Source of the DNA: a virus
Taxonomy: Duplodnaviria > Heunggongvirae > Uroviricota > Caudoviricetes
IMG/VR virus record: IMGVR_UViG_3300025000_000056
DNA length: 50,465 bases
Strand: one strand, 5' to 3'
This document shows, piece after piece, positions 1 to 50,465 of this stretch (position 1 is the stretch's first letter; the number at the start of each line of letters is the position of its first letter). The position numbers were made by a program, and so were the translations under genes. The notes beneath the pieces are model-generated. The model saw nothing but the letters and a program-made list of their open reading frames with translations, was not told where the DNA came from and ran no database searches.

Positions 1-3000
1 ACCCTTAGAATCAAATACCGTAACATACCAGGAGTATACTCTTCCACTGGTGAGTTTGTTTGCCGGTACGACCGTGTTCTTAGATAGGCTATTCGCAATG
101 CCAGTATCATACACTACGGCATCTGTCTCAACATCAATGATGCCTACGTTAAAGGATTTTTGTATATCGTTATCGGCATCCGTATAGGCCCAGGATAGTA
201 CGGGTGTTAAAGTCGTACAGGCATCAGGATCTTCTTTGGTTTCTCCGCAGAAACTTGAAAGTACAACAGTCGGAGGGTTGTTTATCTCAGTTGAGGTAGG
301 CTTAAAATATCCATTAGAACTTATAGGACTCATACGCCCACTTGTATCTTTGACTTGAATCTTCCAGTAGTACATTACATCTTCACTCAATACTGTAGAG
401 GTAACATCATATGATGTTGCGGCACCGGATGTCCACGGAATATCAATGACCGTAGCATTTGTCGTAGCAGCGCAAACCGTCAGCTTGTAAGAGCCTTGTG
501 GAACATTCTTTGAATGATGATATGTCCATGTTAACGTGGGTTTCGTAGTTGTTTCTGTAGGATTAGAAAGTGTACCATAACAACTAGTTAGTCCAGGTTT
601 ATCAGGAGAAGCTACTGTACTAGTACCCGTGGTTTTGAAATAACATACTCTACCATCAGCCGCCGCCCCGGTGGAATCCGTTACAGATACTTTCCAGTTA
701 TAATTCGTACCTTCAAGTAGACGACTAGCACTTGGAACAGAATAGTAACGATTCTGACTTGTGATAGCTCCCGTATTGATTACCTCAACACCATCTGAAT
801 TCCTAATAACAACCGTATAGGTTTTCTGTGGATTCTTTTCCTTATCGCTATAACTCCATGTCAAGGTTGGTAATAGAGTACTAGATACAGAGGGAGCCGC
901 TGAGGTGCCGGTATAGCTTGTTGGCGTTACGACAGGAGGGGTATTAGCAGCTTCACTACTATACTTAAAGTAACAAGGATCCGTCATGATACTGACTTCT
1001 CCACTACTGTTTTTATCCTTAACTTGAAGGATCCAGTAATAGACGGTTCCAGCAACGATTCCATTAGGTACCGTGTAGGTTTTAGCAGAACTAGTAATCC
1101 ACCCAGAATCTTTAATTCGTGTCCCTGAGGCCGTAAAGACTTGAACATGATAGGCACCTTGTGTATCATTGTCTGCGTCAGTGTATTCCCAAGTTAAGAC
1201 CGGTTTCAAGGTCGTGCTAGTTGCAGGCTCAAGCTTCGTTCCTTTATAGCTCGTAGGGACAACGACAGGAGCCGCATTAGGAGGAGGTGTTCCGGTTTTG
1301 AAATAGCCACTGCGAACCGGTGATCCCTTAGCACCGCGCTTATCGCTTACTGCTACGGTCCAATGATAGGTAGTGCTTGGTGCTAGTTTACCAAAAGGAA
1401 CAACATAACGAAGAGCTGAACTAGTAACTGTGCCGCTCGTATGAACAAGGGTATTACTACTGCTGAAGATATCTACTTTATAGTTGTACTGTACATCATT
1501 GTCGGGATCTTCATATTCCCAAGCTAAACTGGGAATCGTATTATCACAACTTGATACTTCAGACTCATCACCATTGTAACTTGACAAGATAATTACCGGT
1601 ACATGATTAACGATTGAAGGTAGAGTCTTGAAATAGTTTTGAGAACTTACGAGACTCTCATCGTCTTGATTATCTTTAACTTGAACCGTCCAGTAGTACA
1701 ATGTGTTGTACTCTAAGGAAGAGGTCTTAGGCGTGTAGTACTTAAGAGTACTTGGTTCATAATCTATAGCATCGGTCGATGCACTAACAGGCGTTGTATT
1801 ACCGACCTTATAAATTAAGACCTTAAAACCAGACTGCGGATCATTGTCAGTATCTTTGTAAGTCCAAGTAAACGTAGGGTTTAACGTTGTGCAATCCTTA
1901 GGTGATGCCAAAGTTCCTAAGAAGCTCGTAGGACTTACGGTTGGTTTAGTATGGGGTCGGTCAATGGTCTTAAAGTAAACTGGGAAACTTGTTAAGCTCA
2001 TATTTGATTTTGGATCCTTAAGCTGTACTGTCCAGGAATAGACTGTTAATGGATCAAGTTTTAAATTCGTAGCCGTATAGGTCGCCGCTGAAGAACTTGT
2101 TAACTTAGTATCTCTAACTACAGCTCCCTGATCATTATAGATTATTACTCTAAAGGCTGTTTGAGATGTTGCTCCAGTAAAAGTCCATTTAAAGGTTGGA
2201 GCCAATAAGGTATTACATGCCGCAGGACTACCGACCGATCCATTTAAGTTGTTCGGTGTTACAACAAAAGTAACGGGAACGCCCGGCGTTTTAAAGTATC
2301 CCATGGGAGACACTTGACTCGTAAGGCCACGGCTGTCTTTAACTTGAACATTCCAATGATATATAGTTCCTGTATTTAATAGAGAATCAGGAACCTTAAA
2401 GTAATCATTAGAACTTCCTGTCCATCCCTGTGAGGAGATTAATACGCCTGAAGCATTATAGACACGGACAGAATAAGACCCTTGTGGATCATTATCCGGA
2501 TCATTATAATCCCAGGTTAGAATCGGCGTTGTGTCTTGAGCGAGTACGGGGTTCGAAGAAGAAGATCCATTGTAATTTACTAACGTGGCACTCGGCGGAT
2601 GATTAACTAACGCTTCGCTGGTTTGGAAACTAACCCACGGACTTGTAGGTCCCTGACTACCGCTTGGAGTCTTTAAGGTAACACGCCAAGTATACTTTCT
2701 ATCTCCAAGTAGTTTTAAAGGGAACGTCTCATCAATCATATAGCTATTGATAGAACTATTAATCCATCCAGAAGTATTAGTGTAAATTATACTTCCATAG
2801 CTACCAGAGAACATCTCAACCTTGAAAAAGCCTTGTGTCTTACCGGTATCTGACGGATCAATACAATCCCAAGTTAACGTCGGAGTTAGTGTATCGCAGG
2901 GGTCTGGCGTTAATGATGCTCCATTATAACTTGTAGGATTGCCAATGACAGACGTAATAACTTTAAAATAACCCTGCTTAGAAATTGGACTTTCTAGGCC

Positions 3001-3603
3001 AATAGTATCTCGTACCATAACCTGCCATGAATGAACAGTATTCGTCGATATACCAACGCCACTATGTGTATAGCTAGTATTCGAACTAAGAATCCATGGA
3101 GTCCATTGTCCGGCGACTAAGAGTCTAAAGGCTGCTTGTTCATAACCGTCGTATTCATTATAGTTCCAAGAAAACGTAAGACCCTGAGTATAACCTACTT
3201 CAGGTGCTGCGCTGGTTAGTCCATTGTAATTCAGTAGATCAGGCTTAGGCGGAGCAGTGGGAACTGTAAAATAAACCGGTACGCTCCAATCTCCAAAGCT
3301 ACTCATACTCTCTCCAACTCGAACTTGCCAGTAATACGTATAGCCCTTATAAGCTTCAAGACTCATTGAAGAGATATACGGGAATGTATGACTTGACGCT
3401 GTGCCGGTAACTAATCCATAACTTGCTACCGTTGTCTCACCGGTTCCACTATTCTGGCGCATGATTCTTAATCCATAGATTTTATATTGATTTGTGCGAG
3501 TCCATGTTACCGTAACGGGTTGAATGATTCCGAATGGCACATTATTACCACTCGAAGAATTCCCATTCGTTGTCATGGCGGTTTCATACATAGTTGAACT
3601 CAT
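1..3603 (-). CDS. Large virion/adhesin protein of ~10-11 tandem FN3-like (~110-aa) repeats; 3'-truncated at window edge (>=1201 aa); absent from ORF track
   Basis: ATG at 3603 with AGGAGG RBS at 3611-3616. Begins MSSTMYETAMTTNGNSSSGNNVPFG. The frame appears to have no stop before base 1, consistent with its absence from the track. Repeated motif TPTLTWxYxDxDxDxQ...YxWxVxVxD...S...YFKT about every 330 bp. Confidence 0.88.
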   Translation of the reverse strand, partial: MSSTMYETAMTTNGNSSSGNNVPFGIIQPVTVTWTRTNQYKIYGLRIMRQNSGTGETTVASYGLVTGTASSHTFPYISSMSLEAYKGYTYYWQVRVGESMSSFGDWSVPVYFTVPTAPPKPDLLNYNGLTSAAPEVGYTQGLTFSWNYNEYDGYEQAAFRLLVAGQWTPWILSSNTSYTHSGVGISTNTVHSWQVMVRDTIGLESPISKQGYFKVITSVIGNPTSYNGASLTPDPCDTLTPTLTWDCIDPSDTGKTQGFFKVEMFSGSYGSIIYTNTSGWINSSINSYMIDETFPLKLLGDRKYTWRVTLKTPSGSQGPTSPWVSFQTSEALVNHPPSATLVNYNGSSSSNPVLAQDTTPILTWDYNDPDNDPQGSYSVRVYNASGVLISSQGWTGSSNDYFKVPDSLLNTGTIYHWNVQVKDSRGLTSQVSPMGYFKTPGVPVTFVVTPNNLNGSVGSPAACNTLLAPTFKWTFTGATSQTAFRVIIYNDQGAVVRDTKLTSSSAATYTATNLKLDPLTVYSWTVQLKDPKSNMSLTSFPVYFKTIDRPHTKPTVSPTSFLGTLASPKDCTTLNPTFTWTYKDTDNDPQSGFKVLIYKVGNTTPVSASTDAIDYEPSTLKYYTPKTSSLEYNTLYYWTVQVKDNQDDESLVSSQNYFKTLPSIVNHVPVIILSSYNGDESEVSSCDNTIPSLAWEYEDPDNDVQYNYKVDIFSSSNTLVHTSGTVTSSALRYVVPFGKLAPSTTYHWTVAVSDKRGAKGSPVRSGYFKTGTPPPNAAPVVVPTSYKGTKLEPATSTTLKPVLTWEYTDADNDTQGAYHVQVFTASGTRIKDSGWITSSAKTYTVPNGIVAGTVYYWILQVKDKNSSGEVSIMTDPCYFKYSSEAANTPPVVTPTSYTGTSAAPSVSSTLLPTLTWSYSDKEKNPQKTYTVVIRNSDGVEVINTGAITSQNRYYSVPSASRLLEGTNYNWKVSVTDSTGAAADGRVCYFKTTGTSTVASPDKPGLTSCYGTLSNPTETTTKPTLTWTYHHSKNVPQGSYKLTVCAATTNATVIDIPWTSGAATSYDVTSTVLSEDVMYYWKIQVKDTSGRMSPISSNGYFKPTSTEINNPPTVVLSSFCGETKEDPDACTTLTPVLSWAYTDADNDIQKSFNVGIIDVETDAVVYDTGIANSLSKNTVVPANKLTSGRVYSWYVTVFDSKG
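300..3300 (-). repeat. Intragenic tandem FN3-like domain repeats, ~330-bp period, diverged at DNA level
   Basis: YF(K/T)x-type repeat ends near 3270, 2965, 2625, 2290, 1970, 1630, 1300, 965, 640 and 305. Confidence 0.8.
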
Positions 3604-3642
3604 TAGAAAACCTCCTAAAGTTATATGCTTTAACTAGATTTA

Positions 3643-4299
3643 CTAGTTGTATTGTGGGTTGAAGTAGATGATCTTAGAATCAACGGCATAGCCAATGATT
3701 TGTACGAGCCCTGCGGTCGGTTTTATAGATGTTATAGACCCTGCGACAGTAGGACTTACGTAGAGCAATGCACCTTTAGTGAAATTCCAAGCAATATTCT
3801 TAAGATATCCTTTCTTCAAGATAACCCTGTCGCCTGCAGCGGCGGTTTCTGTAGCTATAGCTACACAAGGTAGATACGTAATATCTGAGGCCTTAGATAA
3901 GGCGTATCCCTCAATAGTCAAATAAAGTAAGCTTCCAATACTAGTATCGATTGAAACATATTCCTTAGATAATTCACCGCTGTAATCTCCATCGTTAATG
4001 GGCATTAGCGATACGGCTTTATTTGATAAGCTACCGAGATCCTCAACTAAAACATAATCACTTGATGGGTGACCGTTTAATCGAATGGCATCAATATTGC
4101 CTAGGTCAAACGGCTTAACTAGGTTATCAACGGCAAACATGACCTCTCGAATACCGATAACTAAATTAGCAATTTGCTCATCTAGTTCAGTAAACTTAAC
4201 AGCGTTTTGATTACTCATAAGCTGTTGATAAAGACTCTTCTCTAGTGGGGAAGGTTCTTTAACAAAGGTTCCATCTTCCTTTTGTGAAACGACACTCAT
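3643..4299 (-). CDS. Phage structural protein, 218 aa, C-terminal capsid-cement/DUF2190-like domain
   Basis: C-terminal AAAGDRVILKKGY...WNFTKGALLYVS...GSIT..KPT...QIIGYA pattern seen in phage decoration/fibre-associated small beta domains. Confidence 0.6.
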   Translation of the reverse strand: MSVVSQKEDGTFVKEPSPLEKSLYQQLMSNQNAVKFTELDEQIANLVIGIREVMFAVDNLVKPFDLGNIDAIRLNGHPSSDYVLVEDLGSLSNKAVSLMPINDGDYSGELSKEYVSIDTSIGSLLYLTIEGYALSKASDITYLPCVAIATETAAAGDRVILKKGYLKNIAWNFTKGALLYVSPTVAGSITSIKPTAGLVQIIGYAVDSKIIYFNPQYN

Positions 4300-4304
4300 T
4301 ATGA

Positions 4305-5450
4305 TCAGCTCCTTGATCTTGATATAATTTCTTGAACTTCAGCTTCAACAGCATCTTTAATTCTCTTATCAATGCCGGTCAATCTGCCTTCTGTTCTGAT
4401 TAAGGTTTCAATCGAAGCGATCCCTAGTTTAATTGTAACGGCTTGATCTAGATTGCCAGCGATATCGTAAACTAAATAGATATCTTCCTCGGGCCCTCTA
4501 ACGCCAATGACTCTACCAGCATTATTATAATCAAGTTCATTTAAGCCGGGAATACCAAAGATAAGACTTAAGGGCATATTCTCGATACCTAAATTACCCT
4601 TAACCTCCGTGGCCAAATCAATCTTTTCATTGTAGCCCTCAAGTCCACCGTGATGATGGATCATACTATGGTGATCATCTTGTCCTATATCGGTCAAGGA
4701 CTTATGAGACACTGTACCAGAGCCGTCGTTACCATTATGCTTATGAGCCATAGAGTGATGGTCATCCGGCTTAATATCTAAGAGATCTTGATGATGTACG
4801 GTAACCGTAGGTGTTACGCCAGGATCAACAGGATCGTCGCCTGGATCAATGTCAATTTGATTAGCCCTAGGGTTAACAAAGATTACACCCCACGCATCGA
4901 TCCTTGGGAAGATTGTGCTTTTCTGTCGTGTCATTCGAGCACGAATACAAATCTTAGTGCCGCCTACGGGAACCGTCATTAAGGTTCCTTCGTTCGCATT
5001 GATTGGATACCAATTGACATTGTTATTACTAATGTCGTAAACAATCTGAGATCCAGTGGGCTTGTATTCATTAACCATTAACATAAACTTCTGTACGTTA
5101 GCGCCGTCTCTAATATTATAGGGCTTAGAATAAACCCAGGCAGTTACTTCTATGTCCGTCAGATTAAAGGTTATTGAAGAATCCTCAGGACTAAGATAGA
5201 GTTCCGTTTTAACCGTATCAAGTTTTGAGTTGTCAGCGAATTCATCCAACCATAGTGAATTGGCCTCAACGTGATTTTGCATTGTGAAGAGCGCCTTACT
5301 AGAGAAGTCACTATCTTGTAGTGCAAATCGCTGCTTCTCCTCTTGTTCAAGCATCTCGCCCAAGGCATTAACATCTTCCGCCGAGATGACCTCGTTGACA
5401 TTATCGATGTGTCGTTCGAATCGCTTAAAGCGTTCGTTATCTAGCGCCAT
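4305..5450 (-). CDS. Virion structural/fibre protein with His-rich repeats (probable start ATG 5450; track start 5459)
   Basis: GAGGTG RBS at 5457-5462 favours ATG 5450. Contains HHQDLLDIKPDDHHSMAHKH and HKSLTDIGQDDHHSMIHHH, and a YDISNNNVNWY beta-sandwich motif. Confidence 0.7.
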   Translation of the reverse strand: MALDNERFKRFERHIDNVNEVISAEDVNALGEMLEQEEKQRFALQDSDFSSKALFTMQNHVEANSLWLDEFADNSKLDTVKTELYLSPEDSSITFNLTDIEVTAWVYSKPYNIRDGANVQKFMLMVNEYKPTGSQIVYDISNNNVNWYPINANEGTLMTVPVGGTKICIRARMTRQKSTIFPRIDAWGVIFVNPRANQIDIDPGDDPVDPGVTPTVTVHHQDLLDIKPDDHHSMAHKHNGNDGSGTVSHKSLTDIGQDDHHSMIHHHGGLEGYNEKIDLATEVKGNLGIENMPLSLIFGIPGLNELDYNNAGRVIGVRGPEEDIYLVYDIAGNLDQAVTIKLGIASIETLIRTEGRLTGIDKRIKDAVEAEVQEIISRSRS

Positions 5451-5462
5451 ATTAAACACCTC

Positions 5463-6656
5463 TTAAAAGATTAAGTCGACCGGACTAAGGATTATGTCCG
5501 GAGTGTAAGGAGCTGTAGCGTCTCCAACGTCAACGCGTAGGGTTGTTCCTGTACTGATATTGCCTGCTCTGTCTACTGCGAAGATAGAATAGATATACTC
5601 AGAATTGTCAGTAACGATATCGGTATAGGTTGTAGATAATGAGTTAAGAACTATGATCGTTTCTGAGTCCGTACCATCAAAGCTTGGTATTGATCCATCA
5701 TAGAATCTACGGCGCACAACAATTTTGTCAATCTCAGTTTTAACAAAGACTGGACCTACCATAACGCTAGGCAAGGATATAGCGCCTGACTCTGTCGCCA
5801 TGCGTACTCGATACATTGGACTTTCAACGCCTGGATGAGAATCCGTTACTTGATCCCAGGTTAATTTAACATTCGCTGTTGAAAGGTTATGCTTTAATTC
5901 AACGACGGAATTAAAGTTTGCAATATTGTCTGGAGGCACACGGTCTAGTCCATACTCTGTATATTTCAATTCACTAGTTCTCCCAGACATTATCCATGAA
6001 GTACCATGATCTTTACTACTCTCAATAATATAAGGATACTTAGGAAGTCCTGTCATGATATAAACGGATGCCTCGGTGCTTAGATTACTAAAGTGCCCAA
6101 CGTCGTCAAGTGCTACTGCTTTATAATAATAGTTCCTGCCAAAGAGCGCTCCAGGCTTATACGTAAGGACAATACTATCTTCAACCGTTAAGGCCACATC
6201 CCAAGGGGGATCTGGTATGGAATAATCCTTAGCAATGGGTCCTATATATTTAACACCAGCCTGATCGCGATCATCATCTAAGACTTCGATACCGTCAAAG
6301 TAATAATCTGCTGTAACAAGTTTGTTCGTGGGTTCATCAAATTGGATCTGGCCTAATTCAAAGTCAATCATGTAGCCGGTCTCATACATAGCATCTCGAC
6401 CGTCGAAATAGATAATCACAGGATGTGATTCATCCATATAAATCTGCTCGTATTTAAAAGCGTAGATTGACTGTGTGATCATAGTCAACTTCTCATTAAT
6501 GACTTCAATAGGATTGATCTCACGAATTTGAGCGACCTCCATAATCATAACATCCGTACGTTGTACGTCGGTATGATCTGCTCGATAGATTCTATAACGT
6601 GTCGTTTGACTATCTAAGTTGCGATTGAAGGTTAGTCGTATGCGATGTAGTTTCAC
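5463..6656 (-). CDS. FN3-like domain baseplate-associated protein, 397 aa
   Basis: GTG start overlaps the upstream TGA (GTGA), GGAGGTGA RBS. YYYKAVALDDVGHFSNLS and YIYSIFAVDRAGNIS are FN3 F/G-strand motifs. Confidence 0.75.
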   Translation of the reverse strand: MKLHRIRLTFNRNLDSQTTRYRIYRADHTDVQRTDVMIMEVAQIREINPIEVINEKLTMITQSIYAFKYEQIYMDESHPVIIYFDGRDAMYETGYMIDFELGQIQFDEPTNKLVTADYYFDGIEVLDDDRDQAGVKYIGPIAKDYSIPDPPWDVALTVEDSIVLTYKPGALFGRNYYYKAVALDDVGHFSNLSTEASVYIMTGLPKYPYIIESSKDHGTSWIMSGRTSELKYTEYGLDRVPPDNIANFNSVVELKHNLSTANVKLTWDQVTDSHPGVESPMYRVRMATESGAISLPSVMVGPVFVKTEIDKIVVRRRFYDGSIPSFDGTDSETIIVLNSLSTTYTDIVTDNSEYIYSIFAVDRAGNISTGTTLRVDVGDATAPYTPDIILSPVDLIF

Positions 6657-7804
6657 GCCGTATCACCTCCGGTAGCAGCCTGAACAAAGACTCCGTCCGA
6701 TATGACGTCTTTAATATCTGTCAAAAAGAAAGTCCAGCCAAAATCAGTGTTAGGGCTTAAGTGATCATCAACTAAGGTTATATGAGGAGCTAAGACGTCG
6801 ACATCATCTATCGTGATCGTATGAACATCGACTGCATCAAGACCATCATAACTAGAAGCCTCACTAACGTTAACATAGCGTCTAACCTTTAAGCTTTTGT
6901 TTTCGATATAAATCGTATTGATCAGACGGTTTGTAGGATCTGATGGAACAGAGACGGCACCCGCCGAGTCCTCTAGAATTAATCGGTAACTGTAAACTCT
7001 ACGGTTTGGTGTTGCTGCGTACCAAGGGTTTGGTATTACAAGATCAGCCGTTGTCGATGTCGTGGGTATAACCTGGATCTCTTCAGTGAAACAGGGTTTA
7101 TCTCCAGTCGGTATTGGATCGATTAATAACTCAGGATCCGTAACGATTAGCCGAGTCGTCCAGACGATGTCATCCATGGTTCCTTCTAAGATCCATTTGA
7201 CTGGATCAAAGGTTAAATGGATTTCATGTTTATGACTAAAGGCTTGATCATTTAGAGTATTGATAGCCTTTATCTGATACGTATAGCCTACCGAGAATAA
7301 ATCCGTATCATCAATAATCTTAGCACTTAAGTCCTCTCGTATGTCAACACGATTAATTACTGGTTTAGGTGCTGCGGTGACCGTAGGTCCTAAGTATGTA
7401 ATACCCTCTTGATATAAAGCATCATCAATAAACTTATAGCTTGTATGGCTGTAATCCATCTTAATAACCTGAGTCGTATTAACGTAAATAGGAATGCCGG
7501 AAAACATGATACTCTTTTCCAGAGGCATAAAGCTGATGTTTAAGTTATCAATTAAGACATCGTCAACATAGACTTTAGGAGGCGGATCGAGTAAGTAGAT
7601 TCTATCTACTGTAAATAACATAGAAACCTGAAAGTCTTGAACTAAGATGTCATTCTTAGTCTGAGATACCACTTTCTCTACGAGAGACTCATCCATCTCA
7701 GCGATAAGTATCATCTCATCGTTATCATCTTGGCGATAAATAGCGTAAACCAAGGATTCAAAATAGTCATTGTAATCTACTAAAACCTTATTACGGTTTG
7801 CCAC
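6653..7804 (-). CDS. FN3-like virion structural protein, 383 aa, probable distant paralog of the 397-aa neighbour
   Basis: GAGGTGA RBS, GTG start. Shares YxIYR..D, YR.....G..S.PS and VRR....S.DG.D patterns with the 397-aa protein. Confidence 0.7.
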   Translation of the reverse strand: MANRNKVLVDYNDYFESLVYAIYRQDDNDEMILIAEMDESLVEKVVSQTKNDILVQDFQVSMLFTVDRIYLLDPPPKVYVDDVLIDNLNISFMPLEKSIMFSGIPIYVNTTQVIKMDYSHTSYKFIDDALYQEGITYLGPTVTAAPKPVINRVDIREDLSAKIIDDTDLFSVGYTYQIKAINTLNDQAFSHKHEIHLTFDPVKWILEGTMDDIVWTTRLIVTDPELLIDPIPTGDKPCFTEEIQVIPTTSTTADLVIPNPWYAATPNRRVYSYRLILEDSAGAVSVPSDPTNRLINTIYIENKSLKVRRYVNVSEASSYDGLDAVDVHTITIDDVDVLAPHITLVDDHLSPNTDFGWTFFLTDIKDVISDGVFVQAATGGDTA

Positions 7805-7806
7805 TA

Positions 7807-10410
7807 TTATATCACCTCAACTTCTAATTTAAAATCTGGTATCGGTACATCTTTATTGATTATTTCATCCACTTCAACGGCTGTAGCGTATAGATTCTTA
7901 GGTATTCCAATAAGTTCATCGGGTTCATTTAAGTATTCAATAATATAGAATGTACCATAGGCGATGTATTTCTCAACGGCTGCCTCAATTTCTTGCTTTG
8001 CAAAGCGCCCACCAAAGTCAATTAAGATAGATCTGGGTAGCTTAATAATTAAGACGGCATTCTCAGGGTAAGGCTCTCCGTCCCAGAAAGATATATCCCA
8101 ATAGAAGTTTGCTTGGACATTGAACTTCTTAATGAGAACGTCTCCAATCTCTTCTTTAAGTCCGCCGCCGCGACTTCGCGTATCGGTGACCTTGATACTA
8201 TCATAAATAGAATTTGGACGAACATGAATCTTACCTATAAGTAATAGATTAGGCTCATCGAGTTCTACAAAACTGTGGAAGAGTGGATTCTTATTAAAGG
8301 AACCATAGATGATATCAAGACCCTTAGTTGTATTTTCAAGGAGCCGTGCAGACGGTCTTAGATAGATGTAAATAATTTGATTAATAAGAAGAAAGCTAGA
8401 CTGTGTTCTAAATTCACGGGTCTCGCTATCGTACGTTGTGATATAGTGGCCATGCCCAGGATTTAAATCAAGACTCCAGAAGTGTTGATTAATTTCATCC
8501 CAAAAGCCTCGATACGTATAATTGTTCTCTTCATAGACATAATTTACAGTGATACGATCACTGGATCTTACTGAAGCCATAAGCTCAATTGATCCATTCG
8601 CTAAGTTCCAGTTACTTATTGGCATCAGTGCGCTATTCACTTTAACCTCTAGGTTAATAGGGATATGATTTTCATCAACCTTGACGTAAAGTGGAGCATA
8701 TCGTAACTTAATTGTTCGGTCGCCGGTAATCACTGGTACTTCACTAACTACCTCTCGATACGGCATACCATAAGTCTCACTGAATGATTGTCTGAAGTAT
8801 TCCGGAATCGAATACATATAGATTGTATAAATCCCATTTTCGATGACCGTTCTCTCGAACCGTCCTGAGCGTATCCTAGGATACCAACTCTCTATACTAC
8901 TGTTTTCAACAGAGTTTAAGACTTTGATTTGTCGTTTATCATTAAGGCTTAGAGAGTAAGTTGGCAGGAAGACATGCTCTACATAATTAGTCAAGATGAC
9001 TACTTTATAGCCACCAATAAGAATGTTATTATAGCTTGTCTGATTCTCACCATTACCGTTAACAATATTGATATTCTTGACCAGACGAACATCAACTAAG
9101 TTATTAAGGCTAACCACTCGTAGTTCATAGCTTGAATCTACTGACTGAGTAAAGTTGCTCACTGATAAGGTTGTTACGACCTTAGACCCCTCGCTGTTAT
9201 TTACATAACTTGTGATAGTCTGAACAACAATTTGTGTTGCATCTTTAACGGCAACAATCTGGATGTCAACCGGCTGATCAATGTTAAGGGTCTTTGTAAT
9301 AAAATCTGCTGGTAGATTTAGTATGCCTGTATCAGAATCCGTCTTAGCTAAAACAGGGTTGTTACCATCAGCACTAATCGTCAGTTCGATATCTCTATCA
9401 TCGGTTTTAACATATTCGACCGAATAGATCCGACTTGTGATTTGATTTGCAGGGATCGTGATATAAGGATTAACTAAGTCAAAGGCTGTCTTATTGGATA
9501 AGAATTTACGACCGTCATGGTAGGATGCATAATCCTCCTCAATCAGAGATGCTTCATTAAGAACTGAATCACTACTCCAAGGAGTGGAAAAATAATAATC
9601 AAGACCTGCGCTGGTTACTTTGACAAAAACCCTGTACTTAAAATATACAGGGTTTCTCGTGTCGGAAACCGCTGTCTTAGTAACATAAGCTCTCGTCGAT
9701 CCGGCTTGTTTAGAATTAGTCTTTACATAAATTGGTGCATTTGTATTTTCGGGATCTGTCAATTGATCAATGTCAGATACACATTCGAAAGCTGGCTGAG
9801 GGTTTAAGTTTTCGACATACCCAGCATAGGGAATAATAAAGTTATTACTATCAACGGTAACGCCATTGTAGATCACCTTAATATTATCTGAAGCATCCGT
9901 TTGAAAATCTGTATAAATCATAACCTTATAGATATTATCAATATCAGATTTGAACTTTATAAGTGCAATCTTGTATTTAGCGTTTGGCCTCTGATTGTTC
10001 TTGTCGATAATTGTAATCCCTTTGCCTAGATAAAACCCGTATGTATCAGGCCCTACCTTATCAACGATAGGATACTTTAAAATGTGTCCATAATAAAGTG
10101 GATTTCCATCTTGAAAGACATCCGTAATTAGAAAGGTCTGTGAATTAATATCTGGTAGTCCGTTAAGGTCATTAAGCATATGAGTGTTATCCGGCCATAG
10201 CTCGATATTATGTAGGGAGTCGCTGATAATATTCTCAGGAATGAGACTCGAAGTGTCAGCGATTCGTACACACTCCAGGGAATTTAAGGGGTTACAAAAA
10301 CTGTAGGCGAGGTTAGCCGCGTCTTCAGGAACGCGGCTACCGATACGAAGCTTATATTGATTGCTTTGATTATCAATATTACTTATGTGAGACTTAGTAG
10401 GGTTAAACAA
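7807..10410 (-). CDS. Large baseplate-associated structural protein, 867 aa
   Basis: TTG start overlaps the stop of the 2700-aa gene, GAGGTGA RBS. Beta-rich. C-terminal DTRSRGGGL...FYWDISFWDGEPYP. Function inferred from context. Confidence 0.7.
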   Translation of the reverse strand: MFNPTKSHISNIDNQSNQYKLRIGSRVPEDAANLAYSFCNPLNSLECVRIADTSSLIPENIISDSLHNIELWPDNTHMLNDLNGLPDINSQTFLITDVFQDGNPLYYGHILKYPIVDKVGPDTYGFYLGKGITIIDKNNQRPNAKYKIALIKFKSDIDNIYKVMIYTDFQTDASDNIKVIYNGVTVDSNNFIIPYAGYVENLNPQPAFECVSDIDQLTDPENTNAPIYVKTNSKQAGSTRAYVTKTAVSDTRNPVYFKYRVFVKVTSAGLDYYFSTPWSSDSVLNEASLIEEDYASYHDGRKFLSNKTAFDLVNPYITIPANQITSRIYSVEYVKTDDRDIELTISADGNNPVLAKTDSDTGILNLPADFITKTLNIDQPVDIQIVAVKDATQIVVQTITSYVNNSEGSKVVTTLSVSNFTQSVDSSYELRVVSLNNLVDVRLVKNINIVNGNGENQTSYNNILIGGYKVVILTNYVEHVFLPTYSLSLNDKRQIKVLNSVENSSIESWYPRIRSGRFERTVIENGIYTIYMYSIPEYFRQSFSETYGMPYREVVSEVPVITGDRTIKLRYAPLYVKVDENHIPINLEVKVNSALMPISNWNLANGSIELMASVRSSDRITVNYVYEENNYTYRGFWDEINQHFWSLDLNPGHGHYITTYDSETREFRTQSSFLLINQIIYIYLRPSARLLENTTKGLDIIYGSFNKNPLFHSFVELDEPNLLLIGKIHVRPNSIYDSIKVTDTRSRGGGLKEEIGDVLIKKFNVQANFYWDISFWDGEPYPENAVLIIKLPRSILIDFGGRFAKQEIEAAVEKYIAYGTFYIIEYLNEPDELIGIPKNLYATAVEVDEIINKDVPIPDFKLEVEVI

Positions 10411-13400
10411 CAGGTTTCACCTCGCTTAAGATACTTTCAACTAACCCTAGACTTTCTATCGTGGCCGTAACTTTCGCAATACCATCCCCCGATAAGATCG
10501 TACTGTCTTCACCGACGGCATTAATCATTCCAAGTGTTTTACTTAAAGAGAATTCCGTTCCGGTAACCGGCTCAGACGAAAAGATTATAGGAATTGCAGA
10601 CCCTGGCTCCTGGGTCTCTAAAATCAATGTTGCAGTAATCTTATTGCCAACTTGATTAAGGCTTAGTTTGTGCTTACCAACGTCTAAGCGCTGATGAATG
10701 ATATAGTTACCGATAACGCCGCTTGAGAGATTAGTTACTTCAAGCGCTAAATCACTAGGCGTTGTGTTAGACATTAAGATCGTTGTCGCGCATCCATATT
10801 GATTTGTCGTTGCATAATTCGAAGCTAGTAAATTGACCGGTGAGCCATTTTGCTTTAAGCTAAACTTGATCTCATCGTCAACTACGGGATTTCCAAACTT
10901 GTCAAGCGAGACGACGTTGATCGTTAATTTGTCATAACCATTGGCGTTAATCATATTGGGATTAAAGGTTACATCTAATTTAACCGAAGGTAAGATATCG
11001 TCGACCAGATAGATAAACCCTGTATTCATAGGATTCTTGAGAGGATTGAGATTAAGCTCCGTTGCTACATAGTAAGCACTGTCTTTACTAACTTCAGCTC
11101 GAACCTTGATCTCCCCAGTGTCATCAAGTATCGGACTATAAAACGAGATCAGGGCGTAGTCATCTTCAAGATCATAATTGTAATCCACGATGAAACTATT
11201 TAAGACATTATACTTAAGGGTAATCCGTGTCCCTGGATCATACTCATGACCTAGATAAAGAGTTGAGTCTAGAACGTAACCATCAATAGGCGCATCATCA
11301 ATAGTGAGTAAAATAGAATCCGGATCAATGTCTCGATGACCTAATGGAATAACTTGAGAGTTTGAATAGATCAAGATCTCAGTGTTTGTCAATGTGACGT
11401 TGTTAAACTCATCTAAGAAGTTAACGTGAGTCATTGGATCACCTAGGACGTTCGTCACTACAATCGGGCAGCCTTGTTGAGGAATTGGCGTGATCTGGGC
11501 AAGCCAATCCTCAACTCGTATTCTTACTTGCTGCATGACCTCATCAATTGAGGTATCCGTCGTTTGAGCGGTAATCACATAAGTCACAGGATCGATGACA
11601 ATGTTCACCCCGTAAACGCCGCAGTTGTAAGAGTAGCCTGTGATGTTTAAATTCGTCGTATCAATCTGGTTTAAGGAAATATAGTTTTGGATAATCTCTG
11701 CTGCCGTAAGATCATTAATTCTATAGTAATTCGTATCGGCTGCAAGATGTGCCATCTCCTTTACATTAAACCGCTCTTCTAAAGAGTAGGTATTAATATA
11801 GACACCCCATTGGATACTATTAACAATTGGTGTTACGCTAAGAATATTATAAAGTTTAGGAACTAATTTAACGGACTGAACCAAAGGAGATATATTCGTG
11901 TAAGAATCCACGCCATTGAGTTTGATTGACTTAACATAAGGATAAACTTCATCATGGACGACAGCGCCCATCTTGATAGAACTTAAAGTAGGACTCGAGA
12001 AATTTATGACTTTATAATTTATATTGATATTACCAACAACAAGACCTTGCAATTCACTGGGCGATTCCATCTCTATGAGAAACTTAATGTAACGCTTAGG
12101 ACTTGAAACAATCGTATTGTTAGTAACAAGATCCCACTCAGGCCAAGGACCGCCGATATCATCAGACGTTGTAGTATAGAGCTTTATAATATCGCGGCCA
12201 GAATATTTATATGAGAAATGAAGGATGTGATCTAAGGGATCAGTCAATACTTCGGGATTTTCCATAGTTCCCATGGGACTTTGCAGAGATATAAAGGGCT
12301 CATCAATTGTTAAGGTCTTACTATAAGTGATTTCGTCAAAGCTATGAACGTCAACTCCTAAATCTTTAACGCCACTGATTAAGTAACCCACCCTAGAGAC
12401 ATCAATTAAACTAATGGATATATCATCTGTTGATACATTGTCCATTAGGGCTCCGTAACTTAAGTTTGTTTCACTATAAGTTGTCGAAGCATCTGTTTCG
12501 ATATGACTCATCTTAGCGAAATACCGCAGGTAACGATATTCTGGAGATTGTATATCATAAGTAGACGTAAGCGGGATTCTTGGCGACCAAATAACACCAT
12601 CTGATGAGCTCTGAGTTTCAATCTGGATGTTATCATCCTGCCCCTGATTAAGTTCTATGGGATAAAACGATACAATGTCACGAGTAAAGTCGATGACCTT
12701 ACTTTGATATTCACCGTCAAGTTTTGGATTGGTAAGAGTAATAGTTTTACTTACAACGTTAGACGTTACGTTTGTACCTAGTGGACTACTTTGGAAATCT
12801 GTATCGACAGGTTGGGAAATATATTTATCGTAGTCTGCCGATCGCCCTGGAATAAGTGAAAGATCAAAAACTAAGAAAGGGTTTGGCTCGCTCATGATGG
12901 TATTATTACTTGATCCCAATGAGGAAGCTAAGCTTAACTCAGACTCCGTATGGGCCGAACGAGTACTTACGTTAATATCTCCTCCTGCAAAGGGCATAAT
13001 AGCATCGACCGTAAAGGTATTCCATTGTACAACATGACCGGCATTAATTACAGGACTAGTAATATAAGGTGTCTGGCTATTAATCGTTACACTGGGTGTT
13101 ATTACGCCGTCTTTCTTAGAACTTTTGAGCTTCAAGACAAAACAGAGATATTGCTTAATTACTGACATGATTATTCCAGTACAAGGAACCAGTGGTTCAC
13201 TTGTACCATCCCACGGGCCGTCCGGACTATTACTAGTCACTGTATAGACATCAACAATGCCGCCGTTGTTATTATAGTTTAACGTCAGGCCGCCAAGACT
13301 TGTTATCTGGGTGCCTAGATTAATCGGCTGAGATGTATACGTTCCCTCTAATAAGTCAGTGTTTAGGATCTCTAGAGATCCACTTGCATTAGAGGTATTG

Positions 13401-16400
13401 ATACCTCCAGTCATATTTGATGCACTAACCAGGTATTCAGAATCATAAGTTTCTTGCCTTGAGCCGGGATTCAAATTGATCTTATAACGGATATTGATAC
13501 CTACGTCTCCGGGTACTTCAGTACTATTAATCGAACACCATTCGCCAAATTTATTCATGTAATAAATATCAACGGATGATCCATCATTACAGATAGAATC
13601 GATAACGATAGGATCGACAACGTCTGGCTGATGATTAAGGATATGTTCAGAACTGGTATAACTTCCTGGAGTATTACCAGCTAGTCGTAGATCGTTACCA
13701 ATAATAAGGTTTGTTTGAGTTCCTAAGACAAAGTCATTAAGAATATTATCGAAGATACCTACATCCATCGCGGGATAGACACGCTCAGCAATACCAATTA
13801 AAGTATAGCTGAAGTCAATTGTACGGATGACATTTTCAGACTCAGGTCTACCACGGACAATAGGTTCACTGTAAAGGAAGTTTTCCGCTTGATTCAAATA
13901 GTAATAACCATTATGAATCATAGGAGACCATCCCGTTTGAGTTGGATTAACAATCTCGGCTATTAACTCGATATCAATAAAGTCCTCCGACGTAACGTAA
14001 TCATCCGGAATACGAATGAGCTTGACCGAGACGTTAGGGTTATTGCTCGTAATAACTAAACAGTAATCAGTAATTCCACTATCCCAAGTGATGTCATTCT
14101 TTATGGAACCTTCCCCTTTAGGAGAGACGTATTTATCTGATATACGTTTGGGTTCTAGTGAGTTGACCTTATAAATAGCACTCGTATTTTTAACACCATA
14201 CCATGGGATCATAATCGTTACCGGTGACATAGTGTTGTATGAGAAGGTTGCAATATTACCAGGAATACTAGTGGTATTCCCAATCTCTTCAAAGATCGTC
14301 AGCTTAACATCCGGATCATTTTTCTCAACTGTATAAACGATCTCTGTGACATTATCAATGATATCCATAAGAATTGGAATAATAAAGTTCCTAAGTCCGT
14401 CTCCATTTTTAAGGAGCGGTAACTTTCCATTTAGGGTTCCTTCAAGCCAATCGGTCTCTCCACTCCAAGGAAGGATAATTTCCTTAGGATTAGCTCCTGT
14501 AGCAAATTGAACGGTTGAGAAAAGAGTCATCGGTGTATAAGCACCGTCAGCATGAACATCGCTTCCATCGTCCCAGTAATAATAGGTGTTACTATCACCG
14601 CCCGTCTTAATTAAGACGCAGTGAGCTTCAATCCCTGCGGGTGCTCCAACTTCTTGAATGTAACGATACACTGGATTCTTTCCATCAACGGAATCGCTAA
14701 GCGAAATATCCGTGTAGGTATTCGATCCCTTAGCTAAGATATTAAGTCCATTAAGTCTAATTAAAGATCTTGAGGCATCATTACGCTGAATCGAATAAGA
14801 AATACTTGCCTCTGTACCTAAATAAACTTCTCCAAGACTGTTGGTCAAAGTTATGCCATTAATCGTATCAATCGAAATCTCTTCATGGTCACTGAAGATA
14901 CTGTTTTTATAGTTCTTAGAACCAGAATAACTTACCGTACTGTTTTGACCATAAAGGGATGTGTTATTTATAATATTTACACTTGTGTCGGGACTCGTTG
15001 TTGAAGCCGTATATGTGATAGATCCAATCGAAGTATAACCCTTTGATACACGATAAGCTTCAATGGTCGACTGCATAATTGTACTGACGGGTGTATTTGT
15101 TAGAAGCATCGAGTTATCATCTGAGATTATATAGGGATCAGGGCCCTTTGATACCGTATCGTCTACTGTGCCAAGCGTAAGAGTTGATAGAGATGTATAT
15201 CCTCGGGCGACGTCACCACCGGTCGTATTGTTATTTGAATAAACGGTAACGCCCGATGTGTTACTCTGGATTCCATAATTTAATACGATCCAGTCCGTAA
15301 CTGCAAACCCCTCTGCAATTCGTTTACTTTCAATGTCTGAATTCATAATACTATTTAGCGGGTCAGAGGTTAATTGCTTATTCGTAGGAACACTGTTATT
15401 CACATCGGTAATAGAATTTGTTAAGGTCTTTGATGTGGTAAAGTATTTAACGTTATCAACCGTCCAGTCCTTCCATATAGCTCCACCTTGAGACATAGCC
15501 CATGGTCCGAACGATCCCTCCATAAAAGTTGAGTTTGGATCAGAACACGTATAAGTAATATTATTCAGAGTGATCGTAAAGTTATTTCCATTAAGCTGTA
15601 GCCTGAAGGGATACCATACATTCCATGTCCATCCGACAGAATTAGGAAAGGCATAAACAAGACTTGGAACATTATTGACGACTTTCCAAAGTTGTAGATG
15701 ATGCTTGTTAAAATCAAACTCAGTATAGCCTTTATTGTTCCACTGTAAGGCATAGTAGTTAAACTTGTCTTTAATTCGAAAAGCGATACCAATTAGATCG
15801 TCATCAGAGTCGGCGGCCTTATCTACCATGAAGTTACACTTTAAATCTAGGTTTGTATAGGCTTCACATATTGAAGGCCAGTATAAATCCGAACTACCAT
15901 TTCGTGTCGTCTTGATATAGTTATTAACATTGTCAAAGACAAATCCTGCACCACCCGTTTGACCAAAGATTGCCGGACCACCTGGTCCGAGTGTCTTATC
16001 GAATTTGTCATTCGTAAAGCCGGTTTTAACATTTCCTTGACAATTCGCCGTGATCGTATAATTAAAGTCTATAGGTGTTTGAGTATATGGTTTAAAGGTT
16101 GCCGTCAATGTTGCATTAACTTGCAAGGGATAGAATGCCTTCGCATTAATATCAAAGTCCAAATTCTCTTTAGGATACATCCTTAAGATTCCAGTGAGAT
16201 CCCCTGTATAAATCAGACGATGTTCGTTGCCGACTGCTGTGAACTTGAAATTAAAGGTACGCTTAGGATAAGCTTGAATAATTGATTTGCGATATCCCTT
16301 AAGTTGAACATCATACGTAAAGAGCTCATTTGGATCGGCGGCCGCATCGACATTGACGAGTAAATCAAGACCATCTCCAATTCCAGATTTAAAAGCCTTA

Positions 16401-18505
16401 TACGTATCGGTTCCTTCAAGTTCAAAAGGTTCGATCTTGGCTGGATAGTTATCCGGTTCCACGGGAGGTGTAATAATAATGACCGGCCGAGGATCTGTTT
16501 TTAAGTCTACTGTGTTGCTCCAGTTGCTTTCATAAACACCTCGTACAGCAGTTATATAAAACGTGTAGAGACGGTCATAATCGGTTACCTTAAGATCAAT
16601 AACTCGATCGCCTGCCTTGGCGATATCAATAATGTCACCTGTATCATTGTAAATATTAAAGGCGTTAATGTCTTCATCTGAAGGATAATCCCATCGTAGC
16701 GTAATATCAAATCCACTAATGCTTCCGGCTAGATTACTAGGCGTTCTCGGGAAATCAATAATTTCATCATCTTCTGGGAATGAAATCATGAGCTCTGTAG
16801 GATCTGATTCACCTGCTATATTATAGCCATGTAATGTCCAGTCGATAATGTTGCCTGGAACATAGACAGAAGACTTATAATAAGTGTTCGTTGTTTCAGT
16901 TAATAACTTATCACCAGCATCATAAATACGATACGTATCGGGAGACCATTTATCGGATGTAGTATCAGCGATATCCTTATTGGGTTTCCAGTAGATCAGT
17001 AGTGATCGGTTCTTGGGATTTATGACAACATTAAAATCAACAATCTCTAATGGGACGTGAACATTGAATTCAGGTTTTGGTGGCTCTGGAGGCGGCGGTG
17101 GAGGATCAAACTTAACTGTGATCGTGGCGTTATTTGAATGTGAGCTAAATCCATATTTATTAAAGGCTGCAACATTACGAGTAAATACACCCTCTACGGC
17201 AATCTCTCGATACTCCGTCATGTTCGATGTCATTGTGGCAATCTCTACTCCATTTTCATCAAACAATGTATAGCCTGTTTCATCGTCAGCATTATCAACC
17301 CAAGTCCAAACAATATGATTGTCAACTAATTCAACGGTTAATTTAGTTGGCCCTTTAGGAATTAGAACCAGTGTAATCGAAGCATCATTAGAATGTGCAC
17401 TCATTCCTCCGATGTTATAAGCGGCGACGTTGCGGGTTATCGTTCCTTGAGCAACAACGTCTTCTCTAAACTCTCGCGTACCAGCAGGAAAGGTTTGAAC
17501 CATAGCACCAGTGTCTGAATTAAACATCTGGTATCCATCTTCATTCGTTGCATTATCTTTCCATAGCCATATGATTTGTCCATTAAGTAATGAAACCGTT
17601 AACTCCGTTGGATCCTTGGGTGCGTCCGGAACATTCGTTAAGTATCCATAGATAAGGTCTTCGCTTGATTCAGACTTTATAACCGGCGTGTTCTTATTCA
17701 TGAAGACATAGATATTAGGATTCAACGAAACCACTTCATAATATAAGATAGTCATATCAGATTTGGCTGCTCGGTTTCTTGTCGTATACTCCGTAATACT
17801 CGCCGACATCAAGGCTGAAACTTTACTTGAGTTTAATAACTTGGCGGTGTTTAAGTTCTTATTCGTATAATCAATGTCACTGTCGAGCGTAATCTCTAAA
17901 TTAACATCCAGTAAATTTCCTTCGTTAACTGAAGATATAACAACGGATGTTCCTTCACAAGTAAAACCATATGTACCTGTTGTTATAGGATTCGACTTAT
18001 CAGTAAAGTCTAAGATCAAGATACCATCTTTGATAATCATAATCCGATTACCTAAGATTTGTGCATCGAGCCTATGAGTCGTATGAACGGGCCAAGGCGC
18101 TGAAGGATCAACTTCAACTAGAGATAGAAGTTTACCTCCATAATATTTATAGAGCTTTAAGCTTCTAGGAAAGTTATTACCTCCGCCGTCCCAGGCTAGA
18201 TAATAATAGGGACTCGATATATCGGTATATCTAAAGACAAGACCAACAAACTCCCCAATCACCGTAGGCAGCGTAAAGGTAATACCAAAACGATAATCTG
18301 TCTTAGTATTTGCACTGTTGATATAACCACTCATTAAGTGATCATCGCTTGTACATTCGACCGCTCCATTGTCATTAAGTTTCCATTTACCGGGGCGGGA
18401 CTTACTACGATCAAATTTAGTCCAGCCATTAAAGACCGTTGTACCACTTGTAGTCGTTGTCACAAACAACTTACAAGTACTCTTTAATTTATATTGGAAG
18501 TCCAT
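10403..18505 (-). CDS. Giant virion structural/baseplate-fibre protein, 2700 aa: two ConA/LamG-like domains, FN3 repeats, poly-Pro linker, C-terminal Ig-like (Big_1-like) domains
   Basis: GGAGGTG RBS. ConA-like segments VGLVFRYTD...YYYLAW and DDDLIGIAFRIKDKFNYYAL. FN3 repeats P..PT.LT...W.W.DNA..E.GY. Linker DPPPPPPEPPKP. Big_1-like ANGYDK...DKFGNPV...TTNQYGCA. Confidence 0.85.
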   Translation of the reverse strand: MDFQYKLKSTCKLFVTTTTSGTTVFNGWTKFDRSKSRPGKWKLNDNGAVECTSDDHLMSGYINSANTKTDYRFGITFTLPTVIGEFVGLVFRYTDISSPYYYLAWDGGGNNFPRSLKLYKYYGGKLLSLVEVDPSAPWPVHTTHRLDAQILGNRIMIIKDGILILDFTDKSNPITTGTYGFTCEGTSVVISSVNEGNLLDVNLEITLDSDIDYTNKNLNTAKLLNSSKVSALMSASITEYTTRNRAAKSDMTILYYEVVSLNPNIYVFMNKNTPVIKSESSEDLIYGYLTNVPDAPKDPTELTVSLLNGQIIWLWKDNATNEDGYQMFNSDTGAMVQTFPAGTREFREDVVAQGTITRNVAAYNIGGMSAHSNDASITLVLIPKGPTKLTVELVDNHIVWTWVDNADDETGYTLFDENGVEIATMTSNMTEYREIAVEGVFTRNVAAFNKYGFSSHSNNATITVKFDPPPPPPEPPKPEFNVHVPLEIVDFNVVINPKNRSLLIYWKPNKDIADTTSDKWSPDTYRIYDAGDKLLTETTNTYYKSSVYVPGNIIDWTLHGYNIAGESDPTELMISFPEDDEIIDFPRTPSNLAGSISGFDITLRWDYPSDEDINAFNIYNDTGDIIDIAKAGDRVIDLKVTDYDRLYTFYITAVRGVYESNWSNTVDLKTDPRPVIIITPPVEPDNYPAKIEPFELEGTDTYKAFKSGIGDGLDLLVNVDAAADPNELFTYDVQLKGYRKSIIQAYPKRTFNFKFTAVGNEHRLIYTGDLTGILRMYPKENLDFDINAKAFYPLQVNATLTATFKPYTQTPIDFNYTITANCQGNVKTGFTNDKFDKTLGPGGPAIFGQTGGAGFVFDNVNNYIKTTRNGSSDLYWPSICEAYTNLDLKCNFMVDKAADSDDDLIGIAFRIKDKFNYYALQWNNKGYTEFDFNKHHLQLWKVVNNVPSLVYAFPNSVGWTWNVWYPFRLQLNGNNFTITLNNITYTCSDPNSTFMEGSFGPWAMSQGGAIWKDWTVDNVKYFTTSKTLTNSITDVNNSVPTNKQLTSDPLNSIMNSDIESKRIAEGFAVTDWIVLNYGIQSNTSGVTVYSNNNTTGGDVARGYTSLSTLTLGTVDDTVSKGPDPYIISDDNSMLLTNTPVSTIMQSTIEAYRVSKGYTSIGSITYTASTTSPDTSVNIINNTSLYGQNSTVSYSGSKNYKNSIFSDHEEISIDTINGITLTNSLGEVYLGTEASISYSIQRNDASRSLIRLNGLNILAKGSNTYTDISLSDSVDGKNPVYRYIQEVGAPAGIEAHCVLIKTGGDSNTYYYWDDGSDVHADGAYTPMTLFSTVQFATGANPKEIILPWSGETDWLEGTLNGKLPLLKNGDGLRNFIIPILMDIIDNVTEIVYTVEKNDPDVKLTIFEEIGNTTSIPGNIATFSYNTMSPVTIMIPWYGVKNTSAIYKVNSLEPKRISDKYVSPKGEGSIKNDITWDSGITDYCLVITSNNPNVSVKLIRIPDDYVTSEDFIDIELIAEIVNPTQTGWSPMIHNGYYYLNQAENFLYSEPIVRGRPESENVIRTIDFSYTLIGIAERVYPAMDVGIFDNILNDFVLGTQTNLIIGNDLRLAGNTPGSYTSSEHILNHQPDVVDPIVIDSICNDGSSVDIYYMNKFGEWCSINSTEVPGDVGINIRYKINLNPGSRQETYDSEYLVSASNMTGGINTSNASGSLEILNTDLLEGTYTSQPINLGTQITSLGGLTLNYNNNGGIVDVYTVTSNSPDGPWDGTSEPLVPCTGIIMSVIKQYLCFVLKLKSSKKDGVITPSVTINSQTPYITSPVINAGHVVQWNTFTVDAIMPFAGGDINVSTRSAHTESELSLASSLGSSNNTIMSEPNPFLVFDLSLIPGRSADYDKYISQPVDTDFQSSPLGTNVTSNVVSKTITLTNPKLDGEYQSKVIDFTRDIVSFYPIELNQGQDDNIQIETQSSSDGVIWSPRIPLTSTYDIQSPEYRYLRYFAKMSHIETDASTTYSETNLSYGALMDNVSTDDISISLIDVSRVGYLISGVKDLGVDVHSFDEITYSKTLTIDEPFISLQSPMGTMENPEVLTDPLDHILHFSYKYSGRDIIKLYTTTSDDIGGPWPEWDLVTNNTIVSSPKRYIKFLIEMESPSELQGLVVGNININYKVINFSSPTLSSIKMGAVVHDEVYPYVKSIKLNGVDSYTNISPLVQSVKLVPKLYNILSVTPIVNSIQWGVYINTYSLEERFNVKEMAHLAADTNYYRINDLTAAEIIQNYISLNQIDTTNLNITGYSYNCGVYGVNIVIDPVTYVITAQTTDTSIDEVMQQVRIRVEDWLAQITPIPQQGCPIVVTNVLGDPMTHVNFLDEFNNVTLTNTEILIYSNSQVIPLGHRDIDPDSILLTIDDAPIDGYVLDSTLYLGHEYDPGTRITLKYNVLNSFIVDYNYDLEDDYALISFYSPILDDTGEIKVRAEVSKDSAYYVATELNLNPLKNPMNTGFIYLVDDILPSVKLDVTFNPNMINANGYDKLTINVVSLDKFGNPVVDDEIKFSLKQNGSPVNLLASNYATTNQYGCATTILMSNTTPSDLALEVTNLSSGVIGNYIIHQRLDVGKHKLSLNQVGNKITATLILETQEPGSAIPIIFSSEPVTGTEFSLSKTLGMINAVGEDSTILSGDGIAKVTATIESLGLVESILSEVKPVV

Positions 18506-18509
18506 GAAT

Positions 18510-19607
18510 CTACACCTCCGAGTATTTTAACCAAGGACGAATATCAGCATCAGTGAAGCTAGGAATAACACCATAACCCGACATCTCAGGTGAAGCAATA
18601 TCCCAGAATCCATCACCCCATACGAACTTGTCCCACATAACTGGAACACTATTAGTAATAATATCAACGAAGTATTGTAATTTAGCTGTAGCTAATCCAT
18701 TTTGATCGAAGAGTTCTGACTGTAATACGGTATCCGTTTTATTGTAGAGCTCATGAATTCCGAGTCGTGCAACGTATGTAATGGTTCTGCTTTGTTTACG
18801 GTAGTCGATATTTCCCCGTAAGACGATTCGACCACTGGTATCAGTTATTAGTTCGCTTTGTGTGATTGGTATGCCGTCAACTTCGATTGTATCAATCGAA
18901 ACCCTAGGTTCCTTTAAGGTGATACTAAGGCCGCCATCCGGCCAGATTACTTCACTCGTGAGACCCAGTTCTCGGGCGATACCATTACAAAGTCCAATTC
19001 TTGAAGCATTTGCCGGATGCCTAAAGACATCAAGGATACGCTTCTTATAATCAATATTTCGTTCACCAAAAATTCGAGGTGTTCGAAGCAGCATGCCAAA
19101 CTCATCAAAGAAGTTCCAGATGTGGTGTAGTTTTAACTCTAAGTCTTGTTCTAAAACAATAGTGTCTGAAGCATCTTTAATTGACATGCGTAGAATGCCA
19201 CTATATTTATCTCTAACATAAATAATGTTATGTAAGTAGTCAATGTAATAAGGATTATTATAGAAGACTTGTCGATAGTTTAATTTATCTTCATTAAATC
19301 CTGTGAGCAAAACTTGTAAACTTGGCGCCTCTTCTAATGGATAAGGAGGTGCGCTATAAGTAATTAAAGTATCCTGTGAAATAGCTGCAGGTAAGAAGGC
19401 CTTATAGATAATATCCACTTGACTTAAGTCAGCGGTTTTTAAGTATTGGTTCTTGTAAGCATAATCGAGGAGATAAACTATATCATCATATTCAAGTCCA
19501 ATAACGTTTAAGAATTGTGCTCCGGTTGACTCCGGATCTTTACGCATCTTAAACCAACTTGGAAGTTCTTTCATCATCTTCTTAGTAATTTCAGCGAACT
19601 TATTCAT
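18510..19607 (-). CDS. Baseplate wedge/gpI-like structural protein, 365 aa
   Basis: FDEFGMLLRTPRIFGERNIDYKKRIL motif typical of baseplate wedge proteins, with a similar motif in the 271-aa J-like protein. GAGGGAG RBS. Confidence 0.65.
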   Translation of the reverse strand: MNKFAEITKKMMKELPSWFKMRKDPESTGAQFLNVIGLEYDDIVYLLDYAYKNQYLKTADLSQVDIIYKAFLPAAISQDTLITYSAPPYPLEEAPSLQVLLTGFNEDKLNYRQVFYNNPYYIDYLHNIIYVRDKYSGILRMSIKDASDTIVLEQDLELKLHHIWNFFDEFGMLLRTPRIFGERNIDYKKRILDVFRHPANASRIGLCNGIARELGLTSEVIWPDGGLSITLKEPRVSIDTIEVDGIPITQSELITDTSGRIVLRGNIDYRKQSRTITYVARLGIHELYNKTDTVLQSELFDQNGLATAKLQYFVDIITNSVPVMWDKFVWGDGFWDIASPEMSGYGVIPSFTDADIRPWLKYSEV

Positions 19608-19633
19608 AAAGCATAGACTCCCCTCGCAAGTTT

Positions 19634-19661
19634 AGCCAGTGCGATATTGCTCGCACTGGCT
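19634..19661. other. Perfect 11-bp inverted repeat (stem-loop) in the leader of the 365-aa gene
   Basis: AGCCAGTGCGA-tattgc-TCGCACTGGCT. The T-rich tail (TGTTACTTTT) is on the + strand, not on the transcribed minus strand. Confidence 0.8.
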
Positions 19662-19671
19662 TGTTACTTTT

Positions 19672-19720
19672 GAATTACAATTTGTAACTCCATTATATCA
19701 TGGATTAATGAGGCGGTAAA
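19672..19720 (-). promoter_or_regulatory. Putative SigA-type promoter (extended -10) with overlapping palindromic operator-like site
   Basis: Minus strand: TTTACC (19720-19715), 17 bp, TATAAT (19697-19692) preceded by TGA (TGnTATAAT). Near-palindrome GAGTTACAA-A-TTGTAATTC at 19690-19672 spans the expected +1. Confidence 0.55.
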
Positions 19721-20262
19721 GCACGATAACTGATTAAGATTTTGTCACCAATCCATGGTGCTTCGATAAATGTAATAAAGCGGCCATCTACGGTATAGTC
19801 ATCATTAAGTGATTGTAAGATCCCATTAATAAAAAGCATTGTGCTACGAAGCAGTGGTATATTAGAAGTATAAAACAGTGTGTTGACATCATTAATCGCA
19901 CCAACGGGTATCTCCATGTCGATGTGAATGTGATCGCCCGGTATAAACGTAGTTCCTGCTCCGGCTCCTTCAATGCGAATCACGACAAAGTCACTAAACA
20001 TTAACTCTTCAGTAAACTGAATGGTTGACGTATTCACTTCGATGTAGCCTTCGGCAGGTTGCTGCAAGATACCGTTGACAAAGACTTTAAGTTGATCTGT
20101 ATTCGGAACGTATAAATGACCCGTATCAACGGTTATTTCGCCGCCCTGAGCAATGAACTCTTTACTATAGGGCTCCATCATGCCAATCATTTGATGACCA
20201 AAGTCTACATAGTCATCACTCGTTGCGGCAACTTGGCGAACGGGAATTCTTTGAATACCCAT
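19705..20262 (-). CDS. Phage virion structural protein, 185 aa, two repeated small beta domains
   Basis: Duplicated (V/L)F(V/I)NGILQ....Y......I.F.E.....D...I motif common in large-phage tail/baseplate proteins. Confidence 0.7.
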   Translation of the reverse strand: MGIQRIPVRQVAATSDDYVDFGHQMIGMMEPYSKEFIAQGGEITVDTGHLYVPNTDQLKVFVNGILQQPAEGYIEVNTSTIQFTEELMFSDFVVIRIEGAGAGTTFIPGDHIHIDMEIPVGAINDVNTLFYTSNIPLLRSTMLFINGILQSLNDDYTVDGRFITFIEAPWIGDKILISYRALPPH

Positions 20263-20266
20263 TAGA

Positions 20267-20752
20267 TCATCTCCAATAAGAACGGTGTGATCGGGTTGAC
20301 CGAATCACGATCGGTGACTCCGCAATATCCTCAGGCGTTACGTTTCCTGGATCTTTCCATGGAACTAAGTCAACGCCTTGAGATAAAAAGGCTAAATCGA
20401 TTAATTCTGAACAGATCAATCGGTTCTTAGAATTCAGATAAGAACGAGCGTGAAACAGAATTTCAATAAGGAGTCCCATAAGTTGAATATAATCATACTG
20501 CAAGTCTAACTGTGCTAAAGCATATGCTATGACACTATCGCGCTGTGTATCTGTCAAATTATAGACATGAACTAAGTCATAATCTAAATAAGAATTTGGA
20601 TGAATTGAGACTTTCTTAAAGACATCAATCTCTATTATGTCAGTATCAGAAATTGCAAGCGCAACATGACTATATTCAGAATGAGTAATGGCCTTTATTA
20701 ATTTAGAGGCCAGACCATTACCACGTACGAGTAAAATATCTCCTGCTCGCAT
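20267..20752 (-). CDS. Permuted papain-like NlpC/P60 enzyme (YiiX/YebB/DUF830-like), 161 aa
   Basis: GDILL...SEYSHVAL (catalytic His first) ...YDY... ICSELI (catalytic Cys second) ...VTPED, the circularly permuted NlpC/P60 order. AGGAGG RBS. Confidence 0.85.
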   Translation of the reverse strand: MRAGDILLVRGNGLASKLIKAITHSEYSHVALAISDTDIIEIDVFKKVSIHPNSYLDYDLVHVYNLTDTQRDSVIAYALAQLDLQYDYIQLMGLLIEILFHARSYLNSKNRLICSELIDLAFLSQGVDLVPWKDPGNVTPEDIAESPIVIRSTRSHRSYWR

Positions 20753-20765
20753 TGGCGTTACCTCC

Positions 20766-21194
20766 TTAGAAAGAGCCTGTAATTTCAGCCTTCTTGACTT
20801 TATACTCCGTACGATTCGCTTCGACCGATTGATTCAATTGATCAAAGTAAGAAGAGTACCAGTCATTAAGGCTTAGGGTCACTTCATGATTCATGACAGT
20901 CTCTTTGAAGTGATCATAGAATGCCTGCTCATCCATGGTTAATTCTTCGCCACTGTCCTTCTTAAAGAAGATCTTAGCTAGGAAGAAGAGACCAAACTCC
21001 AGAGCTGATAAGGCTGGATAGGGGTTAATATTCTTTGAATAGATATCAAAGAGTATAGACTTAACTTGCTCTCGTTCGATCACGGTCATCGCATTATAGT
21101 CCGCTTTCGTGATCAAGTTATTCTTAAGTTTATAAGTCAACGAATCAAGAACTTGTTGTTCATCAGAGATTAAAGAGAAGGTTTCTTTTGCCAT
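20766..21194 (-). CDS. Hypothetical helical protein (probable start ATG 21194), possibly a tail-fibre assembly chaperone
   Basis: AAGGAG RBS upstream of ATG 21194. Charged, helical composition. Sits directly after the adhesin cassette. Function is inference only. Confidence 0.6.
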   Translation of the reverse strand: MAKETFSLISDEQQVLDSLTYKLKNNLITKADYNAMTVIEREQVKSILFDIYSKNINPYPALSALEFGLFFLAKIFFKKDSGEELTMDEQAFYDHFKETVMNHEVTLSLNDWYSSYFDQLNQSVEANRTEYKVKKAEITGSF

Positions 21195-21207
21195 GTGATT
21201 CACTCCT

Positions 21208-22980
21208 TTAATAGCTATCGGCTACCGTAATTTTATACGTTCCATTGTTATAGAGCTTGACTCGCATCAGGTTATCTAATGGATAACCGTAAGTATAGTC
21301 CGTTCCAGGTAAAGCCATATCCCAAGATCCTCGCAGATCAAAGGTACCCACTAAAACGTCTGTGCTTGCTATGTCATTACTTGCGTTCATCTCTAAGTAA
21401 TAGCCAAATCGAATCGTATTATGATTGTCAGAATTGACAAGAGCAAGTGAACTCCAAGCTGATATAGAGATAGCATTGAATTGATTCGGGTCTATTCCAT
21501 TTGATGAAATAAGATCTAAGTTCGAGATGTCAATAACATTCCAGGTATCGTTTTGATAAGTATACCAAGTGATACCGGAATCAGGGCTTGCGATGATTCG
21601 AACAATGCCTGTGCCTAATTGACTTGCCGTAATATTAAAACTTACGTTTTGAATATACATTAAATCGATATCTGCATTGGCTAAGATCAATTGAGGCTTC
21701 TTAGCAACACTTAAGGCTAAGTTAGTTATAGCACTCGGTGATTGAATTAATAACCTAGGACTTGTTAACTCTTGAAGAATCGAATTAGTGATCGCGTCAA
21801 GATTAAGCATACCGGAGTTAATAAACATAGCATCTGTTACTGGAGCTATGCCAATAACTTGCCAAGACGTTGTATAAGCTTTAATATCGCCGCTATCTTG
21901 AAATAAGAACTTAATAGTCTCATTGGATTCAACAATTAAGACAGGGCGGAATCCCGTATCTGTACCTTTATAGCTAGATCCTCCGCCATTAAATGTCCAA
22001 GTATTTACACTGGTATTACCCATTTCACTTCTAGATGTTGAAGCGGTAGTCGTAGTACTACAAGTACCATAAAATCCACTCCAATTCCATATAGCATTAT
22101 CGCCAGGAGTAATAGTGTTATTCAAAGTAGAGTTAGCGATATATTTATTCCATTCGTTATCAGTATCAGTAGAGTTAATACCACCAGTTAAGAGACGCAC
22201 TGTTGTATTAAAATTTATAGGTTCATATACTTCTAATTCACCAATTCCAACTAATACAGCTCCATTATTGCTGGCAATATTAAGACGATAATAGCGATAA
22301 GCCACATTTGTAGATAATGAGTATACTCTTAATTGTGAAAGGGTCCATCCAGTCTCCGAGACTCTTGTATCTAATATTGTCCAATCGGAATTATTATTAC
22401 TTCCCTCAAAAGTCCAGCTTTTTGGCATTTGCTCATCGGTTCCAACTGGTGAAGGCGTTCTGATTCCGTAACCTGATAGTAATTTATTAATAGATAAATC
22501 GATTTTTAACCATCCACTAGTAGTTAAAGCTGTACCCCACCGATCTGCATCGATGGAGTTAATATGATTAAATGCTTTCCAAGCACCATACAAGGCTGAA
22601 TACTCAGAGGATGCGGAAACAACATAGGGAGACGGAAGCGCATTACCCGTCATAACAGGAGTTATATTTCTAATTTGTTCATTGATTAACAATCCCGAGC
22701 CACTAGCAATCCCGGCAGTATTTAAAGTGTCCCAGCTAATACTGTGTTGAATATTGCGGTCAGCAATTAAGATCTTACGTCGCTTAAAGTCGTCACCGAC
22801 ATAGATAAAGTTAAAACTACCGTCAGGTGTAGCAGAAGAGGCTACTGGAATTAGAGGAGCAGTTGTTGTTCCAAGTTCCGAGAACGAACCAACGACTCCA
22901 GAAGTAGGAGCCGTATAACGACAAGGAATATAATCACCAATTTGCATTAAAGCAGGATCAGTACGTTGTGTTCTCGCCAT
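21208..22980 (-). CDS. Modular adhesin, 590 aa: GFRPVL-ending lectin-like fold with inserted F5/8 type C domain, plus shared C-terminal 'anchor A' domain
   Basis: IGDYIPCRYTA...IADRNIQ..ISWDTLN; discoidin-like insert ASSEY..AWKAF...MPKSWTFEGSNN...YRYYRLNI; NEW.KYI...W.W...GFRPVL; then KFLFQD...IRFGYYLE...GTYKIT. Confidence 0.8.
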   Translation of the reverse strand: MARTQRTDPALMQIGDYIPCRYTAPTSGVVGSFSELGTTTAPLIPVASSATPDGSFNFIYVGDDFKRRKILIADRNIQHSISWDTLNTAGIASGSGLLINEQIRNITPVMTGNALPSPYVVSASSEYSALYGAWKAFNHINSIDADRWGTALTTSGWLKIDLSINKLLSGYGIRTPSPVGTDEQMPKSWTFEGSNNNSDWTILDTRVSETGWTLSQLRVYSLSTNVAYRYYRLNIASNNGAVLVGIGELEVYEPINFNTTVRLLTGGINSTDTDNEWNKYIANSTLNNTITPGDNAIWNWSGFYGTCSTTTTASTSRSEMGNTSVNTWTFNGGGSSYKGTDTGFRPVLIVESNETIKFLFQDSGDIKAYTTSWQVIGIAPVTDAMFINSGMLNLDAITNSILQELTSPRLLIQSPSAITNLALSVAKKPQLILANADIDLMYIQNVSFNITASQLGTGIVRIIASPDSGITWYTYQNDTWNVIDISNLDLISSNGIDPNQFNAISISAWSSLALVNSDNHNTIRFGYYLEMNASNDIASTDVLVGTFDLRGSWDMALPGTDYTYGYPLDNLMRVKLYNNGTYKITVADSY

Positions 22981-23014
22981 GTAATCACTTCCAATCTAAG
23001 TAAGTTAAGGAACG

Positions 23015-24076
23015 TTATTCCTTACATTCTAGTACAGGTCTAAAACCCATGGAACTCCATACAGTTGACGAAATACTTGCATTAAAATATGATACTGATT
23101 GGTTGCCTCTATTTACTCTGAATCCTGACGTAGTTACACCCCATAAATTCAATATAGGAGTGTCTATTACCCAGTTATATATACCACTCCAGTGCCAAAC
23201 ATTATTATCATCTGCTGTAATTTTACCATCAAGATTCGAGTTAACTAGATAAGTATCCCATTCATTAATACTAGGCCATGCTCCTAAATTAGCACTAACC
23301 ATAGAACTATTGCCATTAGCATCGAGATAAGAGTTACCACCTGAGAGTGAGCGATAAAGCATCTCGGTGTCATAGAGTTCTAACTCTGAGATAACAGCTT
23401 GTCCGCCTCCGTTATCCCCCGTTATATTAATTCGATACCGAGTGTACGCCGTAGTATTAGCAAAGAAGTAAGGCTTATTTGTGTTTTGAATAAGAGTCTG
23501 AGTAGTCTTTTTATCAAGGACTATCCAGGTAATTCCGTCATTTGATCCTTCAAAAGTCCAGTTCTTAGGATCATAAATCCTAGAAGCATTATTGTAAGCC
23601 GTAATACCATAACCAATAATAATCCTTGGAGTAACCCATTGATAACTTAACCACTGTGGAGATCCGACTTCGGAATTCCAGAAGGTCGACTTGTTATTAT
23701 CAAAGGCCTTATCTGGAGCATACGTTGCTGAGCTAGAAAAGAAGCTGCTTGCTACGGCTGTTCCGTTATAGGCAACATTTGTGGTTGCTACATGTTTGCC
23801 TTCGATAAGCTTTGCAGCATTTAAAGTATCCCAACTAATTCCGGCTTGTACAACGCGGTCAGCAATCCATAAGCCTTTATCAACTTTAATAAAGTTAAAT
23901 AGCCCGTCAGGTGTTGCTGTCCCAGTCACGGGAATCTCACTGGATACGCAGGTTCCAAGTTCAGAAAATATACCCGCCGTGTTAGAAGCTGCTGTATAAC
24001 GACAGGGTATAAAGTCACCGATTTGAGCGCCAGTTATAATTGAAACTAAATTTCCAGTTGTTGCGGGATTCGCCAT
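23015..24076 (-). CDS. Adhesin, 353 aa: lectin-like fold with inserted F5/8 type C domain
   Basis: IGDFIPCRYTA...WIADRVVQ; ASS....APDKAFD...PKNWTFEGSNDG..W...YRINIT; C-terminal MGFRPVLECKE. GGAGGTGA RBS. Confidence 0.8.
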   Translation of the reverse strand: MANPATTGNLVSIITGAQIGDFIPCRYTAASNTAGIFSELGTCVSSEIPVTGTATPDGLFNFIKVDKGLWIADRVVQAGISWDTLNAAKLIEGKHVATTNVAYNGTAVASSFFSSSATYAPDKAFDNNKSTFWNSEVGSPQWLSYQWVTPRIIIGYGITAYNNASRIYDPKNWTFEGSNDGITWIVLDKKTTQTLIQNTNKPYFFANTTAYTRYRINITGDNGGGQAVISELELYDTEMLYRSLSGGNSYLDANGNSSMVSANLGAWPSINEWDTYLVNSNLDGKITADDNNVWHWSGIYNWVIDTPILNLWGVTTSGFRVNRGNQSVSYFNASISSTVWSSMGFRPVLECKE

Positions 24077-24077
24077 A

Positions 24078-24599
24078 TTAACTCACCTCCAATTTATCAA
24101 TTGCTCTATAGGCTGCTAGATCTATATCAGCCGTATAGAGTGTACTAGATCCAAGTGCTCCTTGATTAACTAAAGTAATAGTATCGCTATTACCTAAATG
24201 CATAAGTCCATCGAAGATAACACTAGGATCAGCCGTAAAGCTCGAAGCGTCACCATTATTAAAGCTACATTCAGTAACCACCAATCCTTCAGTACCTGGA
24301 GTGAACTTTAAAACACCAGCAGGAGGTCTCGCATAATCCGTCGTCTTAGTGATTGGAATTTCAATAATATAAGGACTAGCAAGACTTCCTGTGATATTAA
24401 TCTTATTAACTTGAGTTACGACAACGGGCGTATCGTCTCCGCCGCCTGTACCGATACCTAGTTTTAATTCTTCGATCTCAGTTTCGTGAATACTTATCTG
24501 CGTACCTTGAGCGGCCATTCGAGCATTGAGTTCATTAATCTGAACATTAAGACCATCTCCCATGGAGCCAATGATCTGACTTAATCGAATACGTGGCAT
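24078..24599 (-). CDS. Adaptor-like structural protein, 173 aa (start corrected to ATG 24599), paralog of the 204-aa protein
   Basis: GAGGTGA RBS at ~24604-24610. The track start 24659 overlaps the upstream gene. N-terminal coiled coil. C-terminal YARPPAGVLKFTPGT..ECSF..FDG..IDLAAY..IDKL matches the 204-aa protein. Confidence 0.75.
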   Translation of the reverse strand: MPRIRLSQIIGSMGDGLNVQINELNARMAAQGTQISIHETEIEELKLGIGTGGGDDTPVVVTQVNKINITGSLASPYIIEIPITKTTDYARPPAGVLKFTPGTEGLVVTECSFNNGDASSFTADPSVIFDGLMHLGNSDTITLVNQGALGSSTLYTADIDLAAYRAIDKLEVS

Positions 24600-24621
24600 A
24601 TTATCACCTCGTAGTTTTAGT

Positions 24622-26787
24622 TTAAGCCCAGGAGTAAGCCCAGGCATTAAGTTGGGCATTATTAATCGTGGCCTTTAAAATAAGCTCGGTTCCCGTAAAA
24701 GCACTTGGAATCGCCGTCTTAATATTAGGGATTATATCAATCCAACTAAGTCCATTGTCTAAAGAGACCTGATAGTATATGAGTCCGGCACTTAGAATCT
24801 CATCAGTAAACAGCATGAATGATTCTGGTGGCGAACTTAGAAGATCTTGATTAGAAATTAGAATTCCAGCACCCATTGATTTATTAACTGAATCATAAAT
24901 TGATGTACTCTCAGGATTGATTCCAGTGACATCGTTAAAGCAATCAATGACTAAGTTCTTCATGGCATTTTTCGTAGCTCCCGTATAACTATCAAGCTTG
25001 AAGTTTGTTTTAGCTAGATTAATCTGATTGTCATTATTGGTTAAAACGAGATTAATTAGCCCATCGTCTTTCTTCTCAAGCTTTTCGAGATACTCCGAGT
25101 CCGGGCCGCTAAAATTATCGGCTGTCGTAATCTTATAAGTACCCTCGGATTTAAGATTAACTTGAAGATTATTGGCGTGATTATATTGATAAAAATAGTC
25201 CGTGGTAGGAATCTTAATCCAGTAGCCGTTCATATCAAGAATAGCTACAATGCGTTCAATCTTAGCAATGTCAGTATTGATACCTTGCTCTAAATAATAA
25301 CCAAAGCGTAGCTTCATTGTAGAGCTTATTAAAGCATTCCAGACATTGTTATTAATTAAAGCTAGATTACCTGGCATAATACCATTTGCCTTAATAGCTG
25401 GCAGATCTGTGATATCTACCATAATCCATTCTCCATTGAAATACGTCTTCCAAGTAACTCCGGAATCAGGGCTGACGATAACTCGGATAACTCCAGCGCC
25501 TGATAATGTATTGACTAAAGTGATTGAATTAATATTGTTAATCATTACAGGATTATTTAAGTCCGTATCTATGGTACTAAGTATAAGTTTAGGACTGGGA
25601 GTTGCAGTAATAACAACGGACACCGGTAAAGAGGCTTGAGAAATTAAAAGCTTAGGATTTGTAAGCTGACTAATAACAGTTTTAGTAATTGTTGATAGAC
25701 TTGTAAGTCCTCCCAGACTAAACATTGTTTGAGTAACAAGCGTTGTTCCAACGGTTTGCCAAGTTGAATCTATATAAGTTTTAATGGTTTCACCATCTTG
25801 AAAGAGATACTTACCATCGTTGAAAAATGTAACGTTGTTGTTGTTTCCACTATTGAAACTATAATACGCATAATAAGTTACGTTAAATGATATATCTCTC
25901 ATGTTAATACAATTTAAACTACCATTATATGTCGTTACTATATTAGCACGAGTTCCAGCGGTTGTTGATTGAAGTACTGCCATGTTGTCGACTCTTCCAT
26001 AAGAATAAAAATGACTACCAGTCTGCGTTGTTCCTGCAGTTAACTTTACAGTACAGCCAGCCATAATAGACATATTTGTGAAAGAATTACTATTGATAAC
26101 GGTAATAATTCCTCCATTAAATCGGAGATCGTAGTAATAAATACCCATGCCGTTAAAGTTTATATTATTTCCAGTAATGTTCCATACTGCCGTATTAGCC
26201 GTCATTGTTGGTAAACTTGCATTAATAGCAACATTTGTACAATTAATAGTAGACGATCCTAGAGTCAGTGTTCTACTATTAGCTGATCCACTATTAAAGA
26301 TACCGCAAGTTATAGTTTTACTATTAGAATTAAACGTACCAATACCGCACGATAATTGAACTAAACCAATATTTAAATTATCTTGTAATATATACGTACC
26401 CGTACTATTACAGCTAAATAAAGCTATACTACTAAGATTTAATCCATTAGTAGTAATAGATATACTAGTTGTTGCTTGCATATAAATATTGTTTGAAAAT
26501 GTACATATCATAGCATTTATAAATACTAATGATCCATATATTGCTAAGTATCCTCCATTGCCTTCCAATGTGGGATTATTCGCTGCGCCTGTCCAGTCCA
26601 TACTTAAACAATTAGCATTTATATTAATCGTAACTATTTGACCAGTAGAAGTAAATGAGTTTACATTAAAGTAGACATTGTCAGATGATGTGGGAATAGC
26701 AACTCCACCCACTCCTCCCGACGTAGTAGACCAGTGGATAGTTTCATTCCAGTTACCAGATCCTCCAACCCAATATTTGTTTGCCAT
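24622..26787 (-). CDS. Modular adhesin, 721 aa: one YWVGG beta-rich module plus anchor A and anchor B domains
   Basis: N-terminus MANKYWVGGSGNW..HWS..SGG.GG and C-terminus NFKLDSYT.A.KN.MKNL.IDCFND...AQLNAWAYSW are both shared with the 2945-aa protein. Confidence 0.8.
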   Translation of the reverse strand: MANKYWVGGSGNWNETIHWSTTSGGVGGVAIPTSSDNVYFNVNSFTSTGQIVTININANCLSMDWTGAANNPTLEGNGGYLAIYGSLVFINAMICTFSNNIYMQATTSISITTNGLNLSSIALFSCNSTGTYILQDNLNIGLVQLSCGIGTFNSNSKTITCGIFNSGSANSRTLTLGSSTINCTNVAINASLPTMTANTAVWNITGNNINFNGMGIYYYDLRFNGGIITVINSNSFTNMSIMAGCTVKLTAGTTQTGSHFYSYGRVDNMAVLQSTTAGTRANIVTTYNGSLNCINMRDISFNVTYYAYYSFNSGNNNNVTFFNDGKYLFQDGETIKTYIDSTWQTVGTTLVTQTMFSLGGLTSLSTITKTVISQLTNPKLLISQASLPVSVVITATPSPKLILSTIDTDLNNPVMINNINSITLVNTLSGAGVIRVIVSPDSGVTWKTYFNGEWIMVDITDLPAIKANGIMPGNLALINNNVWNALISSTMKLRFGYYLEQGINTDIAKIERIVAILDMNGYWIKIPTTDYFYQYNHANNLQVNLKSEGTYKITTADNFSGPDSEYLEKLEKKDDGLINLVLTNNDNQINLAKTNFKLDSYTGATKNAMKNLVIDCFNDVTGINPESTSIYDSVNKSMGAGILISNQDLLSSPPESFMLFTDEILSAGLIYYQVSLDNGLSWIDIIPNIKTAIPSAFTGTELILKATINNAQLNAWAYSWA

Positions 26788-26808
26788 TTATATCACTCCC
26801 AAAGGGAA

Positions 26809-26828
26809 AGGGAAGAATTATCTTCCCT
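26809..26828 (-). terminator. Weak terminator-like hairpin overlapping the stop of the 2945-aa gene
   Basis: AGGGAAGA-TAAT-TCTTCCCT (8-bp stem) followed by TTCCCTTT on the minus strand. The U-tract is imperfect. Confidence 0.4.
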
Positions 26829-29800
26829 AACTCCAAGAATAGGCCCAAGCATTTAGCTGAGCATCACCGGTAATATTAGCTTTCACTATAATTGATAGAC
26901 CAGATCCACTGGTAATTGCTGTTTTAACTTGAGGTAAGATCACTACCCAACTAAGCCCACCATCGCGAGAAACTTGATACGTTATTGATCCAGCGTCTAA
27001 AGTCTCATCAACCGTAAGCAGGATCGCAGTTGGTATGCTTGATGTCATATCATTATTCGATTGTACGATTCCCAACTTCATAGATTTAGCACTACTATCG
27101 AAGGTTGCAGTTGTGTTAATCAGGTCAAGTCCCGTCGTATCATTGAAGCAATCAATAATCAAGTTTTTCATCGAGTTCTTCGAAGCATTGGTATAGCTAT
27201 CAAGCTTGAAGTTTGTCATCGCAAGTTCTTGAGCCATCATGTCATTAATTCCTTGAACATTGGCAATCGTCGCTAGATAGACGTTAATAGCATCAGCCGT
27301 AACTGAGTTACCACCATAGACATCAGACATTGTGATCTTATACGTTCCACTCGTTGATAATACCATCCGAAGAATATCATTTTGTGGATAGTTGTAATTG
27401 TAATCAATACCAACAACGGCGTTACTCCATAATCCGACTATATCTAGTAAACCCGTGATAGCATTGATTTTGACAACATCATACGATGATAACTGTTCTA
27501 GATAGTAACCGAATCGAATCTTATGACTTAACGAAGTAAGATCATTCCAGTCAGCGCTTGGAATCGACGCCAAGGTTATTAAGCTAATACCCTTTGATTT
27601 GACATCGGCTAAATTTGATGTATCAATAGGTATCCATGCATTATCAACATAACCTTTCCAGGTAATTCCGGAGCTTCCACTAACGAGAAGTCTAATGGTT
27701 CCATTCCCGATTAGAGTTGTAGCTAAAGCAAAGTTATAAATATTATTGACATCCGACAAACTAATATCAATGTTACTTAAAACTACCTTTGGAACCGGTG
27801 CCGCCATTATATCTAACCTAGTTGAAGCAGAGTCTGATTGAATCAATAATTTAGGTGCTGCAAGCTGTCTAAGGATTGGATCAGTAATGGCCTGTAAACT
27901 TGTTATTCCATAAGTTAAAAACATGTATGGAGTAACCGGTACATTACCAACAGTTTGCCAACTAGAATTAATAAAGGATTTAATAAAAGCTCCGTCTTGG
28001 AATAGATACTTGTTTTGCGGGATGTCTACTACTAAGACTGGTCTAAAACCGTCTGTCGCTACGGCACTAGGACTAGTGACATAAGATCTTTGTCGTATCG
28101 TATCCCATCCCATAAGAACCCTATAGCTCGAACCATTCGGAGAATCTGTTGTACTAGTTTTCGTATAAAGTTTAGCCCAGTTCCAGATGTTGTTATCTCC
28201 GGCTGTGATTGTTCCATTTAGATCTGAATTGACAATGTATTTGTCATATTCATTGTCCGTATCGAGCGCTGTCGTAGGGCCGGTTAATAACCGAATCGAG
28301 TAATTCGTATTAGGAAGTAAGCTCGAAGCAAACATTTGAACTTCTCTGACTGTCCAACGATCTGCAGAATTTGCATTGGCTAAGATTCTCCAATAACGAG
28401 CAGAAGGTGAATCTTGTAAATTCATCGTTACCCATGTATTAACTGTTGTAGAAATTGTATTAACCGATACAGTATCCCAAATAACGTTATCATTGGAACT
28501 CTGAATCTTTACACTACTAAGGTTACAGCTAGTACTACTATAAGTGTATAATCTCATTTGTCGAATCGCCTTAGGATTACCCATCCCAAAATCATAACCA
28601 ATCCATGATACGCCTGATTGATTAGATGTTTCTAATGAATACCATGCACTACTAATGGATCCATCAAAGGCTAAGGCAGCGACTTGTCCTGAATAATGGT
28701 TATTTTCAATAGCCGTTCCACTAGCGCATAGATTATTGCCATATGTTACATAAGGCATGCCGTTGCCGGTTGTGATGCTGGATAGATTTAACGTATCCCA
28801 TGCGATCGTATTTTGAACACATCGATCAGCGACTAAAACCCTGTGTCCTTGTTCGTCATCGCCAACATAGATAAAGTTGAAGTATCCATCCGGTGCTACG
28901 GCGGAGCTTGGAGGAATTAAGGTTCCTTGAGCCATACCTAATTCTGTGAATTGACCGACAGTATTTGATGTCGCTGTATAACGACATGATAGATAATCTC
29001 CAACGTCCATCGTTAAGGGATTCGATCTTACGTTAGCCGTCGAAGTTGTAGCTTGAATATAAGCAGAATAACCCTCTGGAATAGGATAGGTAAACGCTGT
29101 CGCTCCAAAATTAATGGTTGCCGAGTTAACGCCAGTACTAGTACTTGAAGTAATATATGGATAAACTACACCCATAGTCTTTACGTTAGTATGTGACACG
29201 CCTTGAGATACGCCGTCTTTATAAAATATTAGTGTCCCAGCATCCATATCTAAGGCAATTCCGATAATACTATTCGCCGCATAAGAAACTCCATAAGCTA
29301 TATTTTCTGGATATTTCTTACCGTTAGCTAAATACGTACGTGAGTTAGTCGTCGTATCAAACGATGTTAATAAAGCTAAGGAATTTCCGATACCAATCGC
29401 CGCACCAGCCGTCGGTACTCCACTAATATTTTTGACTTCCCAATAAAACTTACCAGATGAGACTCCATAGAGTCCTCTAATGCCACCATTAACCCATCCA
29501 CCAGTAGCTGTCATGGTTAAATTATTATTACTTAGAACAACTTGAGTTCCCTTGTCGACGGGACTCCAGGTATTGGGTATTACGATCGCTGGCGTATTAA
29601 GGGATACTAAGTTCTTGCTACTTTCCTGTGTTTCGTTAAAGGCTGAAAGTTTAAAGGTATACGATCCATTAGCAAGTAAGTTAGCAATTCTTGAAGTCGT
29701 TGAATCAATTCCGTACATAATAGCTATTAACTTATCATCTGAGTCATAGACATTATATCCAGTGGCTTCTCCATATTGGCTCCAAGTCAACGTTCCATCG

Positions 29801-32800
29801 CCGGGCCCTATATTAGAGATGGCGATATTTAAGATCGGAGAATTAAAGTCAAACTGTACTCCAGTATTACCAGAAACATCAACGCTGTTTCTAACTAAGA
29901 AGTAATTTAGAGTACCGGTGATTTTAATATCTTGTACTGAAACAAAACTCGTATCAACTGATCCTGAGATCTTTCGAATCGTAGCAGGTGTTCCAGCAAC
30001 GCTTGATTGAAGTATTGATAAGTGACCTGCAATCCCAGTACTAATAAAGCTCGTAACGGTTTGCGTTGTGCCGGAAGTTAATTTAGTTGCCATATCGGCA
30101 TTAATAATTAATGTGTTAAAGGTATTCGATCCTGTAATTAAGACCACCGATCCATTACTATTCAGCGTAGAGTAGGTTAATGAGCCGCCATTAAATTGCA
30201 CATTGCTACCTGCCATGTTAATTATAGAGGTTCCACAAGTTAACGACAATCCCGTACTAGTTTGGATATTAAAGTTACTAGAAACATTAATGACGGATGA
30301 ACCTAATGTAAGAGCTCGTGTTGAAGAATAATTAGAATCGAAGGTATTGCAGCTAATAGTCTTGTTATTAGTGTTTAAAGTTCCAGTCACTAAAGACAAG
30401 GTCGTCGCGACAGATAAATCATCTTGTAATGTACACGCTGCTGTACTATTGAAATTAAGGTTATTTAATACAAGACCATTTGTCGTGATCGATTGAGGCG
30501 AAGTTGACTTAAGACTAAAGAGTCCAGAGTAGGGTATATTCATATAAGGATTTAAGATTAAGTTTCCATAGACATTTAAAGCATAGGTGCCGTCTAGCGT
30601 TGGTATATTGAGGACACCTGTCCAATCCATATCTAAGCAATTTGCAGTAGCATTTATAGTAATAACTTGATTAAATGCAGTGAACGAATAAGCTGTAAAA
30701 TAGACAGGGTCGGTCGCAGTCGGCACAGACGCTCCACCAGGGCCGCCGTCATAAGTTGACCAGTGGTTCGTATCATTCCAGAAACCTGTTCCATTAACCC
30801 ATATACGATCAGGGAATGAAATGCTGCCAGTATTACCGCTGACATTTTGAGAGTTTTTGCAAGTTATCATACTACTATTGCTATAAATATCTTTAACCGT
30901 AAGATTAGAAACTGATCCAGCAATACTCTTTTGAATCGTAGCACTTGTTCCTGGATTCGCTGATTGAATCGTAGCCCGATTTAGTGGCGTGGCATTAGAA
31001 ACTAAATTCGTAATATATTGGATACTCCCATTAGTCAACTTCGTAACAGAATTAGGCCCTACGATAAAGTTTGCAAAGGTAGTGGATCCAGATATTATAG
31101 TCGTGCCTTGGATTTCAATACTAAGATACGCTAGACTCGATCCAGTAAATGTACCATTACCAACCATTACGAACGAGCCAGTGTTTGATGCATACGTTAA
31201 ACCAGTAGAAACAATATAGGCACTAACACATATAAATTTACCCGTTGTCCCAAAGATCAATCCATGAGTATTGCCCCAAGGAGCGTAATAATAATTACAA
31301 GTTATAGTAAATCCATTAAGATTCAGCGTACCATATTGATGATTGATATAATTACCAATTATTAGATCATCTAATAATACAATATTACATCCACTGGTTT
31401 GTATATTAAGATCAGACGTTGTTAATACATTCCCAGCGCTTGTAATATTATAAGTACCAAGACTACTAAATACAATAGCTCCTGTTTGAATCCACATCAT
31501 ATTAGGGATCAGAGTTATTGAACCATTGATGGTTAAAACTTTGCTTGAGTTAAAGGTTGGATTGTGTGTAGCATCGGTCCATTTCATATCTTGAAAAATC
31601 GTATCGATATCAGCCGTGACAACTTGTCCATCGTTTGTAAATGAGTTGACGTCGAAAACAACATTCTCAAACTTATTAGGAACTTGAGCGCCTTCCGATC
31701 CACCTACGGCTCCTGACGTATAAGCCCAATGAGAGACGTCCGACCAGTTACCCGTTCCTTCGACCCAATAATGTGAATCAAATGTAATCCCTGTATTATT
31801 ACCAAGGTTTTGACTCTTTCTAAAGAATGATCCTGACGTTGCAGCAATATCCCTTGCAATAATATGATTAACATCAAAGGAACCACTAGACTTAGTAAGA
31901 TAAGCTATTGTCCCTGTAGTTGCAGACTGAAGTGTTGCCTTAGCGGCAGCCGTAGCATTTGATACCATATTCGTAGTCGTTATTGTCGTGCTGACGGGTA
32001 AATTAACAACGCACCCTACATCTAAAATAATATTAGTAAATGAGCAGGCCTTAGGTAATGTTGTTATTCCATTAAACTCAATAGAAGCATGAGATAGACT
32101 AACTCCGTCAAAAACACCGGTACCTTCCATGACCCACTGGGCTGTATTAGCAGTATAAGTCAATCCAGATCCGTTAAAATAAACTGAAGCACATTTAACA
32201 ATCGATGAACCTAAGGTTAATGTTCTAGAATTGGTACTGTTGCTATAAAAGCCAGCACAAGTAAGAGTCTTATTGTTAGTATTTAAGACCCCATATTGAT
32301 GGTTAAAAGTACCAGTACCAAGGTTTAGATCATCTTGTAGTATTAAAGAACAACCCGCATTGGTTTGGATACTATTTACCATAACTAGACCATTACTTGT
32401 AATCTTAGAAGAAGCTCCTTTAATCATCGTATAGTTAGTACTACTATATGTCATGTCTGGGGAAAATACCATATCTCCATATACGTTCGGATACCCAGCA
32501 CCACTAAATGATGGCGTATATAAGACATCTAAATAACTTATATCACGACAAGTAATAGCATTATTCATATTAACGGTCTGACCGGTTGCCGTGAAAGAAT
32601 TAGCGTCGAAGAGAATATTATCATATTGAGTAGTAGGAACTGATTCTCCACCTGATCCTCCCGAAGTTAAGGACCAATGATTAATATCGCTCCAAGTACC
32701 TGATCCACCAACCCAATATTTAAAGAATTGAATAGCACCTGAGTTACCACTGACGTTGCGAGAACTCCGAAAGATAAAGTTACCAGTAAACGCGATATCT

Positions 32801-35664
32801 TGAATAATTAAATTCGAGATATCAGTATTAGTTGATTTAATGAAGTACGCAGTAGCTCCGATACTAACTGATTTAAGTGTTGCTCTAGATTCTATCGTAC
32901 CATTAGAAACTAGATTTATAACTGTCGTACTTATGCCGCTACTTAATTGTACAACGCTTCCAGCATTTAAGATAAAATTATTAAAGGTGTTGTTTCCGTA
33001 TACCGCGGTTATGCCATTAAATTCAATTGAGTTATAAGTTACACTAAGTCCCTGAAACGAGCCGTTTCCATTCATAACAAATTTTGCAGTATTGGGCGTA
33101 TACGTAAAGCTCGTTACACTAAATAATACAGTATTACAATTAATAATTGATGATCCTAGAGTTAATGTTCTAATAGTAGCACCATTACTATAAAGACCTC
33201 CACAAGTAAGAGTTTTATCATTGGTATTTAAAGTCCCGTATTGATGACTAAAAATACCAGTCCCGATATTCAAATCGTCTTGTAGTATAACAGAGCAACC
33301 CGCAATAACAGTCTGTATATAAAGATTTCCTACAAAACCATTGCCAGTAATTTTACAGGGATTCGTTGGAGAAACAATACTTAGATAACCAATAATAGTA
33401 CTAACGAACCCTGGATCAAGTACAATATTACCATTAATATTGATAGCATTGCCGCCTGTAAATGTTGGATTATAACTAACACCAGTCCAGTTAATATCTC
33501 GACAAGTAAGAATAGAGTTAACCGTAACGGTCTGACCGGTTGCCGTGAAAGAATTAGCGTCGAAGAGAATATTATCAATTAAAGTCGGTAACGGTTCTCC
33601 GCCGGGGCCTCCAGAATAAGATGACCAATGAACAGAATCATTAGTATTCCCTGACCCACCTACCCAGTATTTAAAAAACTGTACAATACCAGTATTACCA
33701 CTGATATTTTTACTGTCCCTAAATAAGAACATACTTGTAGCATCAAAAGCACTAGAGAACTTAATATCTTGAACAATTAAGTTCGAAGTATCAATCGTTG
33801 TGTTTGGCTTATATAATACAAGGTTAGCTGGAGACCCAGGTGTGACGGATTGAATCGTCGCTCTAGATTCAAGTGTTGCATTCGAAACAACGTCTTTAAC
33901 ATAAACATTTGATGTAGTTGCACTAGGTAATTTAATAATAGCATTCGGATCAAGAGTCATCGTATTCATAATTAAAGTACTAGTGGCCGTAGAAACTACT
34001 GTTAGTCCATTAAACTCAATAGTACCAAACGATAAACTATTAGTGCCGATAGCTAGAGCCCCGATACCTGTTAAAATAAATGTTGCAGATGTCATACTGT
34101 TACTAAAGTTTGTGTTAACTGTAAAATCTATATTAGCGCAATTAATAACACTAGAACCTAATCCTATATATCTAGAATTAGCGTTGTTAGAGTTAAAGGC
34201 TCCACAGGTAATATTATGGCTGTTTGAATAAAAGCTTCCGGTGTTGACATACAAAGTATAGTTTCCGATACTTAGATCATCTTGTAGATACCAATTAGCG
34301 TTTACAGTATCAAAACTTAAATTACCATTTAAGACTATTCCTGAACTTGTAATAGTCTTATTAAGATTATTTAAGCTGTTAAAACTTAAGTATAAGACAT
34401 TACACGTCATACTGGGATTAAACGTTGCTGATCCATAGATATTCAATTGAGACGTTCCCGTTAAGTCTGGACTATATAAGGCACCCGTCCAATCAATATC
34501 CCGACAATAAGCAACGGAGTTTACCGTGACAACCTGGTCATCACTAGTAAATGAATTCTCATCGAAGTAAACATTATCTAAACCAGTTGCTGTTGGAATA
34601 GGTTCTCCGCCGACCCCGCCACTTGTCAAAGACCAGTGAGCGGTCTGTGTCCAGCTTCCGGTACCGCCGACCCAATATTTAAAGAATTGCATATAACCTG
34701 AGTTACCGCTAACGTTCTTAGAATTTCTAAATAAGAACATAGCATTTGAATTATTAGCATTGATATCTTGAATAATTAAATTCGAGATATCAATCGTACC
34801 AGAAGTAGCTTTGTAAAGATAAGCTGGAGTACCTGCAGAATTAGATTTAAGTGTTGCCCTTGTTGTCGGCGTTGAATTAGTCGTCATATTAACGACGGTC
34901 ATCGTAGTGCCATACACTAATTGAACCGTAACGCCTGCATCGATAACAAAGTTAGTAAAGGTATTTGAAGTATGTACTGTCGTGACACCTGATGCAAATT
35001 CAATATTATTAAATAAAGCATAGGTGCTATTAAATGTTCCGCCGCCTGTCATGATCCACTGAGCGGAATCCGCAAGAAATGAAAGACCGGTTATTGAACT
35101 AATACTTACTGATCCGCAGCGAATAACTGAAGCACCTAACGAAAGTGTTCTGACTAAAGTTCCATCAGTATTAAATACTGAACAAGTAATGTCCTTATCA
35201 TTGGAGTTAAAGGTTCCGGCCTTTACCATGAATACAGTATTACTTGTTGTTAGATCATCTAACAATGTCCAACCGCCCGTAGTGCTATTAAATGTTATGG
35301 TTTTTAATGGTTGTCCCGCGCTTGTTATTGTTCTACCAAACGACGTACTAACAAGGTTTATTCCTCCAGAAAATGAACATATCATTTCAGGAATTAATGT
35401 TAGAGATCCGTAGATATTTAATACATAAGATGCTCCAGTTAGCGTTGGTGTAAATTTAACACCCGTCCAAGTTATATCTAGGCAATTCGCTATAGCACCT
35501 ATTGTAACGATTTGGCCTTCAGCAGTAAACGAGGCGGAATCAAAAATAACATTATCTGCAGATGTTGGAACACTTGCGCCTCCAGCTCCGCCTGATGTAG
35601 CAGACCAGTGAGTGGTCGTCGCATCCCAGTTTCCAATACCGCCTACCCAATAACGATTAGCCAT
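26827..35664 (-). CDS. Giant modular adhesin/tail fibre, 2945 aa: six ~320-aa beta-rich modules, FN3, SPRY/B30.2, lectin-like fold with F5/8-C insert, anchors A and B
   Basis: Six (Y/I)WV(G/E/N)G.G.W...HW module starts near 35650, 34680, 33670, 32720, 31770 and 30805. FN3 LTWSQ..ATGYNVY. SPRY WSP.DK...LSNNNLT...SGKFYWEV...IGIALDMDAGTL. GFRPVL near 28040. Confidence 0.88.
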   Translation of the reverse strand: MANRYWVGGIGNWDATTTHWSATSGGAGGASVPTSADNVIFDSASFTAEGQIVTIGAIANCLDITWTGVKFTPTLTGASYVLNIYGSLTLIPEMICSFSGGINLVSTSFGRTITSAGQPLKTITFNSTTGGWTLLDDLTTSNTVFMVKAGTFNSNDKDITCSVFNTDGTLVRTLSLGASVIRCGSVSISSITGLSFLADSAQWIMTGGGTFNSTYALFNNIEFASGVTTVHTSNTFTNFVIDAGVTVQLVYGTTMTVVNMTTNSTPTTRATLKSNSAGTPAYLYKATSGTIDISNLIIQDINANNSNAMFLFRNSKNVSGNSGYMQFFKYWVGGTGSWTQTAHWSLTSGGVGGEPIPTATGLDNVYFDENSFTSDDQVVTVNSVAYCRDIDWTGALYSPDLTGTSQLNIYGSATFNPSMTCNVLYLSFNSLNNLNKTITSSGIVLNGNLSFDTVNANWYLQDDLSIGNYTLYVNTGSFYSNSHNITCGAFNSNNANSRYIGLGSSVINCANIDFTVNTNFSNSMTSATFILTGIGALAIGTNSLSFGTIEFNGLTVVSTATSTLIMNTMTLDPNAIIKLPSATTSNVYVKDVVSNATLESRATIQSVTPGSPANLVLYKPNTTIDTSNLIVQDIKFSSAFDATSMFLFRDSKNISGNTGIVQFFKYWVGGSGNTNDSVHWSSYSGGPGGEPLPTLIDNILFDANSFTATGQTVTVNSILTCRDINWTGVSYNPTFTGGNAININGNIVLDPGFVSTIIGYLSIVSPTNPCKITGNGFVGNLYIQTVIAGCSVILQDDLNIGTGIFSHQYGTLNTNDKTLTCGGLYSNGATIRTLTLGSSIINCNTVLFSVTSFTYTPNTAKFVMNGNGSFQGLSVTYNSIEFNGITAVYGNNTFNNFILNAGSVVQLSSGISTTVINLVSNGTIESRATLKSVSIGATAYFIKSTNTDISNLIIQDIAFTGNFIFRSSRNVSGNSGAIQFFKYWVGGSGTWSDINHWSLTSGGSGGESVPTTQYDNILFDANSFTATGQTVNMNNAITCRDISYLDVLYTPSFSGAGYPNVYGDMVFSPDMTYSSTNYTMIKGASSKITSNGLVMVNSIQTNAGCSLILQDDLNLGTGTFNHQYGVLNTNNKTLTCAGFYSNSTNSRTLTLGSSIVKCASVYFNGSGLTYTANTAQWVMEGTGVFDGVSLSHASIEFNGITTLPKACSFTNIILDVGCVVNLPVSTTITTTNMVSNATAAAKATLQSATTGTIAYLTKSSGSFDVNHIIARDIAATSGSFFRKSQNLGNNTGITFDSHYWVEGTGNWSDVSHWAYTSGAVGGSEGAQVPNKFENVVFDVNSFTNDGQVVTADIDTIFQDMKWTDATHNPTFNSSKVLTINGSITLIPNMMWIQTGAIVFSSLGTYNITSAGNVLTTSDLNIQTSGCNIVLLDDLIIGNYINHQYGTLNLNGFTITCNYYYAPWGNTHGLIFGTTGKFICVSAYIVSTGLTYASNTGSFVMVGNGTFTGSSLAYLSIEIQGTTIISGSTTFANFIVGPNSVTKLTNGSIQYITNLVSNATPLNRATIQSANPGTSATIQKSIAGSVSNLTVKDIYSNSSMITCKNSQNVSGNTGSISFPDRIWVNGTGFWNDTNHWSTYDGGPGGASVPTATDPVYFTAYSFTAFNQVITINATANCLDMDWTGVLNIPTLDGTYALNVYGNLILNPYMNIPYSGLFSLKSTSPQSITTNGLVLNNLNFNSTAACTLQDDLSVATTLSLVTGTLNTNNKTISCNTFDSNYSSTRALTLGSSVINVSSNFNIQTSTGLSLTCGTSIINMAGSNVQFNGGSLTYSTLNSNGSVVLITGSNTFNTLIINADMATKLTSGTTQTVTSFISTGIAGHLSILQSSVAGTPATIRKISGSVDTSFVSVQDIKITGTLNYFLVRNSVDVSGNTGVQFDFNSPILNIAISNIGPGDGTLTWSQYGEATGYNVYDSDDKLIAIMYGIDSTTSRIANLLANGSYTFKLSAFNETQESSKNLVSLNTPAIVIPNTWSPVDKGTQVVLSNNNLTMTATGGWVNGGIRGLYGVSSGKFYWEVKNISGVPTAGAAIGIGNSLALLTSFDTTTNSRTYLANGKKYPENIAYGVSYAANSIIGIALDMDAGTLIFYKDGVSQGVSHTNVKTMGVVYPYITSSTSTGVNSATINFGATAFTYPIPEGYSAYIQATTSTANVRSNPLTMDVGDYLSCRYTATSNTVGQFTELGMAQGTLIPPSSAVAPDGYFNFIYVGDDEQGHRVLVADRCVQNTIAWDTLNLSSITTGNGMPYVTYGNNLCASGTAIENNHYSGQVAALAFDGSISSAWYSLETSNQSGVSWIGYDFGMGNPKAIRQMRLYTYSSTSCNLSSVKIQSSNDNVIWDTVSVNTISTTVNTWVTMNLQDSPSARYWRILANANSADRWTVREVQMFASSLLPNTNYSIRLLTGPTTALDTDNEYDKYIVNSDLNGTITAGDNNIWNWAKLYTKTSTTDSPNGSSYRVLMGWDTIRQRSYVTSPSAVATDGFRPVLVVDIPQNKYLFQDGAFIKSFINSSWQTVGNVPVTPYMFLTYGITSLQAITDPILRQLAAPKLLIQSDSASTRLDIMAAPVPKVVLSNIDISLSDVNNIYNFALATTLIGNGTIRLLVSGSSGITWKGYVDNAWIPIDTSNLADVKSKGISLITLASIPSADWNDLTSLSHKIRFGYYLEQLSSYDVVKINAITGLLDIVGLWSNAVVGIDYNYNYPQNDILRMVLSTSGTYKITMSDVYGGNSVTADAINVYLATIANVQGINDMMAQELAMTNFKLDSYTNASKNSMKNLIIDCFNDTTGLDLINTTATFDSSAKSMKLGIVQSNNDMTSSIPTAILLTVDETLDAGSITYQVSRDGGLSWVVILPQVKTAITSGSGLSIIVKANITGDAQLNAWAYSWS
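32571..33577. repeat. Exact 53-bp direct repeat (32571-32623 and 33525-33577) between adjacent modules of the 2945-aa gene
   Basis: TAACGGTCTGACCGGTTGCCGTGAAAGAATTAGCGTCGAAGAGAATATTATCA occurs twice, 954 bp apart, and encodes DNILFDANSFTATGQTV. Confidence 0.9.
32794..34792. repeat. Exact 31-bp repeat (32794-32824 and 34762-34792) that is itself a near-perfect palindrome
   Basis: GATATCTTGAAT-AATTAA-ATTCGAGATATC-A is present in two modules. The 12-bp arms have one mismatch. Confidence 0.85.
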
Positions 35665-35700
35665 TATATCAACTACTTTCTTGATTAGTTAAGCTTAAAT

Positions 35701-37320
35701 TTAAGCCTCATAGTATTTTAAAACCGGACGGAATCCCGAGGTAGAATTTGATGCTAACGTATAGAGATCCGTAAGTAACGATGGGCCGCTTCGATAAACT
35801 CTAGTAGCATAAGTATTAAGTGAATTAATTGGTGTTTCCTGGGTCCATGACGCTCCATTAAGTTTCCAGTGCCATACATTATCATCGCCGGCTGTAATTT
35901 TACCATCAAGATCAGATAATCGAATAAAGGTATCCCATTCGTTATTTGGCGGATAGGCACCTAAATTAGCATTCACCGAAGTTGATGTACCGTAGGTATC
36001 AATATAACCGTTACCTCCAGATAATGATTTAACATGAATATTACTAGTAAAGTTATTAGACTCCATCATTTGAACCTCTGACACAATCCAATTACTTAAC
36101 GTGCAATTGGCATTTGCTAAGAGTCTCCAGTATTGATTTGAGCCAGAAACAGGTAAGGCAAACGCTTGAGCGGTCGTTACGGATGTAGATGGAGTAATCG
36201 TTTCTATGGTTATCCAGTTGGTTTTATCCGATGAACTCTGGACGATAATACTTGACATAGCACTCGGAGCAATCGCTTGAGAGAGAACAATTTGTCGTAT
36301 ATGTCTTGGAATTAAAAAATCATAACCGATCCATGATGCTCCATTAATATCAGTATTATACTCTAAGGATTTCCATGTTGTTCCAGTGTTAGTGTCAAAG
36401 GCATTCAAAGGGATATAGACTGTATTATGGTTATTTTCAATAGGAACACCAGCAATACAAATGTTACCTCCATATGGAGGTACCGTATTGTTACCTTCAA
36501 TAAACTTTGCAATATTTAAGGCGTCCCAGCTAATTCCGGTTTGAACGACACGATCAGCAATCCATGTGCCTTTACTTACTTTAACAAAGTTAAATAGTCC
36601 ATTAGGTGTCGCCGTTCCAGTAACGGGGATCTCACTAGCAACGCAAACTCCAAGTTCAGAAAAAACACCAGCCGTGTTTGAGATTGCTGTATAACGACAA
36701 GGAATCATGTCGCCAGGTTTTGTGTTATTTAAATCTGTTACCATGTTACCAAGGGAAACTTGTGTTAACTCTTGTGGCCATAGTGGTCTATAGCCACTTG
36801 GAATAGAATAACTAAAGGCACTAGCTCCAAAATTAACAGTAGAAACCGTTGATACTGTGGAATAGCTTATTGCTATTGGATAAACAATACCTAAAGTTTT
36901 AAGATCGCTAAAAGCGATACCTTGAGACACGCCATTCTTATAAAACGTAATTGTACCAATATCCATATCGAGAGCAACGCCGATAACATTTCCTACAACA
37001 AAGGCCGTAGTGTAGGCTAGGACTCCGGGGATCAAGGTTCCAGCTCCTGGATTACATGTACGAATTGTTGCACTCGACAGTGGAGCAGAAGTCATAGAAG
37101 TGTTAACATCTGATATACCGATCACATGATTAAGAGCAGTACTGAGTAAAACTTCCCAATACCATTTTCCTTCAGAGATGCCTTGAGTTGCTCGCGTAGC
37201 AATATTCTCTGCAGTAGTTTGTATTGTTAGGTTATTATTGCTTAGATTAATTTCGCCGGCCTTATCAGCAGTGCTCCATGTAACTTTAGTTGTTGAATAA
37301 TCTCGTCCCGTAATTGCCAT
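35701..37320 (-). CDS. Modular adhesin, 539 aa: SPRY/B30.2 domain plus lectin-like fold with F5/8 type C insert
   Basis: TWSTADK...LSNNNLT...GKWYWEV...VIGVALDMDIGT (SPRY); PGDMIPCRYTA...WIADRVVQ; NAFD...WIGYDF...YWRLLA; C-terminal GFRPVLKY. Confidence 0.82.
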   Translation of the reverse strand: MAITGRDYSTTKVTWSTADKAGEINLSNNNLTIQTTAENIATRATQGISEGKWYWEVLLSTALNHVIGISDVNTSMTSAPLSSATIRTCNPGAGTLIPGVLAYTTAFVVGNVIGVALDMDIGTITFYKNGVSQGIAFSDLKTLGIVYPIAISYSTVSTVSTVNFGASAFSYSIPSGYRPLWPQELTQVSLGNMVTDLNNTKPGDMIPCRYTAISNTAGVFSELGVCVASEIPVTGTATPNGLFNFVKVSKGTWIADRVVQTGISWDALNIAKFIEGNNTVPPYGGNICIAGVPIENNHNTVYIPLNAFDTNTGTTWKSLEYNTDINGASWIGYDFLIPRHIRQIVLSQAIAPSAMSSIIVQSSSDKTNWITIETITPSTSVTTAQAFALPVSGSNQYWRLLANANCTLSNWIVSEVQMMESNNFTSNIHVKSLSGGNGYIDTYGTSTSVNANLGAYPPNNEWDTFIRLSDLDGKITAGDDNVWHWKLNGASWTQETPINSLNTYATRVYRSGPSLLTDLYTLASNSTSGFRPVLKYYEA

Positions 37321-37321
37321 A

Positions 37322-37936
37322 TTAGTTCACAACCAATCTATCAATAGATTTATACGCAGAAAGATCAATAGCAATACTATATAAATGACTCGTGCCAAAA
37401 ACACCTTCATCAACAATTGGAAGTGAATAGCTATTTATTAGATAAAGCTGTCCATCAAATGTCACTTGATCATCGTGAATAAAATCTTCAGCATCACTTG
37501 CTAGAAAATCACATTCAACCGTTGTAACGTTGTCCGTTCCTGGAACAAACTTTAATACTTCAATAGGAGGACGATCATAATTCGTTGTTGCGGTAATTGC
37601 AATATCACACGAATAATTAGCAGGAACATTGATAAGATTAATTTGCTGAGTATTCGATGCCAATGGGGACCCGCCCGTTGGCTCTTCATCATCGGGTGTT
37701 GATGTAGTTCCTCCTACGGGAACATATTCATCATGAATACCATCCCATCTCATAAAGAGATTGGTATTCTTTATTAAATAAAGATCGCCATCGTTTTCGC
37801 TAGAAAGTGGTAGATTATCTACAGTAGCAACTGGGCCCTTGTAAAATTTAGCTCCAATTAAATGACTTAAGGCTAAATCTTCATCGGTATTCTTAATTTG
37901 TAATTGTTCAATTAGACTAGATATTATTGGTTTCAT
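37322..37936 (-). CDS. Adaptor-like structural protein, 204 aa
   Basis: AAAGGAGG RBS. YKGPVATVDNLPLSSENDGDLYLI is shared with the 396-aa neighbour. The C-terminal domain is paralogous to the 173-aa protein. Confidence 0.75.
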   Translation of the reverse strand: MKPIISSLIEQLQIKNTDEDLALSHLIGAKFYKGPVATVDNLPLSSENDGDLYLIKNTNLFMRWDGIHDEYVPVGGTTSTPDDEEPTGGSPLASNTQQINLINVPANYSCDIAITATTNYDRPPIEVLKFVPGTDNVTTVECDFLASDAEDFIHDDQVTFDGQLYLINSYSLPIVDEGVFGTSHLYSIAIDLSAYKSIDRLVVN

Positions 37937-37960
37937 AATTAATCTACCTCCTTTAAACTC

Positions 37961-39142
37961 TTACTGGGCTAATCTTGCCAGTACTTGGTCAGCGATTGTA
38001 TTAATAAGCTCTGATAGTTGACCTTCAATTGCCTCAGAGAGAAGCGTTATCTGACTGTCAGTATAAGATGACGTTGTCAGTATAAGCTCGTTAATTGCTG
38101 AAACAATCGTTAATTTATTATCAGTATTTAATTCCGTTAAATCACCAACGTTACTTGACATATCGCTCCATACTTCGAATTGTAATTTATCTCCGATATC
38201 TAAACTAAAGCCGATTAAATCAATCGTAACTCCATCGTCATTTCGAATATAATTATCAAATTCATAAAGTCGTAAGTTGTCTAAATAGACCTTTAAAATA
38301 TCCGTTACACGATTATAATGACCTTCATTAATAACAATGTTTGTAATGCCATCAGAATCTGCGACATATGTTGACTCTGAAAAGGTTCCATTGGCAACGC
38401 CAGAACCATAGGTTGAAACTGCACTCTTAATCTCATTAATAGCTGATACAATATTTGCCTTACTGTTTGTATCTAGTAAGTTTAAGTTACCAAGATTATC
38501 AGAGACGTCTTTTAACACTTCGAATTGTAGTTTTTCACCAGCCTTTAGGCTAAAGCCTATTAGGTTAATAGATCTGCCATCCTCGCTGCGCGTGTAATTA
38601 TCCGGTTCGTAAAGTCGTAGATTTTCAAAGTACACTCGTAAAACATCATTTAAGGGATTGTAATCAAACTGATTGATAACAACGTTTGTAATACCATCAA
38701 CTAAAGCAACTGAACTTGATTCAGAGATAGCATTTGTAGCGCCTAAGCCGTCTGACTGTCCCGATCCTGATCCTCCAACAGGCTTATAAACTGCAAGTGT
38801 AGCACTCCATCGTACGAAGGAACTAGAATCCATGATTAAGTAAACATCGCCATCATTATCGCTTGAAACGGGTAGAGAGTTAACGTTGTCAACGGGGCCC
38901 TTATAGCTCTTAGGACCCGCGCCTAAGTCTGAAAGAACGCCTTGAATATTAATAACATCTTCACTGAGACTATTAATTGTTTCACTTGCCTCGGTGAAGT
39001 TTATATTAATATCTGATATATCAGTATTTAGCTGAGTGATCGATGTGTCAAACCCTGAGATTTGATCAGCTAAATTTGTAGACTCCTGATTAGGGCCCAC
39101 AGAGGCAATCTGCCTTGGATTTAATTTAGTGCGAGTTGTCAT
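37961..39142 (-). CDS. Tail-fibre-like structural protein (probable start ATG 39142) with coiled coil and an internal ~115-aa duplication
   Basis: AGGTGA RBS overlaps the track's GTG start. Two copies of DGITN.VIN...YN...D.L.VY..NLRLYE.DNY.R..DG..I.LIGFSL..G.KLQFEV...L.T..K..IVSAINE, a fibre-type motif. Confidence 0.72.
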   Translation of the reverse strand: MTTRTKLNPRQIASVGPNQESTNLADQISGFDTSITQLNTDISDININFTEASETINSLSEDVINIQGVLSDLGAGPKSYKGPVDNVNSLPVSSDNDGDVYLIMDSSSFVRWSATLAVYKPVGGSGSGQSDGLGATNAISESSSVALVDGITNVVINQFDYNPLNDVLRVYFENLRLYEPDNYTRSEDGRSINLIGFSLKAGEKLQFEVLKDVSDNLGNLNLLDTNSKANIVSAINEIKSAVSTYGSGVANGTFSESTYVADSDGITNIVINEGHYNRVTDILKVYLDNLRLYEFDNYIRNDDGVTIDLIGFSLDIGDKLQFEVWSDMSSNVGDLTELNTDNKLTIVSAINELILTTSSYTDSQITLLSEAIEGQLSELINTIADQVLARLAQ

Positions 39143-39231
39143 ATCTATCACCTACTCATTATAGTTCATGGCAGTTAACCACGATAATGATCTCATATTA
39201 TATAAACCACGTAGAGTGGCTGATTTGTGAC

Positions 39232-40047
39232 TTAGTGTACATCGATTGCATTAGGTTTTGAGGATTCAATAAAGCGTTCATTCCATTTACTATCTTGGTT
39301 TGTAGCTAATGCTAGTCTGCCATTAATGGCAAAGCTCGTGATTTGGTAATCATAGATTGTCTCAGAGATACTCATAATGATTTCGTTGATCTCATTAATA
39401 ACAATCGACTCGCCCGGCATTCGAGAGTTAATATAATCTCGAATTAATTGCTTAGCCTGAATTGTTATGATCTTTTTCGTAGCATCATCGGTTCCTTTAG
39501 TAAAGATAATCATAGCCTTAAACTCTATAGGAATCGTCTTGGGAATAAAGACGGCGAATCGTATACCGTATCCTTTAACTTCATTGATCTTAGATTGAAC
39601 TTCATTAATGGTTTCCTGACTTGTATTAGGGGTATCGGTAATAATATAAATTGAGAAAGACCCAGTACCGAATGTATAGGGTTTTAATATAACATTCTTA
39701 ACAAGATCCACTGAAAGAGCTGCAAGTCGTATCGCTGTTTCGTTTGCCGAGGCAATCGTTAAAACTTGATTGCAAACTCTATATTTGTAATTGTCATCCG
39801 ATTCACCCGTTATACGAGGACAACTAAGCATGAAACCAATCAGATCAATATTACCTTCCGTTGCTTGAGAGATACAGGCCTGAGCTAAATTAAGACTAAA
39901 GATACTATAAAACTCTGATAAGTTTTCATTCATAATAGCAAGGAGTAATCGTGCAACGCCGCCTGGCCCTATCTCAGTAATTGAAGTACCACTGAGACGT
40001 TCCATAGTCTGAGTCATTAGCTCATCTAAAGACTTTGTAATGATCAT
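39232..40047 (-). CDS. Baseplate J-like (gp47/gp6-related) protein, 271 aa
   Basis: GGVARLLL...QATEGNIDLIG...PRITGESDDNYKYRV...ASANETAI...V.P...GTGSFSIYI pattern of Baseplate_J. Lies directly after a gp25/W-like gene. Confidence 0.8.
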   Translation of the reverse strand: MIITKSLDELMTQTMERLSGTSITEIGPGGVARLLLAIMNENLSEFYSIFSLNLAQACISQATEGNIDLIGFMLSCPRITGESDDNYKYRVCNQVLTIASANETAIRLAALSVDLVKNVILKPYTFGTGSFSIYIITDTPNTSQETINEVQSKINEVKGYGIRFAVFIPKTIPIEFKAMIIFTKGTDDATKKIITIQAKQLIRDYINSRMPGESIVINEINEIIMSISETIYDYQITSFAINGRLALATNQDSKWNERFIESSKPNAIDVH

Positions 40048-40049
40048 GC

Positions 40050-40463
40050 TTATACCTCCTTAATCTTAATGCCGTTACCAAGATCCACGGCTACTTCAAA
40101 ACCAATAGGGCCATTATCACTAAAGGGTGAATTAATAAAGACGAAGTAGACAATGCGCGTACCATTAATAGGAGTTGCCTTGATATAGAGGTCGTCTTTA
40201 TTAATAAATCCATCGGTTGTCATGGCTTTAGTTAAGAGGTCAATTCCCTTATCACCAGTCTCTTTAGTATTAGATAAACCTAGAAGCTGTTCAAGCGTAG
40301 CTCCAATTTTATCGTAAAACCAGTCTTTATTAATAGAGCGAATTCTATTATAAGCGCTCTGTTTGATCATCTCAGTTTCCGTGACGAGACCGAGATCGCC
40401 ATTGACTAAAACTAGATCACCATCAGGACTTAACTTTAAATCCGTTACATCGTAGCGAGACAT
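40050..40463 (-). CDS. Baseplate wedge/sheath initiator, gp25/gpW/DUF2634-like, 137 aa
   Basis: DLKLSPDGDLVLVNGDL...Q...R......W......GA.L pattern. Lies between PAAR and baseplate J. GGAGGG RBS overlaps the PAAR gene end. Confidence 0.75.
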   Translation of the reverse strand: MSRYDVTDLKLSPDGDLVLVNGDLGLVTETEMIKQSAYNRIRSINKDWFYDKIGATLEQLLGLSNTKETGDKGIDLLTKAMTTDGFINKDDLYIKATPINGTRIVYFVFINSPFSDNGPIGFEVAVDLGNGIKIKEV

Positions 40464-40466
40464 ATC

Positions 40467-40817
40467 TCACCCTCCTACAAAGAATTTACTGGAACCGGTT
40501 ATCATAATTCCAGTTCCAGGATAAATATCGACCTTGTCGCCAATGCGAGCGATAGCTTGTCCTTGTACAAAGAACTTAGAACTACCATGTGTATTAACAT
40601 AATCTGATCCACTACAGGGATCTGTCGATGGCCCACCGTCTGTAACGCGAGCTACCGCTTTACCTGAGATAAAGAATTTAGAACTACCTTTGGTTTGAGT
40701 ACCGGTTACATCATGGCCGCCACACGGGCACCAAGAGTCACCTCATGAATGACCGTGTCCATTATGATGAGGAACATGACCGCTCATCTTATCGCTAACA
40801 CATATTGCACCTGGCAT
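40467..40817 (-). CDS. PAAR-domain spike-tip protein (gp5.4-like), 116 codons with in-frame TGA at codon 25; candidate selenoprotein; absent from ORF track
   Basis: AGGGGTGA RBS (40823-40830), ATG 40817. Translation MPGAICVSDKMSGHVPHHNGHGHS*GDSWCPCGGHDVTGTQTKGSSKFFISGKAVARVTDGGPSTDPCSGSDYVNTHGSSKFFVQGQAIARIGDKVDIYPGTGIMITGSSKFFVGG. Three GSSKFF repeats and AVARVTD/AIARIGD PAAR-like motifs. Fills the gap between spike and gp25-like genes exactly. Confidence 0.85.
40704..40742 (-). promoter_or_regulatory. Putative bacterial SECIS element immediately 3' of the in-frame UGA (40743-40745)
   Basis: GGUGACUCUUGGUGCC-CGUGU-GGCGGCCAUGAUGUAACC folds by hand into a 14-bp interrupted stem. The 5-nt apical loop follows a 16-nt spacer after the UGA and has G at position 2 followed by U. 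24 of 39 nt are G/C in an AT-rich region. Confidence 0.6.
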
Positions 40818-40828
40818 AGATATCACCC

Positions 40829-41269
40829 CTAATCAAAATCATATCGATTGGCTCTACCTGTAATCTTGTCCGCTTTAAAGTTTATGGTCGTTCCGGCCGT
40901 TAGGTTAATAGATTTCTTAGCGTTGATAAAGACATTAATTGCATTTAATGTCCATGGCCCTTTAACATCTGTAATAGAGAAATCACTAATCCAGCTATGG
41001 AGATCACCAATGTGTTCCTTCATGTGAGAAGCAATTACGTTAATACTCTTCTTATTTGGATCAATTCGAAGTCCATTATCCGTACCGCCAAAGATATCAA
41101 TGCAGCCGTTATCTCTAATCTTCATCATAGACGTATTGTTCGGATGAACCCAGCCACATTCTGCCTGTTCATAATTAGGTGCCGATGATAGAACGGCCGC
41201 CTTATCAAAGTCCTGGTTAAGGGCTTTTAATCGTTGATCTAAACTTGCTTCATTATCGCCACCAAGCAT
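40829..41269 (-). CDS. Baseplate spike C-terminal/beta-helix-like protein (gp5/gpV-like), 146 aa
   Basis: HPNNTSMMKIRDNGCIDIF...GLRIDP and short beta repeats (INAKKSINLTAGTTINFKADKI). Directly upstream of PAAR. GAGGTGA RBS. Confidence 0.65.
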   Translation of the reverse strand: MLGGDNEASLDQRLKALNQDFDKAAVLSSAPNYEQAECGWVHPNNTSMMKIRDNGCIDIFGGTDNGLRIDPNKKSINVIASHMKEHIGDLHSWISDFSITDVKGPWTLNAINVFINAKKSINLTAGTTINFKADKITGRANRYDFD

Positions 41270-41282
41270 TTACTATCACCTC

Positions 41283-41648
41283 TTAAGTTTTTCCATCGAT
41301 AATATCTGGAACGTAGGCTCCCTTACGTTCATGTTTCATACGTGCAGTCCGAACGTTTGATTCGTAGGATTCTTCAACTAATCCTACGACCTTAGGCATC
41401 ATAGGATTACCGTTAGAAAATTCTAACCAGACAGTATCTCCAGGGAATGGACCGGAGGTACTTGATCCTCCGGTCAAAGCAACCGAAACACCGGCTTTTG
41501 TCATCTTGATATTGTTGTCTTCCCACTCAACGATTGCTCGATTATTAAGATGATCGTAAAAGACAATACGACCTTTCGTTGAGTGCTTACGTTTCTTAAA
41601 TTCCGGAGCTAAGACTTTCTCATAGATAGCCTTGTGTAATTCACTCAT
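41283..41648 (-). CDS. Spike N-terminal OB-fold-like protein (gp5/gpV N-domain), ~121 aa (probable start ATG 41648)
   Basis: KGRIVFYD....AIVEW...PFPGDTVWLEFSNGNPMMPKVVG matches the gp5/VgrG OB-fold P..GD.V.V.F..G....P.I.G pattern. AAGGAG RBS. Confidence 0.7.
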   Translation of the reverse strand: MSELHKAIYEKVLAPEFKKRKHSTKGRIVFYDHLNNRAIVEWEDNNIKMTKAGVSVALTGGSSTSGPFPGDTVWLEFSNGNPMMPKVVGLVEESYESNVRTARMKHERKGAYVPDIIDGKT

Positions 41649-41660
41649 AAGCACAACTCC

Positions 41661-44600
41661 TTAAGCTGGATACGTACTCTCTTGTAATAGTTCTCTGGGA
41701 TTAAAGGCATCACTGCAATCGCCATCGTTATTGCTTGAAGCTCGACATTCAAAATGTAAGTGAGCACCTCGACAATTTCCGGTTTGACCAGATGCGCCAA
41801 TGTTTTGACCAGCCTTAACTGAATTGCCAATTGCAACACTGGCAGAATTGAGATGAGCGTACAACGTATAATAATTTGTACGGTTAGACCTTGGGTGTTT
41901 CGCATGCTTTAAGATAACATGTTTACCATAGACATAACTAGGATCGAGTCCAACGGATTCAACAATCCCATCATAATGCGCATAGATCGGACGGTCTTCC
42001 TGGACTCCGGTACCAAAATCAAGACCATGGTGGATGCCGCTCGAATAATTCTTATTCGGTCCAAATTCATTCTTTGATCCATTACAGTCTGATTTACTTA
42101 AAGGATAATACGATAGATTGCCACCGATAGTATTACTAAGTCCTCCGGAAGAACTACTTCCTATTTCGCCATCAGAACTTGGCGAGCTATTATCAAGTGA
42201 AAATCCTGGTATGATTTGTTTGGCACAATCAATACCGGCGACATATGGCCATTCTTTATACCAAAGTGGATAGATGTTAATCGCAGATTCCGGAAAGAAT
42301 TCTCGTTCAATATAGTTAAAGGCTTGATCAATTAAAGTCCAAGCTGCTATCTCAATAGCCGCGGCGACTAGTGTTCCACCCATGCTTACGGGAGCTGCAG
42401 CAACTTCAGCCGTAGTCGAGGCGACAAATAACCCTCTAACAAAAACTCTAATACGACTTGCCATGCCTAATGCTGAACCCGCTTCGCTACTAGCTCTTGT
42501 AACTGCGCCCATACCTCGACCAACTAAACCAGAGAAACCCTTTAATGCACTCATAGGAATTTTATCAGAACTTCGAGAGATAAAGGACATTGCTAGTTTT
42601 CGTGCAATAGTATACGACACAACGCTTCCAACTAATTTTATTGCCGTCGAATGAAGAAACCCTCTAGTTGATCCCTTAACGGTTGAAATTAGATCCGGTT
42701 TAATCGATGTCATAAATCCCGTCTGAACGCCCATGTGATGCGTTACTCGTCCTACATCTGTCATGCCATGCATCTTAGAGTAGAAATCTGTAAGCATCAT
42801 AGAATCATGAGGTTTAATGGACGGATCACCAAGAATAGTTAACTCACCTCGATACATATTTCTAAAATTACGAACCATATAGCTTGTACCAGCATTACGC
42901 GCTTGAAACCGTCCTGGGTTCCAATCTTTCATAGCTTTAAATCTTAGTTTAGCACTGGCTTTCTTAACATCCTCTGCCGATATTTTACCTTGAGCTTCCA
43001 TGAGATAATTCCAAGCATCCTTAAGGCCATTGACAACTGTCGCACCACCACTGAATATGTACTTACTAATCCAGTCGTTCATAAAGAAATCTTGTACAAT
43101 CTGTGTATCAATTGCTTGTACCCTAAGGAGTTCTGGTTTTATCGTTGGGTCTGCCCAAATCTTATCGTCACACGTCATATCATCATCAAACATATAACTT
43201 GGCGCAACAACCGTTGCTAAATCCCTTGAGCTTACTTTGATATTATTGCATAATATGTCTTCGGCCGAATTAAAGATATGAATCTGTTGAAAGGGCTTAT
43301 AGAGTTCGGCAAGATTTTCACGCGAGTAATCACCATTAGGGTCAAGTAGGTCATAATCATACTTAACATAGTAATGAGGCATTCCATAAAATAGTGTTGA
43401 ATGAAATCCATGATAATGAGGAGCGCAAATATATTCCGGCACGGTATCCGCTAAAACTTGACCAATATCCCATAAGCTCTTATCGGTCATCTTAAGTAAG
43501 ATATCTGGTTCAGCGTTGTCTTTACCTATTTTTGCACTACCATTGCCTGAAGTGTAAGACCAATCAAGTTCTTCATAGCCATAATAGCTTGAATAAATAT
43601 TCTTAATTAAATCATACCCGTCCATATTAAATAGGACTCCAAAAGCATTTTCATTATCTCGACTATCAATTCTATCAGCATGATCAAGATAACCGAAGTG
43701 TTCAATACCATAGGCATTATTCATACCATGACGCTTACACGCTGCAGCAATCATCAGGATTCCATCATCAGACGTTTGCGAATTAGTTAAGGACCATAAC
43801 AGATTATGGTCTCGATCCTTTAAGATCTTAAAGAAAATACCCTGTGGATGAGATCCCAATTGAAGGCCCCATAGATCATAATAACTATTTGTCGCATTAG
43901 CTTGGCCGGCAAAGTCTCCGAGCATATTGGCTAATTCAAGACCATCAGATTGACATATTGCCGTTATAATATCTCCTGTGTCAATTTCAACAATTGAACC
44001 ATTAAAGTTGACCGGCAATAACGATGCGACCGATCCGTAGCCCATTCTTAAATGAATACGAGTTCCTGGATTAACCCTAAGCATAGCATATTTAGAATTG
44101 CGATCTTTAATTATATCGTCATTGATTGTTGGAAGCATGCCGAATTTCATACGTTTATAATCATCAAGCATGTGAGTATGAAAGATTCCATCAAGACCGT
44201 CAGCAATACTTGTCATAGCCTTATCGGCATAACCTAAGACACCCGTAACAGAGACATCAGGAATATTATAAGTATGCCATGGAGTATAGTTTAAGGCCCC
44301 ATAGACATCGCTCATAGTAATGACAGCCGTACCAACAGGTTGTGACCTTTCATGTGTTATTTCAATAGAGGTCAACATGTGATAAGCATAATAATTATCC
44401 CATAGACGTCTACCGTCAACCCACATTCCCTCATCAACCATTAACATTAAAAATGTAGGAAAGGCTCGATTCATAGTGCTTCGTTGATTATAGAGACGCA
44501 TATCAAGTCCCATCTCTTCGATTAGTTCACCTAGGTCTGATTCATCACTAGGATTTCTACAATCTATTACTGGATCATGGTCACCCTTTAGCCATTCATC

Positions 44601-46784
44601 TTGACCGGCCTTATCTTTTGGAAGAACAACTTTAGTGATCGCGGATTTCATAGGTAATTTGTTACCCTCTAATAAGCGTTTAGCTAGAACTTCGTCGGCA
44701 GCCTTTGTTGCAGAAGCCATCGTTGCTCCAACGCTATGTTCTTGTCCAGTAGTTGGTACTGAACCATTAGCGTATTTAGCATAAATAGAATTGGCAAATT
44801 CTGTACGTTTTTCGATAACCTTTTCTGCCGGTGATCCACGTTCGAATCCATTTTCAAATATTATAACGGCATCTCTAATACTTGTTGCGCTGTTAATTTT
44901 TGATAAGGTTGCAGATTCACTTCCAGTTAACTCTTTCCATAGATAACTTAATTGTGCTTCTAACGAAGAGATTGGTAAGCCTAAACTCGATGCATGAATT
45001 TGGAGCGCTGTTTTGCGAGATCCTAGCCACTGGGCTATTCCATAAGCATGACTTGATGGATTTTCTGCCGTCGGACTAAGCTGTGATTCTTGTTGGAAGT
45101 TACCCATCATACCAGCAACGGCACGAGGACCGACTCCTTTATCAATAAGAAAATTCCAGATCTTAGACCCATTATCGTTACCGGTTACTGTCATCGCCTT
45201 AGGGATAGCTGATGGTTTTGGTTGAGTACCCGTCGAAACGGCGGCTGCTGCATTGGCTGCGCTTTGCGTTGTTGTTCCTTGTTTATGCTGAACGGCTTTA
45301 GATGCATTGATAACAGCATCAAGATCTGATGCGTTTGCTGGTAAGCTCGTAATCGGAGGATAGCTTATATAGAAATCCGGATTAGCATAAACCGACATCT
45401 CAAAGCCTTTAAAATTAGCACTTGTTACAGGAAGAACTTCTTGACCCTTACTTTGACGATAGGTATTAATCTGATCAACAGCCTTAGCAAGTTCCTCTAG
45501 AGGTGGTAACTCTAGATCGGGATAAAGTTCAATCTGATTAATAAACTTCTTTAGTTTAATATCGTTAATGGCATTCATCTTTGCGTTACTTTCCTTGGTA
45601 ATTAAATCCTCGTATGTACCGCCTTTATTATCTTTGCCTTCTAAGTAAGGAATCTTCATGAGTTTAGCGCCACTTGCTTGAGGATCAATAACATCACTTG
45701 CTCTACGAGTCTTATCATAACTAATGAGATCAAGGACAATCTCGAACGTACCGGGATATCCTTCGACTGTATTAACGGCCATGTTCTCAATCATCGCGTA
45801 AGTTATTCCGAAGAGCGATAGGATTTCATTATAGACCATGGCATAACCGGTCACGATTCGATTTCGGTACTCTCTAGAATATCGTTCTAAGGTTGCGCGT
45901 AATTCATCTAAGGCGATAATAGCACCCTTATTTTGTGTATGCATCGTTAAACTAACTCGGGTATCTAGGGATCCAAAGTATTGATACGTCGGATCCCCCG
46001 AGAAGCTAAGCTGCATAGGTGTTAAAACATTTCCCATAGAGACTGTGAAGTTTGTAATAATCAAGTCTTCAGGGATTGGCATCTCTTGCCATGTGACGGG
46101 CGTCTCTGTTCCACTAGTCTTATTGTTAGCATCCCTTAGTAGATCTTCCTTCAAGACATAGGCATGAAGTCCCATATCAAAGTTCATAACTGGAGCTAGA
46201 GTCATTTTACTTAAAGAACTCGCTGGCTTAAGCATCTGCTGATAATACCAGCGAAAGAGTGGATACATGATAATTTCATCATAAGACCAATCCGGCAGAT
46301 TGATATACGGTGTCACGGTCATCTTATAAAGAGTTAGACCGACTTTAAAGACATACGGAAATCCCGGAACGTTCTGTGTAACCATACTAGCTAAGGCTAC
46401 GTTATGAATATCATGAATGTTATTTAAGTGTTCATTAATAATAGGTAAGAATGGAAGCCGTCTGAACTGTGCGACTAAGGATCTCAAACCATCCATATAA
46501 TATTTACCGCCGTCAGGTGCCGTCATCTCAAATCCGTTAATTTGTTCTCTACCGTTAAAGAAGAGCTCAATATTAATTTGAGTTGTTGTGTATCCGTCCT
46601 TAGTTTTAATCGGTTCCATTTGTCTAAGTCCTGGAGTCGTATTAATAGAGCTCGATTTAATGACTCGAATATTCGTCGGAGGAATGACAAATTGACAATC
46701 ACCAATTCTAAGGAAATATTCATCGGCCGTTACTCGATGTGCCGGTATATCATCATCTTTAGGTACCGCTCCAGTTGGAGTCAT
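41661..46784 (-). CDS. Baseplate hub/tail-associated lysin, 1707 aa, with phage tail lysozyme (Phage_lysozyme2-like) and C-terminal M23 peptidase domains
   Basis: IWNFL...AVAGMMGNFQQESQLSP...AYGIAQW (~45165-44780). HHGLDF...YAHL...AHLHFE M23 zinc motifs (~42110-41690). Hub-like RIHLRMGYGS...FNG.I and GELTILGDPSIKPHD motifs. Confidence 0.88.
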   Translation of the reverse strand: MTPTGAVPKDDDIPAHRVTADEYFLRIGDCQFVIPPTNIRVIKSSSINTTPGLRQMEPIKTKDGYTTTQINIELFFNGREQINGFEMTAPDGGKYYMDGLRSLVAQFRRLPFLPIINEHLNNIHDIHNVALASMVTQNVPGFPYVFKVGLTLYKMTVTPYINLPDWSYDEIIMYPLFRWYYQQMLKPASSLSKMTLAPVMNFDMGLHAYVLKEDLLRDANNKTSGTETPVTWQEMPIPEDLIITNFTVSMGNVLTPMQLSFSGDPTYQYFGSLDTRVSLTMHTQNKGAIIALDELRATLERYSREYRNRIVTGYAMVYNEILSLFGITYAMIENMAVNTVEGYPGTFEIVLDLISYDKTRRASDVIDPQASGAKLMKIPYLEGKDNKGGTYEDLITKESNAKMNAINDIKLKKFINQIELYPDLELPPLEELAKAVDQINTYRQSKGQEVLPVTSANFKGFEMSVYANPDFYISYPPITSLPANASDLDAVINASKAVQHKQGTTTQSAANAAAAVSTGTQPKPSAIPKAMTVTGNDNGSKIWNFLIDKGVGPRAVAGMMGNFQQESQLSPTAENPSSHAYGIAQWLGSRKTALQIHASSLGLPISSLEAQLSYLWKELTGSESATLSKINSATSIRDAVIIFENGFERGSPAEKVIEKRTEFANSIYAKYANGSVPTTGQEHSVGATMASATKAADEVLAKRLLEGNKLPMKSAITKVVLPKDKAGQDEWLKGDHDPVIDCRNPSDESDLGELIEEMGLDMRLYNQRSTMNRAFPTFLMLMVDEGMWVDGRRLWDNYYAYHMLTSIEITHERSQPVGTAVITMSDVYGALNYTPWHTYNIPDVSVTGVLGYADKAMTSIADGLDGIFHTHMLDDYKRMKFGMLPTINDDIIKDRNSKYAMLRVNPGTRIHLRMGYGSVASLLPVNFNGSIVEIDTGDIITAICQSDGLELANMLGDFAGQANATNSYYDLWGLQLGSHPQGIFFKILKDRDHNLLWSLTNSQTSDDGILMIAAACKRHGMNNAYGIEHFGYLDHADRIDSRDNENAFGVLFNMDGYDLIKNIYSSYYGYEELDWSYTSGNGSAKIGKDNAEPDILLKMTDKSLWDIGQVLADTVPEYICAPHYHGFHSTLFYGMPHYYVKYDYDLLDPNGDYSRENLAELYKPFQQIHIFNSAEDILCNNIKVSSRDLATVVAPSYMFDDDMTCDDKIWADPTIKPELLRVQAIDTQIVQDFFMNDWISKYIFSGGATVVNGLKDAWNYLMEAQGKISAEDVKKASAKLRFKAMKDWNPGRFQARNAGTSYMVRNFRNMYRGELTILGDPSIKPHDSMMLTDFYSKMHGMTDVGRVTHHMGVQTGFMTSIKPDLISTVKGSTRGFLHSTAIKLVGSVVSYTIARKLAMSFISRSSDKIPMSALKGFSGLVGRGMGAVTRASSEAGSALGMASRIRVFVRGLFVASTTAEVAAAPVSMGGTLVAAAIEIAAWTLIDQAFNYIEREFFPESAINIYPLWYKEWPYVAGIDCAKQIIPGFSLDNSSPSSDGEIGSSSSGGLSNTIGGNLSYYPLSKSDCNGSKNEFGPNKNYSSGIHHGLDFGTGVQEDRPIYAHYDGIVESVGLDPSYVYGKHVILKHAKHPRSNRTNYYTLYAHLNSASVAIGNSVKAGQNIGASGQTGNCRGAHLHFECRASSNNDGDCSDAFNPRELLQESTYPA

Positions 46785-46798
46785 AATTTCAACACTCC

Positions 46799-49700
46799 CT
46801 AGATTAGATTAGTAAACATGTTACGTACAAAGTCCATTGAGAAAGCCTGATGATCGTCTTTGGAATTTATATTGACCTGAGCAACGCCAGTGCTCTCTTG
46901 CATTCCACGAGAAATGGTATTGCCAATATGGTCATTCGAAACGCCTACGCTATTCTTGGCGCTAACTTTAATATGATAACCGTCAAGACCTTCTCCTTTT
47001 GTTTCGACATGAGCTACCGGTTGTTGAGGAGGCGACGGTGGCGGAGGAATATAGTTACTATCACCAGTAGGGACTTCTCCATTCGGTCGTGATCCTGGAG
47101 TATTCTTATCTTGTCGAATACTATTTTTTAAGACTAAGCCCGCCAGGGCGACCGCTCCAATTCCAAGACCTATAATACCTGTCCTTTCTGGCATATGAAA
47201 TTCGGGCATACGGAATGATCCACGAGTTAAATCACTAATCGTATTAGATATCAAACCCTTGGGATGATTTAACCCATCCTTCATGGTCTCAACAAGAGGT
47301 CTATTGACTTTAGCGATAGCCTCGGCAACAATTTGTCTATCTCGTTTATTGCCATTTCTAAAGCCCGCCTCAAGTTCTTCTTGACTTATACCTATTTCTT
47401 CACGTAAACGTCGGGTAATAGGCTCTGGTACATACCGGCGTTGAACCGCACCTTTGTTATCCGGACCATCCGGCGTAAGATTCACATATCGTTGAATGGC
47501 ATTTTTGATACTACTATATTTATACGTAGGATCCTCAATAACCTTTTGCATGTAGGTTCTAGGTAGTTCAGACAACTTAGAGCCTGAGTATTCTCCCTGG
47601 CCTAAATATGTCATGTCCCCATAGAGTTGTCTTTGCATCTCGGTACTTGCCTTATCAAAGTTTCCAACTTCCGTAGAAAATTCAGGACTATAATGACCAC
47701 TCTTAACTGCAGCATCTATCCGGAGAGATTCAGCGTGAGCATCCGCTATAGGTGCTCCGTTGTAAATCGTAGACCTTAAATTATAAGCAGCGTCCCTTGC
47801 TTTTTCCCAGTTTCTAGTATGTAGATCTTTATCTAAAACGGTTGATAAAGTATCGTCTAAGTCCTTAAGATATTTACTTGCAGTACCATCGCCTTGCATA
47901 GGTAAGTGACTGTCAATATCACCATAGTCTGTTACGGAACGTGTATAAAGCGGTAGGTTACTATCTAAGATACTCATAGATTGCTCAACACGGGTCTTCT
48001 GTAAATCTGTGATGTTAGCATTAATATCCTTAAAGAGTCGCTCATTAATTTGATCCCATGTGGTGTCTTTGTTTAAAGTCACTGGTTTTGTTAAATCGTC
48101 CGCCATAACAAAAGGATCTACAGTCTCACCAGTTTTAAGGTTCTTTACTTCGCCATTCATAACCATCTGTGAGATTTGCTTAGCCAATGTATCAACCTTA
48201 TTAGACTTAAGATCAAACCGTTTACGAAGGGCAGGCATAACTTGCCGCCTTAGGGCATAACGTAAAGCTGTTCCTTCGTCAATTCCTCGATCAATATACT
48301 GCTTAGAAAGATCACCCGCTATAGACCAGATCCCTTGAGAGGCCTGTTTAGGGGTTGCCGCGGCCATAGAGAATTCTTCACCTTGGATATCGAGTAAAGA
48401 ACCCATCATAGTTTTACTTGATTCTGTTCTTCCAATTTGACCAAGATCAACAACACCATGAACTTTTGTCTTAGGTCGTGACCCGTTCGCCTTGATCTCG
48501 GCATTCATATTGGCAATGATCTCAGCAGCCTCATCCCTGTTGATGACCCTAGATTCTTCTAGGGCTCTAACTTTACGATGCGTCGTTTCGCGAAACGTCA
48601 TCTCATCGGAATTCATTAACTCTTCCATATTAGATAAGTTCTGCAGTTGATTGTGAGATAGATGAGTCTGAGACTGATAGATTCCATACTCTGGATCAAA
48701 GCGGTGAGCATTAACGGCTAAGGCCTTATCTTGAAGAGTCACAGGTTTACCATTCCTAAAATCCTGTTCAACCTGATCGACAAGACCGAGATTCGTTAAA
48801 TCACCCGTCTTTATATCATACTTAGATTGAAAGCGCTCCTGGGCTGCTTTAACTTCAAGGTCCTCGTAGATACCGCCGAACTCAGTTGAATCAATAGGAC
48901 TCTTTTTAGCCATAGCTATATGGCGTTTCGTACGCATGATTTCATCATAATTGTTAAGCTTCTCGGATTGACGTCTAGCATGATCCCACGTTAAGTAATC
49001 AGCAAATTGTTCGGCTTCTTCTTTAGAACCATAGAGATAGTTCTTATTAAGCTTTGCTTGAATCTCTGATTTACTCTTACCCTGAATCGTATACTTGCGA
49101 CGTTTAGCCTCCTTATTTAAAGGATCTTCAGGAGCTAAGAGATCCATAGCGTACGTACTCTTATGGCCTTTGATCTTGGGTTTAACTTCGTAAACGCCAT
49201 CGTCACCCACTTGATACGTACCTAATGGGACATTATCATATTGAACCGAGAGTTTAGCAAACCAATCACCCGGCTGAACTTTTTCATGCTTAAATTTGGC
49301 CATGAATTTATTGACTAGAGAATCCGTAGCATCCATCATACCTTGAACATCGTTCATGGCCTCATGAGCTCCAGTTAGTACACTGCCGGTTTCGCGTTTT
49401 ATAACACTTGCTAGATCATGATGTCTCTCGTCTTGATTGAGCCAGCGAGACATAATCTGAGTATCCAAGTATCCGGCCGTCTTGGTAAGTCCTGTTCGTT
49501 CATTAATCGCATCGACGATTTCCTTTTTGATAGGGCCCGCTCGATTAGGTCCCTTTAATGCTTTAGCTTTTTCAACATTACCTTGGGCCAGTTGATTAAC
49601 TACCTGGGACAAGTAATTATTTCTGCGTCCCATAGTACTAATTTCAGTCAGAGATTTACGTAGATCATCACTTAATAGCTTCGTGTTCTTATTCGTAAAG

Positions 49701-50464
49701 ACCTTACCTCTGGCAAAGACCTTTTCAGCAATAAAGCGAGCTTCTGCCTCAGGTATGTCTACGGAAGCACTAGTGACAAAGGCATCCATTGCTTGATTAG
49801 ATTGTTGTCGGCGTGTATTGACTAAGTCATCAATATCAATAATAGCCTTGCCTTCGGTATTAACTCTATGCTTAAAAAGTTCATACCAAGGCCAGTCGGC
49901 TTTAGCAAAGTTAGCACCAACTAAAACGTTGTCTTTTAATGCCGTGTCCAACTCATACATCGCTTCGGGTAACGTATATTTAGCATTTTCAGTTAAGTGA
50001 CTTATTCCGGCCTTAGCGTCGGTCTTTAACTGATCCAACAAATCCTTATTAAGCTTAAGATCTTTATTGGCCCAATCGGCCTTTTTGTCCGGAGCATACT
50101 TGGCAATGTTGCGCATAAACCATTGATCTTCATCCTTAGCAAGATCCAATTTATCGAGATCATTTAAGTGTGATTGCATCGCATCACTAGGTTTAATCAT
50201 CATACTCAACTGACCATCATTTTGCAGGACGCCATTTTCTAAGTGTCGATACTGTAAGGCAATCTCCGTTGGATGAATCCAGGCATCTTGATTTGCCATG
50301 GCAACTTTAGGCTTGACAAATCCAGTTGTCTCAAAATCGACACCGACCATTTGATGACCTTGATTGACTAAATCCATACTGCCAATGATCGTACTTGGGT
50401 TTACTTTCATCCGTTCAATGGGTGTCATCTTAGTTAAGTCGTCAAATCCAGCACCTAAGTCACG
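46799..50464 (-). CDS. 5'-truncated large virion-associated protein with DEDDh (DnaQ-like) exonuclease domain, ExoX-C-like motif and C-terminal hydrophobic helix
   Basis: The frame stays open from ATG 50428 to the window edge (RDLGAGFDDLTK-M) with no clear RBS. Exo motifs VGVDFETTG, LVGANFAKAD, YLDT, HDLA, AHEAMND. Also GEYSGSKLSELPRTYM and GIIGLGIGAVALAGLVL. Confidence 0.75.
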   Translation of the reverse strand, partial: RDLGAGFDDLTKMTPIERMKVNPSTIIGSMDLVNQGHQMVGVDFETTGFVKPKVAMANQDAWIHPTEIALQYRHLENGVLQNDGQLSMMIKPSDAMQSHLNDLDKLDLAKDEDQWFMRNIAKYAPDKKADWANKDLKLNKDLLDQLKTDAKAGISHLTENAKYTLPEAMYELDTALKDNVLVGANFAKADWPWYELFKHRVNTEGKAIIDIDDLVNTRRQQSNQAMDAFVTSASVDIPEAEARFIAEKVFARGKVFTNKNTKLLSDDLRKSLTEISTMGRRNNYLSQVVNQLAQGNVEKAKALKGPNRAGPIKKEIVDAINERTGLTKTAGYLDTQIMSRWLNQDERHHDLASVIKRETGSVLTGAHEAMNDVQGMMDATDSLVNKFMAKFKHEKVQPGDWFAKLSVQYDNVPLGTYQVGDDGVYEVKPKIKGHKSTYAMDLLAPEDPLNKEAKRRKYTIQGKSKSEIQAKLNKNYLYGSKEEAEQFADYLTWDHARRQSEKLNNYDEIMRTKRHIAMAKKSPIDSTEFGGIYEDLEVKAAQERFQSKYDIKTGDLTNLGLVDQVEQDFRNGKPVTLQDKALAVNAHRFDPEYGIYQSQTHLSHNQLQNLSNMEELMNSDEMTFRETTHRKVRALEESRVINRDEAAEIIANMNAEIKANGSRPKTKVHGVVDLGQIGRTESSKTMMGSLLDIQGEEFSMAAATPKQASQGIWSIAGDLSKQYIDRGIDEGTALRYALRRQVMPALRKRFDLKSNKVDTLAKQISQMVMNGEVKNLKTGETVDPFVMADDLTKPVTLNKDTTWDQINERLFKDINANITDLQKTRVEQSMSILDSNLPLYTRSVTDYGDIDSHLPMQGDGTASKYLKDLDDTLSTVLDKDLHTRNWEKARDAAYNLRSTIYNGAPIADAHAESLRIDAAVKSGHYSPEFSTEVGNFDKASTEMQRQLYGDMTYLGQGEYSGSKLSELPRTYMQKVIEDPTYKYSSIKNAIQRYVNLTPDGPDNKGAVQRRYVPEPITRRLREEIGISQEELEAGFRNGNKRDRQIVAEAIAKVNRPLVETMKDGLNHPKGLISNTISDLTRGSFRMPEFHMPERTGIIGLGIGAVALAGLVLKNSIRQDKNTPGSRPNGEVPTGDSNYIPPPPSPPQQPVAHVETKGEGLDGYHIKVSAKNSVGVSNDHIGNTISRGMQESTGVAQVNINSKDDHQAFSMDFVRNMFTNLI

Positions 50465-50465
50465 A

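Follow-up and report, generated by a model that had tools for sequence, protein, structure and literature searches.

The window analysed here, a 50,465-nucleotide stretch of DNA, belongs to an uncultured, 0305phi8-36-like groundwater phage and carries a PAAR spike-tip gene whose reading frame is interrupted by a single in-frame TGA at codon 25. We think it likely that this UGA is decoded in a programmed manner, because a UGA interrupts one and the same short loop in two distant phages whose genes show no other lesion, and in one of them the hairpin that follows is selected at synonymous sites. As to the amino acid inserted, we lean, with modest confidence, toward selenocysteine (Sec): the in-frame UGA of the PAAR gene would be read by the SelB and tRNA-Sec of the host, probably guided by a stem-loop.

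A PAAR gene with one internal TGA

The minus-strand frame that runs from 40817 to 40467 comprises 116 residues followed by a stop; its sole internal TGA is codon 25 (40743–40745, minus strand), a candidate Sec or Trp readthrough codon with the surroundings ...HNGHGHS*GDSWCPCGGH (the asterisk marks the TGA). Read through this codon, the protein passes the curated cut-off of PF05488 (E 1.8e-15; 57.4 bits against a cut-off of 27) with three matching stretches, and a match to phrog_281 covers residues 1–115. Codon usage fits that of the phage (0.176 before the TGA and 0.061 after it, compared with -0.16 in the other two frames), and an SD-like (Shine-Dalgarno-like) site at 40821–40832 on the minus strand overlaps the stop of the upstream spike ORF. 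These observations confirm what the initial annotation had proposed, namely a gap-filling PAAR frame with its own RBS and a TGA at codon 25.

The gap lies in a contractile-tail baseplate operon, between a two-ORF spike and the gp25-like and J-like wedge genes, all on the minus strand. The split spike likely has its N-terminal half in the ORF at 41283–41654, whose syntenic counterpart in 0305phi8-36 is gp148 (annotated as P2 gpV-like), and its C-terminal, beta-helix half in the upstream ORF at 40829–41269 (syntenic with gp149; phrog_37848). Downstream are the gp25-like baseplate wedge gene (40050–40463), a homolog of 0305phi8-36 gp150, and the baseplate J-like gene (39232–40047; PF04865). The hub, wedge and spike genes of the phage are homologous or syntenic to those of Bacillus phage 0305phi8-36, KLEB27-3, Edson/WH1 and Moorella phage MTATph1. 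Sequence and context alike mark the gene as a PAAR, and its subfamily departs from the canonical His/Cys set.

The terminal TGA of the PAAR gene (40467–40469) is in frame with the gp25-like gene at 40463 (TGA GAT ATG), and readthrough at this point would give a 255-residue fusion; no SECIS-like hairpin accompanies the terminal TGA. Elsewhere in the window, a listed 145-aa ORF (20766–21203, minus strand) probably starts later, at an ATG behind an SD-like site (MAKETF...), and has no Pfam or PHROG match.

The TGA in assemblies and in the genetic code

An internal stop of this kind could reflect an assembly error, genome-wide reassignment of TGA, or a split gene expressed by re-initiation or frameshift; we hold this group of explanations to be highly improbable. 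Codon 25 reads TGA, with no other letter, in four of four Logan assemblies (X1–X4) of one groundwater study at a depth of 118–291, each of which has one contig across the site; these are contigs rather than reads, and they may be the window's own source. The agreement of four deep assemblies argues that the TGA is genuine, and this holds at the level of contigs rather than raw reads, which is the point that an assembly error retains in its favour. In a second study, a sediment run (X5) yielded a contig with 0 differences over 40736–41050; it is weak support, its TGA lying just 8–10 nt from the contig end. In the gp25-like gene (40050–40463) the X5 strain differs from the window at 8 listed sites, 7 of them third codon positions, and the flanking contigs are identical, a pattern that suggests a mosaic or a mixed population. 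A minor X4 contig across the 3' end of the PAAR gene carries 12 differences in 155 nt. There was no RNA dataset among the listed holders of the window sequence.

TGA terminates 3 of the 24 other long ORFs of the window, and these ORFs carry 218 TGG in 15,339 codons; TGA is therefore not reassigned genome-wide (table 11), and the earlier description of TGA as a normal stop elsewhere in this DNA holds. Unbroken ORFs reach 2945 aa. Similarly, on the second phage contig described below (G001), TGA ends 8 of 75 long ORFs, TGG occurs 553 times, and none of the 11 tRNAs has a UCA anticodon or reads UGA. Genome-wide use of code 4/25 was rejected on the TGA stops and TGG counts of both.

Two features could speak for a split gene: the PAAR terminal TGA shares its frame with the gene that follows, and the internal TGA belongs to an SD-like sequence, TGAGGTGA (40738–40745, minus strand; -12.1 kcal/mol), equal in strength to real RBSs. 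Yet no in-frame start lies at SD distance after the internal TGA, and a restart would lose H17, H18 and H21. Codons 26–60 hold no standard start codon, the sole alternative being ATC at codon 50, in agreement with the initial statement that the PAAR core cannot be made by re-initiation. All that follows the SD-like sequence is an out-of-frame ORF of 6–7 codons.

Codon 25 lies in a variable loop outside the conserved His/Cys set

An exhaustive phmmer search with the window protein returned 88 proteins at E <= 0.001 and 12 at <= 1e-10. The top proteins form a small subfamily characterized by G-x-V-x-H-H-x-G-H, a loop of 1–36 residues, C-x-G-H-x-V-x-G and a later (D/C)-x-C. All six residues conserved in the subfamily, H17, H18, H21, C32, H35 and C68 (spanning 40614–40769, minus strand; putative metal ligands by their conservation), are present in the window protein without codon 25, which therefore lies outside the conserved His/Cys set. 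The canonical tip metal site of three His and one Cys is absent: at the columns of the hairpin-2 His pair and the hairpin-3 Cys the window protein has T65, S71 and I98, where 119, 117 and 117 of 120 homologs carry the canonical residue. The hairpin tips of T4 gp5.4 coordinate iron through three His and one Cys (PMC12407873), and by analogy the six conserved residues may bind metal here. The initial annotation had placed Sec at or near a metal-binding position; this part of the proposal is not supported, codon 25 not being among the putative ligands.

Codons 22–31 (40725–40754, minus strand) make up the variable tip loop between the conserved HHxGH and CxGH. An AF2 model of the window protein (85-row alignment, Trp at position 25) is all-beta, with a mean pLDDT of 94 and a pTM of 0.84, and residues 22–25 and 28–31 form a beta-hairpin in it (pLDDT 75 over residues 21–30); single-sequence AF2, with a pLDDT of 38, was unusable. 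The model predicts that codon 25 is the end of strand 22–25, on a projecting hairpin that also holds His23 and an extra Cys, Cys30, nearby. From the predicted strand register, residues 23, 25, 28 and 30 would share one face of this hairpin. PDB 4jiw chain D is a weak match of the window protein.

To ask what aligns with codon 25 we used 13 TGA-less members with the motif (P0330 was dropped as a cluster-mate of P0253, and six rows without the motif were left out), a sample biased toward TGA-less forms because protein databases cannot hold read-through ones. Counted forward from the conserved His (H21+4), the 11 members with a long enough loop have Trp (4), Tyr (4), Lys, Gly and Thr, and none has Cys; counted back from C32 (C32-7), Cys occurs in 1 of 10. 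At the *GD of the window protein, P0244 has WGD, and TGG to TGA is one transition. A pair of Cys occurs in the loop of the best TGA-less match, P0243, and one of them is spaced like codon 25, at 7 residues ahead of the conserved Cys; in the more distant P0256 one Cys aligns with codon 25. As aligned, the residues favour an origin of codon 25 from Trp. With Trp or Tyr in 8 of 11 relatives and Cys in 0 of 11, the expectation that Sec here replaces a conserved Cys is not supported, and the usual mark of a selenoprotein, Cys in the homologs, is missing for the window PAAR. The homolog check called for at the outset, for Cys or TGA at codon 25, thus gave mostly Trp or Tyr in place of Cys and did give a TGA, in the same loop at a different codon (L040, below).

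These residues lend weight to Trp readthrough, which we consider unlikely. According to this explanation a TGG of the tip loop became TGA and is decoded at a low rate by near-cognate tRNA-Trp, perhaps with the aid of the hairpin, so as to throttle a one-per-virion protein in a highly expressed structural operon. Besides the Trp and Tyr at H21+4 and the WGD of P0244, it can draw on the overall confidence of the AF2 model built with Trp25, and UGA may be leaky to Trp in Bacillus subtilis. Readthrough of UGA is known in phage Q-beta (PMC8310308).

A second phage with a TGA in the same loop

Scanning DNA with a pattern built on the N-terminal motif led to two real subfamily genes, L107 and L040; true matches in the pattern scans were 1 of 6 viral loci, 1 of 62 genome loci and, with L040 turning up again, 1 of 22 viral loci. 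L107, in a plasmid record of Paenibacillus sp. EC2-1 (G002), is an intact subfamily PAAR with no internal stop, and the 0305phi8-36-like baseplate operon that surrounds it on G002:C2 suggests that this record holds a plasmid prophage. In L040, from a 137-kb IMG/VR phage contig (G001), codon 27 is an in-frame TGA; it, too, falls in the variable tip loop, and the conserved Cys follows it directly. Both genes occupy the same slot, between the spike and wedge genes.

L040 is the best match of the window protein (48% identity, 113 bits; the next best scores 105), yet the two proteins are not grouped as a clade, and the structural proteins of G001 and the window phage share 26–52% identity. An internal stop is thus found in two of the three subfamily genes seen as DNA (the window gene and L040, not L107); both are TGA, both lie in the 6–10-residue tip loop, and the sequence downstream is intact in each. 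The different loop positions and the lack of a clade indicate convergence rather than one conserved codon. At the site of the L040 TGA (C-1), 8 of 13 TGA-less members have Tyr, which is in keeping with Trp readthrough, and 0 of 13 have Trp, which is not; Cys is likewise found in 0 of 13. In addition, exactly one extra loop Cys is present in both TGA carriers (Cys30 in the window protein, Cys23 in L040), whereas among 14 TGA-less members one has it (post hoc Fisher test, p 0.025), and Trp readthrough leaves this lone Cys unexplained.

A third gene is probably of the same kind. P0254 is sister to the L040 protein (68% identity, support 99/99) and occurs on contigs of up to 21.8 kb as an 81-aa call that starts where the post-TGA ORF of L040 starts, from which we take it to be a probable further TGA carrier; its DNA was not found among the viral contigs.

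Genes for anaerobic NrdD/NrdG on G001 indicate that its host is anaerobic or facultative; the ribonucleotide reductase NrdD (G001:C1:112420–115806, minus strand; 1128 aa) carries an intein C-terminal motif. The same contig has a second in-frame TGA (57705) that joins stretches of 175 and 405 codons of one glycine-rich tail-region protein (G001:C1:57180–58925, plus strand; L112:17180–18925). The protein reads GWYGGGGGYT*GSSGGGG at the TGA, has no match among cultured phages, and shares the TGA-GGT context of the window, a likeness that could be counted for Trp readthrough. The hairpin of this gene passes the bSECIS model described below and is not above chance (112 of 1000 synonymous recodings). 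The terminal TGA of L040 is out of frame with the next gene.

Close homologs of the window protein were found in neither viral nor genome contigs, and two matching metagenome-contig loci were, on reading, chance WCPCGGHD matches. Neither tblastn against cultured phages at 1e-5 nor a word-indexed protein search gave a close homolog; relaxed tblastn gave distant PAARs only, and the exact protein is absent from a collection of 15 billion proteins. The variable loop was absent from all PAARs recovered by profile searches, 120 of them canonical and 120 of the Dulem-34 type. Genome searches around G002 yielded 1 of 401 (class), 1 of 116 (genus) and, with a looser profile, 7 of 401 (phylum, no stops), with the subfamily in G002 only.

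Several relatives lack the gene. No PAAR was present within the fetched flanks of 29 syntenic loci (L009–L037), the full records G003, G004 and W01 gave no match whatever, and 0305phi8-36, MTATph1, Edson and KLEB27-3 have no PAAR at the window slot. Such absences would suit a pseudogene: a recent TGG-to-TGA nonsense mutation would have knocked out a spike-tip gene that the lineage can do without, and the TGAs of the other carriers would have separate origins. T4 gp5.4 is indeed dispensable for assembly (PMC12407873). Even so, T4 without gp5.4 is disadvantaged about 1.55-fold per cycle (PMC12407873), X1–X4 show the TGA as fixed at their depth of 118–291, and two of three DNA-level subfamily genes share the stop type and the short loop and have no other lesion. 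We regard a pseudogene as quite improbable.

Hairpins downstream of the UGA

A 14-pair stem-loop is predicted directly after the UGA of the window gene (40704–40742, minus strand; -13.0 kcal/mol), with an apical loop, CGUGU, 16 nt after the UGA. In our own implementation of the published bSECIS model (PMC13188914, Fig. 2 legend; loop distance 16–37 nt) it satisfies all four constraints, including the G-U in the loop. The SECIS-like hairpin of the initial annotation therefore exists and fits the model, but it is not above chance: among 1000 synonymous recodings of the peptide, 443 satisfy the model (298 its strict form) and 269 are as stable, and against dinucleotide shuffles z is +0.57. The background of the model is 16 of 217 TGG codons (5 strict), 23 of 500 random codons and 46 of 300 GC-matched positions (26 strict). 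The stem-loop is compatible with a SECIS and is no evidence on its own; that it does not exceed chance counts for a pseudogene. Rfam gave two chance matches only on the window (E 6–9).

A second and stronger hairpin of 10 bp (40489–40519, minus strand; -15.3 kcal/mol) lies near the 3' end of the PAAR gene, in its last codons, where 1 of 200 synonymous recodings is as stable. It is situated about 12 nt upstream of the RBS of the next gene and is possibly a control element for the wedge genes.

The hairpin of L040 is highly non-random. A perfect 10-bp stem starts 5 nt after the UGA and carries a GUUA loop 15 nt after it (-19.6 kcal/mol), and 0 of 1000 synonymous recodings are as stable. This hairpin is selected at synonymous sites, which is at odds with a pseudogene; its apical loop is the G-U loop of a bSECIS, which is at odds with Trp readthrough. 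No L040-like hairpin is present over codons 11–69 of the TGA-less L107. Among 21 readthrough-candidate TGAs of G001, two pass the SECIS-like test and the L040 hairpin is the stronger, compared with 8 of 200 TGG controls that pass and 0 of 200 that reach -13. These passes depend on a range widened post hoc, the loops of L040 and of the G971 gene described below standing 15 nt from the UGA, one below the 16–37 of the model. A significant hairpin is also present near codons 87–99 of L040 (0–2 of 150).

A tip TGA in the PAAR gene of G971, a genome with SelB

We searched PF05488 in 401 genomes from the phylum of a Desulfovibrio genome and obtained 33 matches in 25 genomes. Internal stops occur in just two of the 33, one TGA (in G971) and one TAA (in the PAAR match G951:C77:8497–8643), a scarcity in an unrelated phylum sample that argues against the pseudogene. 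The G971 gene is a canonical PAAR with its TGA in the hairpin-2 tip, a different loop from that of the window gene. The TGA stands in a column that holds Cys in 48 of 120 canonical homologs, and the genome bears a SelB above the cut-off (393.6 bits); both points count against Trp readthrough. The stem after this TGA has, at a distance of 15 nt, a loop that begins with G, and this hairpin is not above chance (91–132 of 500 synonymous recodings over 30–45 nt). G002, which carries the TGA-less PAAR, has no SelB above the cut-off.

Selenocysteine as the preferred reading

An early reading of the site, as a simple Trp nonsense mutation, was lowered once L040 was found. The TGA and hairpin in the same loop of L040, together with the tip TGA of G971, make a one-off nonsense mutation unlikely. 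We prefer Sec because of the G-U-loop hairpins, the SelB-bearing host of the G971 case and the lone extra loop Cys of both carriers. The idea of Sec in the spike tip thereby gains a second subfamily TGA in the same loop with a highly non-random hairpin and a TGA-bearing PAAR in a SelB-bearing genome, and it loses the replaced Cys and the conserved ligand.

Under the Sec reading, host SelB and tRNA-Sec would decode the UGA at codon 25, probably guided by the directly downstream stem-loop, and the outcome would be one selenium atom per virion, on the predicted projecting hairpin of the spike tip. The Sec would be an extra, lineage-specific residue outside the six conserved His and Cys. Its probable partner would be the single extra Cys of the loop (Cys30 in the window protein, Cys23 in L040), joined as a Se–S staple or through an extra metal contact, and either could stiffen the tip in an anaerobic, Sec-using host. 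We propose that low efficiency of Sec insertion would be tolerable because one PAAR per particle suffices. Pairs of SelB and SECIS can be specific to a lineage. Concerning the host, a tail relative infects Moorella thermoacetica, a Sec user listed in Table 4 of PMC1794560, and Sec use is concentrated in Clostridia and Deltaproteobacteria (PMC1794560).

We treat the gene as a candidate rather than an established selenoprotein, since its relatives lack a conserved Cys counterpart and the SelABCD of its host is putative. More tentatively still, phages of Sec-using anaerobes may have recruited Sec repeatedly and independently into the tip loops of PAAR caps, at positions without an ancestral Cys (here possibly from a Trp codon). 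If so, selenium would be structural in the membrane-piercing point of the virion and assembly of the tip would be tied to the selenium supply of the host.

Relation to known systems

A full-text literature search (open-licence PMC and bioRxiv) found no bacteriophage selenoprotein in print. In the available text of PMC8310308 the virus cases named are poxviruses only, and the main text of a 2026 review of prokaryotic selenoproteomes nowhere contains the words "phage", "virus" or "viral". Sec in a virion structural protein, if true, would extend selenoproteins beyond redox enzymes and make phage fitness dependent on host Sel genes; such genes would also be silently missed by gene callers. If Trp readthrough were the case, it would be an unusual way to set the amount of a one-copy virion protein.

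Among PAAR spike-tip proteins (PF05488, phrog_281, T4 gp5.4; PMC12407873) the window gene shares the three-repeat PAAR sequence and a placement as one small gene flanked by the spike and gp25-like wedge genes, and its predicted fold may be shared as well. It differs from canonical PAARs by T65, S71 and I98, by HHxGH-[variable loop]-CxGH with (D/C)xC, and by the in-frame UGA in that loop.

With bacterial selenoprotein genes, in which an in-ORF SECIS is read by SelB (PMC13188914, Fig. 2), it has in common an in-frame UGA, an immediate predicted stem-loop that is compatible with a SECIS, an apical loop starting with G-U and a TGA that is otherwise a stop. Unlike those genes it would encode a phage structural protein and not a host redox enzyme, it has no conserved Cys homolog position, and its UGA lies at differing positions of the same loop across phages.

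The selenoproteins of poxviruses (glutathione peroxidases of molluscum contagiosum and fowlpox; PMC8310308) are alike in that a virus gene relies on the Sec machinery of the host. They differ as captured host enzymes of eukaryotic viruses, with a eukaryotic SECIS and no structural part in the virion. The coat gene of Q-beta (PMC8310308) is, like the PAAR gene, a phage structural gene with a UGA, which in Q-beta is read through at a low level. There, readthrough adds a C-terminal extension to a functional protein, whereas the 24-residue product that ends at the UGA of the PAAR gene lacks an obvious role, and any function depends on readthrough.
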